From the IMG/VR virus record IMGVR_UViG_2585427767_000006: a stretch of 47,449 nucleotides of DNA; one strand, given 5' to 3'. Source of the stretch: a virus (lineage: Duplodnaviria > Heunggongvirae > Uroviricota > Caudoviricetes). The translations under genes were made by a program, and so were the position numbers. This document shows, one piece after another, positions 1-47,449 of this stretch. The notes under the pieces are model-generated. The model had not been told where the DNA came from, searched no databases, and was given only the letters and a program-made list of their open reading frames with translations. Positions within the stretch are counted from its first letter, which is position 1. Each line of letters starts with the position of its first letter.

Positions 1-235
1 TCAATAAATCCCATCATTGCGATCAACCTCATCCTTAACCATTGATGCGAGCAGTTCTTCCAGTTTCTGCGCTGACAGCTTTACCTGGTGATCTTCAGCA
101 TCTTCCCGGGCTATTGTGGTTCGCGCAGTGGCTGATTTTGCTGACATCACCACAGGGGGCAGACGGACCATTGAACCATGGCCTCCGGAACAAATAAGGG
201 CAAAAATAACAACCACTATCGAAAGCTCACAAACT

Positions 236-405
236 AACCGCAGCACGTTCCTGCATACGACGTGTCTGCGGCATAATCCCAATGATTACTCCCTGACAGG
301 ATTTGCAGGCCACTCAATATCAGGTGCAGTTGATGTATCAACACGATTCAACAATACCCGATATTTATTCCATGCCTCCAGCAACGATCTTTCTTCCTCC
401 GTTGC
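236..405. repeat. Direct repeat copy 1 (~170 bp), derived from the 3' end of tfa
   Basis: Sequence from AACCGCAGCACGTTC through TTCTTCCTCCGTTGC recurs at 1286..1454 with roughly 85-90% identity judged by eye (offset ~1050 bp). Confidence 0.7.
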
Positions 406-555
406 GATTTCCAGATCTACAGCATCCTGCAGTGGCGCAATATACTCACTGAATTCCTGGATGTAGAACTGTGTGGTGACGGTCTTCCAGCCATTCGGCT
501 CCTGCTGTATCGAAGCATACCAGGCTATTTCAATATCGCTATGCTGCGGCAGCAT
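286..555 (-). pseudogene. tfa: Tail fibre assembly protein Tfa, C-terminal fragment only
   Basis: C-terminal ~55 aa ([54 protein letters not shown]) closely match the C-terminus of lambda Tfa; the N-terminal half of a ~194-aa Tfa is absent. Confidence 0.6.
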
Positions 556-611
556 TTAACCCCTTGTAATTCATCGCCATAATTGATTTAATTCACAAAT
601 AAAACTATAAC

Positions 612-1280
612 ATGGTGAAATTAATGAAAAAAAACACAGATGATGGGGCTAAAATTTACACACCACTTACCCTAAAGCTTTATGACTGGTGGGTTTTGGG
701 AGTATCAAATCGGCTTGCATGGGGATGTCCTACAAAGGAACACCTTCTTCCACACTTTCTGGAACATTTAGGTAACAACCATCTGGATATTGGTGTTGGA
801 ACTGGGTTTTACCTTACTCACGTACCTGAGAGTAGTCTGATATCTTTAATGGATTTGAACGAAGCTAGCCTGAACGCGGCATCTACAAGGGCTGGGGAAT
901 CAAAAATTAAACATAAAATTAGCCATGATGTTTTTGAACCTTATCCCGCGGCGTTACATGGTCAATTTGATTCCATTTCCATGTTTTACCTTCTTCACTG
1001 CCTGCCTGGAAATATATCTACAAAAAGCTGTGTAATACGCAATGCGGCGCAGGCCTTAACTGACGATGGAACTCTATACGGAGCCACAATTCTTGGCGAT
1101 GGAGTTGTGCACAATAGCTTCGGTCAAAAACTGATGCGCATTTACAATCAGAAAGGCATCTTTTCAAACACAAAAGATTCCGAAGAAGGCTTAACACATA
1201 TACTCTCAGAGCATTTCGAGAATGTTAAAACCAAGGTTCAAGGTACTGTAGTAATGTTTTCCGCTTCAGGGAAAAAATAG
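612..1280 (+). CDS. Class I SAM-dependent methyltransferase (cargo gene; substrate unknown)
   Basis: 222-aa ORF with Rossmann motif I LDIGVGTG followed by an acidic post-I residue (LMDLNEASL); no DPPY/NPPY DNA-MTase motif; AT-rich upstream region; opposite strand to the tail genes. Confidence 0.7.
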   Translation: MVKLMKKNTDDGAKIYTPLTLKLYDWWVLGVSNRLAWGCPTKEHLLPHFLEHLGNNHLDIGVGTGFYLTHVPESSLISLMDLNEASLNAASTRAGESKIKHKISHDVFEPYPAALHGQFDSISMFYLLHCLPGNISTKSCVIRNAAQALTDDGTLYGATILGDGVVHNSFGQKLMRIYNQKGIFSNTKDSEEGLTHILSEHFENVKTKVQGTVVMFSASGKK

Positions 1281-1285
1281 CATCC

Positions 1286-1454
1286 AACCGCAGCACGTTC
1301 TTGCTTAAGACGTGCTGCGGCATAATCCCAATGATTACTCCCTGACAGGGTTCGTAGGCCACTCAATATCAGGTGCAGTTGATGTATCAACACGGTTCAG
1401 CAGCATCCGATACTTTTTCCAGGCTTCCAGCAACGGGGTTTCTTCCTCCGTTGC
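1286..1454. repeat. Direct repeat copy 2, containing a second tfa 3' remnant (approx 1335..1470, minus strand, no start codon)
   Basis: Minus-strand translation gives ...[36 protein letters not shown], a Tfa C-terminus; the 5' part of the repeat forms an 11-bp dyad CCGCAGCACGT-N11-ACGTGCTGCGG. Confidence 0.65.
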
Positions 1455-1473
1455 ATATACAGCTCACCTTTTT

Positions 1474-1767
1474 TCACCCACGATTAACCAACAGCCAGAC
1501 CAGCAGACACGCCACCACCGGCACAGCAAAATCCATCAGGCTTGCCACATCCCATGCACGTGTATCAAAACCGCCCCACCACGGCATATTCATTCGCTTG
1601 CCATGCCCGAACATTTCAATCCAGCGATATTCTGCCTGGGTATGTTCACGCGCAATGAAGAACGTACAACCGGCTATCGCTCCGTAAGCCCAGTTTCCGG
1701 TAAAAAGACCAACCAGTATCTGCGCAGCCACAGCACAAAGTGCATGAAGTAAGGGGCTTATATCCAT
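1474..1767 (-). CDS. Small integral membrane protein (97 aa), last gene of the stf-coupled cassette
   Basis: Two or three hydrophobic segments (AVAAQILVGLFTGNWAYGAIAG; FAVPVVACLLVWLLV); strong SD AAAGGAGGAA 5 nt upstream of the ATG, 12 nt after the stop of the preceding gene. Confidence 0.5.
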   Translation of the reverse strand: MDISPLLHALCAVAAQILVGLFTGNWAYGAIAGCTFFIAREHTQAEYRWIEMFGHGKRMNMPWWGGFDTRAWDVASLMDFAVPVVACLLVWLLVNRG

Positions 1768-1779
1768 TATTTCCTCCTT

Positions 1780-2058
1780 TCAGCTCCATTCCCGAAGCGG
1801 TGTTTCCAGCTCCACGACATAATCAGAGAATACAGAAACATCAAACAAGTCATCAAGAATGCGAATGTTGACAAAATAACCGTCATTCCGGACACAGACA
1901 GGTTCTCCCTCTTCTGTTACCCCTGTTTCTGTGTAGGTGAAACCAATTTCATCGACTAACAGTTTATTCTGGAGGTCTTCATCCTCCTCCCAGTCAAGAG
2001 ATGACAGGAAGGATTTAAACTCTCTGTTACCAGGAAATTTCAAAGTTAAATCTTTCAT
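1780..2058 (-). CDS. Small acidic protein (92 aa), translationally coupled to stf; putative tail-fibre accessory/chaperone
   Basis: ATG overlaps the stf stop (ATGA) and is preceded by SD AAGGAGG inside the stf 3' end; acidic composition (DWEEDEDLQ). Confidence 0.5.
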   Translation of the reverse strand: MKDLTLKFPGNREFKSFLSSLDWEEDEDLQNKLLVDEIGFTYTETGVTEEGEPVCVRNDGYFVNIRILDDLFDVSVFSDYVVELETPLREWS

Positions 2059-4079
2059 ACTGCCTCCTTGATTTGCCTGTCATTTAATTCTTTAAACCAG
2101 ACTCTGAAATTTCTGATGTGTCCAAACAAATGACGCGTTCCTGCTGCGGTCTGCCCACCAAACCGGTACGATGTTGCTGTAATTCCAAATATTTTACCAT
2201 TAAGGTTTGTTGTATAATTACCATTGCATATTGCATTTACTGATAAATCAGATTTAGCTCTCACACCCACAATGAACCTTTCTCCATCTGAGGCAATTTG
2301 TGGCTGAACCATTCCTACGTTGGCGCTTATCTTTCCTGTTGAAACAAACCCCAGCGATAAATAATTATCATCAATACTGTGCCCTCCAACATCAAATATC
2401 CTTGGCGCAACATTGGGCGGTGTACTCCAGCTCCTGCTTACTTCGCACAATACCGTAAAAGGCCTTGTTGACAGGTTATTCTGCGATGGGATAGTAACTA
2501 CATCACTTGCGCGTGTTGTTGGCATTGTAGTTACAATAAATGACGATGCCGTATTGCCCAGTTCAATTTGCGGCGTCGTCATGGTTAATGTTGAGTCATC
2601 ATAGAATGGCTCATTACTTATTTTGTTTGACATATAAAAAGCACAGTTAACGGTATCAATATCCGTATTAGCTGTATAAGTGGACTCATAGTAAGTCCAC
2701 TCACCCTGTTGTTCAGCTTTGGCCGTTATAAGGGATGTATTACCGCTTACTGTTGCAATCCGGGTATCCAGATCAAGATAAGAGTCAGCAGAGAAGGTAT
2801 CTGTTCCACCAATAATAACTGAAACTCTTAACCTGCATCGTGCTTTAGCGCCTTTAACCCGGCACGAAAAAGTGAAACATTCACCACTTGCCAGCGGGAA
2901 TCTGTCTGCTGCAACCACACCATGCACAGTATAGCCACCTGTTGTTCCCACTATACTTTCCGTGGGTGTCACCGTGGCATAATTGAACCCCCGTTTATCA
3001 GTGCCAAATGTTTTATTCAGTGCGGAATGAACAGTCCATGAGTCTGGTTTATTTGAGTTCCTCAGATAATTTGTCCTCTGTCCTTCAATCAATAAGCCAT
3101 CGCGCTCAAATCGCGGTTCATCAACTTCAGCAAGCTTGAGTTGGCCGGACTTATTAATATACGTTGCTGTTGAAGCACGTTTAAACTTAACAATCTTGTC
3201 GCCTGGCATTGTTATTTCATCGTCACCTATAACAATCTTTTTATATGATGGCGAAAAACCCGTAATCATATCCAGTGAATCGTTAAACGGTATCCACACA
3301 TCAGGCAGCGGCGGCACTATATTCACATAGGGCTCTGCAGTCACTTCCGCTGCGGCTTCTGCGCGGTCTGCCGCCTTTTCAGCTCGTGTCGCTGCCGACA
3401 GAGCCTCATCCTTTTTCTGCCCGGCCGTTGTTGCGTCTGCTGCGGCCTCCCGCGCTTTTGTGGTGGCGATTCCGGCATTCTCAGCGGCTGACTCTGCATT
3501 ACGGCGGGAAGCCTCTTCACTGCCTGCGGAGGCTTCCTCTGACGCACGGGCATTTGTCTCTGAACGTTCTGCCGCTGTTGCTGCATTTTGTGCGGCTGTT
3601 TTTGAAGAAGCTGCCGCTTTCGCGCTGTTACCTGCATTCGTCTCTGATGTTTTCGCCGCGTTCCTGGACGATGCCGCTGCTGTTTCTGATTTCTTTGCTG
3701 CCGCTGCGCTCTGAGAGGCGGCTTCAGCGTTGCGTGCCACCTCTTCCACCATCTTTTCAAAACGATACAGTGCCTCCGGACGAACATCATCTTCTGTTGC
3801 AGCGCCCAGAAAATCATTCAATGTCCCCGGCTTAGAATCCTCATACACGGTGATGGCCCCGGCATGTGAAGGCGGAAAACCTTCAACCAGCAGGATAACG
3901 CTGTACTGGCCATACTCGACATCCATGCTGTAACGTCCGGCTTCATCCGGATTTTCTGAGGCCACCGTGTTCACCACAACCGTGGTGCTGTTACGTTTTG
4001 CTTTGAGCTGAATGGTGCAGTTCTGTATTGGTTTTCCCGCACCATCTTTCAGCACACCTGAGATTTTTACTGCTGCCAT
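2055..4079 (-). CDS. stf: Side tail fibre protein Stf
   Basis: N-terminus MAAVKISGVLKDGAGKPIQNCTIQLKAKRNSTTVVVNTV... matches lambda Stf; Ala/Ser/Glu-rich repeat region follows; C-terminal part is divergent. ORF-track start 4085 is GTG; ATG at 4079 aligns with lambda. Confidence 0.85.
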   Translation of the reverse strand: MAAVKISGVLKDGAGKPIQNCTIQLKAKRNSTTVVVNTVASENPDEAGRYSMDVEYGQYSVILLVEGFPPSHAGAITVYEDSKPGTLNDFLGAATEDDVRPEALYRFEKMVEEVARNAEAASQSAAAAKKSETAAASSRNAAKTSETNAGNSAKAAASSKTAAQNAATAAERSETNARASEEASAGSEEASRRNAESAAENAGIATTKAREAAADATTAGQKKDEALSAATRAEKAADRAEAAAEVTAEPYVNIVPPLPDVWIPFNDSLDMITGFSPSYKKIVIGDDEITMPGDKIVKFKRASTATYINKSGQLKLAEVDEPRFERDGLLIEGQRTNYLRNSNKPDSWTVHSALNKTFGTDKRGFNYATVTPTESIVGTTGGYTVHGVVAADRFPLASGECFTFSCRVKGAKARCRLRVSVIIGGTDTFSADSYLDLDTRIATVSGNTSLITAKAEQQGEWTYYESTYTANTDIDTVNCAFYMSNKISNEPFYDDSTLTMTTPQIELGNTASSFIVTTMPTTRASDVVTIPSQNNLSTRPFTVLCEVSRSWSTPPNVAPRIFDVGGHSIDDNYLSLGFVSTGKISANVGMVQPQIASDGERFIVGVRAKSDLSVNAICNGNYTTNLNGKIFGITATSYRFGGQTAAGTRHLFGHIRNFRVWFKELNDRQIKEAV

Positions 4080-4095
4080 ATCCACTCCACAAAAA

Positions 4096-4117
4096 AGCCC
4101 GCCTGAACCGGCGGGCT
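4096..4117 (-). terminator. Intrinsic terminator downstream of lom
   Basis: Perfect 8-bp stem AGCCCGCC/GGCGGGCT with 6-nt loop, followed on the minus strand by a run of 6 U. Confidence 0.6.
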
Positions 4118-4143
4118 GTCATAACACTGTGTTACCTGGCTAA

Positions 4144-4743
4144 TCAGAACTTATAACCGACACCCACGATGAAACCGTCAGTGCGCCAGTCGCCACTGCC
4201 GGAGCCTTCATAAGCAATATCAATGGCCACGGATTCGGTCGGGTTAAACTGCACGCCAGCTCCCCACGCCAGAGACGTGTTGCTGTGGCGATCGTCATCA
4301 CTTCCGGTCAGCACATCGTGCGTTTTCCCCTTGTTGTCAGTTACGCGGAGATAATCCCCGGAGAACGTCGAAACACGGCTGTAAGCCACACCTGCCATCG
4401 CATAAGCACTGAACCATTCATTCACGCGTACAGATGGCCCCGCCATCATGCTGAACCAGCGGTTACGCACTGAATCTTCATGCCAGCGGGTATCGCTGTA
4501 ATGCGTTCTTTGCTCATCTTTGGCATTGGCATAACTGAATGACGTCACCAGCCCCAGCGTGTCCGTAAATTCATAACGGTATTTCACGTTAATGCCCTTC
4601 AGGTCATCACTGCCTGGCATATCAGTATGGGTCTGAAGATACCCGGCGCTTAGTGTGGACTGATGCTCTGCTGCGCTCGCTGGCGTACCAGCGGCAACCA
4701 GCCAGACTACTGCGGACAGAATAACAGCACATAATTTACGCAT
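4144..4743 (-). CDS. lom: Outer membrane protein Lom (Ail/PagC/OmpX family)
   Basis: 199-aa protein with signal peptide and beta-barrel ending in C-terminal F; matches lambda Lom; SD GAGAGG upstream. Confidence 0.9.
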   Translation of the reverse strand: MRKLCAVILSAVVWLVAAGTPASAAEHQSTLSAGYLQTHTDMPGSDDLKGINVKYRYEFTDTLGLVTSFSYANAKDEQRTHYSDTRWHEDSVRNRWFSMMAGPSVRVNEWFSAYAMAGVAYSRVSTFSGDYLRVTDNKGKTHDVLTGSDDDRHSNTSLAWGAGVQFNPTESVAIDIAYEGSGSGDWRTDGFIVGVGYKF

Positions 4744-4767
4744 AATTACCTCTCGCTTTTCTGCAAT

Positions 4768-4791
4768 AAAAAAGGCACCATTTCTGGTGCC
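4768..4791 (-). terminator. Intrinsic terminator between J and lom
   Basis: Stem GGCACC/GGTGCC, loop ATTTCT, followed on the minus strand by UUUUUU. Confidence 0.5.
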
Positions 4792-4810
4792 CGTATCTGG
4801 GTTATAAAAT

Positions 4811-7800
4811 TCAGCTAATCGTGATGCCTGCAGTGGCTTTCTTCATCACAACAACCAGCAAATCGCTGATACTTGCTGTGGGATACCAGCCATTTACCAG
4901 CCATGCTGACACCGAAAACTCCAGTGTCATGTGACCGTGACCGGCAGGCATATCAATAACGCCACTGTAAATCAGCGTATTATCCAGCGCGGTACGGTTA
5001 TAAATTTCAGCACCGTTTTTCCGCACTATCAGACGGCATGAGGAGTAAATATCAGTATGCTCTCTCTCATGCTTAGCGCCACTGAATGCCACCGCCGGAA
5101 TAACAATTTGCCGGTCAAACGGCTGATCGTCATAAACCCTGACGGTAATGGTCCCTGATGGCCACCGCTCCGGTGCTCGGGAGTCCCGGGGGAAAGCTTT
5201 ACCCACTGTTTTAACGAGATCGCCTTCAATCTGGTTCGCGGACAGTTTTCCCAGAACCCGGCAGTTCTCGTTAATCGTGACGTTGTTGAGCGTCCCGGAG
5301 TTCGCATTCACGTTACCGCTGATATCGGCATTTTTCGCCGTCAGCCGCCCGTCCGGTGTCAGGGAAAATGCCGGAGGATTACCGCCGCTGGTAATGGTGG
5401 GAGCCGTCAGATATTTCAGGAACACTTCGTTCATGAATATCTGATCGCCCTGACCAACAAACATCGGCTTTGTGTTGCCATTCGCAGGATTAACCATCGC
5501 AATCCTGTCCGCCGCCAGCAGCACCTGACTCTGCATGCCGTCAGGGGTGTTCTCAATACCGGCACCAATACCCGCGATATAAAGGCGTCCGTCCTGCATC
5601 TGCTGCAGCTTCACAGCCCACATGCTGTTCAGGTTATTATTTGTATCAACCTGAACTTTCTGTATCTGCTGGATTGCCGCACTCTGATTTTCCAGTTTTT
5701 TATTGACGGTCTGCGTGATTTCATTGCTGACATTCGTAATGGACGTCCTGATTTCAGCCAGGTCCGGCGCAAGCTGACCGTTATCAATCTGCGTCCACAG
5801 CTCCTGAGCCAGATGGCTTTTCCCTATCTCGCCTTTGAAAAAATCCAGATAGCCGGATGCATCATCACTCGGCTGGCCAACAGCCTCCACAAATGCCGAT
5901 TTGCCAACGGTGTTCACACTGCGGATGTAAAAATAATAATCATGGCCCGGTTTGATATTGATACTGGCAGCTATCCAGTACAGCGCCGTGCCAAGATAAC
6001 GCGCGCTGGTTTCAACCTGCCTGATATCCGCAATCCGATTTTCCGAGAACCAGAACTCAAACTGTACCGTCGGATCATAAACCGCAAGATGCGGCGTGGC
6101 GGTTATCTGAAAATAGCCCGGCGTCAGCTCAATCCGCGATGGCGCTGCCGGTGCGGCAATCCGGAACGATACCGACGCCGGATCGCCCTGCTGCCCCCAC
6201 GCATTTACCGCCCGGACTGTCAGACTGTAATTTCCCAGAGCCAGCTGCCTGAAGCGGTATGTGGTTTCCGTCGTCCGGGCCGTGCTGACCAGCCGCTCAC
6301 TGCCGTCATCCGCTGCCACGGTCAGGCGAAGCATAAAGCTCACGCCCTTCACCACCTTCGGCGTATCCCAGCGCGCCAGCACCTGGTATTCCCCGCTGTC
6401 TGCGGTGACTTCGGCGGTCAGGTGCTGCACCGCTGGCGGCGTGACACCATTCACCGTGCCGCTCTGGTCGCCGTCAAAGTGCGCCCCGTTATCCACGATG
6501 GCTTCTTTTTCCGGTACATGCTGCACGGCAGTGATGGCATACGTGCCGTCATCGTTCTCACGGATACTCACACAGCGGAACAGGCGCTGGCGCAGCGTCG
6601 GCAGCTTCAGCCCCCACACGCTGTATTCGGCAACGCCGTCAGGAACCCGACTCACTTTCACCTTCACGCCGTCGGTGACGGACTGAACCTCCACGCTGAC
6701 CGGACTCCCCTGCCCGTCAACCAGGCTTATCAGCGTGGTACCGGAGGATGGCAGCGTGATTTCACGGTCGAGCGTCAGCGTCCGGGTCTGGCTGTTCACC
6801 GCCAGCACGCGCCCGCCAATGCTGATCCCCGCATAGTCATCATCGCAGATTTCAATAACATCACCCGGTACATGGCGAAGCCCTTCTGCGCCGACGCTGA
6901 AATCCACGGTCTGCGTTTCCAGCAGTTCTGTTTTAATCAGCCACAGCCCGGCGCGGTGTGCCTGCCCCCGGCTGGTACAGCCAAAGGCATCCATCTTCGT
7001 GACGTTACGACCGTAACGGGCAATGGCCTGCGTGTCCTCCACAAGCTCTGTCGCCGTCTCCCAGCCGTTATCCGGGTCAATCCAGTTCACCTCAACGGCA
7101 TTATGACGGTCCTTCAGGGCGCTGAAGCTGTAGCGGAACGGCGCGCCATCATCCGGCATCACCACATTACTGCGGTTATAGGTCCACACCTTATCCGATG
7201 GCCGGTCCTGCACGAACGTCAGCGTCTGCCCGTTCCATACCGGCATACAGCGCATCGCCGAGCAGAAATCACTGAGCACATCCCACGCCTTGCGCTGCGT
7301 GGTCAGCCAGGCATTACAGGTGATGCGCGGCTCCGTGCCACCAAAGCCATCCGGCACCGACTGGTCGCAATTCTGGCCGATGACATACAGCGCCCATTTG
7401 TCCACATCCGCCGCACCGAGACGCTTCCCCATGCCGTAGCGCGGATGGGTCAGCATATCCCACAGACACCAGGCCATGTTGTTGCTGTATGCCGGTTTAA
7501 ACGTCCCGTCCCAGATACCGCTGTATTGCCGCGTCTGCGGGTTATAGTTCGACGGCACCTGCAGAATACGCCCGCGCAGATGATAATTACGGCTCACCTG
7601 CTGGCTGCCGAACTGCTCCGAGTCCACCTGCACGCCGACCAGTGCCGTGTTCGGGTAGCACTGTTTCACATCGATGATTTCGGTGTATGACGACCAGAGC
7701 GTTTTGTTCTGCAGCTGGTCTGTGGTGCTGTCCGGCGTCATCCTGCGCATCCGGATATTAAACGGGCGCGGCGGCAGGTTATCCACCACCACTGAGGCCA

Positions 7801-8290
7801 GATACTGCGAGGTGGTTTTACCCTTAATGGTGATGTCTTTTTCCGTCACCCAGCCACCGTTACGTTGTATCTGAACCAGCAGGCGGACTTCCGATGGATT
7901 CCTGTCCCCCTTTGAGGTGGTTTCCACCAGTGCCTGCACACCGAAGGTAAAGCGCAGACGGTCGATGTTTGCCGACGTGATGGTGCGGGTGATCGGCGTG
8001 TCATATTTCACTTCCGTACCCAGCACCGTCTCGGAACCGGAGGATTCAAATCCCTCCGGCGGAGTCTGCTCCTGCTCACCGGCCCGGAACACCACCGTGA
8101 CGCCGGATATATTGGTATTCCCCTCACTGTCCAGCACCGGCGTACTGTTCAGCAGCACGCTTTTTAATCCATCCACCGGACCTTCAACCGGCCCTTCGCT
8201 GATGGCATCGATCACACTCAGCAGCTGCGTGGATTTCAGGTTGTCCTTCGCTTCGCGCGGGGTATGCCCCTTACTGCTTCCTTTACCCAT
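4811..8290 (-). CDS. J: Host specificity / central tail fibre protein J
   Basis: 1159-aa protein in the lambda J position directly after I; fibronectin-like middle and C-terminal receptor-binding region. Confidence 0.95.
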
Positions 8291-8305
8291 TCCTCACACT
8301 CCATA

Positions 8306-8332
8306 AACAACAAAGCCGCCCAAAAGGCGGCT
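8306..8332 (-). terminator. Intrinsic terminator between the lipoprotein moron and the J start
   Basis: Stem AGCCGCC/GGCGGCT with loop CAAAA, followed on the minus strand by UUUGUUGUUU; lies 25-45 nt upstream of the J ATG. Confidence 0.5.
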
Positions 8333-8356
8333 CATGAGTTACAGCAGGATTAACTA

Positions 8357-8695
8357 TTATTTACATGCATTAACACTATCAGCAAAAATTTTTGGCGTTA
8401 ATGCTGGTACACGTTCATAAAGAGTAAAACTACTGCCATTTCCTGCTTTTTTGATATCAAGCACAACATCATATCCCCCCATAGCCTGTGGAACTAAAAG
8501 GCTTACCCCATTCTCAATAGGAAGGGATGTTATAGGTGTTCCATTACCAGCCCATTGTCTGGATATGCAGCCTGACAATTCATCAATATTTTTTAATGAA
8601 TTACCTTCCATTACAGGTTTTCCGGATTTTACGTAATCCAAAGATTTACATCCTGTTAAGGCAATAATCGTGCAGAATAAAATCGTTTTGTTCAT
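8357..8695 (-). CDS. Lipoprotein (moron inserted between tail genes I and J)
   Basis: Signal peptide MNKTILFCTIIALTGC with lipobox LTGC; AT-rich island 8296..8767; lambda has no gene between I and J. ORF-track start 8707 is TTG; ATG at 8695. Confidence 0.6.
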   Translation of the reverse strand: MNKTILFCTIIALTGCKSLDYVKSGKPVMEGNSLKNIDELSGCISRQWAGNGTPITSLPIENGVSLLVPQAMGGYDVVLDIKKAGNGSSFTLYERVPALTPKIFADSVNACK

Positions 8696-8767
8696 ATAGC
8701 TAACCAATAGAATAATTATCAGTGTTCGATATAAATATTAAATCAGTTAGAACATGAGTAAATAATA

Positions 8768-9409
8768 TTACCGCCCAATTACCACAACCTGACCACCATC
8801 CCCTTCATCTGCCGTGCTGATCTCCTGAGATGCCACACGTGACCCCACGCGCATTTCACCGTACAGAACAGGCAGGACATTGCCCTGGGCAACCATGTTA
8901 TCCAGTGAGGAGAAATAGGTGTTCTGTTTGCCGTTATCCGTTGTCTGTGTACGTGGAGTTTTGGGTTTAGGGGCCAGCATCTGTGCGACACCACCAAGCG
9001 TCATCGCTGCCCCCATAGAAAAGAGAATGTCACTGAAAGCGATACTGATTCCTGGCATCCAGATTGCCGTAGCAATCAGCGCCGCACCCAGCACTGCCTG
9101 AAAAACACCACCACTTTTGGCACCCGCCAGACGCGGTACGATGTGGATCACGGCACCATTTGCCAGCGGCTCATTAAGACGGGATGATAATTCGGTTTCT
9201 CCTGCATCCCGCCCGGCAATCCGTACCTGATACCAGCCATCGCTCAGTTTCTGACGAAACGCCGGGAGCTGTGTGGCCAGTGCCCGGATGGCTTCAGCCC
9301 CCGTTTTCACACGAAGGTCGATGCGGCGGCCAAATCGTTGCAAATCCCCGTAAAGGCAGATGCGTGCCATGCCCGGTGACGCCAGAGGGAGTGTGTGCGT
9401 CGCTGCCAT
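8768..9409 (-). CDS. I: Tail assembly protein I
   Basis: N-terminus MAATHTLPLASPGMARICLYGDLQRFGRRIDLRVKTGAEAIRALATQLPAFRQKLSDGWYQVRIAGRD and C-terminus NGKQNTYFSSLDNMVAQGNVLPVLYGEMRVGSRVASQEISTADEGDGGQVVVIGR match lambda gpI almost exactly, by eye. Confidence 0.9.
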   Translation of the reverse strand: MAATHTLPLASPGMARICLYGDLQRFGRRIDLRVKTGAEAIRALATQLPAFRQKLSDGWYQVRIAGRDAGETELSSRLNEPLANGAVIHIVPRLAGAKSGGVFQAVLGAALIATAIWMPGISIAFSDILFSMGAAMTLGGVAQMLAPKPKTPRTQTTDNGKQNTYFSSLDNMVAQGNVLPVLYGEMRVGSRVASQEISTADEGDGGQVVVIGR

Positions 9410-10050
9410 TTGTCGGTGTACCTCTCTCGTTTGCTCAGTTGTTCAGGAATATGGTGCAGCAGCTCGCCATCACCACAGTAAATGGCGGCATGATTCGGCA
9501 CCGATGAACCAAAACAGCACAGCAGCACATCGCCCGGTTGTGCTGATGACAACGGCACCTGATACAGCCCTGTGGCCTCCAGATTATCCAGATAGAGATT
9601 CTGACCGTGACGCCACCAGTCATCCTCGCGATGAAAATCCGGCATCTCAATCCCCGCCAGATGATAAGCATCCCGGAACAGCGTGTAACAGTCCGTCACC
9701 CCGTGCTCAAAGCGCCGCCCGGTGAGATGCGGCACACAGCGGAACTTATGAATCGCCCCCCGGCAGACCAGCAACCACGGCAAATCACTCTGCACCTGCA
9801 GCCGCCGGTCAGCCTCACTCAGCCAGGGCAGACCACCGGGGTGGCTGTGGACCAGCGCCACAATCTCACCCTGCATTTCTGCCTGCAGCCAGTCCTCCGG
9901 AGCCATCCGGAAATAATCCTCCGGCTCACCGGAGATATTCACGCAGGGGAAATATCTTTCCCCCTCCGGCGTGCTTACCACGAAGCCGCACGACTCCGCT
10001 GGCGCACATCGCCGGGCGTGCGCCAGAATCGCTGATTCTGTCTCTGTCAT
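9307..10050 (-). CDS. K: Tail tip assembly protein K (MPN/JAB plus NlpC/P60 domains)
   Basis: HSHPGG...SEAD JAB motif and a C-terminal Cys/His NlpC/P60 region; overlaps I by ~100 nt as in lambda; start taken at ATG 10050 (ORF-track start 10092 lies inside L). Confidence 0.85.
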   Translation of the reverse strand: MTETESAILAHARRCAPAESCGFVVSTPEGERYFPCVNISGEPEDYFRMAPEDWLQAEMQGEIVALVHSHPGGLPWLSEADRRLQVQSDLPWLLVCRGAIHKFRCVPHLTGRRFEHGVTDCYTLFRDAYHLAGIEMPDFHREDDWWRHGQNLYLDNLEATGLYQVPLSSAQPGDVLLCCFGSSVPNHAAIYCGDGELLHHIPEQLSKRERYTDKWQRRTHSLWRHRAWHASAFTGICNDLAAASTFV

Positions 10051-10054
10051 GGGA

Positions 10055-10753
10055 TTACTGCGAAAGTTTGTTAATGGAAAGGAAGCCGCCAAAGTTGCCG
10101 ACGTTATTGCGAAACTTACAGCCGCTCAGGCATTTGCTGCATTTATCCTTCGTGATATCGGACGTCGGCTGGTCATATTCATCCGCGACTGCCGGACCGT
10201 GATAACCGCACTCATCACCGCGATAGGTCCAGGTGCAGGTGTTGGCCAGCATGATACGCCCCGGAAAAACAGCGCCATCCGTTTCCGTCGGCGTGGACAG
10301 TACAAAGGAGGCACTCACCGCGCTCAGTTCGCTGCACTGCTCGATGCGCCAGCGGCTGATCACCTCCTGCTCCGGATCGGCGTCACTGTTTCCGTTGACG
10401 AAGTTCACCGCATCCAGAAAACGGGCGTAAACCTTACGCCGGACCACCGTTCCGCCGACCAGACTCTGCAGATCTTCCGCCATCCCGGTGACCATACCGT
10501 ACAGGTTAGAAACCGTCAGCGTGGGGCGCGTACTGGTGCCTTTGCCATTCAGTTCAAAACCACTCCCCTGAATGGGATACGGCTGATACTGTCGCCCCTG
10601 CCAGGTGACCGGCTCACCTTTTTCGTTCTGCTCATTACAGAAAAAATAACGTTCTCCACCGACCTCTGTCAGGTCGATTTCCCAGAGCACCACGCTGGCC
10701 GACTGCTCCGCACGGGTGCATTCATTCAGTGTTTCCTGCCGGATATCCTGCAT
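10055..10753 (-). CDS. L: Minor tail protein L
   Basis: 232-aa ORF in lambda order between M and K; Cys-rich C-terminus. Confidence 0.9.
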   Translation of the reverse strand: MQDIRQETLNECTRAEQSASVVLWEIDLTEVGGERYFFCNEQNEKGEPVTWQGRQYQPYPIQGSGFELNGKGTSTRPTLTVSNLYGMVTGMAEDLQSLVGGTVVRRKVYARFLDAVNFVNGNSDADPEQEVISRWRIEQCSELSAVSASFVLSTPTETDGAVFPGRIMLANTCTWTYRGDECGYHGPAVADEYDQPTSDITKDKCSKCLSGCKFRNNVGNFGGFLSINKLSQ

Positions 10754-11085
10754 CAGTTCACCACCTGTTCAAACTCTGCGCTGAACTCAACACGCAGCAT
10801 ACTGACCCGCGACGACCATTTTGCGCAGGTCACCTTTATCTGCCGCCACTCATAAGGCGGCGTCCACAGAAAGGCTTTCCAGCCCCCGTGCTCTTCCAGA
10901 AACGACTCCAGTACCGTGGCCTCCTCACGGGGGACAGAAAGCGTCACGCTGTACGTTTTCAGGTTGGCATTCAGCCCGGCAGGCGCTCGCTGGGAATAGC
11001 CATCACCAAAGCGCACCTTTCTTACAGAAGGGGCCGAAGCCACATCCATACCGGGTTTCACTTTCCAGCGGAAGGTCTTCATCAT
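10753..11085 (-). CDS. M: Minor tail protein M
   Basis: 110-aa ORF immediately after H, overlapping by 4 nt; lambda gpM position and size. Confidence 0.9.
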   Translation of the reverse strand: MMKTFRWKVKPGMDVASAPSVRKVRFGDGYSQRAPAGLNANLKTYSVTLSVPREEATVLESFLEEHGGWKAFLWTPPYEWRQIKVTCAKWSSRVSMLRVEFSAEFEQVVN

Positions 11086-13652
11086 CCACCTCCGGAGAAC
11101 AGACCACCATCGCGCATCTGTGCCTGAATTTCATCACGGGCACCCTTGCGGGCCATGTCATACACTGCCTTCATCATCTGTGGACCTGGCAGACCATTCG
11201 TACCGTCGTTCTGAATCACCACGTGATTGTTCTGATTAAAATTAATGCCTTCAGCCCGCCGCATCTGCGCCGGACTTCCGGCACCGCCCACATAACCACC
11301 TTCCGCATAGCCCCGCATCAGGCGGTACAGGTTGCCGACACCAATCCGGCTGGTTGCCTCCTTCGTGAAGACAAATTCACCACGATGAACAATCCCCGCT
11401 GGCTCATATTTGCCGCCGGTTCCCGTAAATCCTCCGGTTGCAAAATGGAATTTCGCCGCAGCGGCCTGAATGGCTGTACCGCCTGACGCGGATGCGCCGC
11501 CACCAACAGCCCCGCCAATGGCGCTGCCGATACTCCCGACAATCCCCACCATTGCCTGCTTAAGCAGAATTTCTGTCATCATGGACAGCACGGAACGGGT
11601 GAAGCTGCGCCAGTTCTGTTCACTGCCGGTCAGCATCGCCGCCATATTCTGTGCAATACCATCAAAGGTCTGCGTGGCCGCGTTTTTAACCTGCGAAAAA
11701 CTGTCCGTCGCACTTTCCGCCCACTCGCCCCAGCCGGACTTCATCCCGGCCATCCAGCTTCCACGAAGCTGCTCCTCCGCAGACCAGGTGTTCTTCAGTG
11801 CCGATGTGGCCTTCGCCAGCGCAGCCGGATTATCACCGTACACCTCACGAAGGCGCTGCTCTTCCGACTCCCGCTGCGCCTGACGGTCGGTGAGGCCGCG
11901 GGCTTTTGCGCTGATTGCCGCCTGCTTCGCGCTTTGCTGCTGTTCAAACCGCGCCGCCTGCTGTGCCAGCTCATTCAGCCGCTTCTGGTGTTCAATCTTG
12001 TCGCCCAGCTCAGCCAGCTGGCGTTTGTACTCCAGCGTCTCTTTCTCATGAGCCAGCAGGGATTTTTCCTGCTCAGATAACTGCCGTTTCGTGGCGGCCT
12101 CTTTCAGGACCACATACTGATTTTCCGCTTTCCATAAATCACGGCGCTGCTGGCTGATTTTTTCATTCGCACCGCTGTGCTTCTCCAGCGTCCTGAGCTC
12201 AGTTTCAAGCGCCAGCAGGGCTGCATGCGCCTGGTCTTCCTGGCGCTCACCGGCAGACACCTTCACACCGGACGGCTTTTTCTGCGTCGACTCATAATCC
12301 TTTTTTGCCGACGCCATCAGCGTGTTGTAATCCGCCTGCAGGATTTTCCCGTCTTTCAGGGCCTTATTCAGCTCTTCCTGCCGGGCGGTATATTTCTCCA
12401 GTGGCGTCAGCAGGCGCTCATACGCCTTCTGCGCCTCTCCGGTATACTTCAGCTGTGACGACTCACGCTCAGCCCTGTCCCTTGCCGCCAGTTCACCGGC
12501 TTTTTCCATATCCGACTGCAGCGTTGCCGCTGCCAGACCCAGACGGGCATTTTCCCGGTCATCCCATGCGCCCTGAAGGTTGGCCCGGAAAGAGGAGGTT
12601 TTACCGCGGCGCTGGCTCCGACTCTGGTACCACTGCCATTTTTTATCCGCCTCATCAAATGCCTTCTGTGCACTGGCGAGCATATCCGCTGAGAATTCCG
12701 GACGACCGATATCCAGAATGGCATCCCACATCGATTTGAATGCCTTCCCTGTTTTATCCGCCCAGGTCTCCAGTGTTCCCATGTTTTCTTTCAGGCGACG
12801 GGTCTGCTCATCAAAGCCTTTCGTGGCGATATCGTTCGCCGCCTGTAAGGCCCCGGCCTCGTCTCCGGAACGCTGCAGTTGTGCAACATACGCAATCTGC
12901 TCTGCCGTCACGTTACGGAACTGGCGCGCCATCGCCATCAGTCCCGACCTCGGGTCAGTGGTCAGCTTCCCGAAGGCTTCAGCGACTTTATCTACCTCCA
13001 CTCCGGATGCAGACGCAAAACGCGCGACACTCTGGTTGATGGCATCAAACTGTTCACCACCACGCACACCGGCATTCACCAGGGCTGCCAGTGACTCTCT
13101 CGCCTGGTTAAACGTCAGCCCTGCTGCCTGCCCGGCTCTTGAGAGCGTCAGCATACGATCGGCAGTCAGTCCGGCCTGATTGCCGGAAAGGACCAGCGTT
13201 TTATTAAATTCTGAAAGCGTGGCGTCGCCCTGGTACCAGGCGTACGCCAGCGCACCTGTCGCCACCGCCAGCGAGGTGACCCCGACCATCGGCAGGGTGA
13301 TCGCACCGGCAAGCCCCCTGAACATGGGGATCATCCCGCCGAAGGAGTCCTTCACCTGACCGCCCTGTTGCAGCAGGATCAACCAGGGATTCTGACCACC
13401 GGCAAGCTGCGTGGCGATATCCGTAAACTGTGCGGGCAGGGTTCGCATGGCCGCTTTATACTGCCCGACGGAAATCCCGGCTTTTTGTGCAGCCAGCGCC
13501 TGGCGGCTCAGGCCCTGTTCAACAGCACTGGCGGTTTTTCTGGCGTCGGTATCCAGACCTGAAAAATGACGCCTTACCCGGCTCATCTGCTCATCGAAAC
13601 GGACAGCATCCAGACTAAGGTCAATAACAAGATCACCAACCGGCTGGGACAT
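11082..13652 (-). CDS. H: Tail tape measure protein H
   Basis: 856-aa protein with long coiled-coil middle and Gly-rich C-terminal region, in lambda H position. Confidence 0.9.
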   Translation of the reverse strand: MSQPVGDLVIDLSLDAVRFDEQMSRVRRHFSGLDTDARKTASAVEQGLSRQALAAQKAGISVGQYKAAMRTLPAQFTDIATQLAGGQNPWLILLQQGGQVKDSFGGMIPMFRGLAGAITLPMVGVTSLAVATGALAYAWYQGDATLSEFNKTLVLSGNQAGLTADRMLTLSRAGQAAGLTFNQARESLAALVNAGVRGGEQFDAINQSVARFASASGVEVDKVAEAFGKLTTDPRSGLMAMARQFRNVTAEQIAYVAQLQRSGDEAGALQAANDIATKGFDEQTRRLKENMGTLETWADKTGKAFKSMWDAILDIGRPEFSADMLASAQKAFDEADKKWQWYQSRSQRRGKTSSFRANLQGAWDDRENARLGLAAATLQSDMEKAGELAARDRAERESSQLKYTGEAQKAYERLLTPLEKYTARQEELNKALKDGKILQADYNTLMASAKKDYESTQKKPSGVKVSAGERQEDQAHAALLALETELRTLEKHSGANEKISQQRRDLWKAENQYVVLKEAATKRQLSEQEKSLLAHEKETLEYKRQLAELGDKIEHQKRLNELAQQAARFEQQQSAKQAAISAKARGLTDRQAQRESEEQRLREVYGDNPAALAKATSALKNTWSAEEQLRGSWMAGMKSGWGEWAESATDSFSQVKNAATQTFDGIAQNMAAMLTGSEQNWRSFTRSVLSMMTEILLKQAMVGIVGSIGSAIGGAVGGGASASGGTAIQAAAAKFHFATGGFTGTGGKYEPAGIVHRGEFVFTKEATSRIGVGNLYRLMRGYAEGGYVGGAGSPAQMRRAEGINFNQNNHVVIQNDGTNGLPGPQMMKAVYDMARKGARDEIQAQMRDGGLFSGGG

Positions 13653-14046
13653 ATCTCACACCTCCCGGAATCCCCGCTGAAGCCATCATTAATGCGGCAT
13701 CATCCACCATGACATCCGCCACATCCGCAGACGATAAAATATCGCGCCCTCCGTCCCCACCGAACCGGACGCCTCCGGCAAGTCCTGCCGCTTTCTGCAT
13801 CAGCATTTTGTCCTCATCCGGCCTCTCCACCTGCTCTTCCTCATGCCGGGGGACAAGCAGACTGAAATCAGAGGGATGCATATCCGGATCGCAAAAAAAC
13901 AGGCTGAGTACAGCGTACGTCAGCCCGGAAAAATGCATATCCAGCTGGGTATCCTGAAAATAATGCGTGCGGTAAAAACGGTGCCAGTCGGCATATTCGG
14001 TGGATGTCATCCCGGCAAGCATGGCGCGCCAGTCGGGTCTCCCCAT
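13633..14046 (-). CDS. T: Tail assembly protein T (made as G-T fusion by -1 frameshift)
   Basis: ORF in the -1 frame relative to G, overlapping the H start; slippery heptamer GGGAAAG in the G 3' end. Confidence 0.75.
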   Translation of the reverse strand: MGRPDWRAMLAGMTSTEYADWHRFYRTHYFQDTQLDMHFSGLTYAVLSLFFCDPDMHPSDFSLLVPRHEEEQVERPDEDKMLMQKAAGLAGGVRFGGDGGRDILSSADVADVMVDDAALMMASAGIPGGVRYVPAGW

Positions 14047-14072
14047 CTCACGCGCCAGTCTGAGGGCAAAGT

Positions 14073-14504
14073 TCAGCTCGCCGTCGAAGACTTTCCCGCA
14101 GAAAAATCATCATCAGTCAGCGTGTTATTTTTCGCCACTTCAGTAATATCAGTATCCGGACGAACAGCTTCGATCATCCCGGACAGGCACAACACCACGT
14201 CTTCCGCCCGGGCAATGGCATCGGCAGGCCAGGTGGTGAGCACTTCCTGCTCTATCTTCATCACGGCCTCATTCATTGACGGTGACCCCGTTTTCTGCGG
14301 ATGGTTATGCCACAGGGACATCGCCACCAGAAACGCGCCGGTTCTGACGAGATCTTCCACGCTTACCTGCAGGTTGCCGCTGGATTCTGCCTGTTCTGCA
14401 CGCCGTTTCAGGAGGGCAAGATGCTCGATACGCTGCAGCGCAGACAATTCGGAAAGCGTGACAGACACACCGTTATATTCAAATTGTTCTGTTTTCAGAA
14501 ACAT
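14073..14504 (-). CDS. G: Tail assembly chaperone G
   Basis: 143-aa ORF after V; C-terminus ...FSAGKSSTAS contains the conserved slippery site. Confidence 0.85.
   Translation of the reverse strand: MFLKTEQFEYNGVSVTLSELSALQRIEHLALLKRRAEQAESSGNLQVSVEDLVRTGAFLVAMSLWHNHPQKTGSPSMNEAVMKIEQEVLTTWPADAIARAEDVVLCLSGMIEAVRPDTDITEVAKNNTLTDDDFSAGKSSTAS
14091..14097 (-). other. Programmed -1 ribosomal frameshift slippery site G GGA AAG (G to G-T)
   Basis: Minus-strand heptamer GGGAAAG seven codons before the G stop, the same heptamer as in lambda. Confidence 0.7.
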
Positions 14505-14517
14505 GTATTACCTCCGT

Positions 14518-15270
14518 TTACCCTGCAGCGCCCGCTTCAGTAACGGTGACTTCAGCCACTGCGGCGAACTGACCATTTCCGCTCACCACAGGGATCTGCA
14601 CCTTACCTGTCGCCATGCCGTTTACCGTAATTGTCATATCTTTCACACTAATGGTGGCTTTCGACGGATCGGCGGAAACCGCTCTGAACGTCTTGTCGGT
14701 TGCACTTTCCGGCTCAAAAGAAACCGTCAGGGTGGTTGTTTTCCCTTTTGCCACCGTACCGGATGTCGGCGTCACCTTAATCGCACTGACCGGCGTAATT
14801 TTGCTGCGTTCTTCCGCTACAGAAGGTTTACCCACGTTAGTGACTTTCACCGTGCGGGTGATCACTTCTTTCGCCGTCACGGCCTTACCGATACTGCTGA
14901 CCCAGCCACGAAACACATCCACCGTGCCATTCGGAAAACGGATTTTATAGGCCCGGACATCGCCGCTTTCAAACCAGCCTATAAGCCCTTTCTGACCTTC
15001 CTCTCCCGGTTTCCAGGCCAGCGTAAAACTGGTATCACCTGCAGATTTCTGCCCCTGCCCGGTCGCGGTCCAGTCTGCGTCTTCATCATCCAGGTAGTTA
15101 TCATCGTAGGATTCTGCCGTCATCTCGCCCGGCGTCAGATCCTTCACCTTAGCCAGTCGCTGCCAGTCAGCGTCTGACAACGGGTTTGCATAAGCATCAC
15201 CCTTGCCGTTGTAAACCCACAGAGTGGTACCGGCACCTTTTACTGGCTCCAGGGGATTTGGTGTTGCCAT
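14518..15270 (-). CDS. V: Major tail protein V
   Basis: N-terminus [33 protein letters not shown]... matches lambda gpV; C-terminal Ig-like domain. Confidence 0.9.
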
Positions 15271-15277
15271 ATCGTCC

Positions 15278-15673
15278 TCACATCTCGTATGTAATGGAAT
15301 AAGTCAGATCCGCAGAGCTCCATAACGCCATATCGTCATCACGACGATACTCATAGCCCTGCGTAACCATCGTGGTAATCAGTCCTGCCAGTGCCGGGAT
15401 CGCAGTCATCGCCGGATAAATCCGGCTTTCCATCCACTGATCAAGCTCTGAATCCGGTACCTGTGCCGGTAAAAACACCTCAATATGCAGTGTGGCCCGC
15501 CAGGTATCTGCATCCAGCTCTTCACCGGTATACTCTGCATCCGTCAGATAAACCGCGATCGCAGGAAAATCCTCTTCGTCAAAAACAACGGGGCGACCAT
15601 CAAACAGCGTCGCCCCGTGTTCATGCTGCTCGAGTGCATCCAGCACTGCAGCACGGATATCAGTGTGTTTCAT
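15278..15673 (-). CDS. U: Tail terminator protein U
   Basis: 131-aa ORF between Z and V in lambda order. Confidence 0.9.
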
Positions 15674-16245
15674 CGTTTTATCGCAATCCTCAGTTGTTGT
15701 TTCAGCGCGGATGCCAGTTCTCCGGGCAGGCGTTCACGCCGGATACGGTCAACATTCTCATCAAATGCCTGTTTCAGTGGGGCCGCCATCGGGATTTTCA
15801 CCACCTGAATGGGAAGGCGATTACGCTTTTTCCTTCCCTTGTCGTCATTGCCCTCCTCATATCTGGCCTGGGGAAGACGTTGCATAACATGCCAGCGCCC
15901 ATTATTTAATCGCTGGATAAATGCCCGCTGATAACGATGCTGACCGGCTTTGAGTATGCTGTTCGGACGACGCCCCAGCATTCTGATCCCCAGCTTAATC
16001 ACAGGGAGATCACCGCGGTTAACGATAATTCTGGCATTCGGATTTCTGACCGTCGCCCGTTTCAGTCTGGACCGTTCCTTTACCAGTTTCCGTCTCACCC
16101 TGGTTTCCCGGGCAACCTGTGACGAAGACTGATTAATCGCCGTTGTGGCCACGCGGTTAATGGTCATTGCAGAAGCAGCCGGAATGGCGTTTTTACGAAC
16201 CCGGCTCAGATTATCAATCGCCTGATCAAGCCCTTTTATCGCCAT
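15670..16245 (-). CDS. Z: Minor tail / tail completion protein Z
   Basis: 191-aa basic protein following FII, overlapping U by 4 nt. Confidence 0.9.
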   Translation of the reverse strand: MAIKGLDQAIDNLSRVRKNAIPAASAMTINRVATTAINQSSSQVARETRVRRKLVKERSRLKRATVRNPNARIIVNRGDLPVIKLGIRMLGRRPNSILKAGQHRYQRAFIQRLNNGRWHVMQRLPQARYEEGNDDKGRKKRNRLPIQVVKIPMAAPLKQAFDENVDRIRRERLPGELASALKQQLRIAIKR

Positions 16246-16260
16246 AATTTCACCCTGCGT

Positions 16261-16614
16261 TTATCGTCGCCGGTTAACAGCGGGTGGTTGCCCACGGTTG
16301 AGCCAGAGATAACAGCTTCCCCCGTCATCCGGAGAAACACGATCCACCCAGAACATCTCGCCGTTAATGGTCAGCGTGTCACCACGCCGCACGGCACGCA
16401 CCGTATCCGTCCGCACAAATAATGACGGGCTGCTTCCTTCAATACGGACCCCGCCACCGGCAAAACCCAGCGACTCCGGATCGTCAAAAACCCCCTGAAC
16501 TTCGCCGCCACGTTGTGCTCCGGAGGTGAACTGCGCACGGATCCCCATCACTTCAACGATCGTACTGTCCACCCCGGCAAGGGCAGCATCAAAGGCATTC
16601 TGAAAATCACGCAT
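16261..16614 (-). CDS. FII: Head-tail connector protein FII
   Basis: C-terminus FWVDRVSPDDGGSCYLWLNRGQPPAVNRRR matches lambda gpFII. Confidence 0.9.
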   Translation of the reverse strand: MRDFQNAFDAALAGVDSTIVEVMGIRAQFTSGAQRGGEVQGVFDDPESLGFAGGGVRIEGSSPSLFVRTDTVRAVRRGDTLTINGEMFWVDRVSPDDGGSCYLWLNRGQPPAVNRRR

Positions 16615-16990
16615 ATTCAGCCGTTCCGTGCTGTATCATGGCCGTTGCCAGTGATGATGGCACCAGAACACGCATACCCCGTAACGCCAGCTCAACGGGA
16701 CGACCTGTCTCCGGGCAATACCCCATTACTTGCAGGCACTTCCGTACCCGGACGGCTTTAACATCATCCGGAGCATCCGTGTTGTTCAACTGCTCACCAT
16801 CGTCTGTGTGATTTTGATCAGCCCCGCTCTCATCAGAGTGCATAATGCCCTCCGGGGAAACAGCAAGCTCCTCTTCCCACTCAGACACACGTTGAGCAAT
16901 ATCCGCAGCACTCCCCGACATATCCGCCTCGCGCCCCAGCAGGCCAGCCAGTTGACGAAGACGATTCAGATTTTCTTCTTTTGTTGCCAT
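16607..16990 (-). CDS. FI: DNA packaging protein FI
   Basis: Position between E and FII; start taken at ATG 16990 (MATKEENLNRL) with SD AGGAGG; acidic middle region. Confidence 0.7.
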   Translation of the reverse strand: MATKEENLNRLRQLAGLLGREADMSGSAADIAQRVSEWEEELAVSPEGIMHSDESGADQNHTDDGEQLNNTDAPDDVKAVRVRKCLQVMGYCPETGRPVELALRGMRVLVPSSLATAMIQHGTAEYA

Positions 16991-17041
16991 CTCAGCCTCC
17001 TGTGAAAAAAGACACGGGGGCATTTCGCCCCCGCTCACGGA

Positions 17042-18070
17042 TTATTTCACCTGCACCACCACAAACTCATCCGGATCCGGCAGCACCATCAGCGGTGCGG
17101 ACTGCGTCATGGTGAATTCACGGGCCGGATCGCCCACAGTCAGCCAGTGTTTCGGATAACGGGAAGAGGCCACCACACCTTCGGACAACGCCTGCGCATC
17201 CTGAATGGCACCATAGCAACGAATGCCCTCTGCTGCCGTATTCCCCAGGACCAGTGTGCCCTCCGGCAGATAACGTTTTTCGGTACCGTCGTCTGCCACA
17301 TAAGACGTTTTCGCCACCACAATGGCCAGATCACCGTAATACCCTTTGAAAGACACCACCGCCCCCAGGTCTTTCACTGCCGTTTCGAGTTGTGAATTTG
17401 AGCCGCGACGGGTATCCAGTTTTTCGCGGAACAGCTTAAAGCCATTCAGCAGACGCCAGACCGTACCGTCCATAATGGCAATATTCACAAGACCGCTGGC
17501 CTGATCGCAGTAAAGGTCAATATCATGCGTCGGATCAAACGTATCACGGTCCTGCTCAGACCATTTTTTACCGTCGGCCTGCTCAATGTTATTTCCTTCA
17601 GAGCGTCCGAAATCCACCTCGACCGTGTCAAACTGTTCCCCTTCCATGGTGTATTTGCCATACAGCACGGCATTCACCGCCTGCATTTCTTCCACCTGGA
17701 CAATAGCGTGCTCTTCCTGTTTGAGGTTATCGGTAATGATACGCAGACGACGGTAGGCCGGGTCGTTCAGCTGAGCCGGATCTTCACCGGGAAGGCGCTC
17801 AACCGCCTGCTGGTAATTAAATTCGTGTTTCGGCTTGACGTAGCCCGGACGCAACACGCGGGTTTCACCACCACGATGGCGCAGCACTTTTCCTTCAACG
17901 ATCGGGGAGACATAGGCCGCCACCGGCGTTTTTCCGGTAATTTTGTCCAGCATCACCTCTTCGGTGTGGAAATTCACCGTACGGCGGAAAAACAGCTCCA
18001 GAAATAGCGCACGGAATTTAACTTTTTGTTCGGTATAACCGAGTAACTGGCGGGTCGTAAACAATCCCAT
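17042..18070 (-). CDS. E: Major capsid protein E
   Basis: 342-aa protein with segments YVSPIVEGKV, PGYVKPKH, GDPAREFTMTQSAPLM matching lambda gpE. Confidence 0.95.
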   Translation of the reverse strand: MGLFTTRQLLGYTEQKVKFRALFLELFFRRTVNFHTEEVMLDKITGKTPVAAYVSPIVEGKVLRHRGGETRVLRPGYVKPKHEFNYQQAVERLPGEDPAQLNDPAYRRLRIITDNLKQEEHAIVQVEEMQAVNAVLYGKYTMEGEQFDTVEVDFGRSEGNNIEQADGKKWSEQDRDTFDPTHDIDLYCDQASGLVNIAIMDGTVWRLLNGFKLFREKLDTRRGSNSQLETAVKDLGAVVSFKGYYGDLAIVVAKTSYVADDGTEKRYLPEGTLVLGNTAAEGIRCYGAIQDAQALSEGVVASSRYPKHWLTVGDPAREFTMTQSAPLMVLPDPDEFVVVQVK

Positions 18071-18127
18071 AAATCAGTTCCTTTCATTCAGAAATCAGTC
18101 AGGCCACCATGGTGGCCTGATAACGTG

Positions 18128-18475
18128 TTACGGCAGAGCCGCGTGACTCAGGGCTGTGCCGGCAAAGGCATTTGCCTTTTTGTGTTCATCCACACTGTCA
18201 GGCCAGCGGATTGCCTCCGTCGCAAAGGTCCCCGACTTGTAATAGGTCAGCACCGTCTCTGTGCCTTCAAGCGGCAGTACCAGTATGCCAACCGCACTAC
18301 CGGCTTTCTGTCCATCCCAGACCACCAGTTTCCCGGTGGCTTCATCCAGCATCAGGGGCGTCAGAGCCGGTGTTGCAGAAGAAATCCCGCTGCTGCCTGT
18401 GGCGGTATGAGCCGGATCATTACCGGCAAAAATACGTACTTCCGCACGCTGTTCAGTGATGGTTTTCGTCACCAT
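18128..18475 (-). CDS. D: Head decoration protein D
   Basis: 115-aa protein with DPAHTAT and TYYKSGTFA motifs as in lambda gpD. Confidence 0.9.
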   Translation of the reverse strand: MVTKTITEQRAEVRIFAGNDPAHTATGSSGISSATPALTPLMLDEATGKLVVWDGQKAGSAVGILVLPLEGTETVLTYYKSGTFATEAIRWPDSVDEHKKANAFAGTALSHAALP

Positions 18476-18511
18476 TTTGTTAAAACCTCATATTGATGGT
18501 CAGCACTGACT

Positions 18512-20017
18512 TCATGGCATGGCCATGAGCATTTTCACGTCCGCATCACCGTCTGCTGACGTCTGTGACACGCCACCCCGCACCGCTGCCGGTGAATGAT
18601 TCGCCATGAAATGTTCAAACAGGGCGGTTGTGGATGCAGAGACCGGTTCGGCCTTACCTGATCCCGCAGCCAGCACAGCCCGGGCGTTCTCCACGGTCAT
18701 TCCCGGGCAGGCCGCCAGTTTTTCAGCCTGCGCTTCTGCCCCTTTTGCCTCATCCAGGGCCATGATCTGATCACGAAGTGAGGGCCCGGCATCCGCCAGT
18801 GGTGCAGCCGCCAGGATCGGGCGGGCTTTTTCCACCGTCATCTCCGGCATCGCCGCCAGCGTTGCCGCCAGTTGTTCACGACCGTTCGCTTCTTCACACG
18901 CCATAATGCGATCGGCTTCACTCTGCGCGGATGCCACCGGCTGCTGCGGTGCCGCCACGGCCAGAATCGCCCGGGCCTGTTCAACGCTCATGCCCTGTTG
19001 CCCTGCCAGCATCGTGGCAAGCTGTTCACGTCCTTTCGCTTCCTGGCATGTCAGGATCCCCATCACTCGCTGGTTCTCCTGCACGGCGGCTTCCGTTGCA
19101 GTTAATTGCGGCATAGTGCCTCCTCTGACATTACTGTTCAGCGCCGTGGCCATCACACTGATGGCATCCGACGCATTGATTAATTCATCCGCCAGCCCGG
19201 CCTCAATGCCGGACTGACCTTCAAAAACGGCGGCCTCTGTTCCCGTGACTGCATCAACAGACAGACCGGTAAACATCGCCACTTTTTCGGCAAACATCCG
19301 GCGCGCCGCATCAATCCGCTGCTGCATGTCCTGGCGAACCTCTGCCGGCAACGCTTCAAACTGATTGCCATCCACCTTGTGCGCCCCTGAGTAAATCAGC
19401 GTGATATCCACACCGGCCTGCGCCAGATGACCGGCATAGCTGACATGGCTCATCATCACGCCAATGGAGCCGATACGGGATGTCTGGGTAACCAGCCGTC
19501 GGGAGCAGGCAGACGCCAGCAGCATGGCTGCAGAACAGGCCGTGTCATTGCACAGTGCCCAGACCGGCTTCTGCTGACGGAGGCGGTAAATCATGTCAGC
19601 GCAGTCAAACGCGCCGGCGGCCTGCCCGCCCGGACTGTCAATGTCCAGCAGTACGCCCCGCACCTGGCTATCCGCCATTGCCTGCTGAAGACAGGCGACA
19701 ATGCCGTCATAGCCTGTCATTCCGGAAAATGGCCGCATACCACCCAGCCGGTGCACCAGCGTGCCGGTCACCGGCAGTACAGCAATACCGTTCACCACCC
19801 GGTAAACACGGGCCGGTCGTTTACCTCCGGCCATATACTCGTCCGTTTCAGCCAGCATTCCGGGAGCATCAAGCTGTACCTGCTGTTGTGGTACCGAAAG
19901 ACTTGCTGCCCCCATCTCGCGCCCGAGCGCGCAAAAGAAAACCCGCGCATAGGCGGGCTCCAGAAGCAGCGGTTCATTGAATGCTGCGGCAATAATGTGT
20001 GAAAGATTACGTCTCAC
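18512..20017 (-). CDS. C: Prohead protease / minor capsid protein C, including in-frame scaffold (Nu3-like) C-terminal region
   Basis: N-terminal S49/ClpP-like peptidase region; C-terminal repeated Ala-rich helical segments; between B and D. Confidence 0.85.
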   Translation of the reverse strand: MRRNLSHIIAAAFNEPLLLEPAYARVFFCALGREMGAASLSVPQQQVQLDAPGMLAETDEYMAGGKRPARVYRVVNGIAVLPVTGTLVHRLGGMRPFSGMTGYDGIVACLQQAMADSQVRGVLLDIDSPGGQAAGAFDCADMIYRLRQQKPVWALCNDTACSAAMLLASACSRRLVTQTSRIGSIGVMMSHVSYAGHLAQAGVDITLIYSGAHKVDGNQFEALPAEVRQDMQQRIDAARRMFAEKVAMFTGLSVDAVTGTEAAVFEGQSGIEAGLADELINASDAISVMATALNSNVRGGTMPQLTATEAAVQENQRVMGILTCQEAKGREQLATMLAGQQGMSVEQARAILAVAAPQQPVASAQSEADRIMACEEANGREQLAATLAAMPEMTVEKARPILAAAPLADAGPSLRDQIMALDEAKGAEAQAEKLAACPGMTVENARAVLAAGSGKAEPVSASTTALFEHFMANHSPAAVRGGVSQTSADGDADVKMLMAMP

Positions 20018-21599
20018 GTGGTGTTGTCTCCTCTTCCGGCCTGCGACTCTCCGCTATCTGCTGCTGATACGCCTGCGCTATCCACACCGGACGTGAGAGT
20101 CCGGCTTTTTGCCGCTCAGCAGATTCCCTGACCTGCTGGCGGAAAATGTCCTGATAATCCTCGCCCATCAGCGCCAGCTCTTTCTCATACGTGCTCAGTC
20201 CGGCCTCAATGCGCATCACTGATTCCTGGACTTCCTTGAGCCCGTCAATGGCCATTCTTCCGGCACCAATCCACTCTGCCCGTGACCAGGCTGATCGCGC
20301 CTGATAAAAATCAAAACGTGCCCGTGGCGGACGAATAATCCCCCGAAGAAGTGCCTCTTCCAGCCAGCAGGAAAACATCTGCGTGGCCAGCCGGGCCGCA
20401 ATAAATTTTCGCCGCCCCATAAAATAGCGCCACGACTCATTGGCGGAGGCGCGGGCACTTGAGTAACTGACCTTCGAGTAATCACGGGACAACTGTTCGT
20501 AGGAAACGCCAAGACCGGCGGCGATATACCGCAGCAGCGCCTGTTCAAGCGCAGAAAATCCATTGTCTGAATCCTGCGCAGTCTGTAGTTTCAGAGCATC
20601 ACCAGGGAAAAGGTGCGGAATTTTGACACCGCCCAGTGTCACGTTATTCGTGTCATACCAGCTGGAGAACTTCTCCAGAATATTAATAAGCGGATTATCC
20701 TTCTGCTCCTGTGGCGCGCCGGCGATATATTCAAAGGCCTTTTCGGTATCAAGTTCACTTTCAATCGTCGCTGCATACATCGCCTTCACTATGGCCGACT
20801 GAAGCTGTGTTGCCTGCAGGGAATCGAGCATCTTCAGCCGTTCCATGACGCTGTAAAACTGATTAGCCCCACGGGTCTGCCCGTCCTCCACCGGCTCGAA
20901 AATATGCAGCATGGCCGGACGCCCGGTGGGAAGTTCACGCGGGATCCGTTCCCATCGTCCACTACCAGAGAACGGAAAATCATCCTCACAGATATGGTAC
21001 GCGACGGCACGGCCATATCGATCGACCTCCACACCGGCCCGCAGAAAACGGTTCCCCATACCGTGTCCAGGCGTGTCCACCCGTTTCGGACTCACGGCTT
21101 TAAAACGCGTACGGAATAACTGCGTGGTTTCCGTATCCCAGACCGGCTGCACAAAGATTTCGCCGTTAAACGCATGAACGCCCACACCTTCACGGATAAA
21201 TTCCGTGAAGGTGCGTTTTCCTTCCACGTCGATCTCGCCAAACATCCCTTCGGCGTATTCCGACCAGGCCGCCTCCACCTCATCGACAAAGCTTTTTGCT
21301 GCGGTCTCCCGCATCCCCAGCCAGCGCCAGTTCGGACGGTAGCTGATCAGAAACATATGCCCGACAATGTGATCCTTATGCAGAGCCACCGCATTAGCCG
21401 CTATTCCGTTATTGCGCACCAGATCATCTGCCCGGGCATTCCCCAGACGCAACGCGGGCAGCAGGGCCGCATCGGCACTCTGCGCCGGTGGCAACCACTC
21501 AGCCATTTGCCCGCCAAATCCTGCACCGCCCCCGTTGTAGCTGAGACTATCACGAAGCGGAACGCCGTTCACATCAATCAGGACAGGCGTTCGTTTCAT
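20007..21599 (-). CDS. B: Portal protein B
   Basis: 530-aa ORF following W and overlapping C, in lambda order. Confidence 0.9.
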   Translation of the reverse strand: MKRTPVLIDVNGVPLRDSLSYNGGGAGFGGQMAEWLPPAQSADAALLPALRLGNARADDLVRNNGIAANAVALHKDHIVGHMFLISYRPNWRWLGMRETAAKSFVDEVEAAWSEYAEGMFGEIDVEGKRTFTEFIREGVGVHAFNGEIFVQPVWDTETTQLFRTRFKAVSPKRVDTPGHGMGNRFLRAGVEVDRYGRAVAYHICEDDFPFSGSGRWERIPRELPTGRPAMLHIFEPVEDGQTRGANQFYSVMERLKMLDSLQATQLQSAIVKAMYAATIESELDTEKAFEYIAGAPQEQKDNPLINILEKFSSWYDTNNVTLGGVKIPHLFPGDALKLQTAQDSDNGFSALEQALLRYIAAGLGVSYEQLSRDYSKVSYSSARASANESWRYFMGRRKFIAARLATQMFSCWLEEALLRGIIRPPRARFDFYQARSAWSRAEWIGAGRMAIDGLKEVQESVMRIEAGLSTYEKELALMGEDYQDIFRQQVRESAERQKAGLSRPVWIAQAYQQQIAESRRPEEETTPRET

Positions 21600-21802
21600 A
21601 ACCTCACTCCCAGCGGACGACGGCGACGCCGGGTTGTCCCCAGTACCGACTCCGCATCATTGATCGCCCGGTTAAGCTCATCCAGAGAAGCCGCCGTATA
21701 TTCAATTCTGCGACCATCTTTCTGGACAGACACCACCCGTTTACCGGTTAATAAATCAAGGCGCGCCTGACGCAGCGCCTGCAGTTCAGCGACTGTAACC
21801 AT
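21596..21802 (-). CDS. W: Head-tail joining protein W
   Basis: 68-aa protein with LTGKRVVSVQKDGRRIEYTAASL resembling lambda gpW. Confidence 0.85.
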   Translation of the reverse strand: MVTVAELQALRQARLDLLTGKRVVSVQKDGRRIEYTAASLDELNRAINDAESVLGTTRRRRRPLGVRL

Positions 21803-23714
21803 TCACTCCTCCGGACAGCTTCGCTGCCAGTTCTTTAAGGGTTGGCCGGGTCGTCTCTTCTTCCCGGGATTTTGCCAGTACAGCCAGATCAAGCTGCCAG
21901 CGTTGCACGGACACACGTAATGCCGCGTAGGCATACACCAGGCAGTCCAGCGCTTCGTTACGCCGCTTTTTGTTATCCCACAGCAGACGCATCTTTCCTT
22001 TTTCCCACTTCTCCACAAGCTCTTCCGCGACCAGTTGCTGCGCCTCTGTCTGCGAAAAAATCTCCGGATCATCAGGAAAACGGATGGCATACGACGTGGC
22101 TTCATCCACAGGCGTGGGATCGGCTTTCATACGGGCATAGAGAATTTCTTTTGCGGTGTCCGTCCCCACTTCACACAGATACACGCCCCGCTGATTGCGG
22201 GTTTTTGGCATGGTGATCACCGGCTTGCCATAGACAGATGCGCCTTTTACCGGCAGCACCCGGAAAACACCGTGTTTTTTTGACCTCTGATAAACGATTT
22301 CGCCATCGATCCCCCCGATGTCCCAGCAGACACGGGAAATAGTCATTTCGGTTCCGTCTGCATGGCGGTATTTTTTGTTGATCGCCGCATCCAAACGTAA
22401 CAGCGTCTCTTCCTCATCGGGACGCCCCATAATGATGATTTTATCCACCAGAAAGGCTTCCTCTCCCGGAGCCCATCCCCAGACATACATCTCGAAACGG
22501 TTTCGCTGCGAGTCAATGCCCGCCGTCAGATAAACCACCCGGGCAGGCACCGCCGCCGTGTAACGCACAACCTTATCCATCAGTACCTGGTGATCGAGTT
22601 TTTCGCCCACGGCCTCTTCCCAGGTCTCGCCCAGCGTGGTGTTCACAAAGGTTTTCAGGCCGTTGGGATCTTTCAGTGCATCCAGCCAGTCATAGACAAT
22701 CTGTACCCAGGTGGTGAACGGACTGTACGCCGTCCAGATATGGAAAGTGATGGAACGCGGCGGCGGAATTTCATCACACCGGGCGCTGAAAAACATCAGG
22801 CCGTCACGGGTCCACATGCCCGTGTTTTCACAGATCCACCGCCCGTTACTCTGGTCAAGCTCAGACTGATGGATCACACAGCCATGATGCTCACAAAGGT
22901 AGAAAACACTTTCTGGTTTATTCTTCTCCCACTTAAGACCGAAAGGCGAGGCATCATCGCCAAATTTCAGATACTGCTCCTCCCCACAGTGCGGACAGGG
23001 CACATAAAAACGCATGAAGTGTGCCGACTCGTTAGCGGCTTTTTCGATCTGGCAGGAGCCTTTGATTTTAGGCGTCGAGCCGCGAATGGATTTTGGCCAT
23101 ACAGAGCCCTCAATACGTTTATCCCCCAGCAGGGTTGGCGAACCCTCTTTTTCAACATCCGGTTCGAACGAGGAAAGCTCGTCATAACAGACCACATCCA
23201 CGGATTTTTCACGGTAGTTTTTTGCTGCCGCACCACCCAGACACCAGAACCCCACACCGGAGGAAAAACGCTTCAGGGTGAGCGTATTATCGCGGTGTTT
23301 TCTTCCGAACCATGGAGCCAGCTCCAGCAATGCAGGAACATCCCTTATCGTTGGCTCAACATGAGATTTCATAAAATCTTCAGCAGCTGAGTCCGTGGGC
23401 TGAAAAAGAAGGCTGTTGCGTGATTTATGCTCAATAAAATAAGCCTCCACTCCCAGCAACATCTTTGTATAACCAACACGGGCAGATTTAATCAGGTTAA
23501 CCGTGCGAATCAGATCGTTGCCCATACAGTTCATGATGCCAACCTGAAACGGCAGTGTTTCCCACCGCCCGGGGGTATAAGACGACTCTTTAGGAAGGTA
23601 ATAATGTTTATTGGCCCACTGAACTGTCGTCAGTGGAACAGGAATAATGAGAGATAAAAGCCCTGTAGCTATCGCACCGGCTGCATTAGCTGCCTTCTGC
23701 GCGTCTGAAATCAT
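21786..23714 (-). CDS. A: Terminase large subunit A
   Basis: [20 protein letters not shown], Walker-A-like region and [14 protein letters not shown] match lambda gpA; start at ATG 23714 gives a lambda-like ~29-nt overlap with Nu1 (ORF-track start 23756 also possible). Confidence 0.95.
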
Positions 23715-24234
23715 CGATCCACCCGCCCACGTTTTCACCGGCCTTAGCTGCAACATTGGAGGCTTTCGCGATTTCAGTTTTCACCACATCAAGGTGTGAT
23801 GGTGAAATGTCCGGATATTTACGCTGTAATGTCAACGGCACACGCACAAGTATCCCCGAAATCTCCTGTGCCACACGTTGCAGAATGAAGGTAAACAGTT
23901 CAGTTTCCAGCACTACTCCGTCTTCACGGGCATTTTTCAGTTCCTGCGCATCTGCCTGCGCTTTTGTGAGCCGGTAGCGTTCATAGTCAATGGTGCCGGG
24001 TTGTAAATCTGACTCCGCTGCCGCACGCAAATCGTCCAGTTCTTTGCGGAGCTTTTCGTTTTCGATATCAGTTTCCCTCTGCGCATACCACTGAATTGCC
24101 ATGGCAGTATCAAATACAGATTCAATGCCCTTACTACCTTTGGAGGCGCAAGGGAGTCCCTGAGACTGCCAGCGTTCAATCGTCCGCGGGTCCACGTTGA
24201 AAATTTCGGCAAGCCTCTTTTTATTAACCTTCAT
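23686..24234 (-). CDS. nu1: Terminase small subunit Nu1
   Basis: N-terminus [28 protein letters not shown] (winged HTH) and [29 protein letters not shown] match lambda Nu1. Confidence 0.9.
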
Positions 24235-24411
24235 GAAAACAACCCATTATCAAATACAAGGCCCGACATGAAAACGCCAGAAAAAGGCATTTTCGGACAC
24301 TTTCATGTCGGACCTTTACGGATGTAATATTAAAAAAAAACAAAAAGTTATATTCGAGAAGTACCGACACGATTTTCCCTGAAAAATTTTCATAAATAGT
24401 GAAAAACCGCG

Positions 24412-24423
24412 AGGTCGCCGCCC
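24412..24423 (-). other. cosN cohesive-end site (12-nt GGGCGGCGACCT on the minus strand)
   Basis: Minus strand reads GGGCGGCGACCTCGCGG..TTTTCACTATTTATGAAAATTTT, as at the lambda left end; cosB region lies between this and the Nu1 start. Confidence 0.75.
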
Positions 24424-24622
24424 CGTAACCTGTCGGATCACCGGAAAGGACCCGTAAAGCGATAATGATTATCATCTACATATCACAACGTGCGTGGAGG
24501 CCATCAAACCACGTCAAATAATCAATTATGACGCAGGTATCGTATTAATTGATCTGCATCAACCTAACGTAAAAACAACTTCAGACAATACAAATCAGCG
24601 ACACTGAATACAGGGCAACCTC

Positions 24623-24856
24623 ATGTCAACGAAGAACAGAACCCGCAGAACAACAACCCGCAACATCCGCTTTCCTAACCAAATGATTGAACAAATTAAC
24701 ATCGCTCTTGTTCAAAAAGGGTCCGGGAATTTCTCAGCCTGGGTCATTGAAGCCTGCCGCCGGAGACTGTGCTCAGAAAAAAGAGTTTCGCCTGAAGCAA
24801 ACAAAGAAAAGAGTGACATTACTGAATTGCTCAGAAAACAGGTCAGACCAGATTGA
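24623..24856 (+). CDS. YlcI-like small protein (DUF3950-like)
   Basis: 77-aa protein NRTRRTTTRNIRFPNQMIEQINIALVQKGSGNFSAWVIEACRRRL, recalled as the YlcI family of DLP12-like prophages; opposite strand to late genes. Confidence 0.55.
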   Translation: MSTKNRTRRTTTRNIRFPNQMIEQINIALVQKGSGNFSAWVIEACRRRLCSEKRVSPEANKEKSDITELLRKQVRPD

Positions 24857-24913
24857 AGCAATTTAGATAATCGTGCAGACTACGCCCCCTCATATCACAT
24901 GGAAGGTACTACA

Positions 24914-25324
24914 ATGGCTCAGGTTGCCATTTTTAAACAAATATTCGATAAAGTGCGAAATAATTTAAACTATCACTGGTTTTATTCTGAACTAAAACGT
25001 CACAATGTCTCACATTACATTTACTATTTAGCCACAGAGAATATTCATCTTGTTCTTGAAAACGATAATACGGTTTTAATAAAAGGACAGGGTAAGGTTG
25101 TAAATGTAAGATTTTCAAAAAATAAATGCCTTATAGAAGCCACCTTAAAAGGATTCAAATCAGGAGAGTTATCATTTTACGAATACAGGAAAAATCTTGC
25201 TACAGCAGGGGTTTTCAGATGGATTACAAATATCCACGAAAACAAAAGATATTACTATACCTTTGATAATTCATTACTCTTTACTGAGAACATTCAGAAC
25301 ACTACACAAATATTTCCGCACTAA
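24914..25324 (+). CDS. YbcV-like protein (DUF1398-like)
   Basis: Start at ATG 24914 with SD GGAAGG; position next to the ylcI-like gene between cos and Rz as in DLP12. Confidence 0.5.
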
Positions 25325-25631
25325 ATCATAACGTCCGGTTTCTTCCGTACCAGAACCGGACTCGCTGGCATGATGAAATATGTGTACCCGGTAACCCCGG
25401 TGTGCATCGTTTTTGATTATTCCCCCACACTTGTGCAGAAGGAGTTCCCCGTCAGGCTACAGTCATAATTAATGCAAGAGTACAGCGACGATACAGCGCA
25501 CAGAAATAAATCAGGTATCCATTGACTTCACAAAGACGGTGCATAGCATCGACAGGAGTAATTGCGTAAATTGAACTCTTGGCACACTTTAGCCACCGGC
25601 GAATCTTCAGCGGATTATCCTTGGCCGGTTT

Positions 25632-26096
25632 TTATCTGAGGCATTGCTCTCGAATGTATAGCTGTGCCCCTTCAAGTTGTTTTTGCATTATTATCAGTCG
25701 CGCTCTGAGGGTGAAATAATCCCGTTCAGCGGTGTCTGCCAGTCGGGGGGAGGCTGCATTATCCACGCCGGAGGCGGTGGTGGCTTCACGCACTGACTGA
25801 CAGACTGCTTTGATGTGCAACCGACGACGACCAGCGGCAACATCATCACGCAGAGCATCATTTTCAGCTTTCGCATCAGCTAACTCCTTCGTGTATTTTG
25901 CATCGAGCGCAGCAACATCACGCTGACGCATCTGCATGTCAGTAATTGCCGCGTTCGCCAGCTTCAGTTCTCTGACATTTTTGTCGCGCTGGGCTTTGTA
26001 GGTAATGGCGTTATCACGGTAATGATTCAGCCCCAGACTAAGCGCACCACAGGCCACCAGCAGGGCAATGATGACCACGCACAGTACGCGGTTCAT
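25632..26096 (-). CDS. Rz: i-spanin Rz
   Basis: N-terminal signal-anchor ([18 protein letters not shown]) and coiled-coil periplasmic domain; follows the endolysin. Confidence 0.85.
25694..25876 (-). CDS. Rz1: o-spanin Rz1 (embedded in Rz, +1 frame)
   Basis: Lipobox LVVVGC, proline-rich mature part ([15 protein letters not shown]); entirely inside Rz. Confidence 0.8.
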
Positions 26097-26272
26097 TTCA
26101 CCACCAGCGTATCTGACCGATGAAATAACCGGAGGCCATAATCACAAACACCAGCCAGATAAGAATGAACTTCCAGGTGGATAATTTTTCAGCCATCACT
26201 CGAATCTCCCGAATCAGTTTGCTAAAATCAAACACACTTTCTCCTTTGACTTTTCCGGAGTCAGGAAACACA

Positions 26273-26303
26273 AAACCCCGCTTGGTGCCAACAAACGGGG
26301 TTT
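26273..26303 (-). terminator. Intrinsic terminator-like hairpin downstream of the endolysin gene
   Basis: 8-bp stem AAACCCCG/CGGGGTTT with 15-nt loop; U-rich on both sides. Confidence 0.45.
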
Positions 26304-26394
26304 TTACTTTTATTCACTTACGTTTCGCCACTTCGCAGGATTTCATGTTATCCGCCCGCGTGGCCATGCCTTATTTTTCAGCAAAATATTCTGC

Positions 26395-26928
26395 TTATCT
26401 GTCGATACCCCAGCACGCCAGCGCGCTCTCCTGGTCACGACGGGATACCTGACCGTAGCAGTTGTTTGAACGAATACGGCAGTCTCTGCCACCGTCCTTA
26501 ATCCACCAGCGAATCGCCTCACACGCTCCCCTGCGATCACCTGCATTAATTCGTTTATAAAACGTCGACGGAAAACACTTACCGGGGCCAATGTTGTACG
26601 GACAGAATGACGCGATCCCCGCTTTCTGGGGTTCACTCAATGGCACTCTGATGTTTTTCTCCACCCATGCCAGCGCCTTATCACGCTCAATGGCGTTAAC
26701 CCGGTCGCATTTTTCCTTCGACAACTTCATGCCCGGAACGACAGGTTTGCCATCCACCAGGATGGCACCGCGGCAGATGGTCCAGATACCCGCGCCATCA
26801 CGGTATGCCGTGGTGTGGTTACCTTCCTTTTCATCCAGAAACTGGTCGAGAATGTCAGGCGCAGGCGCACCAGCGGCAATCAGCGCCAGAACGGCAGCCG
26901 ACAGGCCGTATCTGATTTTTGCGTTCAT
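26395..26928 (-). CDS. R: SAR endolysin (T4-lysozyme-like muramidase, R21 type)
   Basis: N-terminal signal-anchor-release segment (LSAAVLALIAAGAPAP) followed by E-x8-D-x5-T catalytic triad (EGNHTTAYRDGAGIWT). Confidence 0.9.
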   Translation of the reverse strand: MNAKIRYGLSAAVLALIAAGAPAPDILDQFLDEKEGNHTTAYRDGAGIWTICRGAILVDGKPVVPGMKLSKEKCDRVNAIERDKALAWVEKNIRVPLSEPQKAGIASFCPYNIGPGKCFPSTFYKRINAGDRRGACEAIRWWIKDGGRDCRIRSNNCYGQVSRRDQESALACWGIDR

Positions 26929-26991
26929 GGATATTTATCAGGATTTATCGGTTTCTGCCCACGGACAGGTTTATCTGTTCCGGTCAGTGAC

Positions 26992-27342
26992 TTAAGGTTG
27001 TGATTCCGGAGGAGTCTTCAGAGAACCAGTAATTCTTCCCGGTAGCTTTCCTTTGTAGGTTATCCATACATTCTGCGCCTCTAAAATTACGGGGCGCTTT
27101 TCCGGCGACTGCTCATCCCCTTCACATAACCCGGCAGCAACATCCAGGAAGACCTGTCTGATGCTCCTTCTGGCTGCTGCCTCATAAAACTCCAGCGCGG
27201 CACCTTCAACACGGTCCAGCGAGATGTCCAGGTCAAAAATTTCACCGTCAAAGCGTTTTTTGTCCCGTAACGCTAAAGTTACCGTAACTTTATTCTCAAA
27301 ATTGCGGATCCCTTTCACAATCAGTTTATAGTTTTGAGTCAT
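26992..27342 (-). CDS. Hypothetical protein between holin and endolysin (YdfR/DUF1327-like)
   Basis: 116-aa ORF starting 5 nt after the holin stop; resemblance to Qin YdfR is from memory only. Confidence 0.45.
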   Translation of the reverse strand: MTQNYKLIVKGIRNFENKVTVTLALRDKKRFDGEIFDLDISLDRVEGAALEFYEAAARRSIRQVFLDVAAGLCEGDEQSPEKRPVILEAQNVWITYKGKLPGRITGSLKTPPESQP

Positions 27343-27346
27343 TGAA

Positions 27347-27553
27347 TTACTCTCCCCGTGCAGCCTTACGACGGTCCTCTCTGATTTTGAAATACAGGTT
27401 AGTCAGATATGTCAGCAGCCCAAACAGCAGACTCCCCAGCACGCCTATTGCCGCCCACTGAGACGGGGAAACCCTGTCCAGCAACTGCAGGAACCAGTAG
27501 CCCGTTCCCACCGCTGACGTGGTGTATGACACACCTGTTGTGATTTTTTCCAT
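27347..27553 (-). CDS. S: Pinholin, S21 type (class II holin)
   Basis: 68-aa product [68 protein letters not shown] closely matches phage 21 S21; upstream in-frame ATG at 27562 would give the antiholin form. Confidence 0.85.
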
Positions 27554-27712
27554 CTGGTACATACCCCGTCTCCCGTTATCCGGAAGCTGACAACAATAAA
27601 AAAAGCCACCAGTTAAGTACTGATGGCTCTGATAACTCATGCAGGCATCTCAGACGACCCACTGACACTACCGGTGAGTTTAACGATACCTTCCATTTGA
27701 CTGGCTCACTTT

Positions 27713-29566
27713 TTATGATGATGCCGGTGCATTTATCTCCAGCACCAGACTTTCTATCTCAACGCCATACGCTGCATTTTTGGTAATATCCGTCAGCGTC
27801 AGCGCATTCAGCCCCAGTGTCAGACTGTCTTTTATGACCTGGAATGCCGGGCCAGCCACTCCATTCAGTTTCGGAGTAACCGTGGCACTGCCGGCGGTGA
27901 ACACCAGCTCCAGCGTCTGCCAGTCGTTACTGTAATTCCCGAACTCGCCCAACTTTGTGTTTCCGGCTTTCTTGTGATGCATCAGATTCAGTTTGCCGTC
28001 TGTGGTCTGGGTGAAGAACGACATCAGGAACGGGTTACCAGTCCCGGTCATCGCCACGACGTCAGGTAACGCTACATCGGTATACAGATAAATTCCCAGA
28101 CCGAACTGGTTGTTGGTCAGTGCGCCTGACAGTCGAAACTTACAGCTCAGTCTGCCACCCCGTGTCAGCAGGGAGACTGCGTCATCCACCGGGCGCGTCA
28201 GGGACCAGGCTTTATTGCTCTGCTTGGTGATCTTAAATACACCATCTGACAACTGAATTCCGCCATTCTTAATGCTCCAGCCCTGCGCAGCAGCATCTCC
28301 GGCTGTCGGCAACAGGGAGATTGTGCGTACGGATGCATCTTCAGACGGCCCCGATGGCGTGTCGCCGCCGGGCGAGGGTTTGATTTCCGGTGCCTTACCA
28401 CTAATGAAGGCTAAGGTGCGACCGGCTACGTTCAGAATAGCAGTTGCCATACGATCGGGAATAATGCCACGACGCGCCCATGAGCTGAAATGCGTCGGGC
28501 GATTTGATGATACCCAGTTTTTGTTCGTTCGGGATGCCGAACCGTAATAACCAGACCCGGCAATATCAGGATCTTCTGACGGGTTGTTTGTCGGTGTATT
28601 AACTCCGCTACCATCGGTCATAAAGGGAACAAAATAAATCTGCTGGGATTCTTTACCTTTATATGCACCATATACCACTTCATATTGCGTACCGTGTTCT
28701 TGTTTCCACGCGTATGTCGTGTCGCCACAAATCCAGGGGACTGATGCCGGACTTCCACCGTGACACTGCGCTGCCAGCCCGGCAAGGTCAGCACGGAACT
28801 GCTGTACCATTGCAAGAAATGCTGCTGGCTGCTGGGCGTAACTGGCATTCGTCATATCGAATTCCCCCTGCATCCAGCATATCGCCAGCAAAACGTTTTT
28901 CGGGTTTTTCTGCAATGCTGCCTTCGTGCGGAAAAGCAGATCCTGATATAACGGCTTACCCACTCCCCAGCGAGCCGAATCCTGACTGGCTCCCGTGGAC
29001 TCGCTGAATGTCCCCTCCGTGCCCTGGGTGAATGCCGAACCACCACGACAGCATGGTACCAGCAGGATCCCCGCATTATTAGGGATATACGGAAGCAGTT
29101 TTTTGGCAATATGTAAGCCCTGTCCGACACAGCCGTACTGCCCTTTGCTCAGGTCAGCCCGGGGATGGTTAATCGTACTCATATCCTGAACATCATGCAG
29201 ACAATGGTCAGCAGGAATGATGTCGTTAAATACGCATACTTCACCACCGGGAGTCACTGTGTTACGACGGGCCAGTTGCTTAATGCGCGGATGGGGCGCA
29301 TCGTATGAATCCGGAAGCGGAAGCCCTTCACCGTAAGCCATGGCATTGGATTGCCCGGCCAGTACGATGACGTAGTACCACTCCGGCTCAGTTGCACCAC
29401 TGACGACCACATCACCTTCTGCTGCAATCGCCTGCATCAGGGTATAAGGGGTTATGGCCACCGGACTACCAAACGGCTGCCAGCCCTCTTTCAGTTTATG
29501 TGTCAGCTTTTCCGCAAGATCTGACGGCGACGCCGCCCTGACAACATCATAGTGTTTAAATGCCAT
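27713..29566 (-). CDS. nanS: Prophage 9-O-acetyl-sialate esterase NanS-p (DUF1737 N-domain plus SASA esterase domain)
   Basis: N-terminus MAFKHYDVVRAASPSDLAEKL and the position directly upstream of the holin match the nanS-p gene of Stx-type phages; start at ATG 29566 (SD GGTGGAAAG) rather than ORF-track 29581. Confidence 0.8.
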   Translation of the reverse strand: MAFKHYDVVRAASPSDLAEKLTHKLKEGWQPFGSPVAITPYTLMQAIAAEGDVVVSGATEPEWYYVIVLAGQSNAMAYGEGLPLPDSYDAPHPRIKQLARRNTVTPGGEVCVFNDIIPADHCLHDVQDMSTINHPRADLSKGQYGCVGQGLHIAKKLLPYIPNNAGILLVPCCRGGSAFTQGTEGTFSESTGASQDSARWGVGKPLYQDLLFRTKAALQKNPKNVLLAICWMQGEFDMTNASYAQQPAAFLAMVQQFRADLAGLAAQCHGGSPASVPWICGDTTYAWKQEHGTQYEVVYGAYKGKESQQIYFVPFMTDGSGVNTPTNNPSEDPDIAGSGYYGSASRTNKNWVSSNRPTHFSSWARRGIIPDRMATAILNVAGRTLAFISGKAPEIKPSPGGDTPSGPSEDASVRTISLLPTAGDAAAQGWSIKNGGIQLSDGVFKITKQSNKAWSLTRPVDDAVSLLTRGGRLSCKFRLSGALTNNQFGLGIYLYTDVALPDVVAMTGTGNPFLMSFFTQTTDGKLNLMHHKKAGNTKLGEFGNYSNDWQTLELVFTAGSATVTPKLNGVAGPAFQVIKDSLTLGLNALTLTDITKNAAYGVEIESLVLEINAPASS

Positions 29567-29826
29567 GGTTCTTTCCACCATCTGAAAAATGATTCTTTAA
29601 AATACCTGACATGTAATACAGAAAAAACACAAAACCATACCTTAAATAAAAACCTCATCATCAAGCAGATATGCATGGATAAACTACAAGACGAGATATA
29701 AACCACCCTGCATTTAAATAAACAATAAACAACATCAGAAAAATAATTCTGCTCTATGGTTTACAATCAAAAATATCATTTATACTTTTCAGAACATCAC
29801 CAGCAAGGCATAAACAAGGAAACTAA

Positions 29827-30162
29827 ATGAAGTGGATTGTGATTGATACAGTTATCCAGCCATCATGCGGAATATCTTTTTCAGTCATATGGAGTAAAAT
29901 AAAATTAATAATCTGGTATCAATCGGATGCTTTCTTACCTCCTGAAAGTATATTTACACTGACTCACACAGGCATCATGCTCAATAACAAAGTGCTACCT
30001 GTAACCATTTACAACGTAGTACCATTCAATAAAACATTCTGGAATTTAATCAAAAACAGCCAGGAATGCCCTACAAATACAGATAACGTATTGAATGAAT
30101 GCTTTAATAACCGTTGCACTCTGCAAATATGTCCTTATGGACTAAAACAACAAAGTCCATAA
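29827..30162 (+). CDS. Hypothetical Cys-rich protein (111 aa) in the stx-slot cargo
   Basis: SD AAGGA 6 nt upstream of ATG; candidate sigma70 promoter TTTACA-N15/17-TATACT upstream; 6 AUA codons; two strong hairpins immediately downstream. Confidence 0.4.
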
Positions 30163-30218
30163 GGAGTTTACTCACATCTGACAAAATCAATATAAACAGC
30201 CCCTCCGGAGAGGGGCTG
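30132..30218. terminator. Tandem hairpins (likely bidirectional terminators) after the plus-strand cargo ORF
   Basis: 12-bp perfect stem TCCTTATGGACT/AGTCCATAAGGA (30132..30165, spanning the stop codon) and 9-bp stem CAGCCCCTC/GAGGGGCTG with 4-nt loop (30197..30218). Confidence 0.5.
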
Positions 30219-30609
30219 GAGAGTGGCGCTATGTGCCATTGCATGGTGCCGGGTGCCTCCCGGTGAATTCAGTACCAGCACCTGAATCCGCGATTATCCC
30301 ATATACCTACTCGCTGATTGCCCCTCCGCACAGGGGGATTCACCATGCCAGTTTCTTTTAACAAACTCCCCGCAAACCAGACAACAATCAACCGCCTGAA
30401 TTGTGAAGTATTTAAAAATTTCTCCCGCTAACTGATACCCGGCTAACAGTCTGGCGTTTTCTTTTTCAGCAACGGGAAAGCAACAACCACCACACCCGCC
30501 ACCAGCACACCGTCAGCCAGCACTGACATTATCCGGCTGCTGCAATGCCATTCACAAAAACAGTAAGCAATCACTTTTTACCGTAACCGGTGATAATCCA
30601 GATATGTAT

Positions 30610-30966
30610 CTACCCCAGATGAGTAATCCGAAGTTCATCCATACCACAGGTCCTGGCTATTCTGTTGTACTCCTGAACAAGAGCAAATAATTCTGAATTA
30701 GCCACCATGAACTCATCGCAAACCCTCTGTATAGCATCACTATTCAGAATAATAACGTCTCTTCCCGAAAGACGATCAGGAGTACAGAACAAAACTGTCA
30801 AACGGCTGAAGGCCTTTGCTCGTGCTGCATTGACTATATCAATACGCTGCCTAAGGATGAAACACCCCGACGCCTCATCAATATTCACTCTACCCACACC
30901 ATATGAATGATAAATATTTAATGCTGAAAAAACCATTAGACCGTATAACAAACACTCAATCAACAC
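30610..30966 (-). CDS. Hypothetical ORF at the position stxA occupies in Stx phages; coding status doubtful
   Basis: 118-aa ORF with GTG start and no convincing SD at either the GTG or the internal ATG (30936); AT-rich. Confidence 0.25.
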   Translation of the reverse strand: MLIECLLYGLMVFSALNIYHSYGVGRVNIDEASGCFILRQRIDIVNAARAKAFSRLTVLFCTPDRLSGRDVIILNSDAIQRVCDEFMVANSELFALVQEYNRIARTCGMDELRITHLG

Positions 30967-31073
30967 TTAACAGAACTTTTATTTTTGACAAACATATAAT
31001 ATTTTCAACAATATCCTGAGCCAGGTATATTTCAGTATAAGGCTCTGCCGGAAGGAATCTGGAAGAATGAATA

Positions 31074-31150
31074 TGGCGCGCTGTACTGGATTCGAACCAG
31101 TGACCGATTGCTTAGAAGGCAATTGCTCTGTCCGGCTGAGCTAACAACGC
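31074..31150 (-). tRNA. tRNA-Arg (anticodon UCU)
   Basis: Minus-strand 77-nt sequence GCGTTGTTAGCTCAGCCGGACAGAGCAATTGCCTTCTAAGCAATCGGTCACTGGTTCGAATCCAGTACAGCGCGCCA folds as a cloverleaf with anticodon loop CUUCUAA and T-loop TTCGAAT. Confidence 0.9.
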
Positions 31151-31250
31151 TGAATACCGATAATGGACCGCCATCGGGGACCCGCCCCCGCACCAACAAC
31201 CCTGTTATCGTGTCGTCTGCTCTTCCTGATAAGCTAATGGCGGTTTGTGA

Positions 31251-31326
31251 TGGTGGCCCTTGCTGGATTTGAACCAGCGACCTGGCGATTATGAGTCGCT
31301 CGCTCTCACCACTGAGCTAAAGGGCC
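31251..31326 (-). tRNA. tRNA-Ile2 (anticodon CAU, ileX/ileZ-like; could alternatively be Met)
   Basis: Minus-strand 76-nt sequence GGCCCTTTAGCTCAGTGGTGAGAGCGAGCGACTCATAATCGCCAGGTCGCTGGTTCAAATCCAGCAAGGGCCACCA; 7-bp acceptor stem, anticodon CAU, very close to E. coli ileX. Confidence 0.85.
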
Positions 31327-31469
31327 GGGAGCAGAATAATAACGGTCCGTAATTAATTCCACAATAAAAAACCCACTCGGCGGCGGGTTGTTGAAACTCT
31401 TCTAACGTCAGGCATAAAAAGCCCATCGTTATGACGAATTTACCACAGATTCCGGAAAAATCAACCTTG
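31327..31469 (-). promoter_or_regulatory. Putative late promoter / Q-utilisation region with terminator-like hairpin downstream of Q
   Basis: Minus strand has TTGATT-N16-TAAATT promoter-like hexamers just after the Q stop and a short GC hairpin followed by UUUUU near 31366..31389; assignment by analogy to lambda, not verified. Confidence 0.3.
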
Positions 31470-32291
31470 TTACCTAGTTACCTTTTTTAACTGCCGCTCA
31501 GCCCATGCTTCTTCAATATCAAACCGGGTCACCAGCGCATCATAGAATTTCTTAACTGTTTTTTCCCATGACGCGCGTGTTATCTGGTTTGTCACCTCGC
31601 ATATAGCATTAAATGCCTCCGTTGATGGTAGTCTTTCATAGCCACGACCACCACAACGCTGGCAGTCTCTGATAACAGGCATACCACGTTTTACCGACTC
31701 TTCACGGTAAAGGGCGACACCACGCCCACGGCAATCCTTACAGGCGGTGGAAACCTCACCCTTTCCGCCACACTCCGGACAGGCAACTTTTACCACCTCC
31801 CTGACTTTTTTCCATTCTTCCCAGTAAGACGGATACACGCCTTTTGTGCACTTTGCCCACACTGGTGGCTTACCATCCGGATACTGGATCTTGTTTGTAA
31901 AAACCTCGCTTTCAATAAATTTTTTTCCGTGACAGCAGGGGCACTGTTTTTTGCTCGCCGCGCTACGGGCATAATCTTCAAACGCATACGAAGCCATAAT
32001 GCGCATCACTACCGGTTTTATTTCTGCCGGAAGTTTTCTCAACGCCGCCACACGATCGCACCGACTGAGTGCATAATCTGCCAGTAATTCTGTTGCCCGC
32101 GCCCTGTCATTCATACTGATGCCCATTTTCCCCAGGAACGCAGAAAACCCCATCTCAGCCCGATTCTGTGTCATGCCCTGCGCGGCCATCACATCAGTGA
32201 TACTCAGCGCATCTTTTGACGTTGAGGCCGATGCATCGGTCAGGCCAGGGGATTTTGGGGAGTAGTATTTCGGTAAATCTTCCAGTTTCAT
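31470..32291 (-). CDS. Q: Late-gene antiterminator Q (zinc-binding Q family)
   Basis: 273-aa protein with multiple CxxC pairs (CPCCHGKK, CPECGGKG, CKDCRGRG, CQRCGGRG); immediately upstream of tRNAs and lysis genes; ATG overlaps the rusA stop. Confidence 0.8.
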   Translation of the reverse strand: MKLEDLPKYYSPKSPGLTDASASTSKDALSITDVMAAQGMTQNRAEMGFSAFLGKMGISMNDRARATELLADYALSRCDRVAALRKLPAEIKPVVMRIMASYAFEDYARSAASKKQCPCCHGKKFIESEVFTNKIQYPDGKPPVWAKCTKGVYPSYWEEWKKVREVVKVACPECGGKGEVSTACKDCRGRGVALYREESVKRGMPVIRDCQRCGGRGYERLPSTEAFNAICEVTNQITRASWEKTVKKFYDALVTRFDIEEAWAERQLKKVTR

Positions 32292-32662
32292 TTTTTGACC
32301 TGCCCTTCAAGCATTATGGGGTAAATCTTCACCCCCAGACGTCCACCAGATACTGGCTGACCACGAACGATATTGATTTCATCAAACTGCTCATCGTCCA
32401 TTAACACTCCCGCATGCGTCAGCGCATCCAGCGGTGCTTTCAGGATATTGTCCAGGTCGCGACGACGCTTATCCGGTGGCTCTGCAATCACCTTTATCGC
32501 CAGCCTTCCGGACAGGCTTAATTTCAGCCGCTGCTGGCGAACAATAAGCGCCACAGCCCGGCGATAACGCTTTCCCTCCTCCGAGATAAAATATGTGCTG
32601 CCACGGCGTCGCCAGTAAGTGTTCACCGTCGGCGGGTAAGGTAAAACCAAATCTATGAGCAT
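32288..32662 (-). CDS. rusA: Holliday junction resolvase RusA
   Basis: 124-aa protein with PPDKRRRDLDNILKAPLDALTHAGVLMDDEQ, the RusA catalytic-Asp signature. Confidence 0.9.
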   Translation of the reverse strand: MLIDLVLPYPPTVNTYWRRRGSTYFISEEGKRYRRAVALIVRQQRLKLSLSGRLAIKVIAEPPDKRRRDLDNILKAPLDALTHAGVLMDDEQFDEINIVRGQPVSGGRLGVKIYPIMLEGQVKK

Positions 32663-32674
32663 CAGTCACCTCTT

Positions 32675-33721
32675 TTACCCAAGCACGCCAGTTGCAAAGG
32701 CGTGATCAAGAAAACGAAAAATTAAATCAACCTGAGAACCATGCTTTTCTTCGAACGCCAGAGGATCCGCATGAAGCTCGTTGTGATGCTCCCGACACAG
32801 CGGTAGCGTGAAAATATCGTGAGATTTTGTCCCCATTCCGCCCTGACCATGACCAATCAGGTGATGGGGATCGTCGGCTGGCTTACCACAACACGCACAC
32901 GGCTGTGTCTTCACCCAGCGTGTGTATTTCTCGTTAACCCAGCGGCGACGTTTAGGTCGTTTCATGAAAGATTCCGGAGACTCAGGATCAACGGCAATGC
33001 TGACCACCGTCTCTTCCTGTGGCGGGGTTTGCTGGTGGGCGGGAGGCAGCGGCGCAAGATTTTTTGTGCGCTGCTTCAGTATGCTGGTGGCGGTCTGCTC
33101 TCCCGGTACGATGTCGCTTTCACGGTACATTGAGCGGATTTTTTCCGCACGCAACCCCAGCGAACGACGTAATACCGCTTCCGGTAGCGCGTCCGCCACC
33201 TGATTGCGGACCGCCCACCAGGATAATTCAGCCAGCGATAATTCCCGTTCCTGCGAGCCATTCATTGCATGGAGTATGACGTCAATCATCCATGCAGACA
33301 GGTTTTGGTGAGCAAGTTGCCCGAGTGATTCGGAGGTCTGGTCGCGCAGCTGGTTGTCGCAGTGCCAGCACAACACCATTGCGCCGGTACCATAACGGTG
33401 AATGACGGTTTCACTGTGGTGATAATCGCCGTGTGGCCACTGGCAGGATTTAACATGGCGCAGTAACCAGTCAGACAATGCGCCAGCGCCACCAGCAGCA
33501 CGAATCACTCGTTCGTCGCTGAAAAATAGCAGTAATGATTTATCCTCCGCCAGCGGCTGGCGAACGGCAGGAACGACCCCGGACGACAGATTACGCATGC
33601 TTTTCGGTTCCGGCTCCACCAGTACCCGGGTATTGTGGAATACCGGCATGGATTCACGGCCCGGCTTAACGATCACCAGCCCGAGTTCCGGTACCAGAAC
33701 AGGTCGAAGTAATACCCGCAC
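32675..33721 (-). CDS. DUF968-family protein with C-terminal HNH-like motif (YdfU-like)
   Basis: 348-aa protein; C-terminus CACCGKPADDPHHLIGHGQGGMGTKSHDIFTLPLCREHHNELH is a Cys/His HNH-like motif. Confidence 0.7.
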   Translation of the reverse strand: MRVLLRPVLVPELGLVIVKPGRESMPVFHNTRVLVEPEPKSMRNLSSGVVPAVRQPLAEDKSLLLFFSDERVIRAAGGAGALSDWLLRHVKSCQWPHGDYHHSETVIHRYGTGAMVLCWHCDNQLRDQTSESLGQLAHQNLSAWMIDVILHAMNGSQERELSLAELSWWAVRNQVADALPEAVLRRSLGLRAEKIRSMYRESDIVPGEQTATSILKQRTKNLAPLPPAHQQTPPQEETVVSIAVDPESPESFMKRPKRRRWVNEKYTRWVKTQPCACCGKPADDPHHLIGHGQGGMGTKSHDIFTLPLCREHHNELHADPLAFEEKHGSQVDLIFRFLDHAFATGVLG

Positions 33722-33722
33722 G

Positions 33723-34001
33723 TTACCTCCAGATGCGTTGCTGGAATGTGCGGGACGGACGCGGTGGGCGTTCGGAATAAGGGAGTCTGACGTAGATTAT
33801 CCAGTGACGATAATCGAGGCTGAGGGCTTTCTTAATCTCGTATCCGTGTCTGCGGTAGCACTGAATTAGCCACTCGGCCTGTTCTTCAGTGCATGGGGGA
33901 TGCTGGAACCAGTCAGATTTGAAAGTGCGGGAACGCCGCCCGTGCCTGCTGGCAAAGACGGCAGAATCATCAGAATTGTGTAATTTGGTATCGTGCGCCA
34001 T
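33723..34001 (-). CDS. Hypothetical protein (92 aa from ATG 34001)
   Basis: ORF abutting the DUF968 gene; weak SD; function unknown. Confidence 0.35.
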   Translation of the reverse strand: MAHDTKLHNSDDSAVFASRHGRRSRTFKSDWFQHPPCTEEQAEWLIQCYRRHGYEIKKALSLDYRHWIIYVRLPYSERPPRPSRTFQQRIWR

Positions 34002-34116
34002 CGGTTGTCTCTGCTGGCGCAGCAGGTGCCAGTTGTTCAGGCTGGCGTGCGAATTGTAAACCAGAATGCCAGGAAAAAACAAAACCCGCCGAAGCGGGTT
34101 TTTTGTACATATAGAA

Positions 34117-35214
34117 TTATGGTATTAATCCAGCTGTTCTTGCTTTATTAATATAATTTTTACAGTGGTTAGCCAAATACTCTGCAAACTTGCATGGAAG
34201 TGCATTTCCTATTATGACGCATACTTTATCCATCAAAGCTGTATCAAACACATAGTTATCAGGAAAAGTCTGTAGTCTAGCAGCTTCTCGAACAGAAATA
34301 GTACGCGTATCCTCAGGATGTCCATATCGCCCACGGCTTAAAGTTGTGCACCCACCTGTAATCGTTGGCGATACGTCATCCCAAAGCATACGACCATAAA
34401 CATTACTAAATCCTTTATAGTCGCCTTTATGGCAATCTGGACGGAGTTCTTCGGGAATACACTCCCAAGACATCCCTGGAACAGCCGCTTGTAACCGCTT
34501 TATATTGATCTCAGACAAATCCCTAACAATATGCCAACTCGACAATGGAAACTTCCCTTGCTTCTTAGCCTGTGAAAGAGTTAAGGGTTTTGGCATATCT
34601 CCAATAGCTTCTTTAACAGTTACCCATTTGGGTTTCTCTCTTCCATCCTTAGAGTGTGATCCATCAGGCAATGGGATGGCAAATCCTTTTCCTGCCAACA
34701 GAACAAGCCTTTTTCTGAACTGTGGTACACCAAAGTCAGCTACTTGCAAAACTCCATAATTAACTATGTAACCAAGTTTTTTCAATCTCTCAATTACTGG
34801 CGAAAGAAGATGATTTCCCCGGGAAGCTAATCCAGGAACATTTTCCATCATGATTGCTGATGGATTGGTTTCTTCAACCAACCGTAACATCTCGTTAATC
34901 AATAAATTACGAGGGTCCTCCCTTTTATACTTGGCAGTGAGACTAGTAAATCCTTGACATGGCGGGCACGCAGATAAAAGATCTAAATGTTGCTCAGGGA
35001 TAAGATTTAGGATATCACTCCCCTTTACAAACCGAATATCTTGAACAAAGAGTTTTGTCTCACGATGATTTGCTTGGAAAGTAGCGGCGGCATGTGCGTC
35101 CAGTTCAACGGCAGCTTTGACATCAAACCCGGCCATTTTTAGTCCCATGGTTAGTCCCCCACCACCGCTAAATAGGTCAACTGCATTCAAACTGGTCACT
35201 GTTTTCTCACTCAT
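34117..35214 (-). CDS. DNA cytosine-5 methyltransferase (Dcm-type)
   Basis: Motif I DLFSGGGG, catalytic motif IV PCQGF, motif VI ENV, motif VIII QFRKR; ATG overlaps the upstream gene's stop by 8 nt. Confidence 0.9.
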   Translation of the reverse strand: MSEKTVTSLNAVDLFSGGGGLTMGLKMAGFDVKAAVELDAHAAATFQANHRETKLFVQDIRFVKGSDILNLIPEQHLDLLSACPPCQGFTSLTAKYKREDPRNLLINEMLRLVEETNPSAIMMENVPGLASRGNHLLSPVIERLKKLGYIVNYGVLQVADFGVPQFRKRLVLLAGKGFAIPLPDGSHSKDGREKPKWVTVKEAIGDMPKPLTLSQAKKQGKFPLSSWHIVRDLSEINIKRLQAAVPGMSWECIPEELRPDCHKGDYKGFSNVYGRMLWDDVSPTITGGCTTLSRGRYGHPEDTRTISVREAARLQTFPDNYVFDTALMDKVCVIIGNALPCKFAEYLANHCKNYINKARTAGLIP

Positions 35215-37318
35215 TATTTCCCAACTTCAACTGTTCTGCCTCATCCAAGAATTCTTGGTGAGTTTGAGTTGTCCTCAGCAAGAACCCTGCCCAATCAACG
35301 GGTGTTAGGCGTTTTTCTTCGATGTATGCAGTATAAGCTTTACGACGTGCCCCACTCAAGCGCTCCCCATCACTTACCAGCGTAACGTGAAAATCAGATG
35401 CTATTGATTTAAAATCATTATGTCTCTCATCGTTCAAAAACTCCTCGAATGTTTCGAAGTAATTAATAATACGATCCATTTCATCATTGGAAATATAATG
35501 ATGTGGCTTTTTTATTTCAATTATTTGTAATTTTCCATCCTGACTAAACAATACAAAGTCTGGTCTTTTATTTTTTTTATCAAAATCTATAAGAAATATC
35601 TCCTCACCAGTTTTCTTTTTATAAAATTTTTGAAATTCCCTTTTAAGCGTGGACAACGTTTTATTTGCTGTAACTGGGACCCATTGAGGGTTAACTAGCC
35701 ACGGAGCGGATGCAATTAGATCTTGTAACTCATCTTCTGCTGTATCCTTTGCGTCTTTTAAAGACTCGAGACGCTCAATAATCTGAAGACGCTTTTTGAC
35801 CTTTTGACCAAAACTAACGGTTTCAGCTAGTTGAGCCGTTGCTAAAATATCGTTGAGAACATTGAGCGGTGTATCCGCTTTACTGGAAGCTTCTATTAAC
35901 TTCTCATCTAAGGATTGTAATGGTGCTAACATAATACTTAACTGCACTAAATTCTCGAGTGCATCAGGATCATGTAATTCATCACCTCGTAAAGATTTAC
36001 CCAACAACTTGGCTATTTTTTTAGCCTGTGCTCGCATATCCTTTTGACCGGCTCCAGGGTATGCTTGCTCGACCTTATCCTCCACTTGCGCTAATTCGAA
36101 GAATTGATTCATCATATTATTTCTAAGGGGGTCGCGAGTTATTTTACCCACAAGTAAAATAACTTCTTGCCCCCAATTCTGAAATTGCGTTCCTAAATCA
36201 TCAGACCATAGAATATCCCTTCTATCAGTTTGGATAAGATCTTCTTTTTCGTCTAACCAGTCAGCATGCAACTCACCTACCAAATATGAACGTATAGAGT
36301 GCTCTCCAGTAAAACCAGCTTTTCTATTAAAAACTGCTGTTTGCGCAGCAAACTTACCTCGGCAATAAATTCTAACACCTGCCATTAACTCGTCCTTATA
36401 AGGCTCTTTCGCGTATGCAATCCAACCTAATATCGGGTAAGCTTTCCCTTCATGTTCAAAACCGGCCTTAACAATTGATGAACGCGTGCCGTCAGGATTA
36501 AAAGCCGTATAATCACTTAAATCCGTACAAGAATCTGTCGCAATACTTCCACTCATGGAACGAAATTCAATTTTAGAGTTAGGCATAACAGGAACAGTAA
36601 ACTCTCCGACCTCAACTTCATAGTCAGGATTAGACTTTGTTTTCGAAGTATCAATCAGTTTAATATTCCAGTTTTTACTCTTCACTCCAAAACGTTGTGA
36701 AAGCTGCCGAGATAAATCTTTTATTTCGCTAATTTTTCTATATTCAAAATCACTTAATATTATTTTAGTATAGGTCCTGTCACTTAGTGTGCCGTCTAAA
36801 TCCCCAGTTTCCGGTTTATAAGACACTGCAGTATCATCCATTATTTTTTCTTTATCTAGCTGAATATGAGCAACCTCATACCCTTCCTTTCCATCACGAC
36901 TGATTTTTTCCCCACCGGCACTTATAATCTCGACCCTTTTACAAACACCAAAAGGTGCTAATTTCCCAACGCCTTTCCGTCCCATGACTTTGCGGTGAAA
37001 CACCTTCGAGGTTTCACCTCTTTTTGGATCCTTACGTCTTTCTTTGCCAACAACCAAATAAAAGTTCTGTAGTTCATCAGGCGCCATTCCGACGCCATTA
37101 TCTTCTACTTCTATTGTGACATTTTTTGACCTGACAACACCATCCTGTCTAACAGCCAAGTATTGGCCCATAGGTGCTTTTATAGTGACATTAGTCGCAT
37201 CTGCATCGTAACTGTTAGATACTAATTCGGCTATAACAGCATAAGCCCTGTCATATAATTTCACACCTAATTTATCTACTGTCATCCTTGATATCTGCAT
37301 TTCATATTGACGCGCCAT
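35207..37318 (-). CDS. GHKL (MORC/MutL-like) ATPase fused to a C-terminal PD-(D/E)xK-type nuclease domain; putative restriction/defence nuclease
   Basis: N-box ELVSNSYDADA, G1 DNGVGM, G2 GRKGVGKLAPFG in the first 130 aa; C-terminal IDFD...PDFVLF...IIEIKK nuclease-like signature; SD AAGGA upstream. Confidence 0.7.
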   Translation of the reverse strand: MARQYEMQISRMTVDKLGVKLYDRAYAVIAELVSNSYDADATNVTIKAPMGQYLAVRQDGVVRSKNVTIEVEDNGVGMAPDELQNFYLVVGKERRKDPKRGETSKVFHRKVMGRKGVGKLAPFGVCKRVEIISAGGEKISRDGKEGYEVAHIQLDKEKIMDDTAVSYKPETGDLDGTLSDRTYTKIILSDFEYRKISEIKDLSRQLSQRFGVKSKNWNIKLIDTSKTKSNPDYEVEVGEFTVPVMPNSKIEFRSMSGSIATDSCTDLSDYTAFNPDGTRSSIVKAGFEHEGKAYPILGWIAYAKEPYKDELMAGVRIYCRGKFAAQTAVFNRKAGFTGEHSIRSYLVGELHADWLDEKEDLIQTDRRDILWSDDLGTQFQNWGQEVILLVGKITRDPLRNNMMNQFFELAQVEDKVEQAYPGAGQKDMRAQAKKIAKLLGKSLRGDELHDPDALENLVQLSIMLAPLQSLDEKLIEASSKADTPLNVLNDILATAQLAETVSFGQKVKKRLQIIERLESLKDAKDTAEDELQDLIASAPWLVNPQWVPVTANKTLSTLKREFQKFYKKKTGEEIFLIDFDKKNKRPDFVLFSQDGKLQIIEIKKPHHYISNDEMDRIINYFETFEEFLNDERHNDFKSIASDFHVTLVSDGERLSGARRKAYTAYIEEKRLTPVDWAGFLLRTTQTHQEFLDEAEQLKLGNNE

Positions 37319-37894
37319 TTAAATATCCTTCTAAAAGAGTATTTTTTGCTCAAAAAGGGGAAGTTTATGTTTGACTAACATAGCAAAAAAACTTTCATCT
37401 TCAAGAGGTTCACACCAAAAGAATTTACCTGGTTCACATAACCAGCTGGATTAGTGTTGAGTTTTGGGTAAACCTGAGGATTGAGAAACCAGTACTGATA
37501 AATGGGTATCCGCTGTTTTCGTCCCTCTCCTGAGCTACCGTGTATTGAAATGGCATCGACACTATTACATGGTAGGAGGTTGTATGTATGGTTTAGATAT
37601 TTTGCATCTTTCACAGACACTTTTTACCTTTGCCATATCCTTCCACATTGTTTCTCCGGAAATCACTAACGGTTTGGCATTTGCATAACCATTATCAGCC
37701 ATAGCTTCTTGCCGTTAACTTCGGTTGCACCTGATTGTTGCTCACCTTCAGGCAATGATGGGTTATATACACGGACTGAGCTCACTGCAGTAACAACCTT
37801 CCCAGTCAACTTACCTATGCTTTCAACCATCATCGTAGCGGCATACTTCCGAATTGCTATTATTTCAATTCTGCACCGTTTGCTCAATGTAACG

Positions 37895-38305
37895 CTACCT
37901 AAAACGTCGCCGATAGAACGCCAGCACGCGCTGCATAACTTCGCTCTTCCGGCACTCGCTACAGATTATGTTCTGACGCCTGTCATAACGACGTATTTCT
38001 CCATCAGGTAATGACCAGATAAGGTCCGGATCAACCGCAGATGGTTTCTTCAGCTTTGCCCTTGAGAGCTTTTTACGGGCATTTTGCCAGTCCTTACGCG
38101 CCTGTTCAGGCGGGAATAACCCGTAACCAGAGTTGTATACATCGCCACTGGCAACCAGCTCTCTGGCCAGAACGCTCATCAGATATCTTGTTGCCCCAGT
38201 TCTAGCTTCCAGTTGTCGTAACGTCTCGCGCCCACTCTGGCGTACGAGTTCAAGAACCTGCCCTTTAATTTTTTCCCGCTCTTCTTGTGTAAAAACTTTT
38301 GCCAC
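37895..38305 (-). CDS. Hypothetical protein (136 aa) downstream of the replication initiator
   Basis: GTG start with strong SD AGGAGGG 5 nt upstream; basic C-terminus with CSEC pair; function unknown. Confidence 0.5.
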   Translation of the reverse strand: MAKVFTQEEREKIKGQVLELVRQSGRETLRQLEARTGATRYLMSVLARELVASGDVYNSGYGLFPPEQARKDWQNARKKLSRAKLKKPSAVDPDLIWSLPDGEIRRYDRRQNIICSECRKSEVMQRVLAFYRRRFR

Positions 38306-38345
38306 AAGCCCTCCTGAAAATTACCTCATGACCAGAAATACACAC

Positions 38346-39416
38346 TTACCCCCTGAAGCCCGGTGGAATTTCGGTATCCGGTTCAGAAATATGATTCACA
38401 CAACGCTGGTTGTTCGTGCCGCTTACCGGGAGCAACCAGGGGTTCTCAAAATTCCGGTCCGGTCCAAAAAACGTCGTCGCTCGCTGAACAAATTCCGTTC
38501 CCGTTTTCCCGGTAGCCGCCAGGTATCTTGCGTAACGCCTCACGCCATCCAGCATGGCCTCTGGTGGCACCCCCTCGCGTAATCTGGCCTTCCAGGCACT
38601 GAAAGCGGATTTCTTCGGGTTTGCTCCGGCACGCAACGGGTACTCCCGCCAGACCTGTTCGAACACATCCGGATAATCCACTCGTCCCACAGACTGCCCG
38701 GTGTTTTCCGGGACTACCCGATCGGCTTCCCGCTGAATGGCGGAATCGGCTTCGGGCTGCTGCAGTTGGTGTGATTGCTCCGGCCTTGCGGTCATCACCT
38801 GCTGCACAGCGCCCGAATCGGCTTTCAGCGCATACGCTGAATCGGCTTCCGGTGTCGTGCCTGCTGGCTGACCAAGATTGACGGTCTGAACATCCCCTGC
38901 CTGGTTCGTGGCGTTTTTTACGCCATGGACCATAGTGTTTTGATCTTCTTGATCTGTATCTTTATCTGTATCTTTATCTGTCGTGACTCGTCGTGACATG
39001 TGCGTGACATTTCGTGACGCGCCGTGACAATCGCCATTTTGTTCCCGCTTTCTTTCCCTCTCTCGCTGCGCCCTCTTGCGCTCTGCAGGAGATTTTGCGG
39101 TTTGCGAAATATTGCCGTTGTCCTCTTTAAGCACCTGGCGTTTTTCCCATCCAGTGATTAAATCACCATCAAGTCCCCGCCCCTGCATCGTCTGCAAAAT
39201 TGAATCAATTACCTCTTCTGTCACGTCGAGCGCACTTGCCAAATCTTCTGTCGTGACATCAATGTGACCTCGCGTGACATTTCGTGACGCGCTCACCAGG
39301 AGGTGGATATACACTGCCATCACTGTTGCAATTGGCTGCCCTGACACCCTGGCAATTGTTCGCCACTTAGGGTCATTTGGCATGTCATGCCATAATCTGA
39401 GCCAGGCGTTAGCCAT
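38346..39416 (-). CDS. Replication initiation protein (O-like) with internal origin iterons
   Basis: Position after cro/YdaT-like genes; two clusters of phased CGTGAC repeats inside the ORF; start at ATG 39416 with SD GAGGTGA (ORF-track GTG at 39422). Confidence 0.6.
   Translation of the reverse strand: MANAWLRLWHDMPNDPKWRTIARVSGQPIATVMAVYIHLLVSASRNVTRGHIDVTTEDLASALDVTEEVIDSILQTMQGRGLDGDLITGWEKRQVLKEDNGNISQTAKSPAERKRAQRERERKREQNGDCHGASRNVTHMSRRVTTDKDTDKDTDQEDQNTMVHGVKNATNQAGDVQTVNLGQPAGTTPEADSAYALKADSGAVQQVMTARPEQSHQLQQPEADSAIQREADRVVPENTGQSVGRVDYPDVFEQVWREYPLRAGANPKKSAFSAWKARLREGVPPEAMLDGVRRYARYLAATGKTGTEFVQRATTFFGPDRNFENPWLLPVSGTNNQRCVNHISEPDTEIPPGFRG
38982..39288. repeat. Putative replication origin: two iteron clusters (CGTGAC repeats with ~10.5-bp phasing)
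   Basis: CGTGAC at 38982, 38992, 39003, 39013, 39023 and (C/T)GTGAC at 39252, 39263, 39273, 39283; the 19-mer CGTGACATTTCGTGACGCG occurs in both clusters; AT-rich tandem repeat TCTGTATCTTTA x2 adjacent. Confidence 0.6.
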
Positions 39417-39487
39417 ACTCACCTCTTTTGATACCGAATCTTTTTACTCACAAATTGCCGGAAGTGATCCGGTATGAATATTGCGAG

Positions 39488-39913
39488 TCAATGCACAGCC
39501 ACAATATTTCCTGCAGGGCCACCACGATTCATCTGGTTGAAACCAGCGATCGCCACTGCGACAAAATCATCAGCGTCTCTCACCAGTCGTTCCCGCGTCT
39601 CCACTAGTTCCCGAAAATAGGCTGAGCTATGACTGCGCATTCGGGCCACCAGCAGAGGTGGCATTGCTTTTTCGATAGCTGGTAACAACGCCTGAATTTT
39701 TTTAACCGCATCAGGGGTGTCTTTCTCCACCCAGCGGAAAATTTTCTGAGTATTGCGAGCCAGGGCTTCCGGATGGCTGTCGTCATACAGTTCTGGGAAC
39801 GTCATACCCAACTCAAAATAAGCCTGGGTTATTCCAGCTGCTGGAACTTTTTCGCCATCAGGACGCGCCCAGGCATTCATCGCCATGCGGATGTGTTCAT
39901 GCTTGATTTTCAT
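39488..39913 (-). CDS. YdaT-like protein (CII-position regulator of Rac/Qin-type prophages)
   Basis: N-terminus MKIKHEHIRMAMNAW as recalled for YdaT; ATG overlaps the stop of the cro-like gene. Confidence 0.65.
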   Translation of the reverse strand: MKIKHEHIRMAMNAWARPDGEKVPAAGITQAYFELGMTFPELYDDSHPEALARNTQKIFRWVEKDTPDAVKKIQALLPAIEKAMPPLLVARMRSHSSAYFRELVETRERLVRDADDFVAVAIAGFNQMNRGGPAGNIVAVH

Positions 39914-40164
39914 GAATCAACTCCCATCAGCTTTTTCGTAGTAGTTTTATTCCTGCCAATAGTTAAAATTGCATCGGCAGAAAATAATCCGTTTGATGCA
40001 AGAGCGATTTTTTCAGCGTAATTTGTTTCGCCGGTATATTCTGTGCGAGGCAATTTTCCGTTATCCATCCATTTATAGATTGCTCTTTGGCTGACACCAC
40101 AAACGTCGGCCACAACAGCAACGCGAACAGTTTTGATTACATCTTCAAGTGTTTTCTGGTTCAT
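39910..40164 (-). CDS. Cro-like HTH regulator (DicC/YdaS position)
   Basis: 84-aa product from ATG 40164 with HTH VADVCGVSQRAIYKW; divergent from the repressor gene across an operator-rich 79-bp spacer. Confidence 0.7.
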   Translation of the reverse strand: MNQKTLEDVIKTVRVAVVADVCGVSQRAIYKWMDNGKLPRTEYTGETNYAEKIALASNGLFSADAILTIGRNKTTTKKLMGVDS

Positions 40165-40243
40165 ATCACCCTCACAATGTGAACTTTTAGTACATGCTAT
40201 AACAGAACTGACAGTACATTCAAGAGCGAATATCATTGAACTT
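40165..40243. promoter_or_regulatory. Right operator / divergent promoter region (OR-like)
   Basis: Three direct ~15-bp operator-like repeats GAACT-N4-(A)GTACAT / GGTTCAT at ~40181, ~40205, ~40237 between the divergent cro-like and repressor genes. Confidence 0.55.
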
Positions 40244-40663
40244 ATGGTTCATGAAGATAAAGCGCGTAAAGAGTTCGCCAGTAGGCTTGCGCTAGCCTGT
40301 GAAAACGCTGGTTATGAACAACATGGAAGGCAGGCAGAAATTGCCCGTCGAATGAAATTAACACCAAAAGCGGTTAGCAAATGGTTTAATGGCGAAACAA
40401 TTCCTCGCCGGGAGAAATTAAGGGAATTAGCAACACTAATAGGAACAACACCAACCTATCTTTTGGGAGAGGATACAGAAGAAAGTGGACAGGTACGTTT
40501 CTATCAGGAGTTAAATCCAAGACAAAAAATCATCATTGACCTTCTGGACGAGCTCCCTGACAGTGAGACAGATGAACTTTTAAAAACTCTTGAAGAGAAA
40601 AAACAGAAGTACAATGCAATTTACGAAGAGTTAGCACGAAAGAAAAAACAAAAAGCCTCTTAA
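40244..40663 (+). CDS. Prophage repressor, DicA-like (XRE-family HTH, no peptidase domain)
   Basis: 139-aa product from ATG 40244; HTH region RQAEIARRMKLTPKAVSKWFNGE; acidic/helical C-terminus resembling DicA; divergent from cro-like gene. Confidence 0.75.
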   Translation: MVHEDKARKEFASRLALACENAGYEQHGRQAEIARRMKLTPKAVSKWFNGETIPRREKLRELATLIGTTPTYLLGEDTEESGQVRFYQELNPRQKIIIDLLDELPDSETDELLKTLEEKKQKYNAIYEELARKKKQKAS

Positions 40664-40734
40664 ACCAGCATAAATCCGGTAGCGCCTTCCTCCGGGTTTG
40701 TGCTTCACTTTATCCCATCTCATTTTTTTACACA

Positions 40735-40785
40735 CAAAATGTACTAAAAGTACTTTACAACAATGAACGAAAAGTACATTATATA
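40735..40785 (+). promoter_or_regulatory. Left operator / early-left promoter (OL/pL-like)
   Basis: ATGTACTAAAAGTAC (inverted copy of the OR repeat) and GAACGAAAAGTACATT (direct copy) overlap a TTTACA-N17-CATTAT promoter reading toward the ydfA-like/dicB genes. Confidence 0.45.
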
Positions 40786-40959
40786 CCTGCCACCACCCCG
40801 CCCCACAGAATGCAGGGCAATACTTCGAGTTACCAGGCAGTGGTCAGGGGTTAAGTAGCCAGCCCGAGGCGTAAGAACATGACGGCAGGGTTCAACTTTA
40901 ATAACTATGCAGCAGGTTTTTGTTCCGCTACCCCGGCGTTAAGGGGAAATGAGGTCAGC

Positions 40960-41112
40960 ATGGATACTATCGAGCTTGGCAACAACGAATCTCTGGTATG
41001 CGGCGTGTTTCCCAACCAGGACGGCACGTTTACCGCGATGACATATACCAGAAGCAAAACGTTTAAAACTGAAGCTGGCGCGCGTCGCTGGTTAACCAGA
41101 AACACTGACTGA
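40960..41112 (+). CDS. YdfA-like small protein (DUF1391-like)
   Basis: 50-aa product MDTIELGNNESLVCGVFPNQDGTFTAMTYTRSKTFKTEAGARRWL with SD GAGGT, first gene after the repressor as ydfA is after dicA in Qin. Confidence 0.55.
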   Translation: MDTIELGNNESLVCGVFPNQDGTFTAMTYTRSKTFKTEAGARRWLTRNTD

Positions 41113-41123
41113 TGAGGTTGACG

Positions 41124-41462
41124 ATGGAATTTAAAGATTTACCTCCTTCAATCCAGGAGATTGCAGCACACACACTTCGTCATCGTCTGAACGAACTTGA
41201 ATTGAAATCGGTAACAAAAAAAGACACTGATAATATGGCTCGTAATGTGCGCGATGCGTTTACTGGGCTGTTTTCAGATACAGCTTTAAATATCCATGGC
41301 ACAGAGGATACAGCAAAACAATTTGCAGAAAAAGAAGTGGAAGATCCCAGTTCAAAGAGCCAGAAACAGCCAAACAACCATGAAATTAACGAACTGCTTC
41401 TGGCAACAGGCTTCATAAATATTAACGAATATGAACGCCGTAAAAAAATGTTATCTGATTAA
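41124..41462 (+). CDS. Hypothetical protein (112 aa) of the early-left operon
   Basis: ATG 41124 preceded by SD GAGGT; ORF-track start 41112 is also in frame; no recognisable motif. Confidence 0.45.
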   Translation: MEFKDLPPSIQEIAAHTLRHRLNELELKSVTKKDTDNMARNVRDAFTGLFSDTALNIHGTEDTAKQFAEKEVEDPSSKSQKQPNNHEINELLLATGFININEYERRKKMLSD

Positions 41463-41645
41463 TCCATCAAGATATCTTTTTAGCATCAGCGTTTCTACGT
41501 TATTAAAACCATCAGATTTTAACATAGCTTCGATTCGCTGATTTAAATTGCCAACTAACTGTTGATACTGAGTAGATGGAAGCATGTGTACCAGCTCCTT
41601 GAGAACACAATAACATGCACCAAGTTTTAACTCCTGCTCTGACAT
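41451..41645 (-). CDS. Hypothetical small protein (64 aa), antisense to the early-left operon
   Basis: ATG 41645 with strong SD GGAGGA 5 nt upstream; overlaps the 3' end of the convergent plus-strand gene by 12 nt. Confidence 0.35.
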   Translation of the reverse strand: MSEQELKLGACYCVLKELVHMLPSTQYQQLVGNLNQRIEAMLKSDGFNNVETLMLKRYLDGLIR

Positions 41646-41984
41646 TTTATCCTCCATTGAGGTTACTGGTTGAGAATGGAGACCTCTCGTGACAGCGTGT
41701 GGTCGTGCGCCGGACACGGATAAGAATCCGGCACTGACAGTTTACTGAAAGGATATTTCCCTGAAAAGTCAGACCATAACGCGAAAGCGCACGGCGAGGT
41801 AGCTGGTTCATAGATAGCCTGTCGTTAAATTTTCGTCGACCGTGCGCTTCCGGTTGTGGCAATCCGCGAAATGGCGCGGCGGTAAGTATGGCGGGGGTAT
41901 TCCTTCCCCCGTTGAGGACACCGGGTTGTCAGGTTGACCATACGCTTAAGTGACAACCCCGCTGCAACGCCCTCTGTTATCAAT

Positions 41985-42037
41985 TTTCTGGTGACTTTTG
42001 GCGGTATCAGTTTTACTCCGTGACTGCTCTGCCGCCC
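41985..42037 (+). ncRNA. dicF: DicF small RNA homologue (53 nt), with intrinsic terminator U-tract to ~42042
   Basis: Sequence TTTCTGGTGACTTTTGGCGGTATCAGTTTTACTCCGTGACTGCTCTGCCGCCC followed by TTTTT matches the E. coli Qin DicF sRNA as I recall it (one mismatch). Confidence 0.75.
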
Positions 42038-42325
42038 TTTTTAAAGTGAATTTTGTGATGCGGTGAATGCGGCTGAGCGCACGCGGAACAGTTAAAACCA
42101 AAAACAGTGTTATGGGTGGATTCTCTGTATCCGGCGTTAATTGTTAACTGGTTAACGTCACCTGGAGGCACCAGGCACCGCATCAACAAAGTTCACTTCG
42201 GTGATGAAAGGTAAGAGAAAATGTTGAATGTAGCTATTGAAAACCAGAACGGGTGGAATTATAGTGCACCTGCACCTCATAAAACGGGTGCCGGGCGTGG
42301 AAACCCGAAATCATTCACGGCGCAT

Positions 42326-42348
42326 AACCGCGCTCAGGCGGTTTTTTT
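42326..42348 (+). terminator. Intrinsic terminator between DicF and the Rha gene
   Basis: Stem AACCGC/GCGGTT, loop GCTCAG, followed by TTTTTTT. Confidence 0.6.
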
Positions 42349-42517
42349 ATGCGTTAAGCACAGCCACATTCGCATTATGGTGGGGCGTGCAGGGCAGCCG
42401 CAAGGCTGGCCGGGTTCCGTGATGACCGGTATTTCCACCCCTGTACGTCTCACCACCCTTATGGTCGTGGAAAACCTCGGTGGTGAGTTAATCAAATTCA
42501 TCGCGGAGGCTGCCATC

Positions 42518-43075
42518 ATGGCTACTATCCTTACCCTTTCTCACCCTGACGTAACCATCGAAAATGGTCGCGCTGTCACTACGTCTGTTGCGATCGCCGA
42601 GTTCTTTGGCAAACGCCACGAACGAGTGTTGGATAAAATTCGCAATCTGGACTGTTCAGCAAAATTCACTGAGCACAATTTTGTGTCGAGCGAATACACC
42701 GACTCAACCGGGCGCAAACTCCCAATGTACCAAATCACCAAAAACGGCTTCGTTTTCCTGGTGATGGGGTTCACAGGTAAAAAAGCCGCAACTTTCAAAG
42801 AAGCCTACATCGCTGAGTTCGATCGCATGGAGGAAGAACTGCGCCAGAATAACGCCCCGTCTCCCGACAAAATGATTCACGGGGACGGACGCACCCTGGT
42901 TATCCGTCTCGACGAACACGGCAATATCAAATTCACTGAAACCGTTCCTGACGGCGCAATGGTCTGCACCCTGGATACCTTCCGGTTTTATCTGGAGAAA
43001 CAAGGATGGACTCTTGTAAACCGGAGCGCAATTAAAAATATGACTGTGGAGCAATTGCTAAAAATTCATTGTTGA
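42518..43075 (+). CDS. Rha-family phage regulatory protein
   Basis: Rha signatures VAIAEFFGKRHERVLDKIRNL and MYQITKNGFVFLVMGFTGKKAATFKEAYIAEFDRME; start at ATG 42518 with SD GGAGG; the upstream part of ORF-track 42221..43075 contains a terminator. Confidence 0.75.
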   Translation: MATILTLSHPDVTIENGRAVTTSVAIAEFFGKRHERVLDKIRNLDCSAKFTEHNFVSSEYTDSTGRKLPMYQITKNGFVFLVMGFTGKKAATFKEAYIAEFDRMEEELRQNNAPSPDKMIHGDGRTLVIRLDEHGNIKFTETVPDGAMVCTLDTFRFYLEKQGWTLVNRSAIKNMTVEQLLKIHC

Positions 43076-43085
43076 GGACGCGATA

Positions 43086-43274
43086 ATGGAAACGTCACTA
43101 CCAAACGTTAATACGTCTGACGGGTGCTTTAATATTGGTGTTCTGCTCAGTAACAGGGATTTCACCGAGGATGCAATCAATATGAGAAAATATGAACCCT
43201 ACCTGCTGAATGACAATTCCATACTCTCCAGAATTGCCCTTCTTAAACTCGGTATTTTCGGAGAGTGGCGATGA
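43086..43274 (+). CDS. dicB: Cell division inhibitor DicB homologue
   Basis: 62-aa product METSLPNVNTSDGCFNIGVLLSNRDFTEDAINMRK... resembles Qin DicB over the N-terminal 35 aa as I recall it; SD GAGGA upstream. Confidence 0.75.
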   Translation: METSLPNVNTSDGCFNIGVLLSNRDFTEDAINMRKYEPYLLNDNSILSRIALLKLGIFGEWR

Positions 43275-43474
43275 ACACATTATTCGTACTCATTCTGACT
43301 GTACATCTCAATACTGGTGAGTCGCTTGATGCAATCACCGGCATGTACAACTCAATGAAAGAATGCATGGCTGCCGCAGCGGAACAGAAAATTCCCGGCA
43401 ACTGTTATCCGGTCGATAAAGTTATTCACATGGACAATAACGAAATCCCGGCAGGATTAAAAACAGCGCCGTAA
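43271..43474 (+). CDS. YdfD-like small membrane protein
   Basis: 67-aa product from ATG 43271 (SD GGAGAG); EQKIPGNCYPVDKVIH...EIPAGL as recalled for Qin YdfD; overlaps dicB stop by 4 nt. Confidence 0.55.
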   Translation: MNTLFVLILTVHLNTGESLDAITGMYNSMKECMAAAAEQKIPGNCYPVDKVIHMDNNEIPAGLKTAP

Positions 43475-43553
43475 TTAATATCCAGTTTCATTTTTATATG
43501 CCAGCAATGGCAGGGATTTGTTCACCCTTAAATCTGTAATGAGGTAAAACAAA

Positions 43554-46028
43554 ATGAGTAAAGTCTTTATTTGCGCTGCTATTCCTGATGAACAGGCCAT
43601 AAAAGAAGATAGCGCTGTTGCGGTGGCCACTGCCATTGAAGCTGGTGATGAGCGTCGCGCACGCGCAAAATTTCATTGGCAATTTCTGGAGCAATTCCCT
43701 GCAGCTCAGGACTGCGCTTATAAATTTATTGTCTGTGAGGATAAACCCGGCATACCCCGCCCTGCCCTCGATTCCTGGGATGCTGAATATATGCAGGAAA
43801 ACCGCTGGGATGAGGAGTCTGCTTCCTTTGTCCCGGTTGAGACTGAATCAGATCCGATGAACGTCACTTTTGACAAGCTGGTCCCTGAAGTACAGAACGC
43901 TGTCATGGTTAAGTTCGACACATGTGAAAACATCACCGTTGATATGGTTATTAGCGCACAGGAATTGTTGCAGGAAGACATGGCAACATTCGACGGACAT
44001 ATCGTTGAAGCGTTGATGAAAATGCCAGAAGTTAACGCCATGTATCCGGAGCTTAAGCTGCATGCCATCGGGTGGGTTAAGCATAAATGTAAGCCTGGTG
44101 CCAAATGGCCCGAAATTCAGGCAGAGATGCGCATCTGGAAAAAACGTCGCGAAGGTGAACGCAAGGAAACCGGAAAATACACGTCTGTTGTTGATCTCGC
44201 CCGCGCCAGAGTCAATCAACAGAACACTGAAAACTCAGCAGGAAAAATCAACCCAGTCACTGCCGCCATTTGTCGCGAATACAAGCAGACATGGAAAACG
44301 CTGGATGAAGAACTGGCCTACGCTCTCTGGCCTGGCGATATTGATACCGGAAACATTGACGGCAGCATCCATCGCTGGGCAAAAAATGAAGTTATCGACA
44401 AAGATCGCGAAGACTGGAAGCGCATTTCCGCATCAATGCGCAAACAACCCGATGCCGTTCGCTACGACCGTCAGACTATTTTTGGCCTTGTCCGTGAGCG
44501 TCCGATCGACATTCACAAAGATCCCGTAGCACTGAACAAATACATCACTGAATACCTGACTACCAAGGGCGTGTTTGAAGATGACGAAGGAACAAATCAG
44601 GGCACAGCTGGTACTCTCCCGTCACCAGTACCAGAAACTGATGCAGTGGAAACGGCAATGCCGGACAACGAAAAAACCGAATGCGAAGTGGAAGACGAAC
44701 CATCTGTAGAGCGTGAGGGACCGTTCTACTTCCTTTTCACCGATAAGGACGGCGAAAAATACGGTCGCGCAAACAAACTTTCTGGTCTGGAAAAAGCACT
44801 GGCCCTGGGAGCTACGGAAATCACAAAAGAGGAATACTTCGCACGTAAAAACGGTACATACTCAGGTTCACAACAAAATACTGGTGCATCTGACACGACC
44901 GCACAACCAGAGCCAGTAAAAGTTACCGCTGACGAAGTAAACAAAATTATGCAGGCAGCCAATATCAGCCAGCCTGACGCCGATGAACTGCTTGCAGTAT
45001 CACGTGGTGAATTTGTTGAAGGGATTAGCGACCCGAATGATCCGAAATGGGTTAAGGGGAACCAGACCCGCGATTCTGTGAACCAGAACCAGCAAGAAAC
45101 GGAACAGAACGACCAGAAAGCGGAACAAAACAGCCCAAATGCGTTACAAAACGAGCCAGAAACGAAACAGCCTGAATCAGTGGCGCAACAGGAAGTGGAA
45201 AAAGTCTGCACCGCCTGCGGTCAGACCGGCGGCGGCAACTGCCCTGATTGTGGCGCGGTAATGGGCGACGCAACATACCAGGAAACATTCGATGAAGAGT
45301 ATCAGCCTGAAGTTCAGGAAGATGATCCGGAGGAAATGGAAGGCGCTGAACATCCACACAAGGAGAACACTGGCGGCAATCAGCATCACGATAGCGATAA
45401 TGAAACTGGCGAGACGGCAGATCACTCAATTAAGGTGAACGGTCATCAAGAAATCACATCCACCAGCAGAATGTGGCACCACATGATGATCGACCTTGAA
45501 ACCATGGGAAAAAATCCCGATGCCCCGCTTATCTCAATAGGTGCAATATTTTTCGATCCGCAAACCGGAGATATGGGGCCGGAATTTAGTAAGACCATCG
45601 ATATGGATACTGCTGGCGGAGTCATTGATCGTGGCACCATTAAATGGTGGCTTAAGCAATCACGGGAGGCGCAATCTGCCATTCTGACCGATGAAATCCC
45701 GTTAGATGATGCACTGCTGCAATTGCGGGAATTTATCGACGAAAACTCCGGCGAATTTTTTGTTCAGGTCTGGGGAAATGGAGCCAACTTCGACAACACG
45801 ATTTTGCGCCGTTCATACGAACGGCAGGGGATCCCCTGCCCGTGGCGTTACTACAACGATCGCGATGTACGCACAATCGTTGAGCTGGGAAAAGCCATGG
45901 ACTTCGATGCTAGGGCGGCTATTCCATTCGAAGGTGAGCGCCACAATGCGCTGGATGATGCCCGTTACCAGGCAAAATACGTTTCAACTATCTGGCAAAA
46001 ACTGATCCCGAATCAGGCTGATTTTTAA
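43554..46028 (+). CDS. Large exonuclease-like protein with zinc ribbon and C-terminal DEDDh 3'-5' exonuclease domain (annotated in related prophages as exodeoxyribonuclease VIII-like)
   Basis: 824 aa; CTACGQTGGGNCPDCG zinc ribbon; C-terminal MMIDLETMG (Exo I), WGNGANFD (Exo II), HNALDDARYQ (Exo III) motifs; SD GAGGT. Confidence 0.7.
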   Translation: MSKVFICAAIPDEQAIKEDSAVAVATAIEAGDERRARAKFHWQFLEQFPAAQDCAYKFIVCEDKPGIPRPALDSWDAEYMQENRWDEESASFVPVETESDPMNVTFDKLVPEVQNAVMVKFDTCENITVDMVISAQELLQEDMATFDGHIVEALMKMPEVNAMYPELKLHAIGWVKHKCKPGAKWPEIQAEMRIWKKRREGERKETGKYTSVVDLARARVNQQNTENSAGKINPVTAAICREYKQTWKTLDEELAYALWPGDIDTGNIDGSIHRWAKNEVIDKDREDWKRISASMRKQPDAVRYDRQTIFGLVRERPIDIHKDPVALNKYITEYLTTKGVFEDDEGTNQGTAGTLPSPVPETDAVETAMPDNEKTECEVEDEPSVEREGPFYFLFTDKDGEKYGRANKLSGLEKALALGATEITKEEYFARKNGTYSGSQQNTGASDTTAQPEPVKVTADEVNKIMQAANISQPDADELLAVSRGEFVEGISDPNDPKWVKGNQTRDSVNQNQQETEQNDQKAEQNSPNALQNEPETKQPESVAQQEVEKVCTACGQTGGGNCPDCGAVMGDATYQETFDEEYQPEVQEDDPEEMEGAEHPHKENTGGNQHHDSDNETGETADHSIKVNGHQEITSTSRMWHHMMIDLETMGKNPDAPLISIGAIFFDPQTGDMGPEFSKTIDMDTAGGVIDRGTIKWWLKQSREAQSAILTDEIPLDDALLQLREFIDENSGEFFVQVWGNGANFDNTILRRSYERQGIPCPWRYYNDRDVRTIVELGKAMDFDARAAIPFEGERHNALDDARYQAKYVSTIWQKLIPNQADF

Positions 46029-46092
46029 TGTTCAACCCCGGTCGTTGCCCACCAGCTATAGTGGCGGCGACCATGATTAGCGAACGACGCTC

Positions 46093-46341
46093 ATGGCAAG
46101 ACTTATTCTGCTCACTGAGTGGGCAAAAGAGGAATTCAGTGAACCGGTCCCTACTCCGAGTACGTTAAGTAAATACGCTAAAGCCGGAATGATATTTCCT
46201 CTCCCCAAAAAAGTTGGAAGACGCTGGCGAGTGGATCCGCAAGCTCGCTTTGTCGGAATGGTAAACAAGCCGGAGGTGATCGCCACAGATCACCCTGCTT
46301 TGAAGAGGATACTGGAAGATGGCGCGCCCGCGAAAATATAA
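46093..46341 (+). CDS. xis: Excisionase (Xis-like DNA-binding protein)
   Basis: 82-aa protein MARLILLTEWAKEEFSE... directly upstream of and overlapping the integrase gene. Confidence 0.7.
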   Translation: MARLILLTEWAKEEFSEPVPTPSTLSKYAKAGMIFPLPKKVGRRWRVDPQARFVGMVNKPEVIATDHPALKRILEDGAPAKI

Positions 46342-47449
46342 AACCGATGTTCCGGGATTATCTCCGTATTTTGACAAAAGAAATAACAAAGTTTACTGGC
46401 GTTACAGGCATCCCATAACAGGCAAAAATCACGGTCTCGGCAGTATTGACCAGAAACTGGCAGAAACTATTGCAGCAGAAGCGAACAGCCGTCTTGCCCG
46501 GCAGCAAATGGAACAAATGCTCAGTCTGCAGGAGAAAATTATTAGTGATACCGGCGGTTCATCAACCGTTACCATTTTTCTGAATAATTACAGAAAAATT
46601 CAACAGGAAAGATATGAAAACGGCGAGATCAAACTCAACACGCTGAAACAGAAAGCGGCCCCTCTCAGGGTATTTGATGAACGTTTTGGCACCAGACCGT
46701 TAGATGCCATAACCGTAAAAGATGTGGTATCAGTACTGGAAGAGTACAAGGCCAGAGGACATAACAGAATGGGACAAATTTTCAGGAAAGTACTGATCGA
46801 TGTTTTCCGGGAAGCTCAGCAAACGGGCGATGTCCCGCCAGGCTTTAACCCTGCAGAATCGGCAAAAAAACCGCAGGTGCGGATATCAAGACAGCGACTG
46901 ACTTTTGATGAGTGGATGATGATTTATAACGCAGCGGAAAAGGATGGTTACTTTTTACAGCGCGGTATGCTGCTGGCACTGATGACAGGCCAGCGCCTTT
47001 CAGATATTTGCAAAATGCAATTTTCGGATATCCGGGATGGTTATCTTCATGTCGAACAGCAAAAAACAGGAACCCGGATTGCCATCCCTCTGGCTCTGCG
47101 TTGCGATAAATTAAATCTCACCCTGGATGATGTGGTGTCATCCTGCCGCGATTGCGTTCTTAGTCCGTGGCTATTGCACCACCATCACGCGAAAGGGACA
47201 GCTAAGCGCGGCGGGATGGTTAAGCCAGCAACATTAACCGTTGCATTTAAAAAAGCCCGGGATTCTGTGGATTACAACTGGCGTGCTAATGGCACCCCTC
47301 CCTCTTTCCATGAGCAGAGATCTTTATCAGAGCGATTGTTCAGAGAGCAGGGGGTTGATACCAAAATTTTGCTAGGCCATTCGAATCAAAAAATGACCGA
47401 TATTTACAACGACGCACGCGGTAAGGAATGGAAAAAACTGGTCATTTGA
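46319..47449 (+). CDS. int: Tyrosine site-specific integrase
   Basis: 376-aa protein; C-terminal catalytic region with R...HxxR...Y (LLGHSNQKMTDIYNDARG); stop codon is the last triplet of the window. Confidence 0.9.
   Translation: MARPRKYKTDVPGLSPYFDKRNNKVYWRYRHPITGKNHGLGSIDQKLAETIAAEANSRLARQQMEQMLSLQEKIISDTGGSSTVTIFLNNYRKIQQERYENGEIKLNTLKQKAAPLRVFDERFGTRPLDAITVKDVVSVLEEYKARGHNRMGQIFRKVLIDVFREAQQTGDVPPGFNPAESAKKPQVRISRQRLTFDEWMMIYNAAEKDGYFLQRGMLLALMTGQRLSDICKMQFSDIRDGYLHVEQQKTGTRIAIPLALRCDKLNLTLDDVVSSCRDCVLSPWLLHHHHAKGTAKRGGMVKPATLTVAFKKARDSVDYNWRANGTPPSFHEQRSLSERLFREQGVDTKILLGHSNQKMTDIYNDARGKEWKKLVI

What the first reader, a model, noticed from the sequence alone, without database searches (positions are those of the whole stretch)
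34117..37318. GHKL-ATPase/PD-(D/E)xK nuclease gene translationally coupled to a C5-cytosine methyltransferase in the nin region: candidate prophage-borne R-M-like defence module
The 703-aa ORF (35207..37318, minus) carries GHKL/MORC-type ATPase motifs (ELVSNSYDADA, DNGVGM, GRKGVGKLAPFG) and a C-terminal PD-(D/E)xK-like signature (IDFD...PDFVLF...IIEIKK). Its TGA stop overlaps by 8 nt the ATG of a Dcm-type C5-MTase (DLFSGGGG, PCQGF, ENV, QFRKR), so the order is nuclease then methylase in one operon. The pair sits between the replication genes and rusA/Q. GHKL-nuclease plus MTase pairs have been predicted computationally as restriction-like systems but, as far as I know, this architecture is not experimentally characterised; in a prophage it would act as host defence or superinfection exclusion.
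Basis: partly seen in the sequence, partly recalled or inferred. Interest (0 to 1): 0.85.

Follow-up and report, generated by a model that had tools for sequence, protein, structure and literature searches.

The report
Prophage-borne GHKL-nuclease restriction-modification cassette
An E. coli prophage carries a two-gene restriction-modification cassette, a DNA-cutting enzyme with an ATPase head plus a cytosine methylase, that is a distant relative of the known HgiDII/BbrUII restriction enzymes and so is a new member of a known kind, not a new kind of defence.

Summary
A 703-aa ORF (35207..37318, minus) and a 365-aa C5-cytosine methyltransferase (34117..35214, minus) overlap by 8 nt, and all quoted motifs are present.

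The 703-aa protein has four parts:
- an N-terminal GHKL ATPase;
- a transducer domain;
- a helical linker;
- a C-terminal PD-(D/E)xK nuclease of the Shedu/DUF4263 type, with E561, D587, E601 and K603 conserved.

- The protein is homologous over its full length to NCBIfam's "BbrUII/HgiDII family restriction enzyme" (E 3e-70). It scores below the equivalog cut-off and is 25% identical to a bona fide member.
- It has the paraMORC3 architecture described in 2008.
- It shares that architecture with VcSduA, a tested Vibrio defence nuclease.

In 73 of 78 informative loci from many phyla, an orthologous methylase sits immediately downstream. R and M co-diverge (r = 0.86).

The cassette has a conserved upstream region and a terminator, and its GC content is low. 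It occupies a variable prophage cargo site, and close relatives sit in other prophages and in an ICE.

The most likely function is a Type II-like restriction-modification system of unknown specificity. Novelty: new member of a known kind. Interest is modest.

The parts
35207..37318 (-). R gene: 703-aa GHKL-ATPase / PD-(D/E)xK nuclease. It is a paraMORC3-type, HgiDII-like restriction endonuclease candidate, annotated in RefSeq only as 'ATP-binding protein' WP_021548141.1.
36644..37318 (-). Residues about 1-225: GHKL (Bergerat-fold) ATPase. E31, N35, D38, D73, G75, G77, G113, K115, G116, G118, K119 and T184 are invariant.
   Evidence: Pfam HATPase_c_3 at residues 28-140; invariant columns; model; Foldseek hits to SMCHD1, Hsp90, MORC2/3, GyrB and MutL
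36203..36643 (-). Residues about 226-372: beta-rich middle (transducer, S5-like) domain, including the invariant R320-G321-K322.
   Evidence: secondary structure of the model; Foldseek alignments of 430-515 columns that span the GHKL plus middle domains of Hsp90, MORC, GyrB and MutL
35684..36202 (-). Residues about 373-545: long helical linker or arm.
   Evidence: model helices 373-409, 423-441, 451-479 and 485-521
35210..35683 (-). Residues about 546-703: PD-(D/E)xK nuclease domain of the Shedu (SduA_C/DUF4263) type. Catalytic candidates are E561 (35636-35638), D587 (35558-35560), E601 (35516-35518) and K603 (35510-35512).
34117..35214 (-). M gene: 365-aa C5-cytosine DNA methyltransferase (WP_024190764.1).
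   Evidence: PF00145 E 6e-58; TIGR00675 154 bits; PADLOC MTase_II 9e-91
35207..35214 (-). 8-nt overlap of the R stop codon (TGA) with the M start codon (ATG), ATGAGTGA.
   Evidence: overlap or a gap of at most 8 nt in nearly all orthologous loci
34081..34102 (-). Intrinsic-terminator-like hairpin AAAACCCGCTTCGGCGGGTTTT plus a T run, 15 nt after the M stop codon. It marks the downstream edge of the cassette.
   Evidence: conserved in the Citrobacter and Serratia copies
37319..37430 (-). Conserved upstream leader of the cassette. It holds a candidate extended -10 promoter (TTGAAG 37404-37399, 16-nt spacer, TGC-TATGTT 37385-37377) and a Shine-Dalgarno sequence, AGAAGGA.
   Evidence: alignment with the Serratia and Citrobacter copies, where similarity starts about 110 nt upstream of the ATG. 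It was read by eye and falls below the promoter scan's threshold, so it is a candidate only.

Best explanation
This is a self-contained Type II-like restriction-modification cassette (promoter, R, M, terminator) carried as a moron in a variable cargo site of a lambdoid E. coli prophage.

M is a C5-cytosine methyltransferase. It marks a specific target sequence, still unknown and probably a short palindrome, on the chromosome and the prophage.

R is a distant homologue of the restriction enzymes R.HgiDII and R.BbrUII, and it has the paraMORC3 architecture. A GHKL ATPase head and transducer domain probably dimerise on ATP, as in MutL, Hsp90 and MORC. A helical arm connects them to a FokI/Shedu-like PD-(D/E)xK domain with a single active site. 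Dimerisation would bring two nuclease domains together on unmethylated target DNA to cut both strands.

In the lysogen the pair would restrict incoming unmethylated phage and plasmid DNA. Like other Type II systems, it could also stabilise the prophage by post-segregational killing.

Shown here: domain composition, conserved catalytic residues, homology to the restriction-enzyme family, obligate R-M linkage, co-divergence, and mobility as a cassette.

Inferred: methylation-sensitive cleavage, ATP gating, dimerisation and the defence phenotype.
For: 1. Homology to named restriction enzymes.
- NCBIfam NF050001 'BbrUII/HgiDII family restriction enzyme' matches residues 5-697 at E 3.2e-70.
- A bona fide member of that family (Haloplanus plasmid, 794 bits) aligns with the window protein over residues 7-629 at E 9e-37. 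Its D...D-x-K aligns with D587...E601-x-K603.
- PADLOC's REase_II and MTase_II models hit both proteins.

2. Both enzymatic centres are intact and invariant across 55 homologues of 52-91% identity. This covers GHKL motifs I-IV and E561/D587/E601/K603.

3. Fold evidence.
- The N-terminal roughly 450 residues match the GHKL plus middle domains of SMCHD1, Hsp90, MORC2/3, GyrB and MutL.
- Its best Foldseek hit is the Shedu nuclease.
- PF14082 SduA_C is found in 41 of 55 members.

4. Linkage.
- In 73 of 78 informative loci from Proteobacteria, Nitrospirota, Acidobacteriota, Cyanobacteria, Planctomycetota, Chloroflexota, Bacillota and Patescibacteria, an orthologous m5C methylase (48-68% identity) lies directly downstream on the same strand.
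- The stop-to-start distance is -23 to +8 nt in nearly all of them.
- R and M pairwise identities correlate at r = 0.86, with 0 of 999 Mantel permutations reaching that value.
- All distant relatives inspected also have an adjacent m5C methylase, in varying orientation.

5. Cassette behaviour.
- GC is 0.33-0.45 against 0.50-0.58 in the flanks.
- The upstream leader and the terminator are conserved.
- The same pair occurs in Citrobacter lambdoid prophages, a Pantoea ICE and a Serratia prophage end.
- It is present and intact in 21 of 5426 complete E. coli genomes.

6. Published precedent.
- R.HgiDII is described as a GHKL-containing Type II enzyme (PMC2441816).
- M.HgiDII is an m5C methylase for GTCGAC (PMC5867850).
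- The B. breve UCC2003 systems restrict transformation (bioRxiv 10.1101/2023.09.16.557782).
- VcSduA needs both its ATPase glutamate and its nuclease lysine to defend (PMC12137116).
Against: - No cleavage, methylation or defence data exist for this protein or its clade.
- It scores 237 bits against the 550-bit equivalog cut-off and is 25% identical to a true HgiDII-family member. Function and specificity therefore cannot simply be transferred.
- The window protein alone does not reach Pfam's threshold for any nuclease family. Its hits are HSDR_N_2 at E 4e-4 and PADLOC SduA at 1.7e-5.
- R lies before M with translational coupling, which is an awkward order for safe establishment in a new host. 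No controller protein was found.
- VcSduA shows that this architecture can defend without a methylase, so methylation sensitivity is not a given.
- Three of 78 loci (L002, L016, L047) lack the orthologous methylase and have only a distant one nearby.
Confidence: 0.78

Rival explanations
1. R is a Shedu-type (VcSduA-like) immune nuclease. On this reading it is triggered by something other than an unmethylated site, for example free DNA ends, phage replication intermediates or another infection cue sensed by the GHKL clamp. The methylase would serve only as a general self-protection or have a separate epigenetic or anti-restriction role.
For: - The C-terminal domain is of the SduA_C type.
- VcSduA has the same architecture, works as a single gene and needs its ATPase (PMC12137116).
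- Gu et al. place GHKL-Shedu proteins in Shedu type I-D (bioRxiv 10.1101/2023.08.10.552793).
- Iyer et al. noted stand-alone paraMORC3 genes (PMC2292703).
Against: - Linkage with an orthologous m5C methylase is near-obligate and the two genes co-diverge.
- A methylase is present next to every distant relative examined.
- The full-length homology is to enzymes named as site-specific restriction enzymes.
Confidence: 0.1
2. The pair serves the phage rather than the lysogen. M would protect phage DNA from the restriction systems of new hosts. R would degrade unmethylated host or competitor DNA during lytic growth.
For: - The cassette lies in the early-to-late (nin-type) region and is co-oriented with the early genes.
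- Phage-borne m5C methylases are often read as anti-restriction.
- Relatives occur in P2-like phages.
Against: - The same orthologous pair is overwhelmingly chromosomal and is found in many non-phage contexts across phyla, and in an ICE.
- It carries its own conserved leader and terminator, like a moron expressed from the prophage.
- A host chromosome already methylated by M would not be a substrate.
Confidence: 0.05
3. The main selective role is addiction, not defence. Loss of the prophage would dilute M faster than R, so that cured cells are killed and the element is stabilised.
For: - This is general behaviour of Type II restriction-modification systems (established knowledge).
- The cassette sits on mobile elements in every enterobacterial case seen.
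- 19 of 21 E. coli copies are identical, which suggests recent spread with the element.
Against: - This role is not exclusive of defence.
- Nothing here measures stability.
- The same prophage site holds many unrelated cargo genes, so the cassette is not needed to maintain the prophage.
Confidence: 0.05

Closest known systems
HgiDII / BbrUII Type II restriction-modification systems (NCBIfam NF050001; target GTCGAC, m5C methylase)
   Same: - Full-length homology of R: GHKL head, middle domain, helical region and a nuclease core with an aligned D...(D/E)xK.
- A partner C5-cytosine methylase that is 35% identical, including the target-recognition region.
- A two-gene unit with overlapping reading frames.
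   Different: - R is only 25% identical and scores 237 bits against a cut-off of 550.
- The gene order is R then M, not M then R.
- The recognition sequence is unknown and need not be GTCGAC.
paraMORC3 family (Iyer, Abhiman and Aravind 2008, PMC2292703)
   Same: GHKL ATPase with intact motifs, an S5-like middle domain, and a C-terminal restriction-endonuclease-fold domain with an E-D-ExK motif. The family is sporadically distributed and associated with DNA cytosine methylases in restriction-modification operons.
   Different: paraMORC3 is a computational family definition with no assigned mechanism. It includes stand-alone members, whereas this clade is tightly bound to a methylase.
VcSduA, the GHKL-type Shedu of Vibrio cholerae (PMC12137116); Shedu type I-D (bioRxiv 10.1101/2023.08.10.552793)
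   Same: An N-terminal GHKL ATPase and a C-terminal DUF4263 PD-(D/E)xK nuclease. The residues mutated in VcSduA (E27, K557) are motif equivalents of E31 and K603 here. It is carried on a mobile island and defends against phages.
   Different: VcSduA is a single-gene system without a methylase. Sequence relatedness to it could not be measured here. Self/non-self discrimination in this cassette is most likely by methylation.
P2-like phage cargo 'ParaMORC3' plus Dcm (Escherichia phage PhiR44_1, Yersinia phage P37)
   Same: A temperate-phage-borne GHKL-nuclease next to an m5C methylase.
   Different: These are 23-26% identical, have a different gene orientation (convergent, or M then R), and sit in a different phage family and cargo site.

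Membership tests
BbrUII/HgiDII family restriction enzyme (NCBIfam NF050001, equivalog) | Whole-protein score at or above the curated cut-off of 550 bits | tested here: not met
   237.4 bits, E 3.2e-70. A Haloplanus plasmid protein scores 793.8 and so is a true member.
BbrUII/HgiDII family restriction enzyme (NCBIfam NF050001, equivalog) | End-to-end homology, including the nuclease core | tested here: met
   Model positions 1-648 of 659 are matched by residues 5-697. BLASTP against a true member gives E 9e-37 with the D/ExK motif aligned.
BbrUII/HgiDII family restriction enzyme (NCBIfam NF050001, equivalog) | Cleavage at GTCGAC (SalI isoschizomer) | not testable with these tools
   No biochemical or methylome data are available. 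GTCGAC is only the seventh most depleted palindrome near carrier genes.
paraMORC3 (Iyer et al. 2008) | GHKL domain with conserved ATP-binding motifs | tested here: met
   HATPase_c_3 at E 7e-19. E31, N35, D73, G75, G77, G113-K119 and T184 are invariant.
paraMORC3 (Iyer et al. 2008) | S5-type middle (transducer) domain after the GHKL domain | tested here: inconclusive
   Foldseek alignments of 430-515 columns cover the GHKL plus middle domains of Hsp90, MORC2/3, GyrB and MutL. However, the TM-scores are low (0.25-0.5) and no domain-specific test was run.
paraMORC3 (Iyer et al. 2008) | C-terminal restriction-endonuclease-fold domain with E-D-ExK | tested here: met
Shedu (SduA) | DUF4263 / SduA_C nuclease domain | tested here: met
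   PF14082 is found in 41 of 55 family members, with a best E of 6e-6. PADLOC SduA hits the window protein at 1.7e-5. The top Foldseek hit is 8ti9, the Shedu nuclease. The window protein alone is below Pfam's threshold.
Shedu (SduA) | Single-gene system with no cognate modification enzyme | tested here: not met
   An orthologous m5C methylase lies immediately downstream in 73 of 78 loci.
Type II restriction-modification system | Adjacent endonuclease and methyltransferase genes with intact catalytic motifs | tested here: met
Type II restriction-modification system | Site-specific cleavage that is blocked by the cognate methylation | not testable with these tools
   This needs a methylome and cleavage assays.
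Druantia (the methylase matches the DruM model) | DruE helicase and partner genes next to DruM | tested here: not met
   The methylase hits DruM2|DruM at 1.7e-87, but the neighbours are DUF968, a hypothetical protein and DUF977.

The most novel reading that the evidence does not exclude
Restriction by this R-then-M clade may not be simple Mg-only Type IIP cutting. It may strictly depend on an ATP-driven GHKL dimer clamp that licenses a Shedu-type nuclease on unmethylated DNA. That would be an ATP-gated class of Type II restriction, mechanistically bridging classical restriction-modification systems and Shedu immune nucleases. It might also have a new specificity; CTCGAG is the weak lead. The E. 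coli prophage copy would be a tractable model for settling what the GHKL module does, a question raised in 2008 and, as far as the searches here show, still not answered biochemically.
Probability: 0.35. Interest if true: 0.55.

Novelty: new member of a known kind. Interest (0 to 1): 0.3.

Why it matters
GHKL-nuclease restriction enzymes (HgiDII-like, paraMORC3) have been catalogued since 2008. In the literature searched here, nobody has shown what their ATPase does.

This clade is large: 217 clusters at 50% identity score E<=1e-30. It is tightly coupled to its methylase, and it is under-annotated. RefSeq calls the nuclease only 'ATP-binding protein', and PHROGs lists its family as 'unknown function'.

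An intact copy in an E. coli lambdoid prophage offers an easy genetic system in which to:
- determine the specificity;
- test ATP dependence;
- relate restriction-modification systems to Shedu-type defence.

It also adds one more defence cargo to a variable prophage site. It does not reveal a new principle.

Tried and rejected
- **Solved structures.** A sequence search against the PDB with the protein and with the family profile found only GHKL heads (Hsp90, TRAP1, MutL). No solved relative of the whole enzyme turned up.
- **Promoters.** The sigma-70 scan found 10 sites against 8.5 +/- 2.7 expected, so it gives no statistical support. This includes the 10/12 site inside R (35520-35492) that could drive M separately.
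- **RNA families.** The Rfam scan of 33500-38500 gave only sub-threshold hits around the terminator.
- **Specificity from palindrome avoidance in 71 carrier loci.** CTCGAG is the most depleted 6-bp palindrome (O/E 0.44) and GTCGAC ranks seventh (0.62). All 6-bp palindromes are depleted, though, and there is no non-carrier control, so this is a lead and not a result.
- **Controller protein.** The two small ORFs upstream (37375-37620 and 37666-37887) have no Pfam family and lie outside the region conserved between species.
- **Druantia and classical MORC/helicase systems.** Both were rejected because no partner genes are present.
- **Primary BbrII paper.** O'Connell Motherway 2009 was not held.
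- **Accession numbers in the literature.** A search for both accession numbers found nothing.
- **VcSduA.** Its sequence could not be obtained, so no direct comparison was possible.
Full report
**1. Observation**

The ORF list and the minus-strand sequence show a 703-aa ORF at 35207..37318 and a 365-aa ORF at 34117..35214. The upstream TGA (35209-35207) and the downstream ATG (35214-35212) lie in the string ATGAGTGA, so the overlap is 8 nt.

The matches are far beyond chance:
- Pfam gives HATPase_c_3 at E 7e-19 for residues 28-140.
- Pfam gives DNA_methylase at E 6e-58 across the whole second protein.

In the window the pair lies between DUF968, RusA and antiterminator Q on one side and DUF977 and YdaT on the other. 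The 358-aa gene in the replication-gene position has no family match, so that label rests on position only.

**2. What the large protein is**

NCBIfam's best hit is NF050001, 'BbrUII/HgiDII family restriction enzyme'. It covers residues 5-697 at E 3.2e-70, but with 237 bits against an equivalog cut-off of 550. PADLOC's REase_II and MTase_II models hit the two proteins, and its SduA (DUF4263) model weakly hits residues 507-607.

A Haloplanus plasmid protein scores 794 bits on NF050001 and is therefore a true member of that family. It aligns with the window protein over residues 7-629 at 25% identity and E 9e-37. In that alignment RPDFVLF...IIEIKKP lies opposite RLDLKHI...IIDLKRP. The nuclease motif is therefore shared with the HgiDII family, whose C-terminal domain was still 'unassigned' in 2008 (PMC2441816).

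Across 55 homologues of 52-91% identity, these positions are invariant or nearly so:
- the GHKL motifs: E31, N35, D38, D73, G75, G77, G113-K119 and T184;
- the nuclease residues E561, D587, E601 and K603.

**3. Structure**

An AlphaFold2 model of the whole protein has a mean pLDDT of 75.6. It shows a GHKL head, a beta-rich middle domain, long helices from 373 to 540, and a C-terminal alpha/beta domain. Foldseek aligns 430-515 columns of the N-terminal part with SMCHD1, Hsp90/TRAP1, MORC2, MORC3, GyrB, MLH1 and MutL.

A separate model of residues 525-703 has a pLDDT of 79.5. Its fold matches are:
- The Foldseek top hit is the Bacillus cereus Shedu nuclease domain (8ti9, E 2.8e-3), followed by FokI.

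Pfam SduA_C (PF14082) is detected in 41 of the 55 family members. The scores are moderate but all point the same way: the C-terminus is a Shedu/FokI-like PD-(D/E)xK nuclease. No solved structure of the whole enzyme type was found by sequence.

**4. Linkage with the methylase**

A scan of one genome per species returned 80 loci from very different phyla. Two of these are cut off by contig ends. Of the 78 informative loci, 73 have an m5C methylase 48-68% identical to the window's directly downstream on the same strand. Three have only a distant methylase nearby.

- The distance from the R stop to the nearest in-frame M start is between -23 and +8 nt in nearly all loci. Overlap or abutment is therefore a conserved feature.
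- Pairwise identities of R and of M across 72 distinct pairs correlate at r = 0.86, and none of 999 Mantel permutations reaches that value.
- The methylase's variable region (residues 181-300) is about as conserved as its catalytic core, which suggests one specificity for the whole clade.

More distant relatives (22-26% identity) also sit beside an m5C methylase, in every possible orientation:

| Relative | Orientation |
|---|---|
| Haloplanus plasmid | M then R |
| Pantoea agglomerans plasmid | M then R |
| Burkholderia glumae plasmid | M then R |
| Yersinia phage P37 | M then R |
| Streptococcus agalactiae plasmid | R then M |
| Pseudomonas aeruginosa pY89 | convergent |
| Escherichia phage PhiR44_1 (nuclease annotated 'ParaMORC3', next to 'Dcm') | convergent |

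The window's methylase is 35% identical to the HgiDII-type methylase and 40% identical to the Pantoea one. The similarity runs through the target-recognition region.

**5. The cassette and its carrier**

- The two genes have a GC content of 0.33-0.45, against 0.50-0.58 in the flanks.
- A strong terminator-like hairpin follows M at 34102-34081.
- Alignment with the Serratia (91%), Citrobacter (87%) and Pantoea (78%) copies shows that similarity starts about 110 nt upstream of the R start. This leader contains TTGAAG, a 16-nt spacer and TGC-TATGTT, and the similarity ends at the terminator. The promoter was read by eye and is only a candidate.
- The Citrobacter copies lie in the nin-type region of a different lambdoid prophage. 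The Pantoea copy lies in an ICE, and the Serratia copy lies beside a phage integrase.
- In E. coli the flanks (window 33500-34100 and 37912-38400) are shared by thousands of prophages. These carry other cargo at the same site, including QueH, HokD, DUF7167, DUF5677 and an alpha/beta hydrolase.
- The R-M pair is present and intact in 21 of 5426 complete genomes, and 19 of those copies are identical.
- The exact R protein occurs on 774 contigs and is named only 'ATP-binding protein'. PHROGs lists its family as of unknown function.
- The superfamily has 217 clusters at 50% identity with E<=1e-30, and 1083 with E<=1e-10.

**6. Mechanism**

The best-supported reading is a Type II-like restriction-modification system. 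M methylates C5 of a cytosine in a defined site, and R cuts DNA that lacks the mark.

By analogy with MutL, Hsp90 and MORC (established knowledge; also argued in PMC2292703 and PMC12137116), the GHKL head probably dimerises on ATP. That would bring two single-site nuclease domains together.

The homology, the conserved residues, the linkage and the mobility are shown here. Methylation sensitivity, ATP gating and the defence phenotype are inferred.

The rival readings are less likely, mainly because of the near-obligate, co-diverging methylase:
- a Shedu-like nuclease with a trigger other than unmethylated sites;
- a function that benefits the phage during lytic growth;
- pure addiction.

**7. 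Comparison with what is known**

- R.HgiDII was described as a Type II enzyme with an N-terminal GHKL domain (PMC2441816).
- M.HgiDII is an m5C enzyme for GTCGAC (PMC5867850).
- The B. breve UCC2003 systems restrict transformation (bioRxiv 10.1101/2023.09.16.557782).
- Iyer et al. defined paraMORC3 as GHKL plus S5 plus an E-D-ExK nuclease, found in restriction-modification operons or standing alone (PMC2292703).
- VcSduA, with the same architecture, defends E. coli against T1-like phages, and its E27A and K557A mutants are dead (PMC12137116).
- Gu et al. place GHKL-Shedu proteins in type I-D (bioRxiv 10.1101/2023.08.10.552793).

The window's system fails the NF050001 equivalog cut-off and has the opposite gene order. 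It is therefore a separate subfamily of unknown specificity, not a member of the HgiDII family proper. It fits the paraMORC3 definition. It is not a Shedu system in the single-gene sense.

Searches found no paper that dissects the ATPase's role in a methylase-linked enzyme of this type.

**8. Verdict**

This is a new, under-annotated member of a known kind of restriction-modification system, riding as cargo in a prophage. Its value lies in being a convenient E. coli model for an unanswered mechanistic question, so interest is modest (0.3).

Noticed in passing
loci L003-L081 (71 carrier loci, 780 kb); window CTCGAG sites inside R at about 35957 and 35765: CTCGAG (the XhoI site) is the most depleted 6-bp palindrome around carrier genes. 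Its O/E is 0.44 (z -10.5), and it falls below expectation in 61 of 66 loci with enough sites. It ranks in the top five in all three GC classes. GTCGAC, the HgiDII site, has O/E 0.62 and ranks seventh. Both share the central TCGA. There is no non-carrier control, so this is only a lead to the specificity.
   Followed up: partly
window 34101-37911, between DUF968 (32675-33721) and DUF977 (37895-38305): This is a variable cargo site of a large family of E. coli lambdoid prophages. Other prophages hold QueH, HokD, DUF7167, DUF5677, Rem or an alpha/beta hydrolase between the same flanks.
   Followed up: partly
window 37431-37894: About 460 bp between the conserved cassette leader and DUF977 is AT-rich, unannotated in RefSeq and not shared with the Serratia or Citrobacter copies. 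Its two ORFs (81 aa at 37375-37620 and 73 aa at 37666-37887, both minus strand) have no Pfam family.
   Followed up: partly
window 35520-35492 (minus strand), inside the 3' part of R: This is the best promoter-like match in the region (TTGAAA, 17-nt spacer, TATATT; 10 of 12), about 280 nt upstream of the methylase start. It could let M be made without R, but the number of promoter-like sites is no higher than in shuffled sequence.
   Followed up: no
window 31074-31150 and 31251-31326 (minus strand): Two tRNA genes (Arg-tct and a CAT-anticodon tRNA) lie just downstream of the Q antiterminator. Strain WP4-W18-ESBL-09, which has an identical R-M cassette, has three tRNAs and an extra DNA methyltransferase gene in this region. 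The window's prophage is therefore a mosaic variant of that one.
   Followed up: partly
L083 (Pantoea agglomerans plasmid pPagL15_1), 1968-4986: A third subfamily (304 bits on NF050001, M then R, overlapping) sits in a prophage-like stretch with DUF1367, Ref, DUF1133, YlcI/YnfO and HicA. GHKL-nuclease/Dcm pairs therefore recur as cargo near the late-gene regulators of lambdoid elements.
   Followed up: partly
cluster of the window methylase: Some E. coli assemblies carry split or truncated copies of the methylase, for example 90 aa plus 262 aa in one 4.98-Mb genome.
   Followed up: no
literature: Two papers disagree on M.BbrUII. PMC5867850 calls it an m5C homologue of M.HgiDII, while PMC5829577 says M.BbrUII is the N6-adenine enzyme of B. 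breve UCC2003. The primary paper was not available to settle this.
   Followed up: no

What the first reader, a model, noticed from the sequence alone, without database searches (positions are those of the whole stretch)
38940..39290. Two clusters of helically phased CGTGAC iterons inside the initiator gene (putative prophage origin)
Five CGTGAC repeats at ~10-11 bp spacing (38982..39028) and four more (39252..39288) lie within the coding sequence of the O-like initiator, with an AT-rich tandem repeat beside the first cluster. The 19-mer CGTGACATTTCGTGACGCG occurs in both clusters. This mirrors lambda ori inside O, but with two separated iteron blocks.
Basis: seen in the sequence. Interest (0 to 1): 0.45.

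Follow-up and report, generated by a model that had tools for sequence, protein, structure and literature searches.

The report
Two-block replication origin inside initiator gene
Two arrays of a 6-bp repeat, one copy per DNA turn, sit inside a prophage replication-initiator gene next to an easily melted AT-rich tract, and comparison across many bacteria shows the DNA itself is under selection, so this is very probably an uncharacterised, two-part phage replication origin.

Summary
CGTGAC occurs five times at 38982-39028 (spacing 10/11/10/10). It occurs three more times, plus one TGTGAC, at 39252-39288, with an inverted copy at 39220. That is 9 exact hits in 312 bp against 0.14 expected. A 12-nt AT-rich tandem repeat at 38947-38981 abuts the first block and is the least stable duplex of the region.

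All of this lies in a 356-aa gene (38346-39416, minus strand). The gene belongs to PHROG 3729 "replication initiation protein" and shows no detectable similarity to lambda O or SPP1 gp38.

In 43 typed loci (the window plus homologs from Escherichia to Pseudomonas, Bordetella and Acidobacteria), 41 keep both blocks at the same gene positions. Codons whose third base lies in a repeat core are identical in 98% of sequences, against 45% for other conserved codons. Distant homologs carry a different core (GTAACG or CGAACGC) in both blocks together. The cores are read in all three frames and lie in a surface loop and a disordered linker.

Best reading: an initiator-bound origin of the lambda/SPP1 "ori-in-gene" kind, with an extra upstream iteron array of unknown sign. 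No binding or replication experiment exists. I rate it a new variant of a known kind, of moderate interest.

The parts
38346..39416 (-). Replication-initiator gene (356 aa from the ATG at 39416; the mechanical ORF starts at the GTG at 39422)
   Evidence: ORF list. phrog_3729 'replication initiation protein', E = 7.5e-257 over its full length. No Pfam family above threshold. 96-99% identical genes in isolated phages Tritos, Evi and vB_Eco*.
39132..39416 (-). Coding region of the N-terminal winged-helix domain (aa 1-95), the presumed iteron-binding domain
   Evidence: AlphaFold2 model: pLDDT above 90, helices 2-11, 16-25, 29-45, 56-63 and 67-77, then a beta wing. Only weak, non-significant Foldseek matches, mostly to winged-helix DNA-binding proteins.
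39252..39288 (+). N-block: four direct iteron cores (CGTGAC at 39252, 39273, 39283; TGTGAC at 39263), spaced 11/10/10. It encodes aa 43-55 (ASRNVTRGHIDVT), the end of helix 3 and the loop before the HTH.
   Evidence: Present at gene nt 129/139/149/160 in most GTCAC-type loci. Synonymous sites frozen.
39220..39225 (-). Single inverted iteron core (GTCACG on the + strand), 33 nt downstream (gene sense) of the N-block
   Evidence: I9. Present at the equivalent position (gene nt 193, 181, 187 or 214) in most GTCAC-type loci. It becomes GTTAC in the GTAAC-type locus L030. Val is GTG here but GTC in all direct copies.
39036..39098 (-). Coding region of the conserved basic helix (aa 107-127, AKSPAERKRAQRERERKRE), a candidate specificity element
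   Evidence: Helix 110-127 in the model. Invariant K/R positions. Its sequence differs between iteron classes: ERKREQRER, RV..[YF]RE, ERAK.WRE. Any role in recognition is inferred.
38982..39028 (+). Linker block: five direct iteron cores (CGTGAC at 38982, 38992, 39003, 39013, 39023), spaced 10/11/10/10. It encodes aa 130-145 in the disordered inter-domain linker.
   Evidence: The cores are read in all three reading frames. 3-7 copies at the same place in typed homologs.
38938..38981 (.). AT-rich, strand-skewed tandem tract (12-nt unit x2.9; encodes DKDTDKDTD), the candidate DNA-unwinding element
   Evidence: TRF. GC 0.35. Least stable 40-mer of 37800-40800 and of the gene: -43.4 kcal/mol against a gene mean of -57.5, sd 3.8. 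Sense strand 74% purine. Homologs carry (GATAAA)n/(GATACA)n or (AGAGGA)n after the last iteron, with GC 0.17-0.38 in most, even in genes of 60-69% GC.
39002..39022 (+). Exact 21-mer GCGTGACATTTCGTGACGCGC, repeated at 39272-39292 (same reading frame, encoding ASRNVT in both places)
   Evidence: family D1, spacing 260.
38349..38420 (-). C-terminal 24 codons resembling the C-terminus of E. coli DnaT, a possible host-primosome or helicase recruitment tail
   Evidence: Matches PDB 6aep, 2ru8 and 9zbt_D (DnaT residues 159-179) at weak E-values of 0.02-0.07. In the printed 6aep alignment most residues are identical, including the terminal IPPGFRG. NF002770 DnaT, E = 0.0016. Function inferred.

Best explanation
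The region is the replication origin of a lambdoid (Rac/DicA-immunity type) E. coli prophage, built into the gene of its own initiator.

Shown by sequence analysis:
- A 6-bp core, GTCACG on the coding strand, is repeated once per helical turn in two direct arrays. Four copies lie in the loop-coding part of the N-terminal winged-helix domain and five in the inter-domain linker, with one inverted copy between them.
- The linker array is followed, in the direction of transcription, by the least stable, purine-skewed AT-rich tract of the region.
- Both arrays and the tract are under DNA-level purifying selection across distant bacteria.
- The core sequence has switched together in both arrays several times.

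Inferred steps:
1. After induction, the early rightward-type transcript makes the initiator.
2. Its N-terminal winged-helix domain, perhaps with the adjacent basic helix, binds each core. Because the cores are about 10.5 bp apart, the protomers line up on one face of the DNA and oligomerise.
3. The linker array with its bound oligomer stresses and melts the adjacent (GATAAA/GATACA)n tract.
4. The C-terminal domain brings in the replicative helicase. In this phage there is no phage loader gene next to the initiator, so recruitment may run through a DnaT-like C-terminal tail and host DnaB-DnaC. In relatives it would run through the P-like, DnaC-like or DnaB-like gene that follows.
5. The N-block, 260 bp upstream, is a second initiator-binding array acting in cis on the same complex, probably by looping. 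Whether it strengthens initiation or restrains it (handcuff or titration) cannot be decided from sequence.
For: - Clustering and phasing.
- Gene identity: phrog_3729, E = 7.5e-257. Homologs are followed by Phage_lambda_P, IstB/DnaC-like or DnaB genes.
- DNA-level rather than protein-level repeat: the cores are read in three frames. Ten codons whose third base lies in a core of the window are identical in 98% of 20 other-species sequences, against 45% for 62 other codons with a conserved amino acid (Mann-Whitney p = 8.8e-7). The GAACGC class replicates this, 92% against 33%, p = 1.3e-5.
- Val-Thr is always GTC-ACG in direct copies and GTG-ACN in the inverted copy.
- Positional conservation: 41 of 43 typed loci have both blocks.
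- Joint switching of the core to GTAACG or CGAACGC in both blocks. This includes close relatives L029 (GTCAC) and L030 (GTAAC), where the change is synonymous.
- Both blocks fall in permissive protein segments, a loop and a disordered linker. The loop changes length by 7 aa, or 21 bp, which equals two repeat units.
- The AT-rich tract is the least stable duplex, and low GC after the last iteron is kept even in genes of 60-69% GC.
- Upstream and downstream neighbours differ among loci that share the same iterons, so the N-domain is the only constant partner.
- Mosaic breakpoints in E. coli fall at the AT-rich tract, as expected at a module junction.
- The same layout (iterons in the linker-coding part, then an AT-rich tract downstream) is found in lambda, at O aa 117-145 of 299, and in SPP1 oriL inside gene 38.
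Against: - There is no experimental evidence: no binding, melting or origin-activity data for any member, and no paper found on this family.
- The iterons are physically inside the N-domain gene, so their co-inheritance with it is unavoidable and cannot alone prove that it binds them.
- Two typed relatives (L040, L055) and the weakly typed ones lack the N-block, so it is not essential to the family.
- Within E. coli the cores are not significantly depleted of polymorphism: 2 of 28 variable sites against 3.6 expected, p = 0.29.
- The sequences compared are related, and phage modules move horizontally, so the counts are not independent events.
- No phage helicase loader is adjacent here, so the recruitment step is the weakest inference.
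Confidence: 0.7

Rival explanations
1. Only the linker block plus the AT-rich tract is the origin. The N-block is a separate regulatory operator: initiator bound inside its own coding region blocks or slows RNA polymerase coming from the early promoter. That would give autoregulation, or control of transcriptional activation of the origin.
For: The N-block lies 225-260 bp from the AT-rich tract and is absent in some relatives that keep the linker block (L040, L055). It is the first array met by transcription from the cro side.
Against: The cores, orientation and phasing are identical to those of the linker block, the two blocks share an exact 21-mer, and the core has switched together in both. 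This argues for one binding protein and probably one complex. Nothing distinguishes a roadblock from a looped origin complex in sequence.
Confidence: 0.15
2. The repeats are a consequence of a repeated or conserved peptide motif (SRNVT / RVTT) needed by the protein. The DNA periodicity is a by-product.
For: The peptide S-x-N-V-T-R-G-H-x-x-V-T is invariant among GTCAC-type homologs, and R49-G50 is kept in all types.
Against: - The spacing of 10-11 bp puts the core in all three frames: TGT CAC GGC, GCG TCA CGA, AAT GTC ACG.
- Synonymous positions inside cores are frozen while other conserved codons are near saturation.
- L029 and L030 differ by the synonymous change GTC ACG to GTA ACG in many copies.
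- Both segments are a loop and a disordered linker that tolerate 7-aa insertions.
Confidence: 0.02
3. The arrays are binding sites for another protein and serve another process, such as a partition centromere, a packaging or recombination site, or an operator for a neighbouring regulator (YdaT/cII-like, Cro-like, DUF977).
For: Two blocks of about five direct repeats at 10-11 bp recall plasmid centromeres such as R1 parC (from memory). Mosaic junctions map to the AT-rich tract.
Against: - No ParA, ParM or ParR genes are nearby, and the element integrates (integrase at 46319-47449; the near-identical prophage in H12 lies next to ompW).
- Neighbours upstream and downstream vary among loci with identical iterons. 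YdaT and DUF977 were absent from the ten upstream and ten downstream neighbours scanned in the other genera.
- The iteron class tracks changes in the initiator's own basic helix.
Confidence: 0.05
4. The sites are real iterons, but in this prophage they are an inactive relic of a cryptic element.
For: Many E. coli Rac/Qin-like prophages are defective. The near-identical prophage in H12 has frameshifted portal and protease genes.
Against: The gene is intact here. The same module (96-99% identity) is present in phages deposited as isolates (Tritos, Evi, vB_EcoS-689R5 and others). It occurs in 1647 of 5426 complete E. coli genomes.
Confidence: 0.05

Closest known systems
Phage lambda ori inside gene O (O initiator, P loader)
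   Same: - The origin lies inside the initiator gene, in the part coding the inter-domain region. Lambda's iterons are at O aa 117-145 of 299; here the linker block is at aa 130-145 of 356.
- The iterons are followed downstream by an unwinding-prone AT-rich tract with strand skew.
- The gene sits after cro and cII-like genes in the early operon and is followed by a Ren-like gene (PMC6022878).
   Different: - No sequence similarity to O (no Pfam hit; hhalign probability 0.1%).
[quoted passage not shown] Here there are 6-bp asymmetric cores, one per helical turn, in two arrays 260 bp apart plus one inverted copy.
- There is no P gene in this window.
Bacillus phage SPP1 oriL inside gene 38 (replisome organizer gp38)
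   Same: Direct repeats plus an AT-rich unwinding element lie within the organizer's own gene and are bound by its product. The protein is a two-domain organizer that hands over to a loader or helicase. NCBI names many homologs 'phage replisome organizer' (PMC6316719).
   Different: - hhalign finds no similarity to gp38, and TIGR01714 scores 16 bits against a cut-off of 49.8.
- SPP1's second set of gp38 sites is a separate origin (oriR) about 13 kb away, not a second block within the same gene.
- SPP1 encodes gp39 and gp40 downstream.
Origins of phage-inducible chromosomal islands (PICI/SaPI) and iteron plasmids with a second iteron set (P1 incC/incA, F, R6K; phage P4 ori/crr)
   Same: More than one iteron set is recognised by one initiator. 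In plasmids the extra set controls initiation by titration or handcuffing. In P4 a second cis site (crr) is required. The plasmid and P4 points are from memory. [quoted passage not shown]
   Different: - Here the two sets do not flank the AT-rich tract. The order is N-block, 225 bp of coding DNA, linker block, AT tract.
- Both sets are inside the initiator ORF.
- The repeat period is one helical turn rather than about two.
- There is no Rep_3/RepA-type or primase-helicase initiator.

Membership tests
Lambda-type origin (ori inside O) | Iterons inside the initiator ORF, in the inter-domain coding part, with an AT-rich unwinding tract immediately downstream | tested here: met
   Linker block 38982-39028 (aa 130-145, disordered in the model) and AT tract 38938-38981, the least stable 40-mer. 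Lambda layout.
Lambda-type origin (ori inside O) | Initiator homologous to lambda O (Pfam Phage_rep_O) | tested here: not met
   No such Pfam hit at E <= 0.01. hhalign of the family profile against lambda O: probability 0.1%, E = 0.46.
Lambda-type origin (ori inside O) | Iterons are about 18-bp dyad-symmetric sites in a single array of four | tested here: not met
   6-bp asymmetric cores at 10-11 bp, in two arrays of 5 and 4 plus one inverted copy. The lambda definition is in PMC6022878.
Lambda-type origin (ori inside O) | Initiator binds the iterons and the fragment supports replication | not testable with these tools
   Needs EMSA or footprinting and a plasmid replication assay.
Phage replisome organizer (SPP1 gp38; TIGR01714 phage_rep_org_N) | N-terminal domain scores above the family cut-off or aligns to gp38 | tested here: not met
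   TIGR01714: 16.2 bits against a cut-off of 49.8. hhalign against gp38: probability 0.08%. This is a single-sequence template, so a very remote relationship is not excluded.
Phage replisome organizer (SPP1 gp38; TIGR01714 phage_rep_org_N) | Origin repeats plus an AT-rich element within the organizer's own gene | tested here: met
   SPP1 description in PMC6316719.
Phage replisome organizer (SPP1 gp38; TIGR01714 phage_rep_org_N) | Followed by helicase-loader and/or helicase genes | tested here: inconclusive
   Not in this window: the next genes are a DUF977/Ren-like gene and then an R-M-like pair. Yes in relatives: P-like in L007, DnaB in L019, DnaC-like in L022, L030 and L045.
PHROG 3729 'replication initiation protein' | Full-length profile match | tested here: met
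   E = 7.5e-257, residues 3-358 against profile positions 1-356 of 356.
Iteron-plasmid origin with control iterons (Rep_3/RepA type) | Rep_3-type initiator and about 17-22-bp iterons spaced about two helical turns | tested here: not met
   No Rep_3 hit. The period is 10-11 bp. The definition of the family is from memory.
ParR/parC-type centromere | Adjacent partition NTPase and adaptor genes | tested here: not met
   The neighbours are cro-like, YdaT/cII-like, DUF977 and R-M genes, and an integrase gene is present at 46319-47449. The parC geometry is from memory.

The most novel reading that the evidence does not exclude
The N-block may be a dedicated cis-control module written into a permissive loop of the initiator's own DNA-binding domain. 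By looping to the linker array, or by blocking transcription, it would set when and how often the origin fires. In this reading the iteron sequence dictates two stretches of the protein, and the whole system (the cores of both arrays, the inverted copy and the initiator's basic helix) has changed specificity together at least three times. That would give a natural set of orthogonal initiator/origin pairs.
Probability: 0.3. Interest if true: 0.65.

Novelty: new variant of a known kind. Interest (0 to 1): 0.5.

Why it matters
This replication module is very common. At least 80% of the 1.2-kb region is present in 1647 of 5426 complete E. coli genomes, and relatives occur in Pseudomonas, Bordetella, Aeromonas and other phages. 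Yet neither the initiator domain (no Pfam family) nor its origin appears to have been studied.

If confirmed, it would:
- give a defined origin for a large class of enterobacterial prophages;
- provide a clear case where cis-acting DNA sites shape two segments of the protein that probably binds them;
- show a bipartite iteron layout that could reveal how phage origins are enhanced or throttled;
- supply at least three naturally orthogonal iteron/initiator classes, useful for specificity studies or vector design.

The DnaT-like tail also suggests a route by which a phage initiator without its own loader taps the host helicase-loading machinery.

Tried and rejected
- Within-population test: 83 sequences (80 IMG/VR copies plus the window, L001 and L005) gave 50 distinct, near-identical E. 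coli gene sequences. Two of 28 variable sites in nt 1-470 fall in cores, against 3.6 expected (p = 0.29). There is too little diversity, so the result is inconclusive.
- Foldseek of the AlphaFold model against the PDB: no significant match (best E = 0.25). The many winged-helix DNA-binding proteins among the top hits merely fit a wHTH fold.
- hhalign against lambda O and SPP1 gp38: nothing.
- Literature searches for this family's origin, for CGTGAC/GTCACG iterons and for two-cluster iterons in phages: nothing relevant beyond lambda, SPP1 and PICI. The Stx-phage 'Eru' replication-region paper does not mention iterons. Weigel and Seitz 2006 is not in the library.
- RNA explanations: no Rfam family in 38300-39500. 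The strand does not fold better than shuffles, z = -0.6.
- Promoter and terminator scan: one 9/12 promoter-like match inside the linker block (39004-39031, +) and a hairpin at 38902-38932. Both are at chance frequency. The hairpin was not found in homologs under a stricter search, which also missed the window's own copy.
- My first synonymous-site test defined 'inside' columns from the motif's presence in the majority of sequences and was circular. I replaced it with a test that defines positions from the window alone.
- Protein-repeat, centromere and other-binder readings were rejected; see the rival explanations.
Full report
**1. What is in the sequence**

Reading 38400-40200 and searching for CGTGAC confirm five exact copies on the + strand at 38982, 38992, 39003, 39013 and 39023, spaced 10, 11, 10, 10. 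A second group has exact copies at 39252, 39273 and 39283. Its fourth member, at 39263, is TGTGAC, and the spacing is 11, 10, 10.

Tandem Repeats Finder reports a period-10 array at 38980-39029. Directly beside it is a period-12 array, TCTTTATCTGTA x2.9, at 38947-38981, where GC falls to 0.35. The shared 19-mer is in fact an exact 21-mer, GCGTGACATTTCGTGACGCGC, at 39002-39022 and 39272-39292.

Nine of the window's 30 exact hits fall in one 312-bp span. The expectation is 0.139, Poisson P = 4.7e-14, and no other span of that size holds more than one.

**2. The gene and its setting**

All sites lie in ORF 38346-39422 on the minus strand. The likely start is the ATG at 39416, preceded by GAGGTG, and homologs begin MANxW.

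Family assignments:
- Pfam gives no family above threshold.
- PHROGs gives phrog_3729 'replication initiation protein' over the full length, E = 7.5e-257. Separate PHROGs cover the N- and C-terminal halves.
- NCBIfam gives only a sub-threshold N-terminal 'replisome organizer' match and a short match to the end of DnaT.

The neighbours are a DicA-like repressor (40133-40663, +), a cro-like gene, a YdaT/cII-like gene, the initiator, and a DUF977/Ren-like gene. This is the early-right operon of a Rac/Qin-type lambdoid prophage. The window also carries Q, lysis, head and tail genes, an exonuclease and an integrase; a near-identical prophage elsewhere (H12) is integrated next to ompW.

The 1.2-kb region is 96-99% identical in deposited phages Tritos, Evi and vB_EcoS-689R5, among others. 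At least 80% of it is present in 1647 of 5426 complete E. coli genomes. Partial matches break at query positions 642-660, which correspond to window 38941-38959, the AT-rich tract. N- and C-terminal halves are therefore exchanged there.

**3. Structure**

An AlphaFold2 model built on 79 homologs gives the following:
- A confident N-terminal domain, aa 1-95, pLDDT above 90. It has helices 2-11, 16-25, 29-45, 56-63 and 67-77, followed by a beta wing.
- A basic helix at aa 110-127.
- A disordered stretch from about aa 128 to 248.
- A helical C-terminal domain.

Foldseek finds only weak, non-significant matches, mostly to winged-helix DNA-binding proteins.

The N-block codes aa 43-55, the end of helix 3 and the loop before the helix-turn-helix. 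The linker block and the AT-rich repeat code aa 130-155 in the disordered linker. Both arrays therefore lie in parts of the protein that should tolerate sequence imposed from the DNA side. In relatives the loop does differ in length by 7 aa, or 21 bp, which is two repeat units (L004, L006, L026, L029, L030).

**4. Comparative evidence**

A search with the first 159 aa found 705 relatives. A scan of one genome per species returned 52 loci, spanning Escherichia, Serratia, Rahnella, Pseudomonas, Bordetella, Acidovorax, Stenotrophomonas, Chromobacterium and Gilvimarinus, with a few loci assigned to Acidobacteria and Actinobacteria MAGs.

*Position.* In most of the 26 GTCAC-type sequences (gene GC 42-69%), the core sits at the same gene positions: nt 129, 139, 149 and 160; inverted at 193; and about 389, 399, 409 (418).

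*Core switching.* More distant relatives have no GTCAC. They carry another core at the same two places:
- CGAACGC at about 131/141/151 and about 362/372 (L033, L036, L038, L041, L042, L049 and others).
- GTAACG in L026, L030, L035, L037, L044 and L045.

Of 43 sequences with a clear type, 41 have both blocks. L040 and L055 have only the linker block.

The close relatives L029 (GTCAC) and L030 (GTAAC) differ by the synonymous change GTC ACG to GTA ACG in many copies. In L030 the inverted copy is GTTAC.

*AT-rich tract.* The last linker iteron is followed in most loci by (GATAAA)n/(GATACA)n or (AGAGGA)n. GC there is 0.17-0.38 in most loci, and the tract is usually purine-rich.

**5. Selection acts on the DNA**

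The 10-11-bp period puts the core in all three reading frames: TGT CAC GGC, GCG TCA CGA, AAT GTC ACG.

I defined core positions from the window alone and scored 20 other-species sequences. The ten codons whose third base lies in a core are identical in 98% of sequences. The figure for 62 other codons with a conserved amino acid is 45% (Mann-Whitney p = 8.8e-7). The GAACGC class gives 92% against 33%, p = 1.3e-5.

Codon by codon, A43 is GCG in 19 of 21, S44 is TCA in 20 of 21, V47 is GTC in 21 of 21, T48 is ACG in 21 of 21, G50 is GGT in 21 of 21 and H51 is CAC in 20 of 20. R49, whose third base lies outside the core, uses four codons. Val-Thr is GTC-ACG in every direct copy and GTG-ACN in the inverted copy. 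D147-K148 in the AT tract are GAT-AAA in 19 of 19 and 17 of 18.

Caveats:
- The sequences are related and the module moves horizontally.
- One of the two peptide patterns used to find loci covers the N-block, although only as a degenerate back-translation.
- Within E. coli, polymorphism is too sparse to test.

**6. What binds the sites**

Neighbours differ among loci that share the same iterons. Upstream genes include assorted regulators, an HNH endonuclease, a Ref-like nuclease and a methyltransferase. Downstream genes include lambda-P-like, DnaB-like and DnaC/IstB-like genes. The N-domain is therefore the only constant partner.

Outside the iteron-coded segments, the basic helix tracks the iteron class. 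It reads ERKREQRERER with GTCAC, RV..[YF]RE with most GTAAC, and ERAK.WRE with GAACGC. A 9-aa segment before it is present only in the GTCAC group and in L026/L030.

This is suggestive, not proof.

**7. Mechanism**

*Shown:*
- Two phased direct arrays, plus an inverted copy, under DNA-level constraint.
- An adjacent least-stable, purine-skewed tract: -43.4 kcal/mol per 40-mer against a gene mean of -57.5, sd 3.8, within the least stable 0.6% of the window.
- An initiator-family gene with helicase or loader partners in relatives.

*Inferred:*
- The initiator binds one core per helical turn on one face of the DNA and oligomerises.
- The linker-array complex melts the AT tract.
- The C-terminal domain recruits the helicase.
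- The N-block acts in cis on the same complex.

Here no loader gene follows the initiator. The last 24 residues resemble the end of E. coli DnaT, most of them identical including the terminal IPPGFRG, though the match E-values are weak at 0.02-0.07. Recent structures suggest that DnaT marks the helicase-loading site in replication restart and may recruit DnaB/DnaC (PMC13377028). A host-primosome route is therefore possible but untested.

**8. Comparison with known systems**

*Lambda.* Four iterons, each an 18-bp dyad bound by two O proteins, followed by a 39-bp High-AT-rich region, all inside O (PMC6022878). They lie at O aa 117-145 of 299. The layout and polarity are the same here. The protein is unrelated, and the sites are short asymmetric cores in two arrays.

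[quoted passage not shown] A second gp38-binding origin lies about 13 kb away (PMC6316719). There is no detectable similarity to gp38.

*PICI.* These origins have two iteron sets flanking the AT-rich region (PMC6092414). Here both sets lie on one side of it.

*From memory only.* Plasmid control iterons, P4 ori/crr and R1 parC are functional or geometric analogies.

**9. Verdict**

It is a new variant of a known kind. The ori-in-initiator principle is classical. Three things appear undescribed: the bipartite intragenic iteron layout, its deep conservation, and the joint switching among at least three core classes in an uncharacterised but very common initiator family. Interest is moderate (0.5). 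Confidence that this is an initiator-bound origin is about 0.7. The role of the N-block is open.

Noticed in passing
window 34117-37318 (-): A type II restriction-modification-like pair lies a few hundred bp downstream of the replication module. It consists of a C5 cytosine methylase (34117-35214; PF00145, 6e-58) and a 703-aa HATPase_c_3 protein (35207-37318) with an REase_II-like N-part and an HSDR_N/SduA-like C-part. The two genes overlap by 8 nt. In relatives this slot holds other cargo.
   Followed up: partly
window 38349-38420 (-): The last 24 aa of the initiator (..QRCVNHISEPDTEIPPGFRG) resemble the C-terminus of E. coli DnaT, most of them identical including the terminal IPPGFRG (weak E-values, 0.02-0.07). 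The same tail ends several homologs whose middle domains differ. There is no phage helicase loader next to the gene.
   Followed up: partly
window 38721-38852; locus L003: A 36-nt direct repeat with 96-bp spacing lies in the C-terminal half (repeat family D2, EADSA.. motif). The E. coli EC32 allele is exactly 96 bp (32 aa) shorter, as expected from recombination between the two copies. In strain GCU-H1 (L002) the DKDT-coding repeat is expanded by 36 bp.
   Followed up: partly
window 38902-38932: An imperfect palindrome (13-nt arms, 5-nt loop) lies just beyond the AT-rich tract in the gene-sense direction. It was not found in homologs under a stricter hairpin search that also missed this copy, and such matches occur at chance frequency in the scan.
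   Followed up: partly
loci L047 and L054 (Serratia, Pantoea): The same N-domain is fused to a different C-part carrying a motif that looks GIY-YIG-like by eye (not scanned against a family library). The linker DNA carries another repeat, ACTACGTA, and there is no N-block. This is possibly a fourth iteron class.
   Followed up: no
window 39036-39098 (-) and homologs: The basic helix after the winged-helix domain changes with iteron class. The position that is Q117 in the window is Y or F in GTAAC-type proteins and W in GAACGC-type proteins. This makes it a candidate specificity determinant.
   Followed up: partly
window 41986-42460 (+), 30188-30377 (-), 31077-31326 (-): Rfam matches: DicF (41986-42037), isrK (42272-42348) and C4 antisense RNA (42373-42460), the last two overlapping the start of an Ash+Rha fusion ORF (42221-43075). 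Also STnc100 (30188-30377) and two tRNA genes (31077-31150, 31254-31326) upstream of the Q antiterminator gene.
   Followed up: no
window 27713-29581 (-): A 622-aa protein with DUF1737, a SASA carbohydrate-esterase domain and DUF6645 sits between the lysis and Q regions. It is possibly a surface-polysaccharide-modifying moron.
   Followed up: no
window 38942-38954: Two GATC (Dam) sites 9 bp apart lie inside the AT-rich tract. Only one other GATC occurs in the gene, at 38720. The pair was seen in the window only and was not checked in relatives.
   Followed up: no

What the first reader, a model, noticed from the sequence alone, without database searches (positions are those of the whole stretch)
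40165..40790. Repressor gene flanked on both sides by copies of one ~15-bp operator motif (OR and OL analogues)
Between the divergent cro-like and repressor genes are three direct repeats of GAACT-N4-(A)GTACAT. Beyond the repressor stop, an inverted copy (ATGTACTAAAAGTAC) and a direct copy (GAACGAAAAGTACATT) overlap a promoter-like TTTACA-N17-CATTAT reading into the ydfA-like/dicB operon. This gives a testable operator consensus for the immunity system.
Basis: seen in the sequence. Interest (0 to 1): 0.4.

Follow-up and report, generated by a model that had tools for sequence, protein, structure and literature searches.

The report
HK022-type operators flanking a prophage repressor
The repeated 15-bp motif on both sides of this prophage repressor gene is real and matches the long-annotated operator set of coliphage HK022, so it is an ordinary lambdoid genetic switch; the one unusual feature is that the repressor has a short DicA-like tail instead of the usual self-cleaving domain.

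Summary
Five 15-bp imperfect palindromes, TGWAC-N5-GTWCA, flank the repressor gene (40244-40663). Three lie between the cro-like gene and the repressor gene (40180, 40204, 40237; centres 24 and 33 bp apart). Two lie after the repressor stop codon (40740, 40764; 24 bp apart) and overlap TTTACA-N17-CATTAT. All three exact matches in the 47 kb window are at these positions (0.16 expected by chance).

The interpretation as OR and OL analogues is supported, and the system is already known in kind. Sequence, spacing and promoter overlaps match the oR and oL sites annotated in the 1989 GenBank record of phage HK022 (X16093). The same 15-bp operator class was dissected biochemically for phage 933W.

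The repressor's N-terminal DNA-binding domain is 47-58% identical to HK022 CI, and the cro-like protein is 60% identical to HK022 Cro. In about 30 diverged prophage loci, from Enterobacteriaceae to Vibrio and Haemophilus, the sites keep their positions. The downstream pair stays with the leftward promoter even where cargo genes separate it from the repressor gene.

Only the C-terminal tail is DicA-like (30% identity, no S24 peptidase domain). Qin's own operator motif is absent here.

This is a new member of a known kind, of low interest.

The parts
39488..39913 (-). YdaT-family gene in the CII position, downstream of cro in the rightward-promoter (PR-like) operon
   Evidence: Pfam YdaT_toxin E=1e-9. 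PHROG 'CII-like transcriptional activator' E=6e-45. Near-identical to PDB 3c4r and E=7e-78 to 8bt1, the CP-933P YdaT.
39903..39920 (.). TTGATTTTCATGAATCAA, a perfect YdaT high-affinity site (TTGATT-N6-AATCAA) at the cro stop / ydaT start junction. Probable PRE analogue.
   Evidence: It is the only 0-mismatch match in the window; the next best has 2 mismatches. The motif and its location at the ydaS/ydaT junction are as described in PMC9986795.
39910..40164 (-). cro-like gene (84 aa), a homologue of HK022 Cro
   Evidence: 60% identity to HK022 Cro, E=2.5e-32, and 34-60% identity to the cro-position genes of 18 other diverged loci. No similarity to Qin DicC.
40180..40194 (.). O1 (OR1 analogue) TGAACTTTTAGTACA. 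It overlaps the start region of the leftward cro promoter.
   Evidence: It aligns with the HK022 oR site at L123 430-444. It is conserved at -64 from the repressor ATG in 23 loci.
40194..40223 (-). PR analogue (cro promoter). The -35 is TTGAAT (reverse complement of 40218-40223). The -10 is TATAGC (reverse complement of 40196-40201, spacer 16) or TAGCAT (reverse complement of 40194-40199, spacer 18).
   Evidence: Assigned by alignment to the pR -35 TTGACT and -10 CATAAT annotated in HK022 record X16093. The hexamers are read from the sequence. It scores below the threshold of the consensus scan.
40204..40218 (.). O2 (OR2 analogue) AGAACTGACAGTACA. It lies between the PR -35 and -10. Its spacer CTGACA doubles as the -35 of the predicted repressor promoter.
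   Evidence: It aligns with the HK022 oR site GGAACTGATAGTACA. The spacer CTGAYA is conserved across loci.
40208..40236 (+). PRM analogue CTGACA-N17-TATCAT. The predicted transcript start is about 40243-40244, which would make the repressor mRNA leaderless.
   Evidence: Promoter scan, 10 of 12 matches. A -10-like TAtaAT is conserved immediately before O3 in 23 loci. No Shine-Dalgarno sequence precedes the ATG. The leaderless start is inferred; precedents are lambda cI and CP-933P paaR2 (PMC8630535).
40237..40251 (.). O3 (OR3 analogue) TGAACTTATGGTTCA, a perfect palindrome centred on the repressor ATG
   Evidence: It is identical to HK022 oR sites at L123 430-444 and 487-501; the latter also spans the cI ATG.
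40244..40663 (+). Repressor gene (139 aa). HK022 CI-type HTH domain (residues 1-77), flexible linker, and a DicA-like helical tail. No S24 peptidase domain.
   Evidence: Pfam HTH_3 only. The first 102 residues are 47% identical to HK022 CI, and the core DNA-binding domain is 58% identical. The tail is 30% identical to the DicA tail, E=7e-8. The alignment shows S24-type and short relatives. AlphaFold model: helices 2-74, low-confidence residues 77-88, helices 92-103 and 106-138.
40667..40704 (+). Stable hairpin just after the repressor stop codon. Possible terminator or stabiliser of the repressor transcript.
   Evidence: MFE -19.2 kcal/mol, z=-4.25, 0 of 200 shuffles fold as well. It has no clean T-run and was not called by the terminator scan. 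Its function is not tested.
40740..40754 (.). OL2 analogue TGTACTAAAAGTACT. Its last base is the first base of the PL -35.
   Evidence: It aligns with the HK022 oL site TGTACTATTGGTACT at L123 1262-1276. The half-sites are invariant while the spacer varies among near-identical loci.
40754..40782 (+). PL analogue TTTACA-N17-CATTAT, reading into ydfA-DicF-dicB-recE-xis-int
   Evidence: Promoter scan. It has the same hexamers and positions as the annotated HK022 pL, TTTACA / CATCAT. It is conserved in 17 other diverged loci.
40764..40778 (.). OL1 analogue TGAACGAAAAGTACA. It lies between the PL -35 and -10 and overlaps the -10 by 2 bp.
   Evidence: It aligns with the HK022 oL site TGAACTTTAAGTACA at L123 1286-1300.
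40960..41112 (+). ydfA-like gene (DUF1391), the first gene of the PL operon
   Evidence: Pfam DUF1391 E=2.8e-28. DicF RNA at 41986-42037. DicB at 43086-43274.

Best explanation
This is the immunity switch of a lambdoid prophage, 99.6% identical to Escherichia phage Tritos, and it belongs to the HK022/933W operator-repressor family.

The five 15-bp sites TGWAC-N5-GTWCA are operators. I infer that each is bound by a dimer of the 139-aa repressor through its HK022 CI-type helix-turn-helix (recognition helix TPKAVSKW).

Occupancy of O1 and O2 (24 bp apart) would block the leftward promoter for cro, ydaT and the replication genes. Occupancy of OL2 and OL1 (24 bp apart) would block TTTACA-N17-CATTAT and so silence ydfA-DicF-dicB-recE-xis-int. 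O3 sits on the start codon and the predicted +1 of a leaderless repressor mRNA. It would give negative autoregulation by the repressor and shut-off of repressor synthesis by the HK022-type Cro.

The repressor has a DicA-like helical tail instead of an S24 self-cleavage domain. Induction is therefore inferred to be independent of RecA-stimulated cleavage, for example through an antirepressor, as shown for DicA and Rem.

What is shown here: the sites, their geometry, their conservation, and the homologies. What is inferred: binding, cooperativity, OL-OR looping, the leaderless start, and the induction route.
For: 1. The sites are present and non-random: 3 exact matches against 0.16 expected, all at these positions; 5 of the 13 matches with one mismatch or fewer lie in about 115 bp.

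2. HK022 record X16093 annotates oR sites TGAACTTATGGTTCA, GGAACTGATAGTACA and TGAACTTATGGTTCA. The last spans the cI ATG. It annotates oL sites TGTACTATTGGTACT and TGAACTTTAAGTACA, with pL TTTACA/CATCAT and pR TTGACT/CATAAT. Offsets, spacings (24/33 and 24) and promoter overlaps are the same as in the window.

3. The first 102 residues of the repressor are 47% identical to HK022 CI, and the core DNA-binding domain is 58% identical. The recognition helix is TPKAVSKW against TPKAISKW in HK022. K42 and K46 are conserved; in the 933W repressor the K46A change abolishes specific binding, and K42 is predicted by the authors' model to contact DNA (PMC3317979; alignment). Cro is 60% identical to HK022 Cro.

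4. The 933W operator is a 15-bp rotationally symmetric site with conserved positions 2-5, shown by in vitro selection, mutagenesis and footprinting (PMC3317979). The motif here has the same architecture.

5. Comparative footprint. In 23 diverged loci (repressor N-domain 44-75% identical) the sites sit at -64, -40 and -7 from the ATG. Half-site columns carry 1.54 bits, against 0.84 for the O1 spacer and 0.77 between operators.

6. The downstream pair stays with the TTTACA promoter at 61 to 2120 bp from the repressor stop. It lies beyond inserted cargo such as a 480-aa AAA ATPase or HigBA.

7. Among 80 loci with 99-100% identical repressors, the OL spacers vary while the half-sites are almost invariant; the exceptions are one O1 variant and two loci that lack a recognisable OL2.

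8. HK022 CI binds adjacent operators cooperatively and loops OL to OR (PMC8053113).

9. The repressor has no S24 domain, and its tail is homologous to that of DicA. DicA is not cleaved after SOS and is antagonised by Rem (PMC10448788).
Against: There are no binding or expression data for this repressor.

Cooperativity and looping in HK022 depend on its own C-terminal region, which is replaced here. [quoted passage not shown]

The centre of O2 lies about 33 bp upstream of the predicted repressor transcript start. This is not the geometry of activation at lambda OR2, so positive autoregulation is uncertain.

The PR-like -10 (TATAGC or TAGCAT) is weak and falls below the scan threshold.

The left half of OL1 has G at position 6, a base type that lowered 933W repressor affinity.

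No LexA box was found. The only antirepressor-like ORF found lies inside the repressed PL operon, so the inducing signal is unknown.
Confidence: 0.9

Rival explanations
1. The region is a Qin-type DicA/DicC immunity locus. On this view the repeats are DicA operators equivalent to Oc, Om and Oa and to the dicBp operators of E. coli K-12.
For: The gene order is the same: a divergent small HTH gene, a short repressor, then ydfA-DicF-dicB. The repressor is 29% identical to DicA overall and 30% in the tail. Qin also has three sites upstream and two sites over dicBp (PMC10448788).
Against: Qin's operators are a different motif, TTAGY-N4-RCTAA, with the tested Oc being TTGTTAGTCATAACTAACAA (PMC3441716). 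That motif is not enriched in the window. The window's motif is absent from the Qin locus. The cro-like protein has no similarity to DicC. The DNA-binding domain is far closer to HK022 CI (47-58%) than to DicA (29% over 48 residues).
Confidence: 0.05
2. The repeats are chance similarities or shared promoter elements in AT-rich intergenic DNA, and no dedicated protein binds them.
For: The pattern was defined from the sites themselves. The sites overlap -10 and -35 hexamers, which are conserved in their own right. Eight single-mismatch matches occur elsewhere in the window.
Against: No shuffle in 100 reaches the observed counts. The same half-sites recur at fixed offsets in about 30 loci whose surrounding sequence has diverged. 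This includes columns outside any promoter hexamer. The equivalent sites are annotated in HK022, and the equivalent 933W operators were shown to bind repressor.
Confidence: 0.02
3. The sites are used mainly by the Cro-like protein or by the CII-like YdaT protein, not by the repressor.
For: In lambdoid switches Cro binds the same operators as the repressor. The Cro here co-varies with the operators across loci. YdaT is a DNA-binding tetramer encoded next door.
Against: YdaT recognises a different repeat, TTGATT-N6-AATCAA, and a perfect copy lies elsewhere, at 39903-39920. Sharing of the sites by Cro is part of the main model, not an alternative to it. The repressor's recognition helix is invariant wherever the motif is kept.
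Confidence: 0.03

Closest known systems
Coliphage HK022 immunity region (cI, cro, OR1-3, OL; GenBank X16093; repressor-operator studies by Carlson and Little 1993, as summarised in PMC8053113)
   Same: The operator is the same 15-bp site. O3 is identical to HK022 OR1 and OR3, and the sets of half-sites are nearly identical. The centre spacings are the same (24/33 in OR, 24 in OL). OR3 lies across the repressor ATG in both. The -35/-10 overlaps at the leftward promoter (TTTACA...CATYAT) and at the cro promoter are the same. The CI N-domain and Cro are homologous.
   Different: The repressor tail is a 60-residue DicA-like helical region, not an S24 self-cleavage domain. No far-right site past cro and no third OL site are detectable. 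The leftward operon encodes ydfA-DicF-dicB, not nun. The gene in the CII position is YdaT-type.
Shiga-toxin phage 933W repressor and operators (PMC3317979, PMC5977221)
   Same: The operator is 15 bp and rotationally symmetric, with conserved G-W-A-C at positions 2-5 and T or C at position 6. OR has three sites and OL has two. OR3 overlaps the cI ATG. The N-domain is 51% identical, with K42 and K46 conserved.
   Different: The recognition helix differs (SSKGVSKW against TPKAVSKW), and position 1 is usually C in 933W and T here. The 933W repressor has an S24 domain and binds non-cooperatively.
Qin cryptic prophage DicA/DicC/dicBp of E. coli K-12 (PMC10448788, PMC3441716)
   Same: Both have a short repressor without a RecA-cleavable domain and with a homologous C-terminal tail. 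Both have three sites upstream and two over the promoter of a ydfA-DicF-dicB operon.
   Different: The operator sequence differs (TTAGY-N4-RCTAA, a 14-bp core). The HTH specificity differs and the Cro protein (DicC) is unrelated. There is no cross-occurrence of the motifs.
CP-933P PaaR2/YdaS/YdaT switch of E. coli O157:H7 (PMC8630535, PMC9986795)
   Same: Both have a short, non-S24 repressor in the cI position, a leaderless repressor gene (shown there, predicted here), OR plus a distant OL, and a YdaT CII-equivalent with its TTGATT-N6-AATCAA site at the cro/ydaT junction.
   Different: The PaaR2 operators are 18-bp palindromes with half-site consensus GTTTAGTAA. Whether that repressor and its Cro (YdaS) are related in sequence to those here was not tested.

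Membership tests
HK022/933W-type lambdoid immunity switch | 15-bp rotationally symmetric operator with conserved G-W-A-C at positions 2-5 of each half-site | tested here: met
   Nine of ten half-sites fit TGWAC or xGWAC. The architecture matches the 933W operator defined by selection and mutagenesis (PMC3317979) and the annotated HK022 sites.
HK022/933W-type lambdoid immunity switch | Three operators between divergent cro and repressor genes, with the third across the repressor start codon | tested here: met
   The sites lie at -64, -40 and -7 from the ATG, with centre spacings of 24 and 33 bp. This is identical to HK022 and to 20 or more other loci.
HK022/933W-type lambdoid immunity switch | Pair of operators overlapping the -35 and -10 of the leftward early promoter | tested here: met
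   OL2 - TTTACA - OL1 - CATTAT, as in the annotated pL of HK022 and in 17 other loci.
HK022/933W-type lambdoid immunity switch | Repressor N-terminal HTH domain homologous to HK022/933W CI, with a conserved recognition helix | tested here: met
   47-58% identity to HK022 CI and 51% to 933W CI. The helix is TPKAVSKW, with K42 and K46 present.
HK022/933W-type lambdoid immunity switch | Cro homologous to HK022 Cro | tested here: met
   60% identity, E=2.5e-32.
HK022/933W-type lambdoid immunity switch | C-terminal S24 (LexA-like) self-cleavage and oligomerisation domain | tested here: not met
   There is no Peptidase_S24 hit. The protein ends at residue 139, whereas relatives of 234-240 aa carry the GDSM motif. 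The model shows only two helices after the linker.
HK022/933W-type lambdoid immunity switch | Repressor actually binds the sites and represses PR and PL | not testable with these tools
   This needs EMSA or footprinting and reporter assays.
Qin DicA/DicC immunity locus | Short repressor with a DicA-type C-terminal tail and no RecA cleavage site | tested here: met
   The tail is 30% identical to the DicA tail, E=7e-8, and there is no S24 domain.
Qin DicA/DicC immunity locus | DicA operator sequence (Oc TTGTTAGTCATAACTAACAA; TTAGY-N4-RCTAA core) | tested here: not met
   5 matches against 2.9 expected, none forming a cluster. The window's motif is absent from the Qin locus.
Qin DicA/DicC immunity locus | DicC-type Cro protein | tested here: not met
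   No BLASTP alignment with E<=100.
Qin DicA/DicC immunity locus | Repressed promoter drives a ydfA-DicF-dicB operon | tested here: met
   DUF1391/YdfA, DicF RNA at 75.8 bits, DicB E=1.3e-32. Repression itself is inferred.

The most novel reading that the evidence does not exclude
The same operator and DNA-binding module (TPKAxSKW helix, TGWAC-N5-GTWCA sites) circulates with two interchangeable C-terminal modules. One is an SOS-cleavable S24 domain, as in HK022 and most relatives. The other is a non-cleavable DicA-like tail, as here and in Salmonella and Shigella relatives.

If the short repressor recognises HK022-type operators in trans, a prophage of this type would confer SOS-proof immunity against HK022-type phages. 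It could also hold a co-resident HK022-type prophage repressed after that prophage's own CI is cleaved. That would be cross-regulation of induction between prophages that share an immunity specificity but respond to different signals.
Probability: 0.3. Interest if true: 0.45.

Novelty: new member of a known kind. Interest (0 to 1): 0.18.

Why it matters
The practical value is for annotation. [quoted passage not shown] It can now be assigned to the HK022 operator specificity, with exact operator and promoter coordinates, rather than being labelled DicA-like. The result also illustrates modular exchange between the DNA-recognition part and the signal-sensing part of phage repressors. It does not reveal a new mechanism.

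Tried and rejected
1. Qin DicA operator identity was rejected. The motifs differ and do not cross-occur.

2. A structured RNA (put-like or nut-like) in the conserved leader after the leftward promoter (40789-40962) found no support. The fold is no better than shuffles (z=+1.1). There is no Rfam match better than E=0.94. The leader is nevertheless 97-99% conserved in phages with other immunity regions.

3. An HK022-style far-right operator past cro, or a third OL site, was not found even at two mismatches.

4. No convincing LexA box that could drive an antirepressor was found. The four 2-mismatch matches lie in the structural-gene part of the window.

5. An intrinsic terminator between the repressor gene and OL was not called by the scan. 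A stable hairpin without a clean T-run is present at that position.

6. The perfect 13-nt complementarity between O1 and OL2 was judged incidental. It depends on spacer variants that each occur in only about 2 of 80 near-identical loci.

7. The Carlson and Little 1993 paper (PMC206910) is not held. HK022 operator facts therefore rest on the GenBank annotation and on the summary in PMC8053113.

8. A literature search for phage Tritos found nothing. A search combining HK022 with DicA returned 28 papers, of which the 10 listed were judged from titles and abstracts only; none appeared to be about this chimera.
Full report
**What is in the sequence.**
- Between a leftward cro-like gene (39910-40164) and a rightward repressor gene (40244-40663) lie three 15-bp sites:
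  - O1, 40180-40194, TGAACTTTTAGTACA.
  - O2, 40204-40218, AGAACTGACAGTACA.
  - O3, 40237-40251, TGAACTTATGGTTCA.
- After the repressor stop codon lie two more:
  - OL2, 40740-40754, TGTACTAAAAGTACT.
  - OL1, 40764-40778, TGAACGAAAAGTACA.
- Each site is an imperfect palindrome, TGWAC-N5-GTWCA, around a central base pair.
- Centre-to-centre distances are 24 and 33 bp upstream and 24 bp downstream. The repeat finder recovers both groups independently.
- O3 is a perfect palindrome centred on the repressor ATG at 40244.

**Is it more than chance?**
- Exact matches to the pattern number 3 in the 47,449-bp window against 0.16 expected. No shuffle in 100 reaches this count, and all three are here.
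- With one mismatch or fewer there are 13 matches against 3.9 expected. Five lie in about 115 bp of these two intergenic stretches. The other eight are scattered, about one per 6 kb.
- The pattern was derived from the sites, so I relied mainly on independent loci for the test (see the comparative section below).

**Promoters.**
- The consensus scan finds CTGACA-N17-TATCAT (40208-40236, + strand) and TTTACA-N17-CATTAT (40754-40782, + strand).
- The first ends 7 nt before the repressor ATG, and no Shine-Dalgarno sequence lies between them. The repressor mRNA is therefore probably leaderless. This is an inference; precedents are lambda cI and CP-933P paaR2 (PMC8630535).
- The second is overlapped by OL2 at its -35 and by OL1 between the -35 and the -10.
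- The leftward cro promoter is weaker: TTGAAT, with TATAGC at spacer 16 or TAGCAT at spacer 18. I assigned it by alignment to the annotated HK022 pR.

**Where the window comes from.** The region is 99.6% identical to Escherichia phage Tritos, where the genes are annotated only as 'CI repressor' and 'Cro'. It is present over at least 80% of its length in 1047 of 5426 complete E. coli genomes.

**Comparison with Qin DicA.**
- The repressor is 29% identical to K-12 DicA.
- The Qin locus has the same layout: three sites between dicC and dicA, and two over the promoter of ydfA-DicF-dicB (PMC10448788).
- Qin's motif is different, TTAGY-N4-RCTAA. The tested Oc is TTGTTAGTCATAACTAACAA (PMC3441716).
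- That motif is not enriched in the window, and the window's motif is absent from the Qin locus.
- The cro-like protein has no similarity to DicC.
- 'DicA-like' therefore describes only part of the protein.

**The real relatives.**
- A protein search showed that the N-terminal 77 residues recur at 55-75% identity. The partners are 235-240-aa repressors with a C-terminal S24 peptidase domain in Raoultella, Klebsiella and others, and short forms in Salmonella.
- A tblastn search against phage records placed HK022 CI (58%) and 933W CI (51%) in the same family.
- The 1989 GenBank record of HK022 (X16093) annotates three oR sites: TGAACTTATGGTTCA, GGAACTGATAGTACA and TGAACTTATGGTTCA. The last spans the cI ATG.
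- It annotates two oL sites, TGTACTATTGGTACT and TGAACTTTAAGTACA, with pL TTTACA/CATCAT and pR TTGACT/CATAAT.
- Offsets, spacings and promoter overlaps are the same as in the window. O3 is identical to HK022 OR1 and OR3.
- The recognition helix is TPKAVSKW here and TPKAISKW in HK022.
- The window's Cro is 60% identical to HK022 Cro.
- The 933W operators belong to the same class. That operator is a 15-bp symmetric site with conserved positions 2-5 and T or C at position 6.
- The K46A change in the 933W repressor abolishes specific binding, and K42 is predicted by the authors' model to contact DNA (PMC3317979). Both lysines are conserved here.

**Comparative footprint.**
- I fetched 37 loci encoding relatives of the N-domain from one-genome-per-species contigs, plus two loci by exact protein look-up.
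- In loci from Shigella, Klebsiella, Enterobacter, Kluyvera, Brenneria, Pantoea, Providencia, Photobacterium, Vibrio, Pseudomonas and Salinicola the motif sits at -64, -40 and -7 from the repressor ATG.
- Pasteurellaceae loci (Haemophilus, Volucribacter, Gallibacterium) have two upstream sites 57-58 bp apart.
- Over 23 non-identical loci, half-site columns carry 1.54 bits. The O1 spacer carries 0.84 bits and the DNA between operators 0.77 bits.
- The other conserved blocks are the two -10 elements and the CTGAYA spacer of O2, which coincides with the -35 of the predicted repressor promoter.
- The recognition helix TPKA[V/I]SKW is invariant wherever TGWAC half-sites are kept.
- The downstream pair is always ATGTAC-N5-GTACTTTACA-N4/5-TGAAC-N5-GTACATTAT or close to it. 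It lies anywhere from 61 to 2120 bp past the repressor stop, beyond inserted cargo such as a 480-aa AAA ATPase or HigBA. The pair therefore belongs to the promoter, not to the end of the repressor gene.
- Among 80 viral contigs with 99-100% identical repressors, the OL spacers are polymorphic while the half-sites are almost invariant. The exceptions are one O1 variant and two loci that lack a recognisable OL2.

**The repressor is a chimera.**
- The first 102 residues align with HK022 CI, and the two proteins diverge where HK022's S24 region begins.
- The remaining tail is 30% identical to the DicA tail (E=7e-8).
- Pfam finds only HTH families.
- An AlphaFold model (mean pLDDT 83) gives a five-helix HTH domain (residues 2-74), a low-confidence linker (77-88), and helices 92-103 and 106-138. 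The helices suggest a helical oligomerisation region, but this is not established.
- The 24-bp operator spacing is the same in short-tail and S24-tail loci. This is compatible with retained pairwise cooperativity, but it could equally reflect promoter constraints.

**Most likely mechanism** (binding and regulation are inferred).
- Repressor dimers at O1 and O2 block cro transcription.
- Dimers at OL2 and OL1 block the promoter of ydfA-DicF-dicB-recE-xis-int.
- O3 covers the start of the repressor's own mRNA and gives autorepression, or shut-off by Cro. PRM repression through OR3 occupancy is reported for 933W (PMC5977221).
- HK022 CI binds adjacent sites cooperatively and loops OL to OR (PMC8053113). 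Whether the DicA-like tail does the same is unknown.
- Without an S24 domain, induction is probably not by RecA-stimulated cleavage. DicA is relieved by the antirepressor Rem (PMC10448788).
- No LexA box was found in the window.

**Other things seen.**
- A perfect YdaT site, TTGATTTTCATGAATCAA, lies at 39903-39920 on the cro/ydaT junction. It is the only exact match in the window.
- The adjacent gene is near-identical to a crystallised YdaT homologue and highly similar to CP-933P YdaT. YdaT binds this motif at this position in CP-933P (PMC9986795). This is probably the establishment promoter region.
- A stable hairpin follows the repressor stop codon.
- Between DicF and dicB lie an isrK-like RNA, a C4 antisense RNA and an Ash/Rha antirepressor-like ORF.
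- The 170-nt leader after the leftward promoter is conserved in phages with other immunity regions but shows no structural signal.

**Verdict.** The motif and architecture are those of the HK022/933W family, which has been known for decades. What is particular here is the combination of that recognition module with a DicA-type tail, a YdaT-type CII equivalent and a dicBF-type leftward operon. This is a new member of a known kind, of low interest.

Noticed in passing
window 39903-39920: TTGATTTTCATGAATCAA is a perfect match to the YdaT (CII-equivalent) high-affinity operator TTGATT-N6-AATCAA. It sits on the cro stop / ydaT start junction and is the only exact match in the window. It is probably the establishment-promoter region for the repressor.
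   Followed up: partly
window 40667-40704: A stable hairpin lies directly after the repressor stop codon (-19.2 kcal/mol, z=-4.25). It lacks a clean T-run. It may be a terminator or stabiliser that separates repressor transcription from the toxic dicBF operon.
   Followed up: partly
window 42221-43075 (with isrK 42272-42348 and C4 RNA 42373-42460): A module of isrK-like RNA, C4 antisense RNA and an Ash+Rha (antirepressor-like) ORF is inserted between DicF and dicB, inside the leftward operon. It is absent at this place in K-12 Qin and in phage Tritos. It could feed back on the switch once the operon is derepressed.
   Followed up: partly
window 40789-40960: The roughly 170-nt leader between the leftward promoter and ydfA is 97-99% conserved in E. 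coli phages that carry different immunity regions. It folds no better than shuffled sequence and matches no Rfam family. A longer ORF (40879-41112) also extends ydfA upstream.
   Followed up: partly
L083 3808-5250; L085 3553-4220: In relatives, cargo genes sit between the repressor gene and the OL/PL pair. Raoultella and Klebsiella carry a 480-aa AAA_15/AAA_21 ATPase, and Salmonella carries a HigB/HigA toxin-antitoxin pair. This is the position that rexAB occupies in lambda.
   Followed up: no
L123 163-177; L094 3560; L097 3664; L100 3657: HK022 and three close relatives carry an extra site, GGTACTAAAAGTACA, just past cro. It lies about 270-330 bp from OR1, matching the reported HK022 operator about 300 bp downstream of OR that is involved in immunity. 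The window has no such site even at two mismatches.
   Followed up: yes
window 40183-40195 and 40739-40751: O1 and OL2 are perfectly complementary over 13 nt, spacer included. This depends on spacer variants that each occur in only about 2 of 80 near-identical loci, so it looks incidental.
   Followed up: yes
window 30188-30377, 31077-31326: Rfam matches in the late-gene side of the prophage: STnc100 sRNA (132 bits) and two tRNA genes, all on the minus strand.
   Followed up: no

What the first reader, a model, noticed from the sequence alone, without database searches (positions are those of the whole stretch)
41985..42348. DicF sRNA homologue followed by a second terminator
A 53-nt stretch ending in an intrinsic terminator is nearly identical to my recollection of the Qin DicF sRNA (an ftsZ-targeting regulator). 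About 290 nt downstream a second strong terminator precedes the next gene. The ORF track reads through this region as protein (42221 onward), which is almost certainly wrong.
Basis: partly seen in the sequence, partly recalled or inferred. Interest (0 to 1): 0.5.

Follow-up and report, generated by a model that had tools for sequence, protein, structure and literature searches.

The report
DicF sRNA plus inserted IsrK–C4 switch
The stretch holds a textbook copy of the prophage small RNA DicF, and the "second terminator" is the end of another known small RNA (IsrK) in a P4-type RNA switch that controls an antirepressor-like gene; all parts belong to known families, so the finding is largely ordinary.

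Summary
Window 41985-42037 is DicF: 52/53 identical to E. coli K-12 dicF, Rfam 75.8 bits (threshold 48), with a stem-loop plus U5. A real terminator lies 289 nt downstream.

That terminator is not a spare one. It ends IsrK (42272-42348, Rfam 67.7 bits), which has its own promoter-like site. IsrK is followed by a C4/CI-type antisense RNA (42373-42460, 81.9 bits) and a Rha-family gene whose conserved start is ATG 42518.

This ~870-bp cassette is inserted between dicF and dicB of a Qin-like operon in a prophage next to ompW.

In 36 distinct relatives, three short blocks co-vary: one in IsrK, the C4 loop, and the block over the Rha Shine-Dalgarno. There are 13 loop specificities. This is the P4 seqA/CI/seqC and P1 c4 logic.

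- The 99 N-terminal codons show no protein-like evolution (pN/pS 0.8; no codon periodicity).
- Yet the frame is kept free of stops, while the other two frames gain them.
- The anatomy matches P4 eta/kil, where the long ORF is translated only from upstream transcripts.

All parts belong to known families.

The parts
41700..41984 (+). Untranslated leader upstream of DicF, homologous to the ydfC-dicF leader of K-12 Qin. DicF is presumably cut from it by RNase E (inferred from K-12).
   Evidence: About 97% or better identity to K-12 Qin and phage Tritos. Processing of K-12 DicF is described in PMC5069750. No promoter-like site was found on the + strand in 41700-41984.
41985..42037 (+). DicF sRNA gene (53-nt form). 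The terminator U-run follows at 42038-42042.
   Evidence: Rfam RF00039 75.8 bits, threshold 48. 52/53 identical to K-12 dicF, the only difference being nt 12 G->T. Stem-loop -15.9 kcal/mol, z -2.45.
42038..42195 (+). dicF-dicB spacer of Qin type. Homology to K-12 and Tritos ends at 42195 (...ACAAAGTTCA).
   Evidence: Alignment. RefSeq calls 42107-42190 a DicB pseudogene fragment in some genomes.
42196..43059 (+). Inserted IsrK-C4-Rha cassette (~870 bp), bounded by imperfect direct repeats ACAAAGTTCA (42186-42195) and TAAAAATTCA (43059-43068). The Rha stop codon lies in the resumed dicB leader.
   Evidence: Left junction, right junction, coordinates. In K-12 and Tritos, dicB follows DicF directly.
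42221..43075 (+). Long ORF (284 aa), annotated in RefSeq as a Rha family protein. It has the layout of P4 eta: it starts 51 nt upstream of the IsrK 5' end and runs through the promoter, IsrK, C4 and Rha.
   Evidence: Pfam Phage_ASH aa 14-109, Phage_pRha aa 120-205. Frame open in 33/37 relatives. No codon periodicity and pN/pS 0.8 for codons 1-99. Same anatomy in P4, Stx, ST64B and P88.
42237..42265 (+). Promoter-like site for IsrK (TTGAAA, 17 nt, TATAGT). It ends 6 nt before the IsrK 5' end and corresponds in position to P4 PLE.
   Evidence: 10/12 consensus match. -35/-10 hexamers lie at the same position in eight divergent cassettes, P4 included.
42272..42348 (+). IsrK sRNA (P4 seqA-leader homologue). 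Its intrinsic terminator (stem 42326-42343, T7 42342-42348) is the finding's 'second terminator'. The seqA-like specificity block is 42308-42320.
   Evidence: Rfam RF01394 67.7 bits, threshold 50. Terminator. The block co-varies with the C4 loop.
42373..42460 (+). C4/CI-type antisense RNA, with the antisense loop within 42412-42427 (GGGTTCCGTGATGACC). The orf45-like ATG at 42377 lies in its 5' stem and is in frame with Rha.
   Evidence: Rfam RF01695 81.9 bits, threshold 45. Fold -47.3 kcal/mol, z -4.37. 12 of 27 pairs show compensatory changes. 13 loop variants.
42492..42509 (+). seqC/a2b2-like target block complementary to the C4 loop. It overlaps the Rha Shine-Dalgarno GGAGG (42505-42509).
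   Evidence: Duplex of loop and block -21.9 kcal/mol. Cognate -15.4 against non-cognate -6.7 kcal/mol over 17 triplets. GGAGG plus ATG conserved in all 37 relatives.
42518..43075 (+). Rha-family (antirepressor-like) gene, 185 aa. This is the conserved protein-coding part, nested in the long ORF.
   Evidence: Pfam Phage_pRha 1e-30. Third-position bias 89/61/147 and pN/pS 0.28. Homologues in unrelated phages align from residue 1-21.
43086..43274 (+). dicB (62 aa), the gene that follows DicF directly in K-12 Qin. Here it is displaced by the cassette.
   Evidence: Pfam DicB 1.3e-32, alignment to K-12, RefSeq annotation.

Best explanation
Two known RNA systems sit side by side in the early-left (dicB-type) operon of a lambdoid prophage integrated next to ompW.

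(A) 41985-42037 is a canonical DicF gene. By homology with K-12 Qin, it is released from the operon transcript by RNase E at its 5' end and by its own Rho-independent terminator at its 3' end. Its 3' part (nt 13-53) is identical to K-12, so it should still repress ftsZ. The single change (nt 12) lies in the 5' arm, which is used for xylR.

(B) Between dicF and dicB, an ~870-bp cassette of the P4-immunity / Gifsy-1 isrK type has been inserted.
- An internal promoter-like site (42237-42265) would make IsrK, which ends at the 'second terminator'.
- Read-through transcripts would carry the C4/CI-like RNA and the Rha gene.
- The C4 loop pairs with a block that overlaps the Rha Shine-Dalgarno, which would switch translation off.
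- IsrK carries a same-sense copy of that block. It can therefore sequester the C4 loop in cis or in trans, which would switch translation on. This activating effect was shown for IsrK on anrP in Gifsy-1.
- The three blocks co-evolve, giving many mutually exclusive specificities, as in P1/P7 and P4 immunity.

(C) The long ORF from ATG 42221 starts upstream of the internal promoter. It is therefore absent from IsrK-promoter transcripts and present only on transcripts coming from the operon promoter past DicF. By analogy with P4 eta/kil, ribosomes reading it would melt the IsrK terminator and C4. That would make operon transcription insensitive to the cassette and allow expression of Rha, dicB, ydfD, the exonuclease, xis and int.

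What is shown: family memberships, anatomy, three-way covariation, nucleotide-level rather than peptide-level constraint, and stop avoidance in the frame.
What is inferred: expression, processing, the direction of regulation, the role of translation, and the antirepressor activity of Rha.

Sub-confidences: DicF identity 0.97; terminator is the IsrK terminator within an IsrK-C4 cassette 0.95; C4 loop occludes the Rha RBS with IsrK as decoy 0.7; eta-like translated frame 0.5.
For: DicF:
- Rfam 75.8 bits; 52/53 identity and about 490 bp of Qin homology; fold.
- K-12 biology from PMC5069750.

Cassette:
- Rfam isrK 67.7 and C4 81.9 bits.
- The same two families hit P4's own immunity region (C4 8420-8507, isrK 8615-8692) and Gifsy-1 (isrK, C4 and c4-a1b1).
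- Barquist 2013 equates IsrK with seqA and C4 with CI (PMC3632133).
- Junctions.
- Promoter-like site at the IsrK 5' end, conserved in position in 8 divergent cassettes.
- C4 structure has 12/27 compensatory pairs.

Pairing logic:
- 13 loop variants, each with matching IsrK and pre-SD blocks.
- Cognate against non-cognate duplex: -15.4 vs -6.7 kcal/mol (loop and pre-SD block) and -12.6 vs -6.9 (loop and IsrK). Window loop and pre-SD block -21.9 kcal/mol.
- Gifsy-1 experiments: IsrK in trans activates anrP translation; a processed STnc1160 RNA is seen (PMC4825925).

Rha start:
- GGAGG plus ATG invariant, including in L052, which lacks the cassette.
- Coding signature only from 42518 onward. Unrelated Rha proteins align from residue 1-21.

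Long ORF:
- 0 stops in 33/37 relatives and 0 polymorphic stop sites, against 5/5 and 4/8 in the other frames. A 99-codon open frame has probability 0.013 from composition alone.
- Net-3 indel compensation in L081/L083.
- Identical anatomy in P4, where ATGs at -75/-72/-69 give 197-199 aa (eta) and the nested start lies 55 nt after CI.
- P4 eta/kil mechanism as summarised in PMC10111431.
Against: - No expression data of any kind. DicF, IsrK and C4 transcripts, the IsrK promoter and all three candidate start codons are computational.
- The operon upstream differs from Qin: a minus-strand 64-aa ORF (41451-41645) lies between the upstream genes and the DicF leader. Whether DicF is still transcribed is untested.
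- The frame-openness statistics treat polymorphic stop sites as independent and assume comparable stop susceptibility in the three frames. The sequences are related and mostly come from one genomic context.
- Three relatives carry 1-nt insertions in T-runs that break the long frame (L023, L045, L061). These are either sequencing errors or evidence that the frame is dispensable.
- Gifsy-1, the only experimentally studied lambdoid case, has no eta-like fusion. Its orf45 frame is closed just 5' of its ATG and ends in ATGA.
- The Shine-Dalgarno of ATG 42221 is weak (AAGAG/AAGG).
- The primary P4 eta/kil paper could not be read. The mechanism is cited second-hand.
Confidence: 0.8

Rival explanations
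1. One reading: DicF followed by a spare or back-up terminator, and the ORF from 42221 to about 42517 is a pure annotation artefact that is never translated. On this view its openness is an accident of a conserved, fairly G+C-rich RNA region.
For: The region is covered by a promoter-like site, two Rfam RNAs and a terminator. There is no codon periodicity and pN/pS is 0.8. 'Synonymous' sites are 2-3 times more conserved than in Rha. Three relatives have frameshifts. Pfam Phage_ASH also matches the obsolete P4 'cI protein' ORF over the CI RNA. Gifsy-1 has no long ORF.
Against: The terminator belongs to IsrK, not to DicF. There are no polymorphic stop sites in the frame, against 9-12 in each other frame across the region. 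The hypervariable blocks create stops in frames 1 and 2 but never in frame 0. L081/L083 show +1/-4 indel compensation. Long ORFs that start upstream of the promoter recur in P4, Stx1, Stx2, ST64B and P88 with unrelated 5' parts. P4 eta is reported to be translated (PMC10111431).
Confidence: 0.2
2. The database view: 42221-43075 encodes a genuine two-domain protein, with an N-terminal 'Ash' protein domain that has its own biochemical function fused to Rha. On this view the RNA-family hits are secondary.
For: RefSeq annotates the 284-aa protein. Pfam Phage_ASH matches at 2.1e-16. Many database proteins are named 'ash family protein'. The frame is conserved open.
Against: Codons 1-99 show no third-position bias and pN/pS about 0.8. 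In Citrobacter L006 most residues of codons 1-17 differ from the window, and the conserved stretch coincides with the -10 hexamer region (my reading of the sequences). The most variable 'residues' are exactly the three mutually complementary RNA blocks. The Pfam family also hits P4's obsolete cI ORF; the P4 immunity factor is described as the CI RNA (PMC10111431, PMC3632133). Rha proteins in other phages lack the extension. The AlphaFold model gave no structure for residues 1-110, but the whole model was poor (mean pLDDT 40), so this point is inconclusive.
Confidence: 0.07
3. The DicF copy is a silent relic. Because the upstream operon is rearranged (truncated ydf genes, an opposing 64-aa gene), no transcript reaches it, and only the cassette with its own promoter is active.
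For: RefSeq marks the ORF after the DUF1391 gene as a pseudogene and shows a minus-strand gene at window 41451-41645. No promoter-like site lies directly upstream of DicF.
Against: DicF and about 490 bp around it are kept at roughly 97% or better identity to Qin. The repressor-like gene, the DUF1391 gene and downstream dicB-ydfD-exonuclease-xis-int are intact and co-oriented. The DicF slot is retained upstream of the cassette in most of the 86 related loci.
Confidence: 0.12

Closest known systems
DicF of the E. coli K-12 Qin prophage (dicBF operon: ydfABC-dicF-dicB-ydfD)
   Same: 52/53 identical sRNA. The same ~285-nt leader and ~155-nt trailer. The same terminator hairpin. The same operon orientation downstream of a DicA-like repressor gene. 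dicB and a ydfD-like gene lie downstream.
   Different: nt 12 is T instead of G, in the 5' arm. dicB does not follow directly, because an ~870-bp IsrK-C4-Rha cassette is inserted at the dicB leader. The upstream genes differ (no ydfB/ydfC; an opposing 64-aa ORF). The prophage looks complete and sits at ompW.
Gifsy-1 isrK-orf45(STnc1160)-anrP locus of Salmonella (Hershko-Shalev et al. 2016, PMC4825925)
   Same: The same Rfam families in the same order and spacing. IsrK has its own promoter and a leaky terminator. There is an ATG about 105 nt into the transcript inside the C4-like RNA. The regulated gene starts 55-58 nt after C4. The loop complement lies over the SD of the regulated gene.
   Different: In Gifsy-1, orf45 is a separate 45-codon ORF closed on both sides (TGA before, ATGA overlap after). 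The cassette follows the Q gene. In the window, the equivalent ATG is in frame with Rha and with a further 52 upstream codons that begin before the promoter, and the cassette sits in the early-left operon. I did not compare AnrP with the window Rha protein directly.
Satellite phage P4 immunity region (PLE-seqA-cI-seqC with nested eta/kil ORFs)
   Same: Rfam isrK and C4 both hit P4 itself. A long ORF starts 69-75 nt upstream of the leader 5' end (51 nt in the window) and spans the promoter, seqA and CI. The nested gene is in the same frame and starts 55 nt after CI (58 nt in the window). Pfam Phage_ASH covers the same stretch in both.
   Different: The nested product is Kil (65 aa) in P4 and a 185-aa Rha protein here. 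P4 uses the Rho-dependent terminator timm; no equivalent was looked for here. The host element is a satellite rather than a lambdoid prophage. The sequences are far apart: only 45 nt of P4 matched in the blastn search.
P1/P7 immI (c4 antisense RNA with a1/b1 and a2/b2 targets, icd-ant)
   Same: An antisense RNA is processed from the same transcript as its target. Target copies lie upstream and downstream, the downstream one at an RBS. The output is an antirepressor. Specificity differs between related phages through a few loop bases. This description of P1/P7 is from my own knowledge, apart from the Rfam family names C4 and c4-a1b1.
   Different: One visible recognition loop here rather than two (a', b'). 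There is no icd-like intervening gene; the RBS that is hit is that of the Rha gene itself.

Membership tests
DicF sRNA (Rfam RF00039) | Sequence and structure match to the family covariance model above the curated threshold | tested here: met
   75.8 bits against 48, full-length 1-52, E 4.7e-15.
DicF sRNA (Rfam RF00039) | Near-identity to the experimentally defined K-12 dicF | tested here: met
   52/53 identical; the only mismatch is nt 12 G->T.
DicF sRNA (Rfam RF00039) | 3' stem-loop followed by a U-run (Rho-independent 3' end of the 53-nt form) | tested here: met
   Stem-loop -15.9 kcal/mol, z -2.45, then UUUUU. Literature.
DicF sRNA (Rfam RF00039) | Lies in the untranslated stretch of a dicB-type prophage operon, upstream of dicB | tested here: met
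   Qin-type leader and trailer. dicB at 43086-43274, but separated from DicF by the inserted cassette.
DicF sRNA (Rfam RF00039) | ftsZ-pairing region intact | tested here: met
   Nt 13-53 are identical to K-12. The 3' end pairs with ftsZ according to PMC5069750. My own whole-molecule duplex energies did not discriminate: -37 kcal/mol against -33 +/- 4 for shuffles.
DicF sRNA (Rfam RF00039) | Expressed, processed by RNase E, binds Hfq, causes filamentation | not testable with these tools
   Needs Northern blot or RNA-seq and an overexpression assay.
IsrK / P4 seqA leader (Rfam RF01394) | Match to the covariance model above threshold | tested here: met
   67.7 bits against 50, full-length 1-77. 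The same model hits P4 (60.8) and Gifsy-1 (79.3).
IsrK / P4 seqA leader (Rfam RF01394) | Own promoter at the 5' end and an intrinsic terminator at the 3' end | tested here: met
   TTGAAA-17-TATAGT ends 6 nt before the 5' end; terminator stem 42326-42343 plus T7. Hexamers are positionally conserved in 8 cassettes. Computational evidence only.
IsrK / P4 seqA leader (Rfam RF01394) | Carries a sequence complementary to the loop of the downstream C4/CI RNA | tested here: met
   Block 42308-42320. It co-varies with the loop: cognate -12.6 against non-cognate -6.9 kcal/mol.
C4 / CI antisense RNA (Rfam RF01695) | Match to the covariance model above threshold | tested here: met
   81.9 bits against 45, full-length 1-87.
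C4 / CI antisense RNA (Rfam RF01695) | Long closing stem with two hairpins, supported by compensatory changes | tested here: met
   MFE -47.3 kcal/mol, z -4.37. 27 pairs, 12 with double compensatory changes across 15 diverse sequences including P4.
C4 / CI antisense RNA (Rfam RF01695) | Loop complementary to a site at the RBS of the downstream regulated gene | tested here: met
   The window duplex covers G42505-G42508 of the GGAGG SD, -21.9 kcal/mol. 13 loop variants, cognate -15.4 against -6.7 kcal/mol.
C4 / CI antisense RNA (Rfam RF01695) | Processed from the precursor to a stable ~80-nt RNA (by RNase P and other nucleases, from my memory of the P1/P4 literature) | not testable with these tools
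   Needs RNA end-mapping.
P4 eta/kil-type nested ORF over an immunity RNA module | Long ORF begins upstream of the constitutive internal promoter and spans the seqA-like, CI-like and seqC-like elements | tested here: met
   ATG 42221 is 51 nt upstream of the IsrK 5' end. The same holds in P4 (-75/-72/-69), Stx1/2, ST64B, P88 and Citrobacter.
P4 eta/kil-type nested ORF over an immunity RNA module | Shorter gene nested in the same frame, with its own RBS just after the CI-like RNA | tested here: met
   Rha ATG 42518 is in frame and 58 nt after C4. P4 kil ATG is 55 nt after CI.
P4 eta/kil-type nested ORF over an immunity RNA module | Translation of the long ORF from upstream transcripts prevents termination | not testable with these tools
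   Only indirect support: the frame is kept stop-free without peptide constraint.
P4 eta/kil-type nested ORF over an immunity RNA module | Rho-dependent terminator (timm) inside the nested gene | not tested
   I did not look for one.
Pfam Phage_ASH (PF10554) as a protein domain | HMM match above the gathering score | tested here: met
   2.1e-16, 60.7 bits against 26, aa 14-109.
Pfam Phage_ASH (PF10554) as a protein domain | Evolves under amino-acid-level purifying selection, like a folded domain | tested here: not met
   Variable columns 48/48/47 by codon position and pN/pS 0.79-0.81, against 0.28 for Rha. The structure model is uninformative.
Rha family regulatory protein (Pfam PF09669) | Phage_pRha domain near the N-terminus of a ~150-250-aa phage protein | tested here: met
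   1e-30, aa 120-205 of the long ORF, which is aa 21-106 from ATG 42518. Homologues are named Rha or antirepressor in many phages.

The most novel reading that the evidence does not exclude
The 'Ash' part of the ORF may not be a protein domain at all. It could be a reading frame kept open only so that ribosomes coming from the operon promoter, past DicF, can run through the IsrK terminator and the C4 RNA. That would be a P4 eta-like 'ribosome transit' anti-termination device, generalised to lambdoid prophages. It would make the inserted immunity cassette transparent to early-left transcription (dicB, exonuclease, xis, int), while transcripts from the internal promoter stay under RNA control. 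If so, the Pfam Ash family and hundreds of 'ash family protein' or 'antirepressor' annotations describe an RNA switch read in one frame. The cassette family, with at least 13 co-varying specificities in a single genomic slot, would be a diversifying RNA immunity system in E. coli prophages.
Probability: 0.4. Interest if true: 0.5.

Novelty: new member of a known kind. Interest (0 to 1): 0.3.

Why it matters
DicF itself adds nothing new: it is a near-identical copy of a well-studied sRNA, present in most E. coli genomes (some part of the 861-bp query matched 4752 of 5426 complete genomes).

The practical value is mostly in annotation:
- In near-identical RefSeq genomes, none of the three RNAs (DicF, IsrK, C4) is annotated.
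- The whole cassette is there read as one 284-aa 'Rha family' protein.
- Pfam's 'Ash' domain coincides with the IsrK-C4 RNA module.

Recognising the module explains the second terminator and fixes the conserved Rha start at 42518. It also shows that a P4-type RNA switch gates an antirepressor-like gene in the middle of the dicBF cell-division-inhibitor operon.

The comparative data could be used directly for experiments on RNA-based immunity specificity and on translation-dependent read-through in lambdoid prophages. The relevant results are the three-way covariation with 13 specificities and a frame kept open without peptide constraint. Both ideas have clear precedents in P4, P1 and Gifsy-1.

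Tried and rejected
(1) Whole-molecule RNAduplex of DicF against ftsZ -80..+40. Result: -37.1 kcal/mol (window) and -38.5 (K-12), against -33.1 +/- 4.0 for shuffled DicF. The test does not discriminate, so I relied on sequence identity of nt 13-53 plus the literature.

(2) AlphaFold2 of the 284-aa ORF with an 18-sequence alignment. Mean pLDDT was 39.9, and the known Rha domain was also poor. It is uninformative about whether the Ash part folds. No fold search was run.

(3) A possible fourth specificity site, TTCGGTGATGA at 42197-42207, one mismatch from the C4 loop. It is constant across all loop variants, so I rejected it.

(4) My first count of loci 'without DicF' (55 of 86) was an artefact of a <=6-mismatch filter. 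Those loci mostly carry diverged DicF-like sRNAs in the same slot. One regex script timed out.

(5) My first coordinates for the Rha ATG (42519) and the orf45-like ATG (42378) were off by one, which made one search fail. The correct values are 42518 and 42377.

(6) The scan of one-genome-per-species contigs gave only 6 loci. Diversity came from viral contigs.

(7) The primary P4 papers (Forti 1999, Sabbattini 1995) are not held, and one broad literature search returned noise. The P4 eta/kil mechanism is cited from the summary in PMC10111431.

(8) The protein search with the 99 N-terminal codons returned mostly partial 'ash family protein' fragments and added little.
Full report
THE OBSERVATION

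The 53 bases at 41985-42037 are DicF. Rfam's DicF model matches 41986-42037 end to end at 75.8 bits (gathering score 48, E 4.7e-15). A direct alignment to the annotated dicF of E. coli K-12 MG1655 shows one difference in 53 positions, G->T at nt 12. Homology extends well beyond the sRNA: about 285 nt upstream and 155 nt downstream (41700-42195) align to the K-12 Qin prophage and to phage Tritos, where the feature is annotated as DicF, at roughly 97% or better. The RNA folds into the expected stem-loop followed by UUUUU (-15.9 kcal/mol, z = -2.45). This matches the published Rho-independent 3' end of the 53-nt form (PMC5069750).

The second terminator is also real. Its stem is 42326-42343 and its T7 run is 42342-42348. 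It begins 289 nt after the DicF 3' end. The ORF 42221-43075 exists, and RefSeq annotates it as a 284-aa 'Rha family phage regulatory protein' in genomes that are 99.9% identical over this stretch.

WHAT THE SECOND TERMINATOR IS

The same Rfam scan gives two further full-length matches next to DicF: isrK (RF01394) at 42272-42348 (67.7 bits, threshold 50) and C4 antisense RNA (RF01695) at 42373-42460 (81.9 bits, threshold 45). The 'second terminator' is the 3' end of IsrK. A sigma-70-like site (TTGAAA, 17 nt, TATAGT; 42237-42265) ends 6 nt before the IsrK 5' end.

C4 folds into a long closing stem with two hairpins (-47.3 kcal/mol, z = -4.37). In 15 diverse homologues, 12 of its 27 pairs show compensatory double changes.

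Downstream, ATG 42518 is preceded by GGAGG (42505-42509) and opens a 185-aa protein with a Phage_pRha domain (Pfam 1e-30).

AN INSERTED CASSETTE

In K-12 and Tritos, dicB follows DicF after about 175 nt. In the window, Qin homology stops at 42195 (...ACAAAGTTCA) and resumes at about 43060 (TAAAAATTCATTGTTGAGG...), just before dicB at 43086-43274. About 870 bp carrying IsrK, C4 and Rha have therefore been inserted into the dicB leader. The insert is flanked by an imperfect 9-10-nt direct repeat, and the Rha stop codon lies in the resumed dicB leader.

The surrounding element is a lambdoid prophage next to ompW. Its late genes, Q and two tRNAs are on the minus strand. A DicA-like repressor gene, DicF, the cassette, dicB, a ydfD-like gene, an 824-aa exonuclease, xis and int are on the plus strand.

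WHICH KNOWN SYSTEM THIS IS

The isrK and C4 models both hit satellite phage P4's own immunity region (C4 at 8420-8507, isrK at 8615-8692, minus strand). They also hit the Gifsy-1 isrK locus, where Rfam adds 'c4-a1b1', the family of C4 target sites. Barquist et al. state that IsrK and C4 are the structural homologues of P4 seqA and CI RNA, and that some lambdoid prophages carry such IsrK-C4 systems (PMC3632133).

Hershko-Shalev et al. studied the Gifsy-1 case (PMC4825925). The isrK promoter drives IsrK. Some transcripts read through its terminator into orf45 and the antirepressor-like anrP. The long form is translationally silent, and IsrK supplied in trans activates it. A stable processed RNA (STnc1160) arises from the orf45 region, and the authors compare it with P4 CI.

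In Gifsy-1, Rfam C4 covers that orf45 region, and anrP starts 55 nt after it. In the window, Rha starts 58 nt after C4.

THREE-WAY COVARIATION

I collected 86 loci encoding Rha homologues (65-100% amino-acid identity), 80 from viral contigs and 6 from species-representative genomes. They give 37 distinct sequences for the 300 nt upstream of the Rha start.

The alignment is highly conserved except for three short blocks: 42308-42320 in IsrK, the C4 hairpin loop (about 42414-42424), and 42492-42504 immediately 5' of and overlapping the Shine-Dalgarno. The blocks change together. In each of 13 loop variants, the reverse complement of the loop appears both in IsrK and in the pre-SD block. Two examples:
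- Window: loop TTCCGTGATGA, IsrK ATCATTCACGG, pre-SD TTCATCGCGGAGG.
- L036: loop TTTCGGTAGTCA, IsrK GATGACTACTG, pre-SD CTGACTATCGAGG.

Over 17 distinct triplets:
- Loop and pre-SD block: cognate -15.4 kcal/mol, non-cognate -6.7.
- Loop and IsrK block: cognate -12.6, non-cognate -6.9.
- Cognate partners were almost always the best binders.

In the window, the duplex of the loop with the pre-SD block is -21.9 kcal/mol and includes G42505-G42508 of the SD.

This is the arrangement of P4 (seqA, seqB in CI, seqC) and of P1/P7 c4 (a1b1, a'b', a2b2): one antisense loop with two same-sense targets, the downstream one at a ribosome-binding site. Because IsrK and the RBS block have the same sense, IsrK cannot pair with the RBS. 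It can only compete for the C4 loop. That fits the activating effect of IsrK seen in Gifsy-1. The direction of regulation in this prophage is inferred, not shown.

IS THE ORF FROM 42221 WRONG?

Evidence that codons 1-99 are not an ordinary protein:
- They cover a promoter-like site, an sRNA with its terminator, and a second structured RNA.
- Variable alignment columns by codon position are 48/48/47 with the three blocks excluded. In Rha they are 89/61/147.
- Pooled pN/pS against the window is 0.79-0.81, against 0.28 for Rha. 'Synonymous' divergence is only 0.10-0.16, against 0.31 in Rha. The constraint is therefore on nucleotides, not residues.
- GGAGG plus ATG 42518 is invariant in all 37 sequences. 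That includes L052, whose upstream region is unrelated and closed by a stop 11 codons before the ATG.
- Rha proteins of unrelated phages (P22 ORF201, Bacillus, Paenibacillus, Lactobacillus and Pseudomonas phages) align from residue 1-21 of the 185-aa form.
- Pfam's Phage_ASH family matches residues 14-109. It also matches the obsolete 'cI gene product (AA 1-137)' ORF of P4, which lies over the CI RNA.

Evidence that the frame is nevertheless maintained:
- It is open for 97-100 codons upstream of the Rha ATG in 33 of 37 distinct sequences, with an ATG kept at -97 to -99.
- The exceptions are L052 and three sequences with a single extra T in a T-run (L023, L045, L061).
- With frames anchored on the alignment, frame 0 has no polymorphic stop site. 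The other two frames have 5 and 5 in 42221-42376, and 4 and 8 in 42377-42517. Many of these lie inside the hypervariable blocks.
- From base composition alone, a 99-codon open frame has probability 0.013.
- L081/L083 carry a +1 and a -4 indel about 45 nt apart, which restore the frame.
- Eight divergent cassettes all have a long ORF that starts upstream of the IsrK promoter and runs through both RNAs: the window, Citrobacter L006, L081, Stx2 WGPS2, Stx1_699, ST64B, P88 and P4. Their 5' parts are unrelated, and in the Stx and ST64B phages the ORF starts 230-360 nt upstream.
- In P4, ATGs at -75/-72/-69 give 197-199 aa, and a nested start lies 55 nt after CI. This is eta with kil. ST64B Sb41 is annotated as similar to 'P4 ORF199'.

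According to the summary of Forti et al. 1999 in PMC10111431:
- The constitutive promoter is internal to eta.
- Its transcript is terminated through the CI and seqA interactions.
- Kil can be translated on read-through.
- Full-length Eta is translated only from an upstream promoter.
- Eta translation prevents termination.

The window has the same geometry. A frame that must stay open for ribosome passage, but whose peptide is free to vary, would explain both sets of results. I could not read the primary paper.

The analogy has a limit. In Gifsy-1 the orf45 frame is closed by TGA just before its ATG and ends in the ATGA overlap with anrP, so there is no long ORF there. I put the eta-like reading at about 0.5.

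DicF FUNCTION

Balasubramanian et al. report the following (PMC5069750):
- The DicF 5' end comes from RNase E processing of the operon transcript.
- The 53-nt form ends at the terminator, and a 72-nt form arises by RNase III.
- The 3' end pairs with ftsZ and pykA, while the 5' end pairs with xylR.

The window's only change (nt 12) is in the 5' arm, and nt 13-53 are identical to K-12. Repression of ftsZ should therefore be retained, while an effect on xylR pairing is possible. My own whole-molecule duplex calculation did not discriminate from shuffles.

Whether DicF is transcribed here is untested. The genes upstream differ from Qin, and a minus-strand 64-aa ORF (41451-41645) lies before the leader.

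NOVELTY AND VERDICT

DicF, IsrK/seqA, C4/CI and Rha are all known families. IsrK-C4 modules in lambdoid prophages have been noted before (PMC3632133), and one has been dissected experimentally (PMC4825925). This junction is common: 318 of 5426 complete E. coli genomes hold at least 80% of the 861-bp query spanning DicF and the cassette.

What this locus adds:
- A specific arrangement, with the cassette inserted between dicF and dicB.
- A clear comparative demonstration of three-way co-variation with 13 specificities.
- Evidence that the 'Ash' reading frame is kept open without peptide constraint.

It also exposes an annotation gap: in the near-identical RefSeq records none of the three RNAs is annotated, and the cassette is read as one protein.

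I rate it a new member of known kinds, with low to moderate interest.

Noticed in passing
Related loci L004-L089, about 480-540 nt upstream of the Rha ATG (the position of window 41985-42037): The DicF slot holds a series of DicF-like sRNA genes on one terminator scaffold (GGCGG...CCGCCC plus TTTTTAAAG), but with different 5' arms and sometimes different loops. One class (e.g. L037) has a new 5' arm and compensatory GGTGG/CCACC stem changes. Another (e.g. L004) has the loop TTTAATTGCTGG instead of the ACUCCG-containing loop. Rfam recognises DicF only in some classes (71.5, 61.1, 54.7 and 49.3 bits) and in none of the other representatives tested (L004, L065, L076, L036, L048, L051, L084, L083). 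The slot looks like a variable-seed sRNA position.
   Followed up: partly
L052:2367-2456: One Rha homologue (88% identical) has no IsrK or C4 upstream. Instead Rfam finds sRNA-Xcc1 (RF02221, 67.4 bits) ending about 45 nt before the same GGAGG plus ATG. A different structured RNA occupies the C4 position.
   Followed up: no
window 42186-42195 and 43059-43068: The ~870-bp cassette is flanked by an imperfect direct repeat (ACAAAGTTCA / TAAAAATTCA) that matches the single CAAAATTCA of the K-12 dicB leader. This may be a trace of the insertion or recombination event. The Rha stop codon (43073-43075) lies in dicB-leader sequence.
   Followed up: partly
window 42197-42207 (+): TTCGGTGATGA, one mismatch from the C4 loop TTCCGTGATGA, sits just 5' of the long ORF's ATG. 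It is constant across relatives with other loop specificities, so it is not a co-varying fourth site. Its origin is unexplained.
   Followed up: yes
window, whole: The 11-mer TCATCACGGAA (complement of the C4 loop) with up to 2 mismatches occurs 33 times, against 13.7 +/- 3.8 expected from shuffles, mostly on the + strand between 2.5 and 29 kb. This is probably a composition or codon effect, but I did not examine it.
   Followed up: no
window 30188-30377 (-), 31077-31150 (-), 31254-31326 (-): Rfam finds STnc100 (132 bits) and two tRNA genes on the minus strand. By comparison with NZ_CP142915 these are tRNA-Arg and tRNA-Ile, lying downstream of the Q antiterminator and DNA-methyltransferase genes, as in many lambdoid and Stx-type prophages.
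   Followed up: no
window 42107-42190 (+): RefSeq/PGAP annotates this part of the dicF-dicB spacer as an incomplete 'cell division inhibition protein DicB' pseudogene in several genomes. The homologous K-12 stretch is unannotated, and the real dicB is at 43086-43274.
   Followed up: no
window 41451-41645 (-) and 41112-41462 (+): A minus-strand 64-aa ORF (RefSeq hypothetical protein WP_001295058.1) faces the operon just before the DicF leader. The plus-strand ORF before it is marked as a truncated pseudogene in RefSeq. The upstream half of the dicBF-type operon is therefore rearranged relative to Qin (no ydfB/ydfC).
   Followed up: no
window 43554-46028 (+): The 824-aa 'exonuclease' has a C-terminal Rv2179c-like 3'-5' exoribonuclease domain (Pfam 2.4e-66) after a long acidic, low-complexity N-terminal part. 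It occupies the position of the gene annotated 'exonuclease VIII' in phage Tritos.
   Followed up: no
NZ_CP196120.1 (L001) and NZ_CP142915.1 (L096), regions homologous to window 41985-42460: In RefSeq genomes 99.9% identical to the window, none of DicF, IsrK or C4 is annotated as an RNA gene, although K-12 carries a dicF ncRNA feature.
   Followed up: yes

What the first reader, a model, noticed from the sequence alone, without database searches (positions are those of the whole stretch)
42518..43274. Rha-family regulator inserted between DicF and a DicB homologue
In Qin, dicF lies immediately upstream of dicB. Here a Rha-domain gene with its own SD sits between the DicF terminators and a 62-aa DicB-like ORF. 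The dicB operon therefore appears rearranged, and DicB expression may depend on read-through or on a promoter upstream of rha.
Basis: partly seen in the sequence, partly recalled or inferred. Interest (0 to 1): 0.45.

Follow-up and report, generated by a model that had tools for sequence, protein, structure and literature searches.

The report
Riboregulated Rha cassette upstream of dicB
A known type of small-RNA-controlled phage regulator cassette (IsrK and C4 RNAs plus a Rha-family gene) sits between the DicF RNA and the cell-division inhibitor gene dicB in this prophage, a minority gene order found in about 5% of complete E. coli genomes that probably gives dicB a second, RNA-gated route of expression.

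Summary
A Rha-domain gene (42518-43075) lies between DicF (41986-42037) and a true DicB homologue (43086-43274).

It has a sigma-70-like promoter, an IsrK/c4-a1b1 leader RNA with its own terminator, a C4-type antisense RNA, and then rha. Its Shine-Dalgarno sequence abuts a C4 target site.

Across 12 copies from different prophages, the C4 loops co-vary with sites in IsrK and with the site at the rha SD. This is the P1 immI / P4 / Gifsy-1 isrK logic.

dicB starts 10 nt after the rha stop and no terminator was predicted between them, so it should be co-transcribed with rha.

The order is not the norm. 259 of 5426 complete E. coli genomes have the rha-dicB junction and 4204 have the Qin-type direct junction. 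It is also not unique, and PGAP already annotates it. The same cassette precedes kilR in Rac-like prophages.

Whether the cassette was inserted here or deleted in Qin is unresolved. What the Rha protein does is inferred, not shown. An antirepressor role is suggested because its C-terminal domain matches the family of AnrP, the antirepressor-like protein of Salmonella prophage Gifsy-1.

Verdict: a new member of a known kind, of modest interest.

The parts
41986..42037 (+). DicF sRNA with its 3' stem-loop and T-run
   Evidence: Rfam RF00039, 75.8 bits, full length. It differs from K-12 DicF by 1 nt.
42038..42186 (+). DicF-dicB leader shared with Qin/PPompW. It contains the hairpin TCACCTGGAGGCACCAGGCACC at 42158-42179.
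   Evidence: About 98% identical to K-12 Qin and PPompW up to ...GCATCA at 42185. In an identical genome PGAP labels 42107-42190 as 'partial DicB'. Hairpin motif.
42187..42197 (+). Left copy of the imperfect direct repeat (CAAAGTTCACT) at the left edge of the segment that Qin lacks
   Evidence: Junction comparison with the empty sites L011 and L002.
42237..42265 (+). Candidate isrK promoter, TTGAAA-17-TATAGT
   Evidence: Consensus scan, 10 of 12 matches. It ends 7 nt before the IsrK 5' end. The hexamers are conserved in Rac-like copies. TTGATT-17-TACACT sits at the same place in e14-like copies. In Gifsy-1 the isrK promoter drives the downstream gene (PMC4825925).
42272..42348 (+). IsrK / c4-a1b1 leader RNA. 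a1 site GTGGAAA at 42297-42303, b1 site at 42311-42320, intrinsic terminator stem at 42326-42343 followed by a T-run.
   Evidence: Rfam RF01394, 67.7 bits. Terminator. a1-a' helix has 6 of 7 pairs with changes on both sides and 100% of cells paired. b1-b' helix has 5 of 9 and 94%.
42373..42460 (+). C4-type antisense RNA (equivalent to STnc1160 in Gifsy-1). b' loop at 42415-42425, a' bulge at 42432-42438.
   Evidence: Rfam RF01695, 81.9 bits, full length. Internal stems are 100% paired, with 4 covarying pairs in hairpin 1.
42467..42509 (+). Downstream C4 target region. a2 GTGGAAA at 42467-42473, b2 TCATCGCGGAG at 42498-42508, overlapping the rha SD GGAGG at 42505-42509.
   Evidence: b'-b2 helix has 11 pairs, 5 with changes on both sides, and 92% of cells paired. 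Controls with slid partners give 39-47%. Cognate duplex energy is -19.3 kcal/mol in the window. The mean is -17.0 for cognate and -10.0 for non-cognate pairs.
42518..43075 (+). rha, 185 aa: an N-terminal pRha domain (aa ~10-110) plus a C-terminal AnrP-type domain (aa ~100-172)
   Evidence: Pfam and TIGRFAM. phrog_995 over the full length. C-domain matches phrog_2379, the AnrP family, at E 1.3e-8. SD plus ATG context GAGGCTGCCATCATG is conserved in copies.
42221..42517 (+). In-frame upstream extension that PGAP adds to rha (284-aa model). It overlaps the promoter, IsrK and C4, and matches Pfam Phage_ASH.
   Evidence: ORF list. Pfam Ash 60.7 bits. PGAP annotation. The frame is open in all 6 E. 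coli copies tested but not in Gifsy-1. It is probably an over-extended gene model. Use of the internal AUGs at 42377 and 42461 remains open.
43061..43075 (+). Right junction. AAAATTCATTGTTGA is the last Rha codons (KIHC plus stop) and is also present in the empty Qin/PPompW sites. It contains the right copy of the imperfect repeat.
   Evidence: The Rac-like Rha ends differently, in SIK plus stop.
43086..43274 (+). dicB homologue, 62 aa. Its SD GAGGA overlaps the rha stop, and its ATG is 10 nt after the rha stop.
   Evidence: Pfam DicB 111.7 bits, NCBIfam 103.4 against 100. 64% identity to K-12 DicB. It is closer to PPompW DicB. No terminator is predicted between rha and dicB.
43271..43474 (+). 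ydfD-like DUF1482 gene that overlaps the dicB stop, as in Qin
   Evidence: Pfam DUF1482 69.8 bits. Same order as K-12 dicB-ydfD.
40244..40663 (+). Context: short DicA/GfoR-family repressor of this prophage, with no peptidase domain and a C-terminal LLxLFxxLPxSE-type motif
   Evidence: Pfam HTH_3. 29% identity to K-12 DicA, E 3e-11. Alignment with 7 relatives including the Gifsy-1 repressor.

Best explanation
The ~875 bp between the DicF-side leader and dicB are a self-contained, RNA-gated regulator cassette. It is of the P1 immI / P4 CI / Gifsy-1 isrK type and sits within a Qin/PPompW-like dicBF (early-left) operon.

A promoter at 42237-42265 starts IsrK. IsrK carries the a1 and b1 sites, and most transcripts stop at its intrinsic terminator. 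Read-through RNA contains the C4-type RNA. The a' and b' single-stranded segments of C4 pair with a2 and b2, and b2 overlaps the rha Shine-Dalgarno sequence, so rha translation is held off. IsrK or the leader carries decoy copies (a1, b1) of the same sites. The balance of short IsrK against C4 therefore sets whether Rha is made, as was shown experimentally for the Gifsy-1 locus.

Rha has a pRha N-domain and an AnrP-type C-domain and most likely acts as an antirepressor-type regulator.

dicB starts 10 nt after the rha stop and no terminator is predicted between them. It therefore lies on the same read-through transcript. Compared with Qin it gains one extra terminator against dicBp-driven transcription and one internal promoter that does not depend on the DicA-type repressor.

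Shown here: the anatomy, the homologies, covariation of the RNA pairings, the distribution and the junctions. Inferred: promoter activity, C4 processing, the Rha function, and any effect on DicB levels.
For: - Rfam finds DicF, IsrK and C4 in order on the + strand.
- The promoter match ends 7 nt before the IsrK 5' end, and the IsrK terminator is predicted.
- 12 copies show six b-type and four a-type specificities that reassort.
- Formal counts: a1-a' 6 of 7 pairs changed on both sides, b1-b' 5 of 9, b'-b2 5 of 11. 92-100% of cells are paired, against 39-47% when partners are slid. 0 of 500 shuffles reach the covariation score.
- Cognate b'-b2 duplexes average -17.0 kcal/mol against -10.0 for non-cognate.
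- Alignment pairs 28-166 and 31-163 correspond to the Gifsy-1 positions G28/C162 and G31/C159. Mutating those positions raised basal anrP translation (PMC4825925 Table 1D).
- Rfam curates c4-a1b1 over IsrK in Gifsy-1.
- The P1 immI scheme, in which C4 blocks the RBS and the operon carries icd and ant, is described in the literature.
- The Rha C-domain matches the AnrP family.
- All 8 repressors linked to this C-domain type are short DicA/GfoR-family proteins. The e14-like copies with S24-type repressors carry another C-domain.
- DicA-type repressors are known to be relieved by antirepressors (PMC10448788).
- The rha stop and the dicB ATG are 10 nt apart, and no terminator or promoter is predicted between them.
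Against: - There are no expression data.
- The promoter is only a consensus match, and promoter-like sites in the region are not more frequent than in shuffles (6 found against 5.4 expected).
- Rha is not an AnrP orthologue. The N-domains differ (pRha against ORF6N) and the pairwise similarity is weak.
- The Rha C-domain stays 77-100% identical beside repressors that are 30% identical or less.
- One prophage carries both intact rem and rha-dicB, so a role as the resident antirepressor is not demonstrated.
- The gene frame stays open through IsrK and C4 in all E. coli copies tested, so translation of this region cannot be excluded.
- The a'-a2 count is only 81% because four rows are misaligned by a 3-nt gap.
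Confidence: 0.7

Rival explanations
1. The cassette is a regulatory passenger with respect to dicB. Transcripts from the internal promoter essentially all stop at the IsrK terminator or are degraded. DicB is still made only from the DicA-family-repressed early promoter, and the only effect of the cassette is an extra terminator that lowers read-through.
For: A strong intrinsic terminator follows IsrK. In Gifsy-1 only a subset of transcripts read through, and basal translation of the downstream gene is nil. dicB keeps exactly the same SD and start context as in Qin/PPompW.
Against: In Gifsy-1 the isrK promoter gave measurable transcription of the downstream gene (280 against 3 Miller units). 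No terminator is predicted between rha and dicB. The same cassette sits directly upstream of a second division inhibitor, kilR, in Rac-like prophages.
Confidence: 0.3
2. The cassette was not inserted. The Qin/PPompW direct DicF-dicB order is a deletion derivative of an ancestor that carried the cassette. The deletion arose by recombination between the short imperfect repeats CAAAGTTCACT and AAAATTCATTG.
For: The empty sites keep one repeat copy plus the 15 nt that in the filled form encode the last four Rha residues and the stop. The DicF leader is contiguous with the cassette in Rac-like prophages that have a different right flank. The cassette-bearing order occurs at two or more integration sites, ompW and potB/potC.
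Against: The direct order is far more common (4204 against 259 genomes). The repeats match at only about 8 of 10 positions. The core of the cassette starts at the IsrK promoter in other contexts, so a mosaic exchange in either direction fits.
Confidence: 0.5
3. The real product is the 284-aa Ash-Rha fusion protein that PGAP annotates, and the IsrK and C4 matches are merely conserved coding sequence.
For: The frame is open from 42221 in the window and through IsrK and C4 in all 6 E. coli copies, including across a 3-nt indel. Pfam Phage_ASH matches at 60.7 bits. phrog_995 members are about 307 aa.
Against: There is three-way compensatory covariation of RNA pairings. Full-length Rfam hits lie well above their thresholds. 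A promoter and an intrinsic terminator lie inside the supposed ORF. The SD plus ATG at 42518 is conserved, and distant Rha homologues align from residue ~12 of the 185-aa form. In Gifsy-1 the frame is closed and the RNAs were detected experimentally. According to a review, the orf45 nucleotide sequence is conserved but its amino acid sequence is not.
Confidence: 0.07
4. Rha is a DNA-binding transcription factor or host-directed effector, not an antirepressor of the prophage repressor.
For: PHROG labels for the best families are 'transcriptional regulator'. The C-domain does not co-vary with repressor sequence, and it coexists with the proven DicA antirepressor Rem in one prophage. No solved structure or tested close homologue was found.
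Against: The C-domain is homologous to the AnrP family, and AnrP induces Gifsy-1. There is class-level co-occurrence with DicA/GfoR-type repressors. The window lacks rem, and no other antirepressor-like gene was found among the ORFs checked.
Confidence: 0.35

Closest known systems
Gifsy-1 isrK-orf45-anrP-isrJ locus (Salmonella; Hershko-Shalev et al. 2016, PMC4825925)
   Same: The layout is the same: promoter, IsrK with its terminator, C4-type RNA (STnc1160), then a regulator gene whose SD abuts the b2 site. The a1-a' pairs are the same ones that were mutated experimentally. The regulator's C-terminal domain belongs to the same family.
   Different: The N-domain is pRha here and ORF6N in AnrP. 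orf45 is a separate 45-codon frame in Gifsy-1 but is fused in frame to rha here. There is no isrJ and no adjacent antQ. The location is the early-left operon after DicF, followed by dicB, rather than next to the late antiterminator gene.
Phage P1/P7 immI operon (c4 antisense RNA - icd - ant)
   Same: A C4 RNA is made from the same transcript as its targets. There are a1/b1 sites upstream and a2/b2 sites downstream, with b2 over the RBS. Specificity variants exist, analogous to P1/P7 heteroimmunity. The operon combines an antirepressor-type gene with a cell-division inhibitor.
   Different: The division inhibitor here is DicB, which is unrelated to Icd, and it lies downstream of the regulator instead of upstream and overlapping it. 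The regulator is a Rha-family protein, not P1 Ant. The context is a lambdoid chromosomal prophage.
Satellite phage P4 immunity (CI RNA with seqA and seqC)
   Same: A processed antisense RNA is flanked by complementary upstream and downstream sites. The Gifsy-1 authors describe IsrK as a structural homologue of SeqA. Rfam places these families in one clan, CL00128.
   Different: P4 CI acts mainly by causing premature transcription termination of replication genes. Here the downstream site overlaps an SD, which suggests translational control.
K-12 Qin dicBF operon (ydfABC-dicF-dicB-ydfD) with DicA, DicC and Rem
   Same: There is a DicA-family repressor with a divergent Cro-like gene, a DUF1391 gene, DicF, the same 150-nt leader, the same dicB SD and start, ydfD and an exonuclease.
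   Different: Qin has no cassette between the leader and dicB. Its antirepressor Rem is encoded 3.6 kb away (PMC10448788). The window lacks rem, and its repressor is only 29% identical to DicA.
Rac-like prophages with DicF-leader-IsrK-C4-rha-kilR
   Same: The DicF leader and the cassette are contiguous and about 86% identical at the DNA level. The Rha proteins are 81-89% identical. A division inhibitor lies immediately downstream.
   Different: The downstream gene is kilR, followed by ydaE-recE, not dicB. The C4 specificity (b type) differs. Rha ends in SIK rather than KIHC.

Membership tests
DicB (PF05358 / NF049927) | Sequence passes the curated family thresholds over the full 62-aa length | tested here: met
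   Pfam 111.7 bits against 27. NCBIfam 103.4 bits against 100, which is only just above the cutoff. 64% identity to K-12 DicB.
DicB (PF05358 / NF049927) | Operon position: downstream of DicF, with the start context shared with Qin, followed by an overlapping ydfD-like gene | tested here: met
   The cassette is interposed, but the SD and ATG context is identical to that of the empty sites.
DicB (PF05358 / NF049927) | MinC-dependent inhibition of cell division | not testable with these tools
   This needs a filamentation assay in minC+ and minC- hosts.
Phage_pRha (PF09669 / TIGR02681) | Domain passes the curated thresholds | tested here: met
   107.7 bits against 29.9, and 110 bits against 45.95.
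C4 antisense RNA (RF01695; P1/P7 c4 type) | Covariance-model score above the gathering score, over the full length | tested here: met
   81.9 bits against 45, model positions 1-87 of 87.
C4 antisense RNA (RF01695; P1/P7 c4 type) | Single-stranded a' and b' segments complementary to sites downstream on the same transcript, with b2 at the RBS of the first gene | tested here: met
   b' at 42415-42425 pairs with b2 at 42498-42508, which overlaps the SD at 42505-42509, at -19.3 kcal/mol. 5 pairs covary. a'-a2 is complementary, but the column count is degraded by an alignment gap.
C4 antisense RNA (RF01695; P1/P7 c4 type) | Upstream a1/b1 copies of the targets | tested here: met
   a1-a' has 6 of 7 pairs covarying and b1-b' has 5 of 9. 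The Rfam c4-a1b1 family hits the homologous Gifsy-1 segment. It did not appear for the window at the gathering threshold, where IsrK was reported instead.
C4 antisense RNA (RF01695; P1/P7 c4 type) | Processing of the RNA out of a longer transcript, and repression of the downstream gene in vivo | not testable with these tools
   This needs Northern blots and reporter fusions.
IsrK (RF01394) | Covariance-model score above the gathering score, with its own promoter and a Rho-independent terminator | tested here: met
   67.7 bits against 50. Promoter-like site at 42237-42265 and terminator at 42326-42343 plus T-run. These are sequence-level findings only.
Gifsy-1 isrK-orf45-anrP-isrJ locus | A separate short upstream ORF (orf45) translationally coupled to the regulator gene | tested here: not met
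   The AUG at 42377, equivalent to the orf45 start, is in frame with rha and has no stop. The same holds in all 6 E. coli copies. In Gifsy-1 it is a separate 45-codon frame.
Gifsy-1 isrK-orf45-anrP-isrJ locus | The regulator is an AnrP orthologue | tested here: inconclusive
   The C-domain matches the AnrP family (phrog_2379, E 1.3e-8). The N-domains differ, pRha against ORF6N. BLASTP gives 23% identity with E 0.003.
Gifsy-1 isrK-orf45-anrP-isrJ locus | isrJ sRNA and terminator downstream, and antQ upstream | tested here: not met
   There is no isrJ hit in the window. dicB follows after 10 nt, and DicF plus the leader lie upstream.
P1 immI operon | An icd-type ORF between c4 and ant that is required for ant expression | tested here: inconclusive
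   No separate ORF is present. There are only in-frame upstream AUGs at 42377 and 42461. A different division inhibitor, DicB, lies downstream instead.
Antirepressor (functional class) | Binds and inactivates the prophage repressor | not testable with these tools
   The evidence is indirect: AnrP-type C-domain, co-occurrence with DicA/GfoR-class repressors, and absence of rem in the window. Against: no co-variation with repressor sequence, and coexistence with rem in strain 19KM1803.
DicF (RF00039) | Covariance-model score above the gathering score, over the full length | tested here: met
   75.8 bits against 48.

The most novel reading that the evidence does not exclude
In a subset of lambdoid prophages the cell-division inhibitors DicB (Qin/PPompW-like) and KilR (Rac-like) have been placed directly behind an IsrK/C4-gated antirepressor gene. 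Division arrest and prophage derepression would then be switched on together by a small-RNA balance that does not depend on the DicA-type repressor. This would be a lambdoid counterpart, assembled from unrelated proteins, of the P1 immI c4-icd-ant operon, with short IsrK acting as a decoy for C4.
Probability: 0.3. Interest if true: 0.5.

Novelty: new member of a known kind. Interest (0 to 1): 0.3.

Why it matters
DicB and DicF are toxic, division-blocking products, and how they are controlled in natural isolates is only partly understood (DicA, DicC, Rem; PMC10448788). About 5% of complete E. coli genomes carry a dicB that sits behind a small-RNA-gated cassette instead of directly behind DicF. 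Results from K-12 on dicBF regulation may therefore not transfer to those strains.

The comparative data also link three separately described items into one scheme with exchangeable specificities: IsrK, C4/STnc1160, and the a1b1 and a2b2 targets. The data show the cassette is a mobile module used in several operon contexts of Stx, Rac-like, e14-like and Qin-like prophages.

A practical point follows. The PGAP 284-aa 'Rha' model and the Pfam 'Ash' family run across RNA genes and should be treated with caution.

Tried and rejected
1. 'Rha replaces Rem as the antirepressor.' The window lacks rem and every cassette-less DicF-dicB phage has it. However, strain 19KM1803 has intact rem together with rha-dicB, so I rejected this as a rule.
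2. Co-variation of the Rha C-domain with repressor sequence. None was found. The C-domain stays 77-100% identical beside repressors that are 30% identical or less. Only a class-level association holds.
3. Rha as an AnrP orthologue. The N-domains differ.
4. A real dicB duplication upstream of the cassette, suggested by PGAP's 'partial DicB'. It is only the shared leader, matched by N-terminally extended DicB models.
5. PDB sequence search for Rha. Nothing useful came up.
6. IsrK or C4 in K-12 e14. Absent.
7. A significant local structure that occludes the dicB start. The small hairpin is not distinguishable from shuffles, z -0.5.
8. My first coordinates for rha were off by one and gave stop codons. 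I corrected the start to 42518.
9. I did not run structure prediction or the large protein database searches. They would not decide the regulatory question.
Full report

- Rfam places DicF at 41986-42037 on the + strand (75.8 bits).
- An ORF from the ATG at 42518 to 43075 (185 aa) carries a Phage_pRha domain (Pfam 107.7 bits, TIGR02681 110 bits). It is preceded by GGAGG at 42505-42509.
- Ten nucleotides after its stop, a 62-codon ORF (43086-43274) passes the Pfam and NCBIfam DicB thresholds (111.7 against 27, and 103.4 against 100). It is 64% identical to K-12 DicB.
- It is followed by an overlapping ydfD-like DUF1482 gene, an 824-aa exonuclease and an integrase, as in Qin.
- In K-12 Qin there is no gene between DicF and dicB.

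The same Rfam scan reports IsrK (42272-42348) and a C4 antisense RNA (42373-42460) between DicF and rha.

- A sigma-70-like site, TTGAAA-17-TATAGT (42237-42265), ends 7 nt before the IsrK 5' end.
- An intrinsic terminator (42326-42343 plus a T-run) closes IsrK.
- The extra DNA is therefore a unit: promoter, IsrK, C4, rha.

**Boundaries.** Alignment with K-12 Qin and with a closer PPompW phage lacking the unit gives the following.

- The flanks are conserved up to ...GCATCA (42185), with about 98% identity over the 250 nt to the left.
- Homology resumes at AAAATTCATTGTTGAGGACGCGATAATG (43061 onward).
- About 875 bp are extra.
- The segment is bracketed by imperfect repeats, CAAAGTTCACT and AAAATTCATTG.
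- The empty sites retain the 15 nt that in the window encode the last four Rha residues and the stop.
- PGAP's 'partial DicB' pseudogene at about 42107-42190 in an identical genome is only the shared leader.

**Distribution among 5426 complete E. coli genomes.**

| Feature | Genomes |
|---|---|
| rha-dicB junction | 259 |
| Qin-type direct junction | 4204 |
| IsrK-C4-rha 5' part, any match | 1075 |
| IsrK-C4-rha 5' part, at least 80% covered | 464 |

The arrangement is a minority form, not the norm and not unique. It occurs at two or more integration sites, ompW and potB/potC. PGAP annotates it routinely.

The same DicF-leader-cassette block precedes kilR-ydaE-recE in Rac-like prophages. The cassette core also sits in early-right operons of e14-like prophages, Stx phages and ST64B, where it is often labelled 'antirepressor'.

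**Mechanism at the RNA level.** I compared 12 copies from IsrK +1 to the gene's ATG (alignment A4).

- They fall into six b-type and four a-type specificities, and these reassort.
- In each copy the 12-nt C4 loop (b') is complementary both to a site in the 3' half of IsrK (b1) and to a site abutting the SD of the downstream gene (b2).
- The C4 bulge (a') is complementary to the IsrK hairpin loop (a1) and to a site just 3' of C4 (a2).

| Helix | Pairs | Changed on both sides | Cells paired |
|---|---|---|---|
| a1-a' | 7 | 6 | 100% |
| b1-b' | 9 | 5 | 94% |
| b'-b2 | 11 | 5 | 92% |

Slid controls drop to 39-47% paired, and no shuffle reaches the covariation score. Cognate b'-b2 duplexes average -17.0 kcal/mol against -10.0 for non-cognate pairs, and the window's is -19.3. 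The a'-a2 count is degraded (81%) because four rows carry a 3-nt gap. By eye they are complementary.

This is the a1b1 / a'b' / a2b2 scheme of P1/P7 c4, in which the RNA binds around the RBS of the immI operon, and of P4 CI with seqA and seqC. Rfam already curates a c4-a1b1 family that overlaps IsrK in Gifsy-1. Alignment pairs 28-166 and 31-163 correspond to Gifsy-1 G28/C162 and G31/C159, and mutating those positions raised basal anrP translation 23- to 230-fold (PMC4825925 Table 1D). The leader as a whole folds much better than shuffles (z -4.75), with the SD and b2 in a local hairpin.

I infer that C4 holds rha translation off and that short IsrK counteracts it by offering decoy sites. That would agree with the experimentally observed activation by IsrK in trans in Gifsy-1. 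This step is an inference for the window.

**Which start codon.** PGAP annotates a 284-aa ORF from 42221, and its N-terminal part hits Pfam Phage_ASH.

- That extension spans the promoter, IsrK and C4.
- The SD plus ATG at 42518 is conserved across copies.
- Distant Rha proteins align from residue ~12 of the 185-aa form.
- I therefore take 42518 as the main start.
- However, the gene frame is open through IsrK and C4 in all six E. coli copies tested, even across a 3-nt indel, whereas in Gifsy-1 the equivalent orf45 is a separate 45-codon frame.
- N-terminally extended isoforms from the AUGs at 42377 or 42461 cannot be excluded.

**The Rha protein.** Its N-domain is pRha. Its C-domain (aa ~100-172) matches the AnrP family at profile level (phrog_2379, E 1.3e-8), while AnrP itself has an ORF6N N-domain.

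DicA-type repressors are short, non-cleavable and relieved by antirepressors. In K-12 that antirepressor is Rem (PMC10448788). The window's repressor (40244-40663) is a DicA relative, 29% identical.

I tested the idea that Rha replaces Rem.

- The window has no rem.
- All cassette-less DicF-dicB phages carry rem.
- Two other cassette-bearing prophages keep only a 25-27-aa rem remnant.
- Strain 19KM1803 has intact rem, a DicA-type repressor and rha-dicB together.
- The idea fails as a rule.

The Rha C-domain also does not co-vary with repressor sequence. What does hold is a class-level association. All eight repressors found with an AnrP-type C-domain, including that of Gifsy-1, belong to one family with a C-terminal LLxLFxxLPxSE motif. 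The e14-like copies beside S24/LexA-type repressors have another C-domain. An antirepressor role is therefore plausible but unproven.

**Consequence for dicB.**

- The rha stop (43073-43075) overlaps the dicB SD region, and the dicB ATG follows at 43086.
- No terminator or + strand promoter is predicted between them.
- The small hairpin around the dicB start is not significant.
- dicB should therefore be on any transcript that reads through rha.
- Relative to Qin, transcription from the early promoter must pass one more terminator, while a repressor-independent internal promoter is added.
- In Qin, read-through of DicF into dicB is already the normal route.

Whether this changes DicB levels is untested.

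**Direction of the event.** A deletion in the Qin/PPompW lineage would explain three things: the retained rha 3' end, the flanking repeats, and the contiguity of leader and cassette in Rac-like prophages. The abundance of the empty form and the weak repeats allow the opposite direction as well. I leave this at about even odds.

**Literature.** Searches found no paper that describes a Rha or IsrK/C4 cassette next to DicF or dicB. A 2025 review lists IsrK, c4 and DicF as separate items.

**Verdict.** The feature is a new member of a known kind of RNA-gated antirepressor cassette, in a known operon. The one point of wider interest is the recurrent pairing of such cassettes with division inhibitors: P1 icd, dicB here, and kilR in Rac-like prophages. 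Interest 0.3.

Noticed in passing
window 42158-42179 (+) and 30245-30266 (-): The hairpin motif TCACC-NGG-AGGCA-CCN-GGCACC occurs twice, against 0 expected. One copy is in the DicF-dicB leader and the other is inside the STnc100 sRNA match downstream of the Q-like gene. The two copies differ by a compensatory change in the stem (CCTGG/CCAGG against CCGGG/CCCGG). Its function is unknown. It could be a shared processing or antitermination-related element.
   Followed up: partly
window 42221-42517; also L007 2141-2746 and L009 2294-2749: The Pfam family Phage_ASH ('Ash protein') matches the translation of the IsrK and C4 RNA genes. PGAP extends 'Rha' or 'ash family' gene models across them. The frame is nevertheless open in all E. 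coli copies tested. The family is therefore either built on RNA genes or the region is dual-use.
   Followed up: partly
L007 2141-2500 (e14-like prophage of E. coli JJ1886); K-12 e14 L018 4823-5161: In e14-like prophages the long ORF that runs into IsrK-C4-rha starts at the ymfL stop. Its first ~90 aa are 32% identical (E 1e-7) to K-12 YmfM, a reported SOS-inducible filamentation gene (bioRxiv 10.1101/2020.11.19.390815). K-12 e14 itself has no IsrK or C4. This is another division inhibitor next to this cassette.
   Followed up: partly
window 40244-40663 and repressors in L002, L003, L005, L006, L010, L011, L022: Short DicA/GfoR-type repressors that are otherwise 30% identical or less all share a C-terminal LLxLFxxLPxSE motif. 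It is a candidate dimerisation or antirepressor-docking element.
   Followed up: no
window ~40700-41900 compared with L001 2300-4000: The 1.6-kb query region is 100% identical to E. coli S1-ZIM-01-A. The window differs upstream, however. It has a different repressor type, and the interval between ydaT and the query region is 541 bp shorter in the window. In place of that strain's ydfB and ydfC annotations it has a 77-aa DUF1391 ORF and a 116-aa ORF. The cassette-dicB block is therefore shared between prophages with different immunity regions.
   Followed up: partly
L020 32220-32297 and L023 30281-30361: Cassette-bearing prophages with non-DicA-type repressors keep only the first 25-27 codons of rem, the DicA antirepressor gene. 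The remnants are annotated as truncated hypothetical pseudogenes.
   Followed up: partly
L020 23700-26600 (E. coli S1-ZIM-01-A prophage at ompW): An ISEcp1-blaCTX-M-15 unit is inserted in the iraM region of the related cassette-bearing prophage, so an ESBL gene sits inside a lambdoid prophage.
   Followed up: no
window 43554-46028: The 824-aa 'exonuclease' downstream of ydfD has a C-terminal Rv2179c-like 3'-5' exoribonuclease domain. It shows only partial similarity to RecE (exodeoxyribonuclease VIII), 278.7 bits against the equivalog cutoff of 1269.
   Followed up: no
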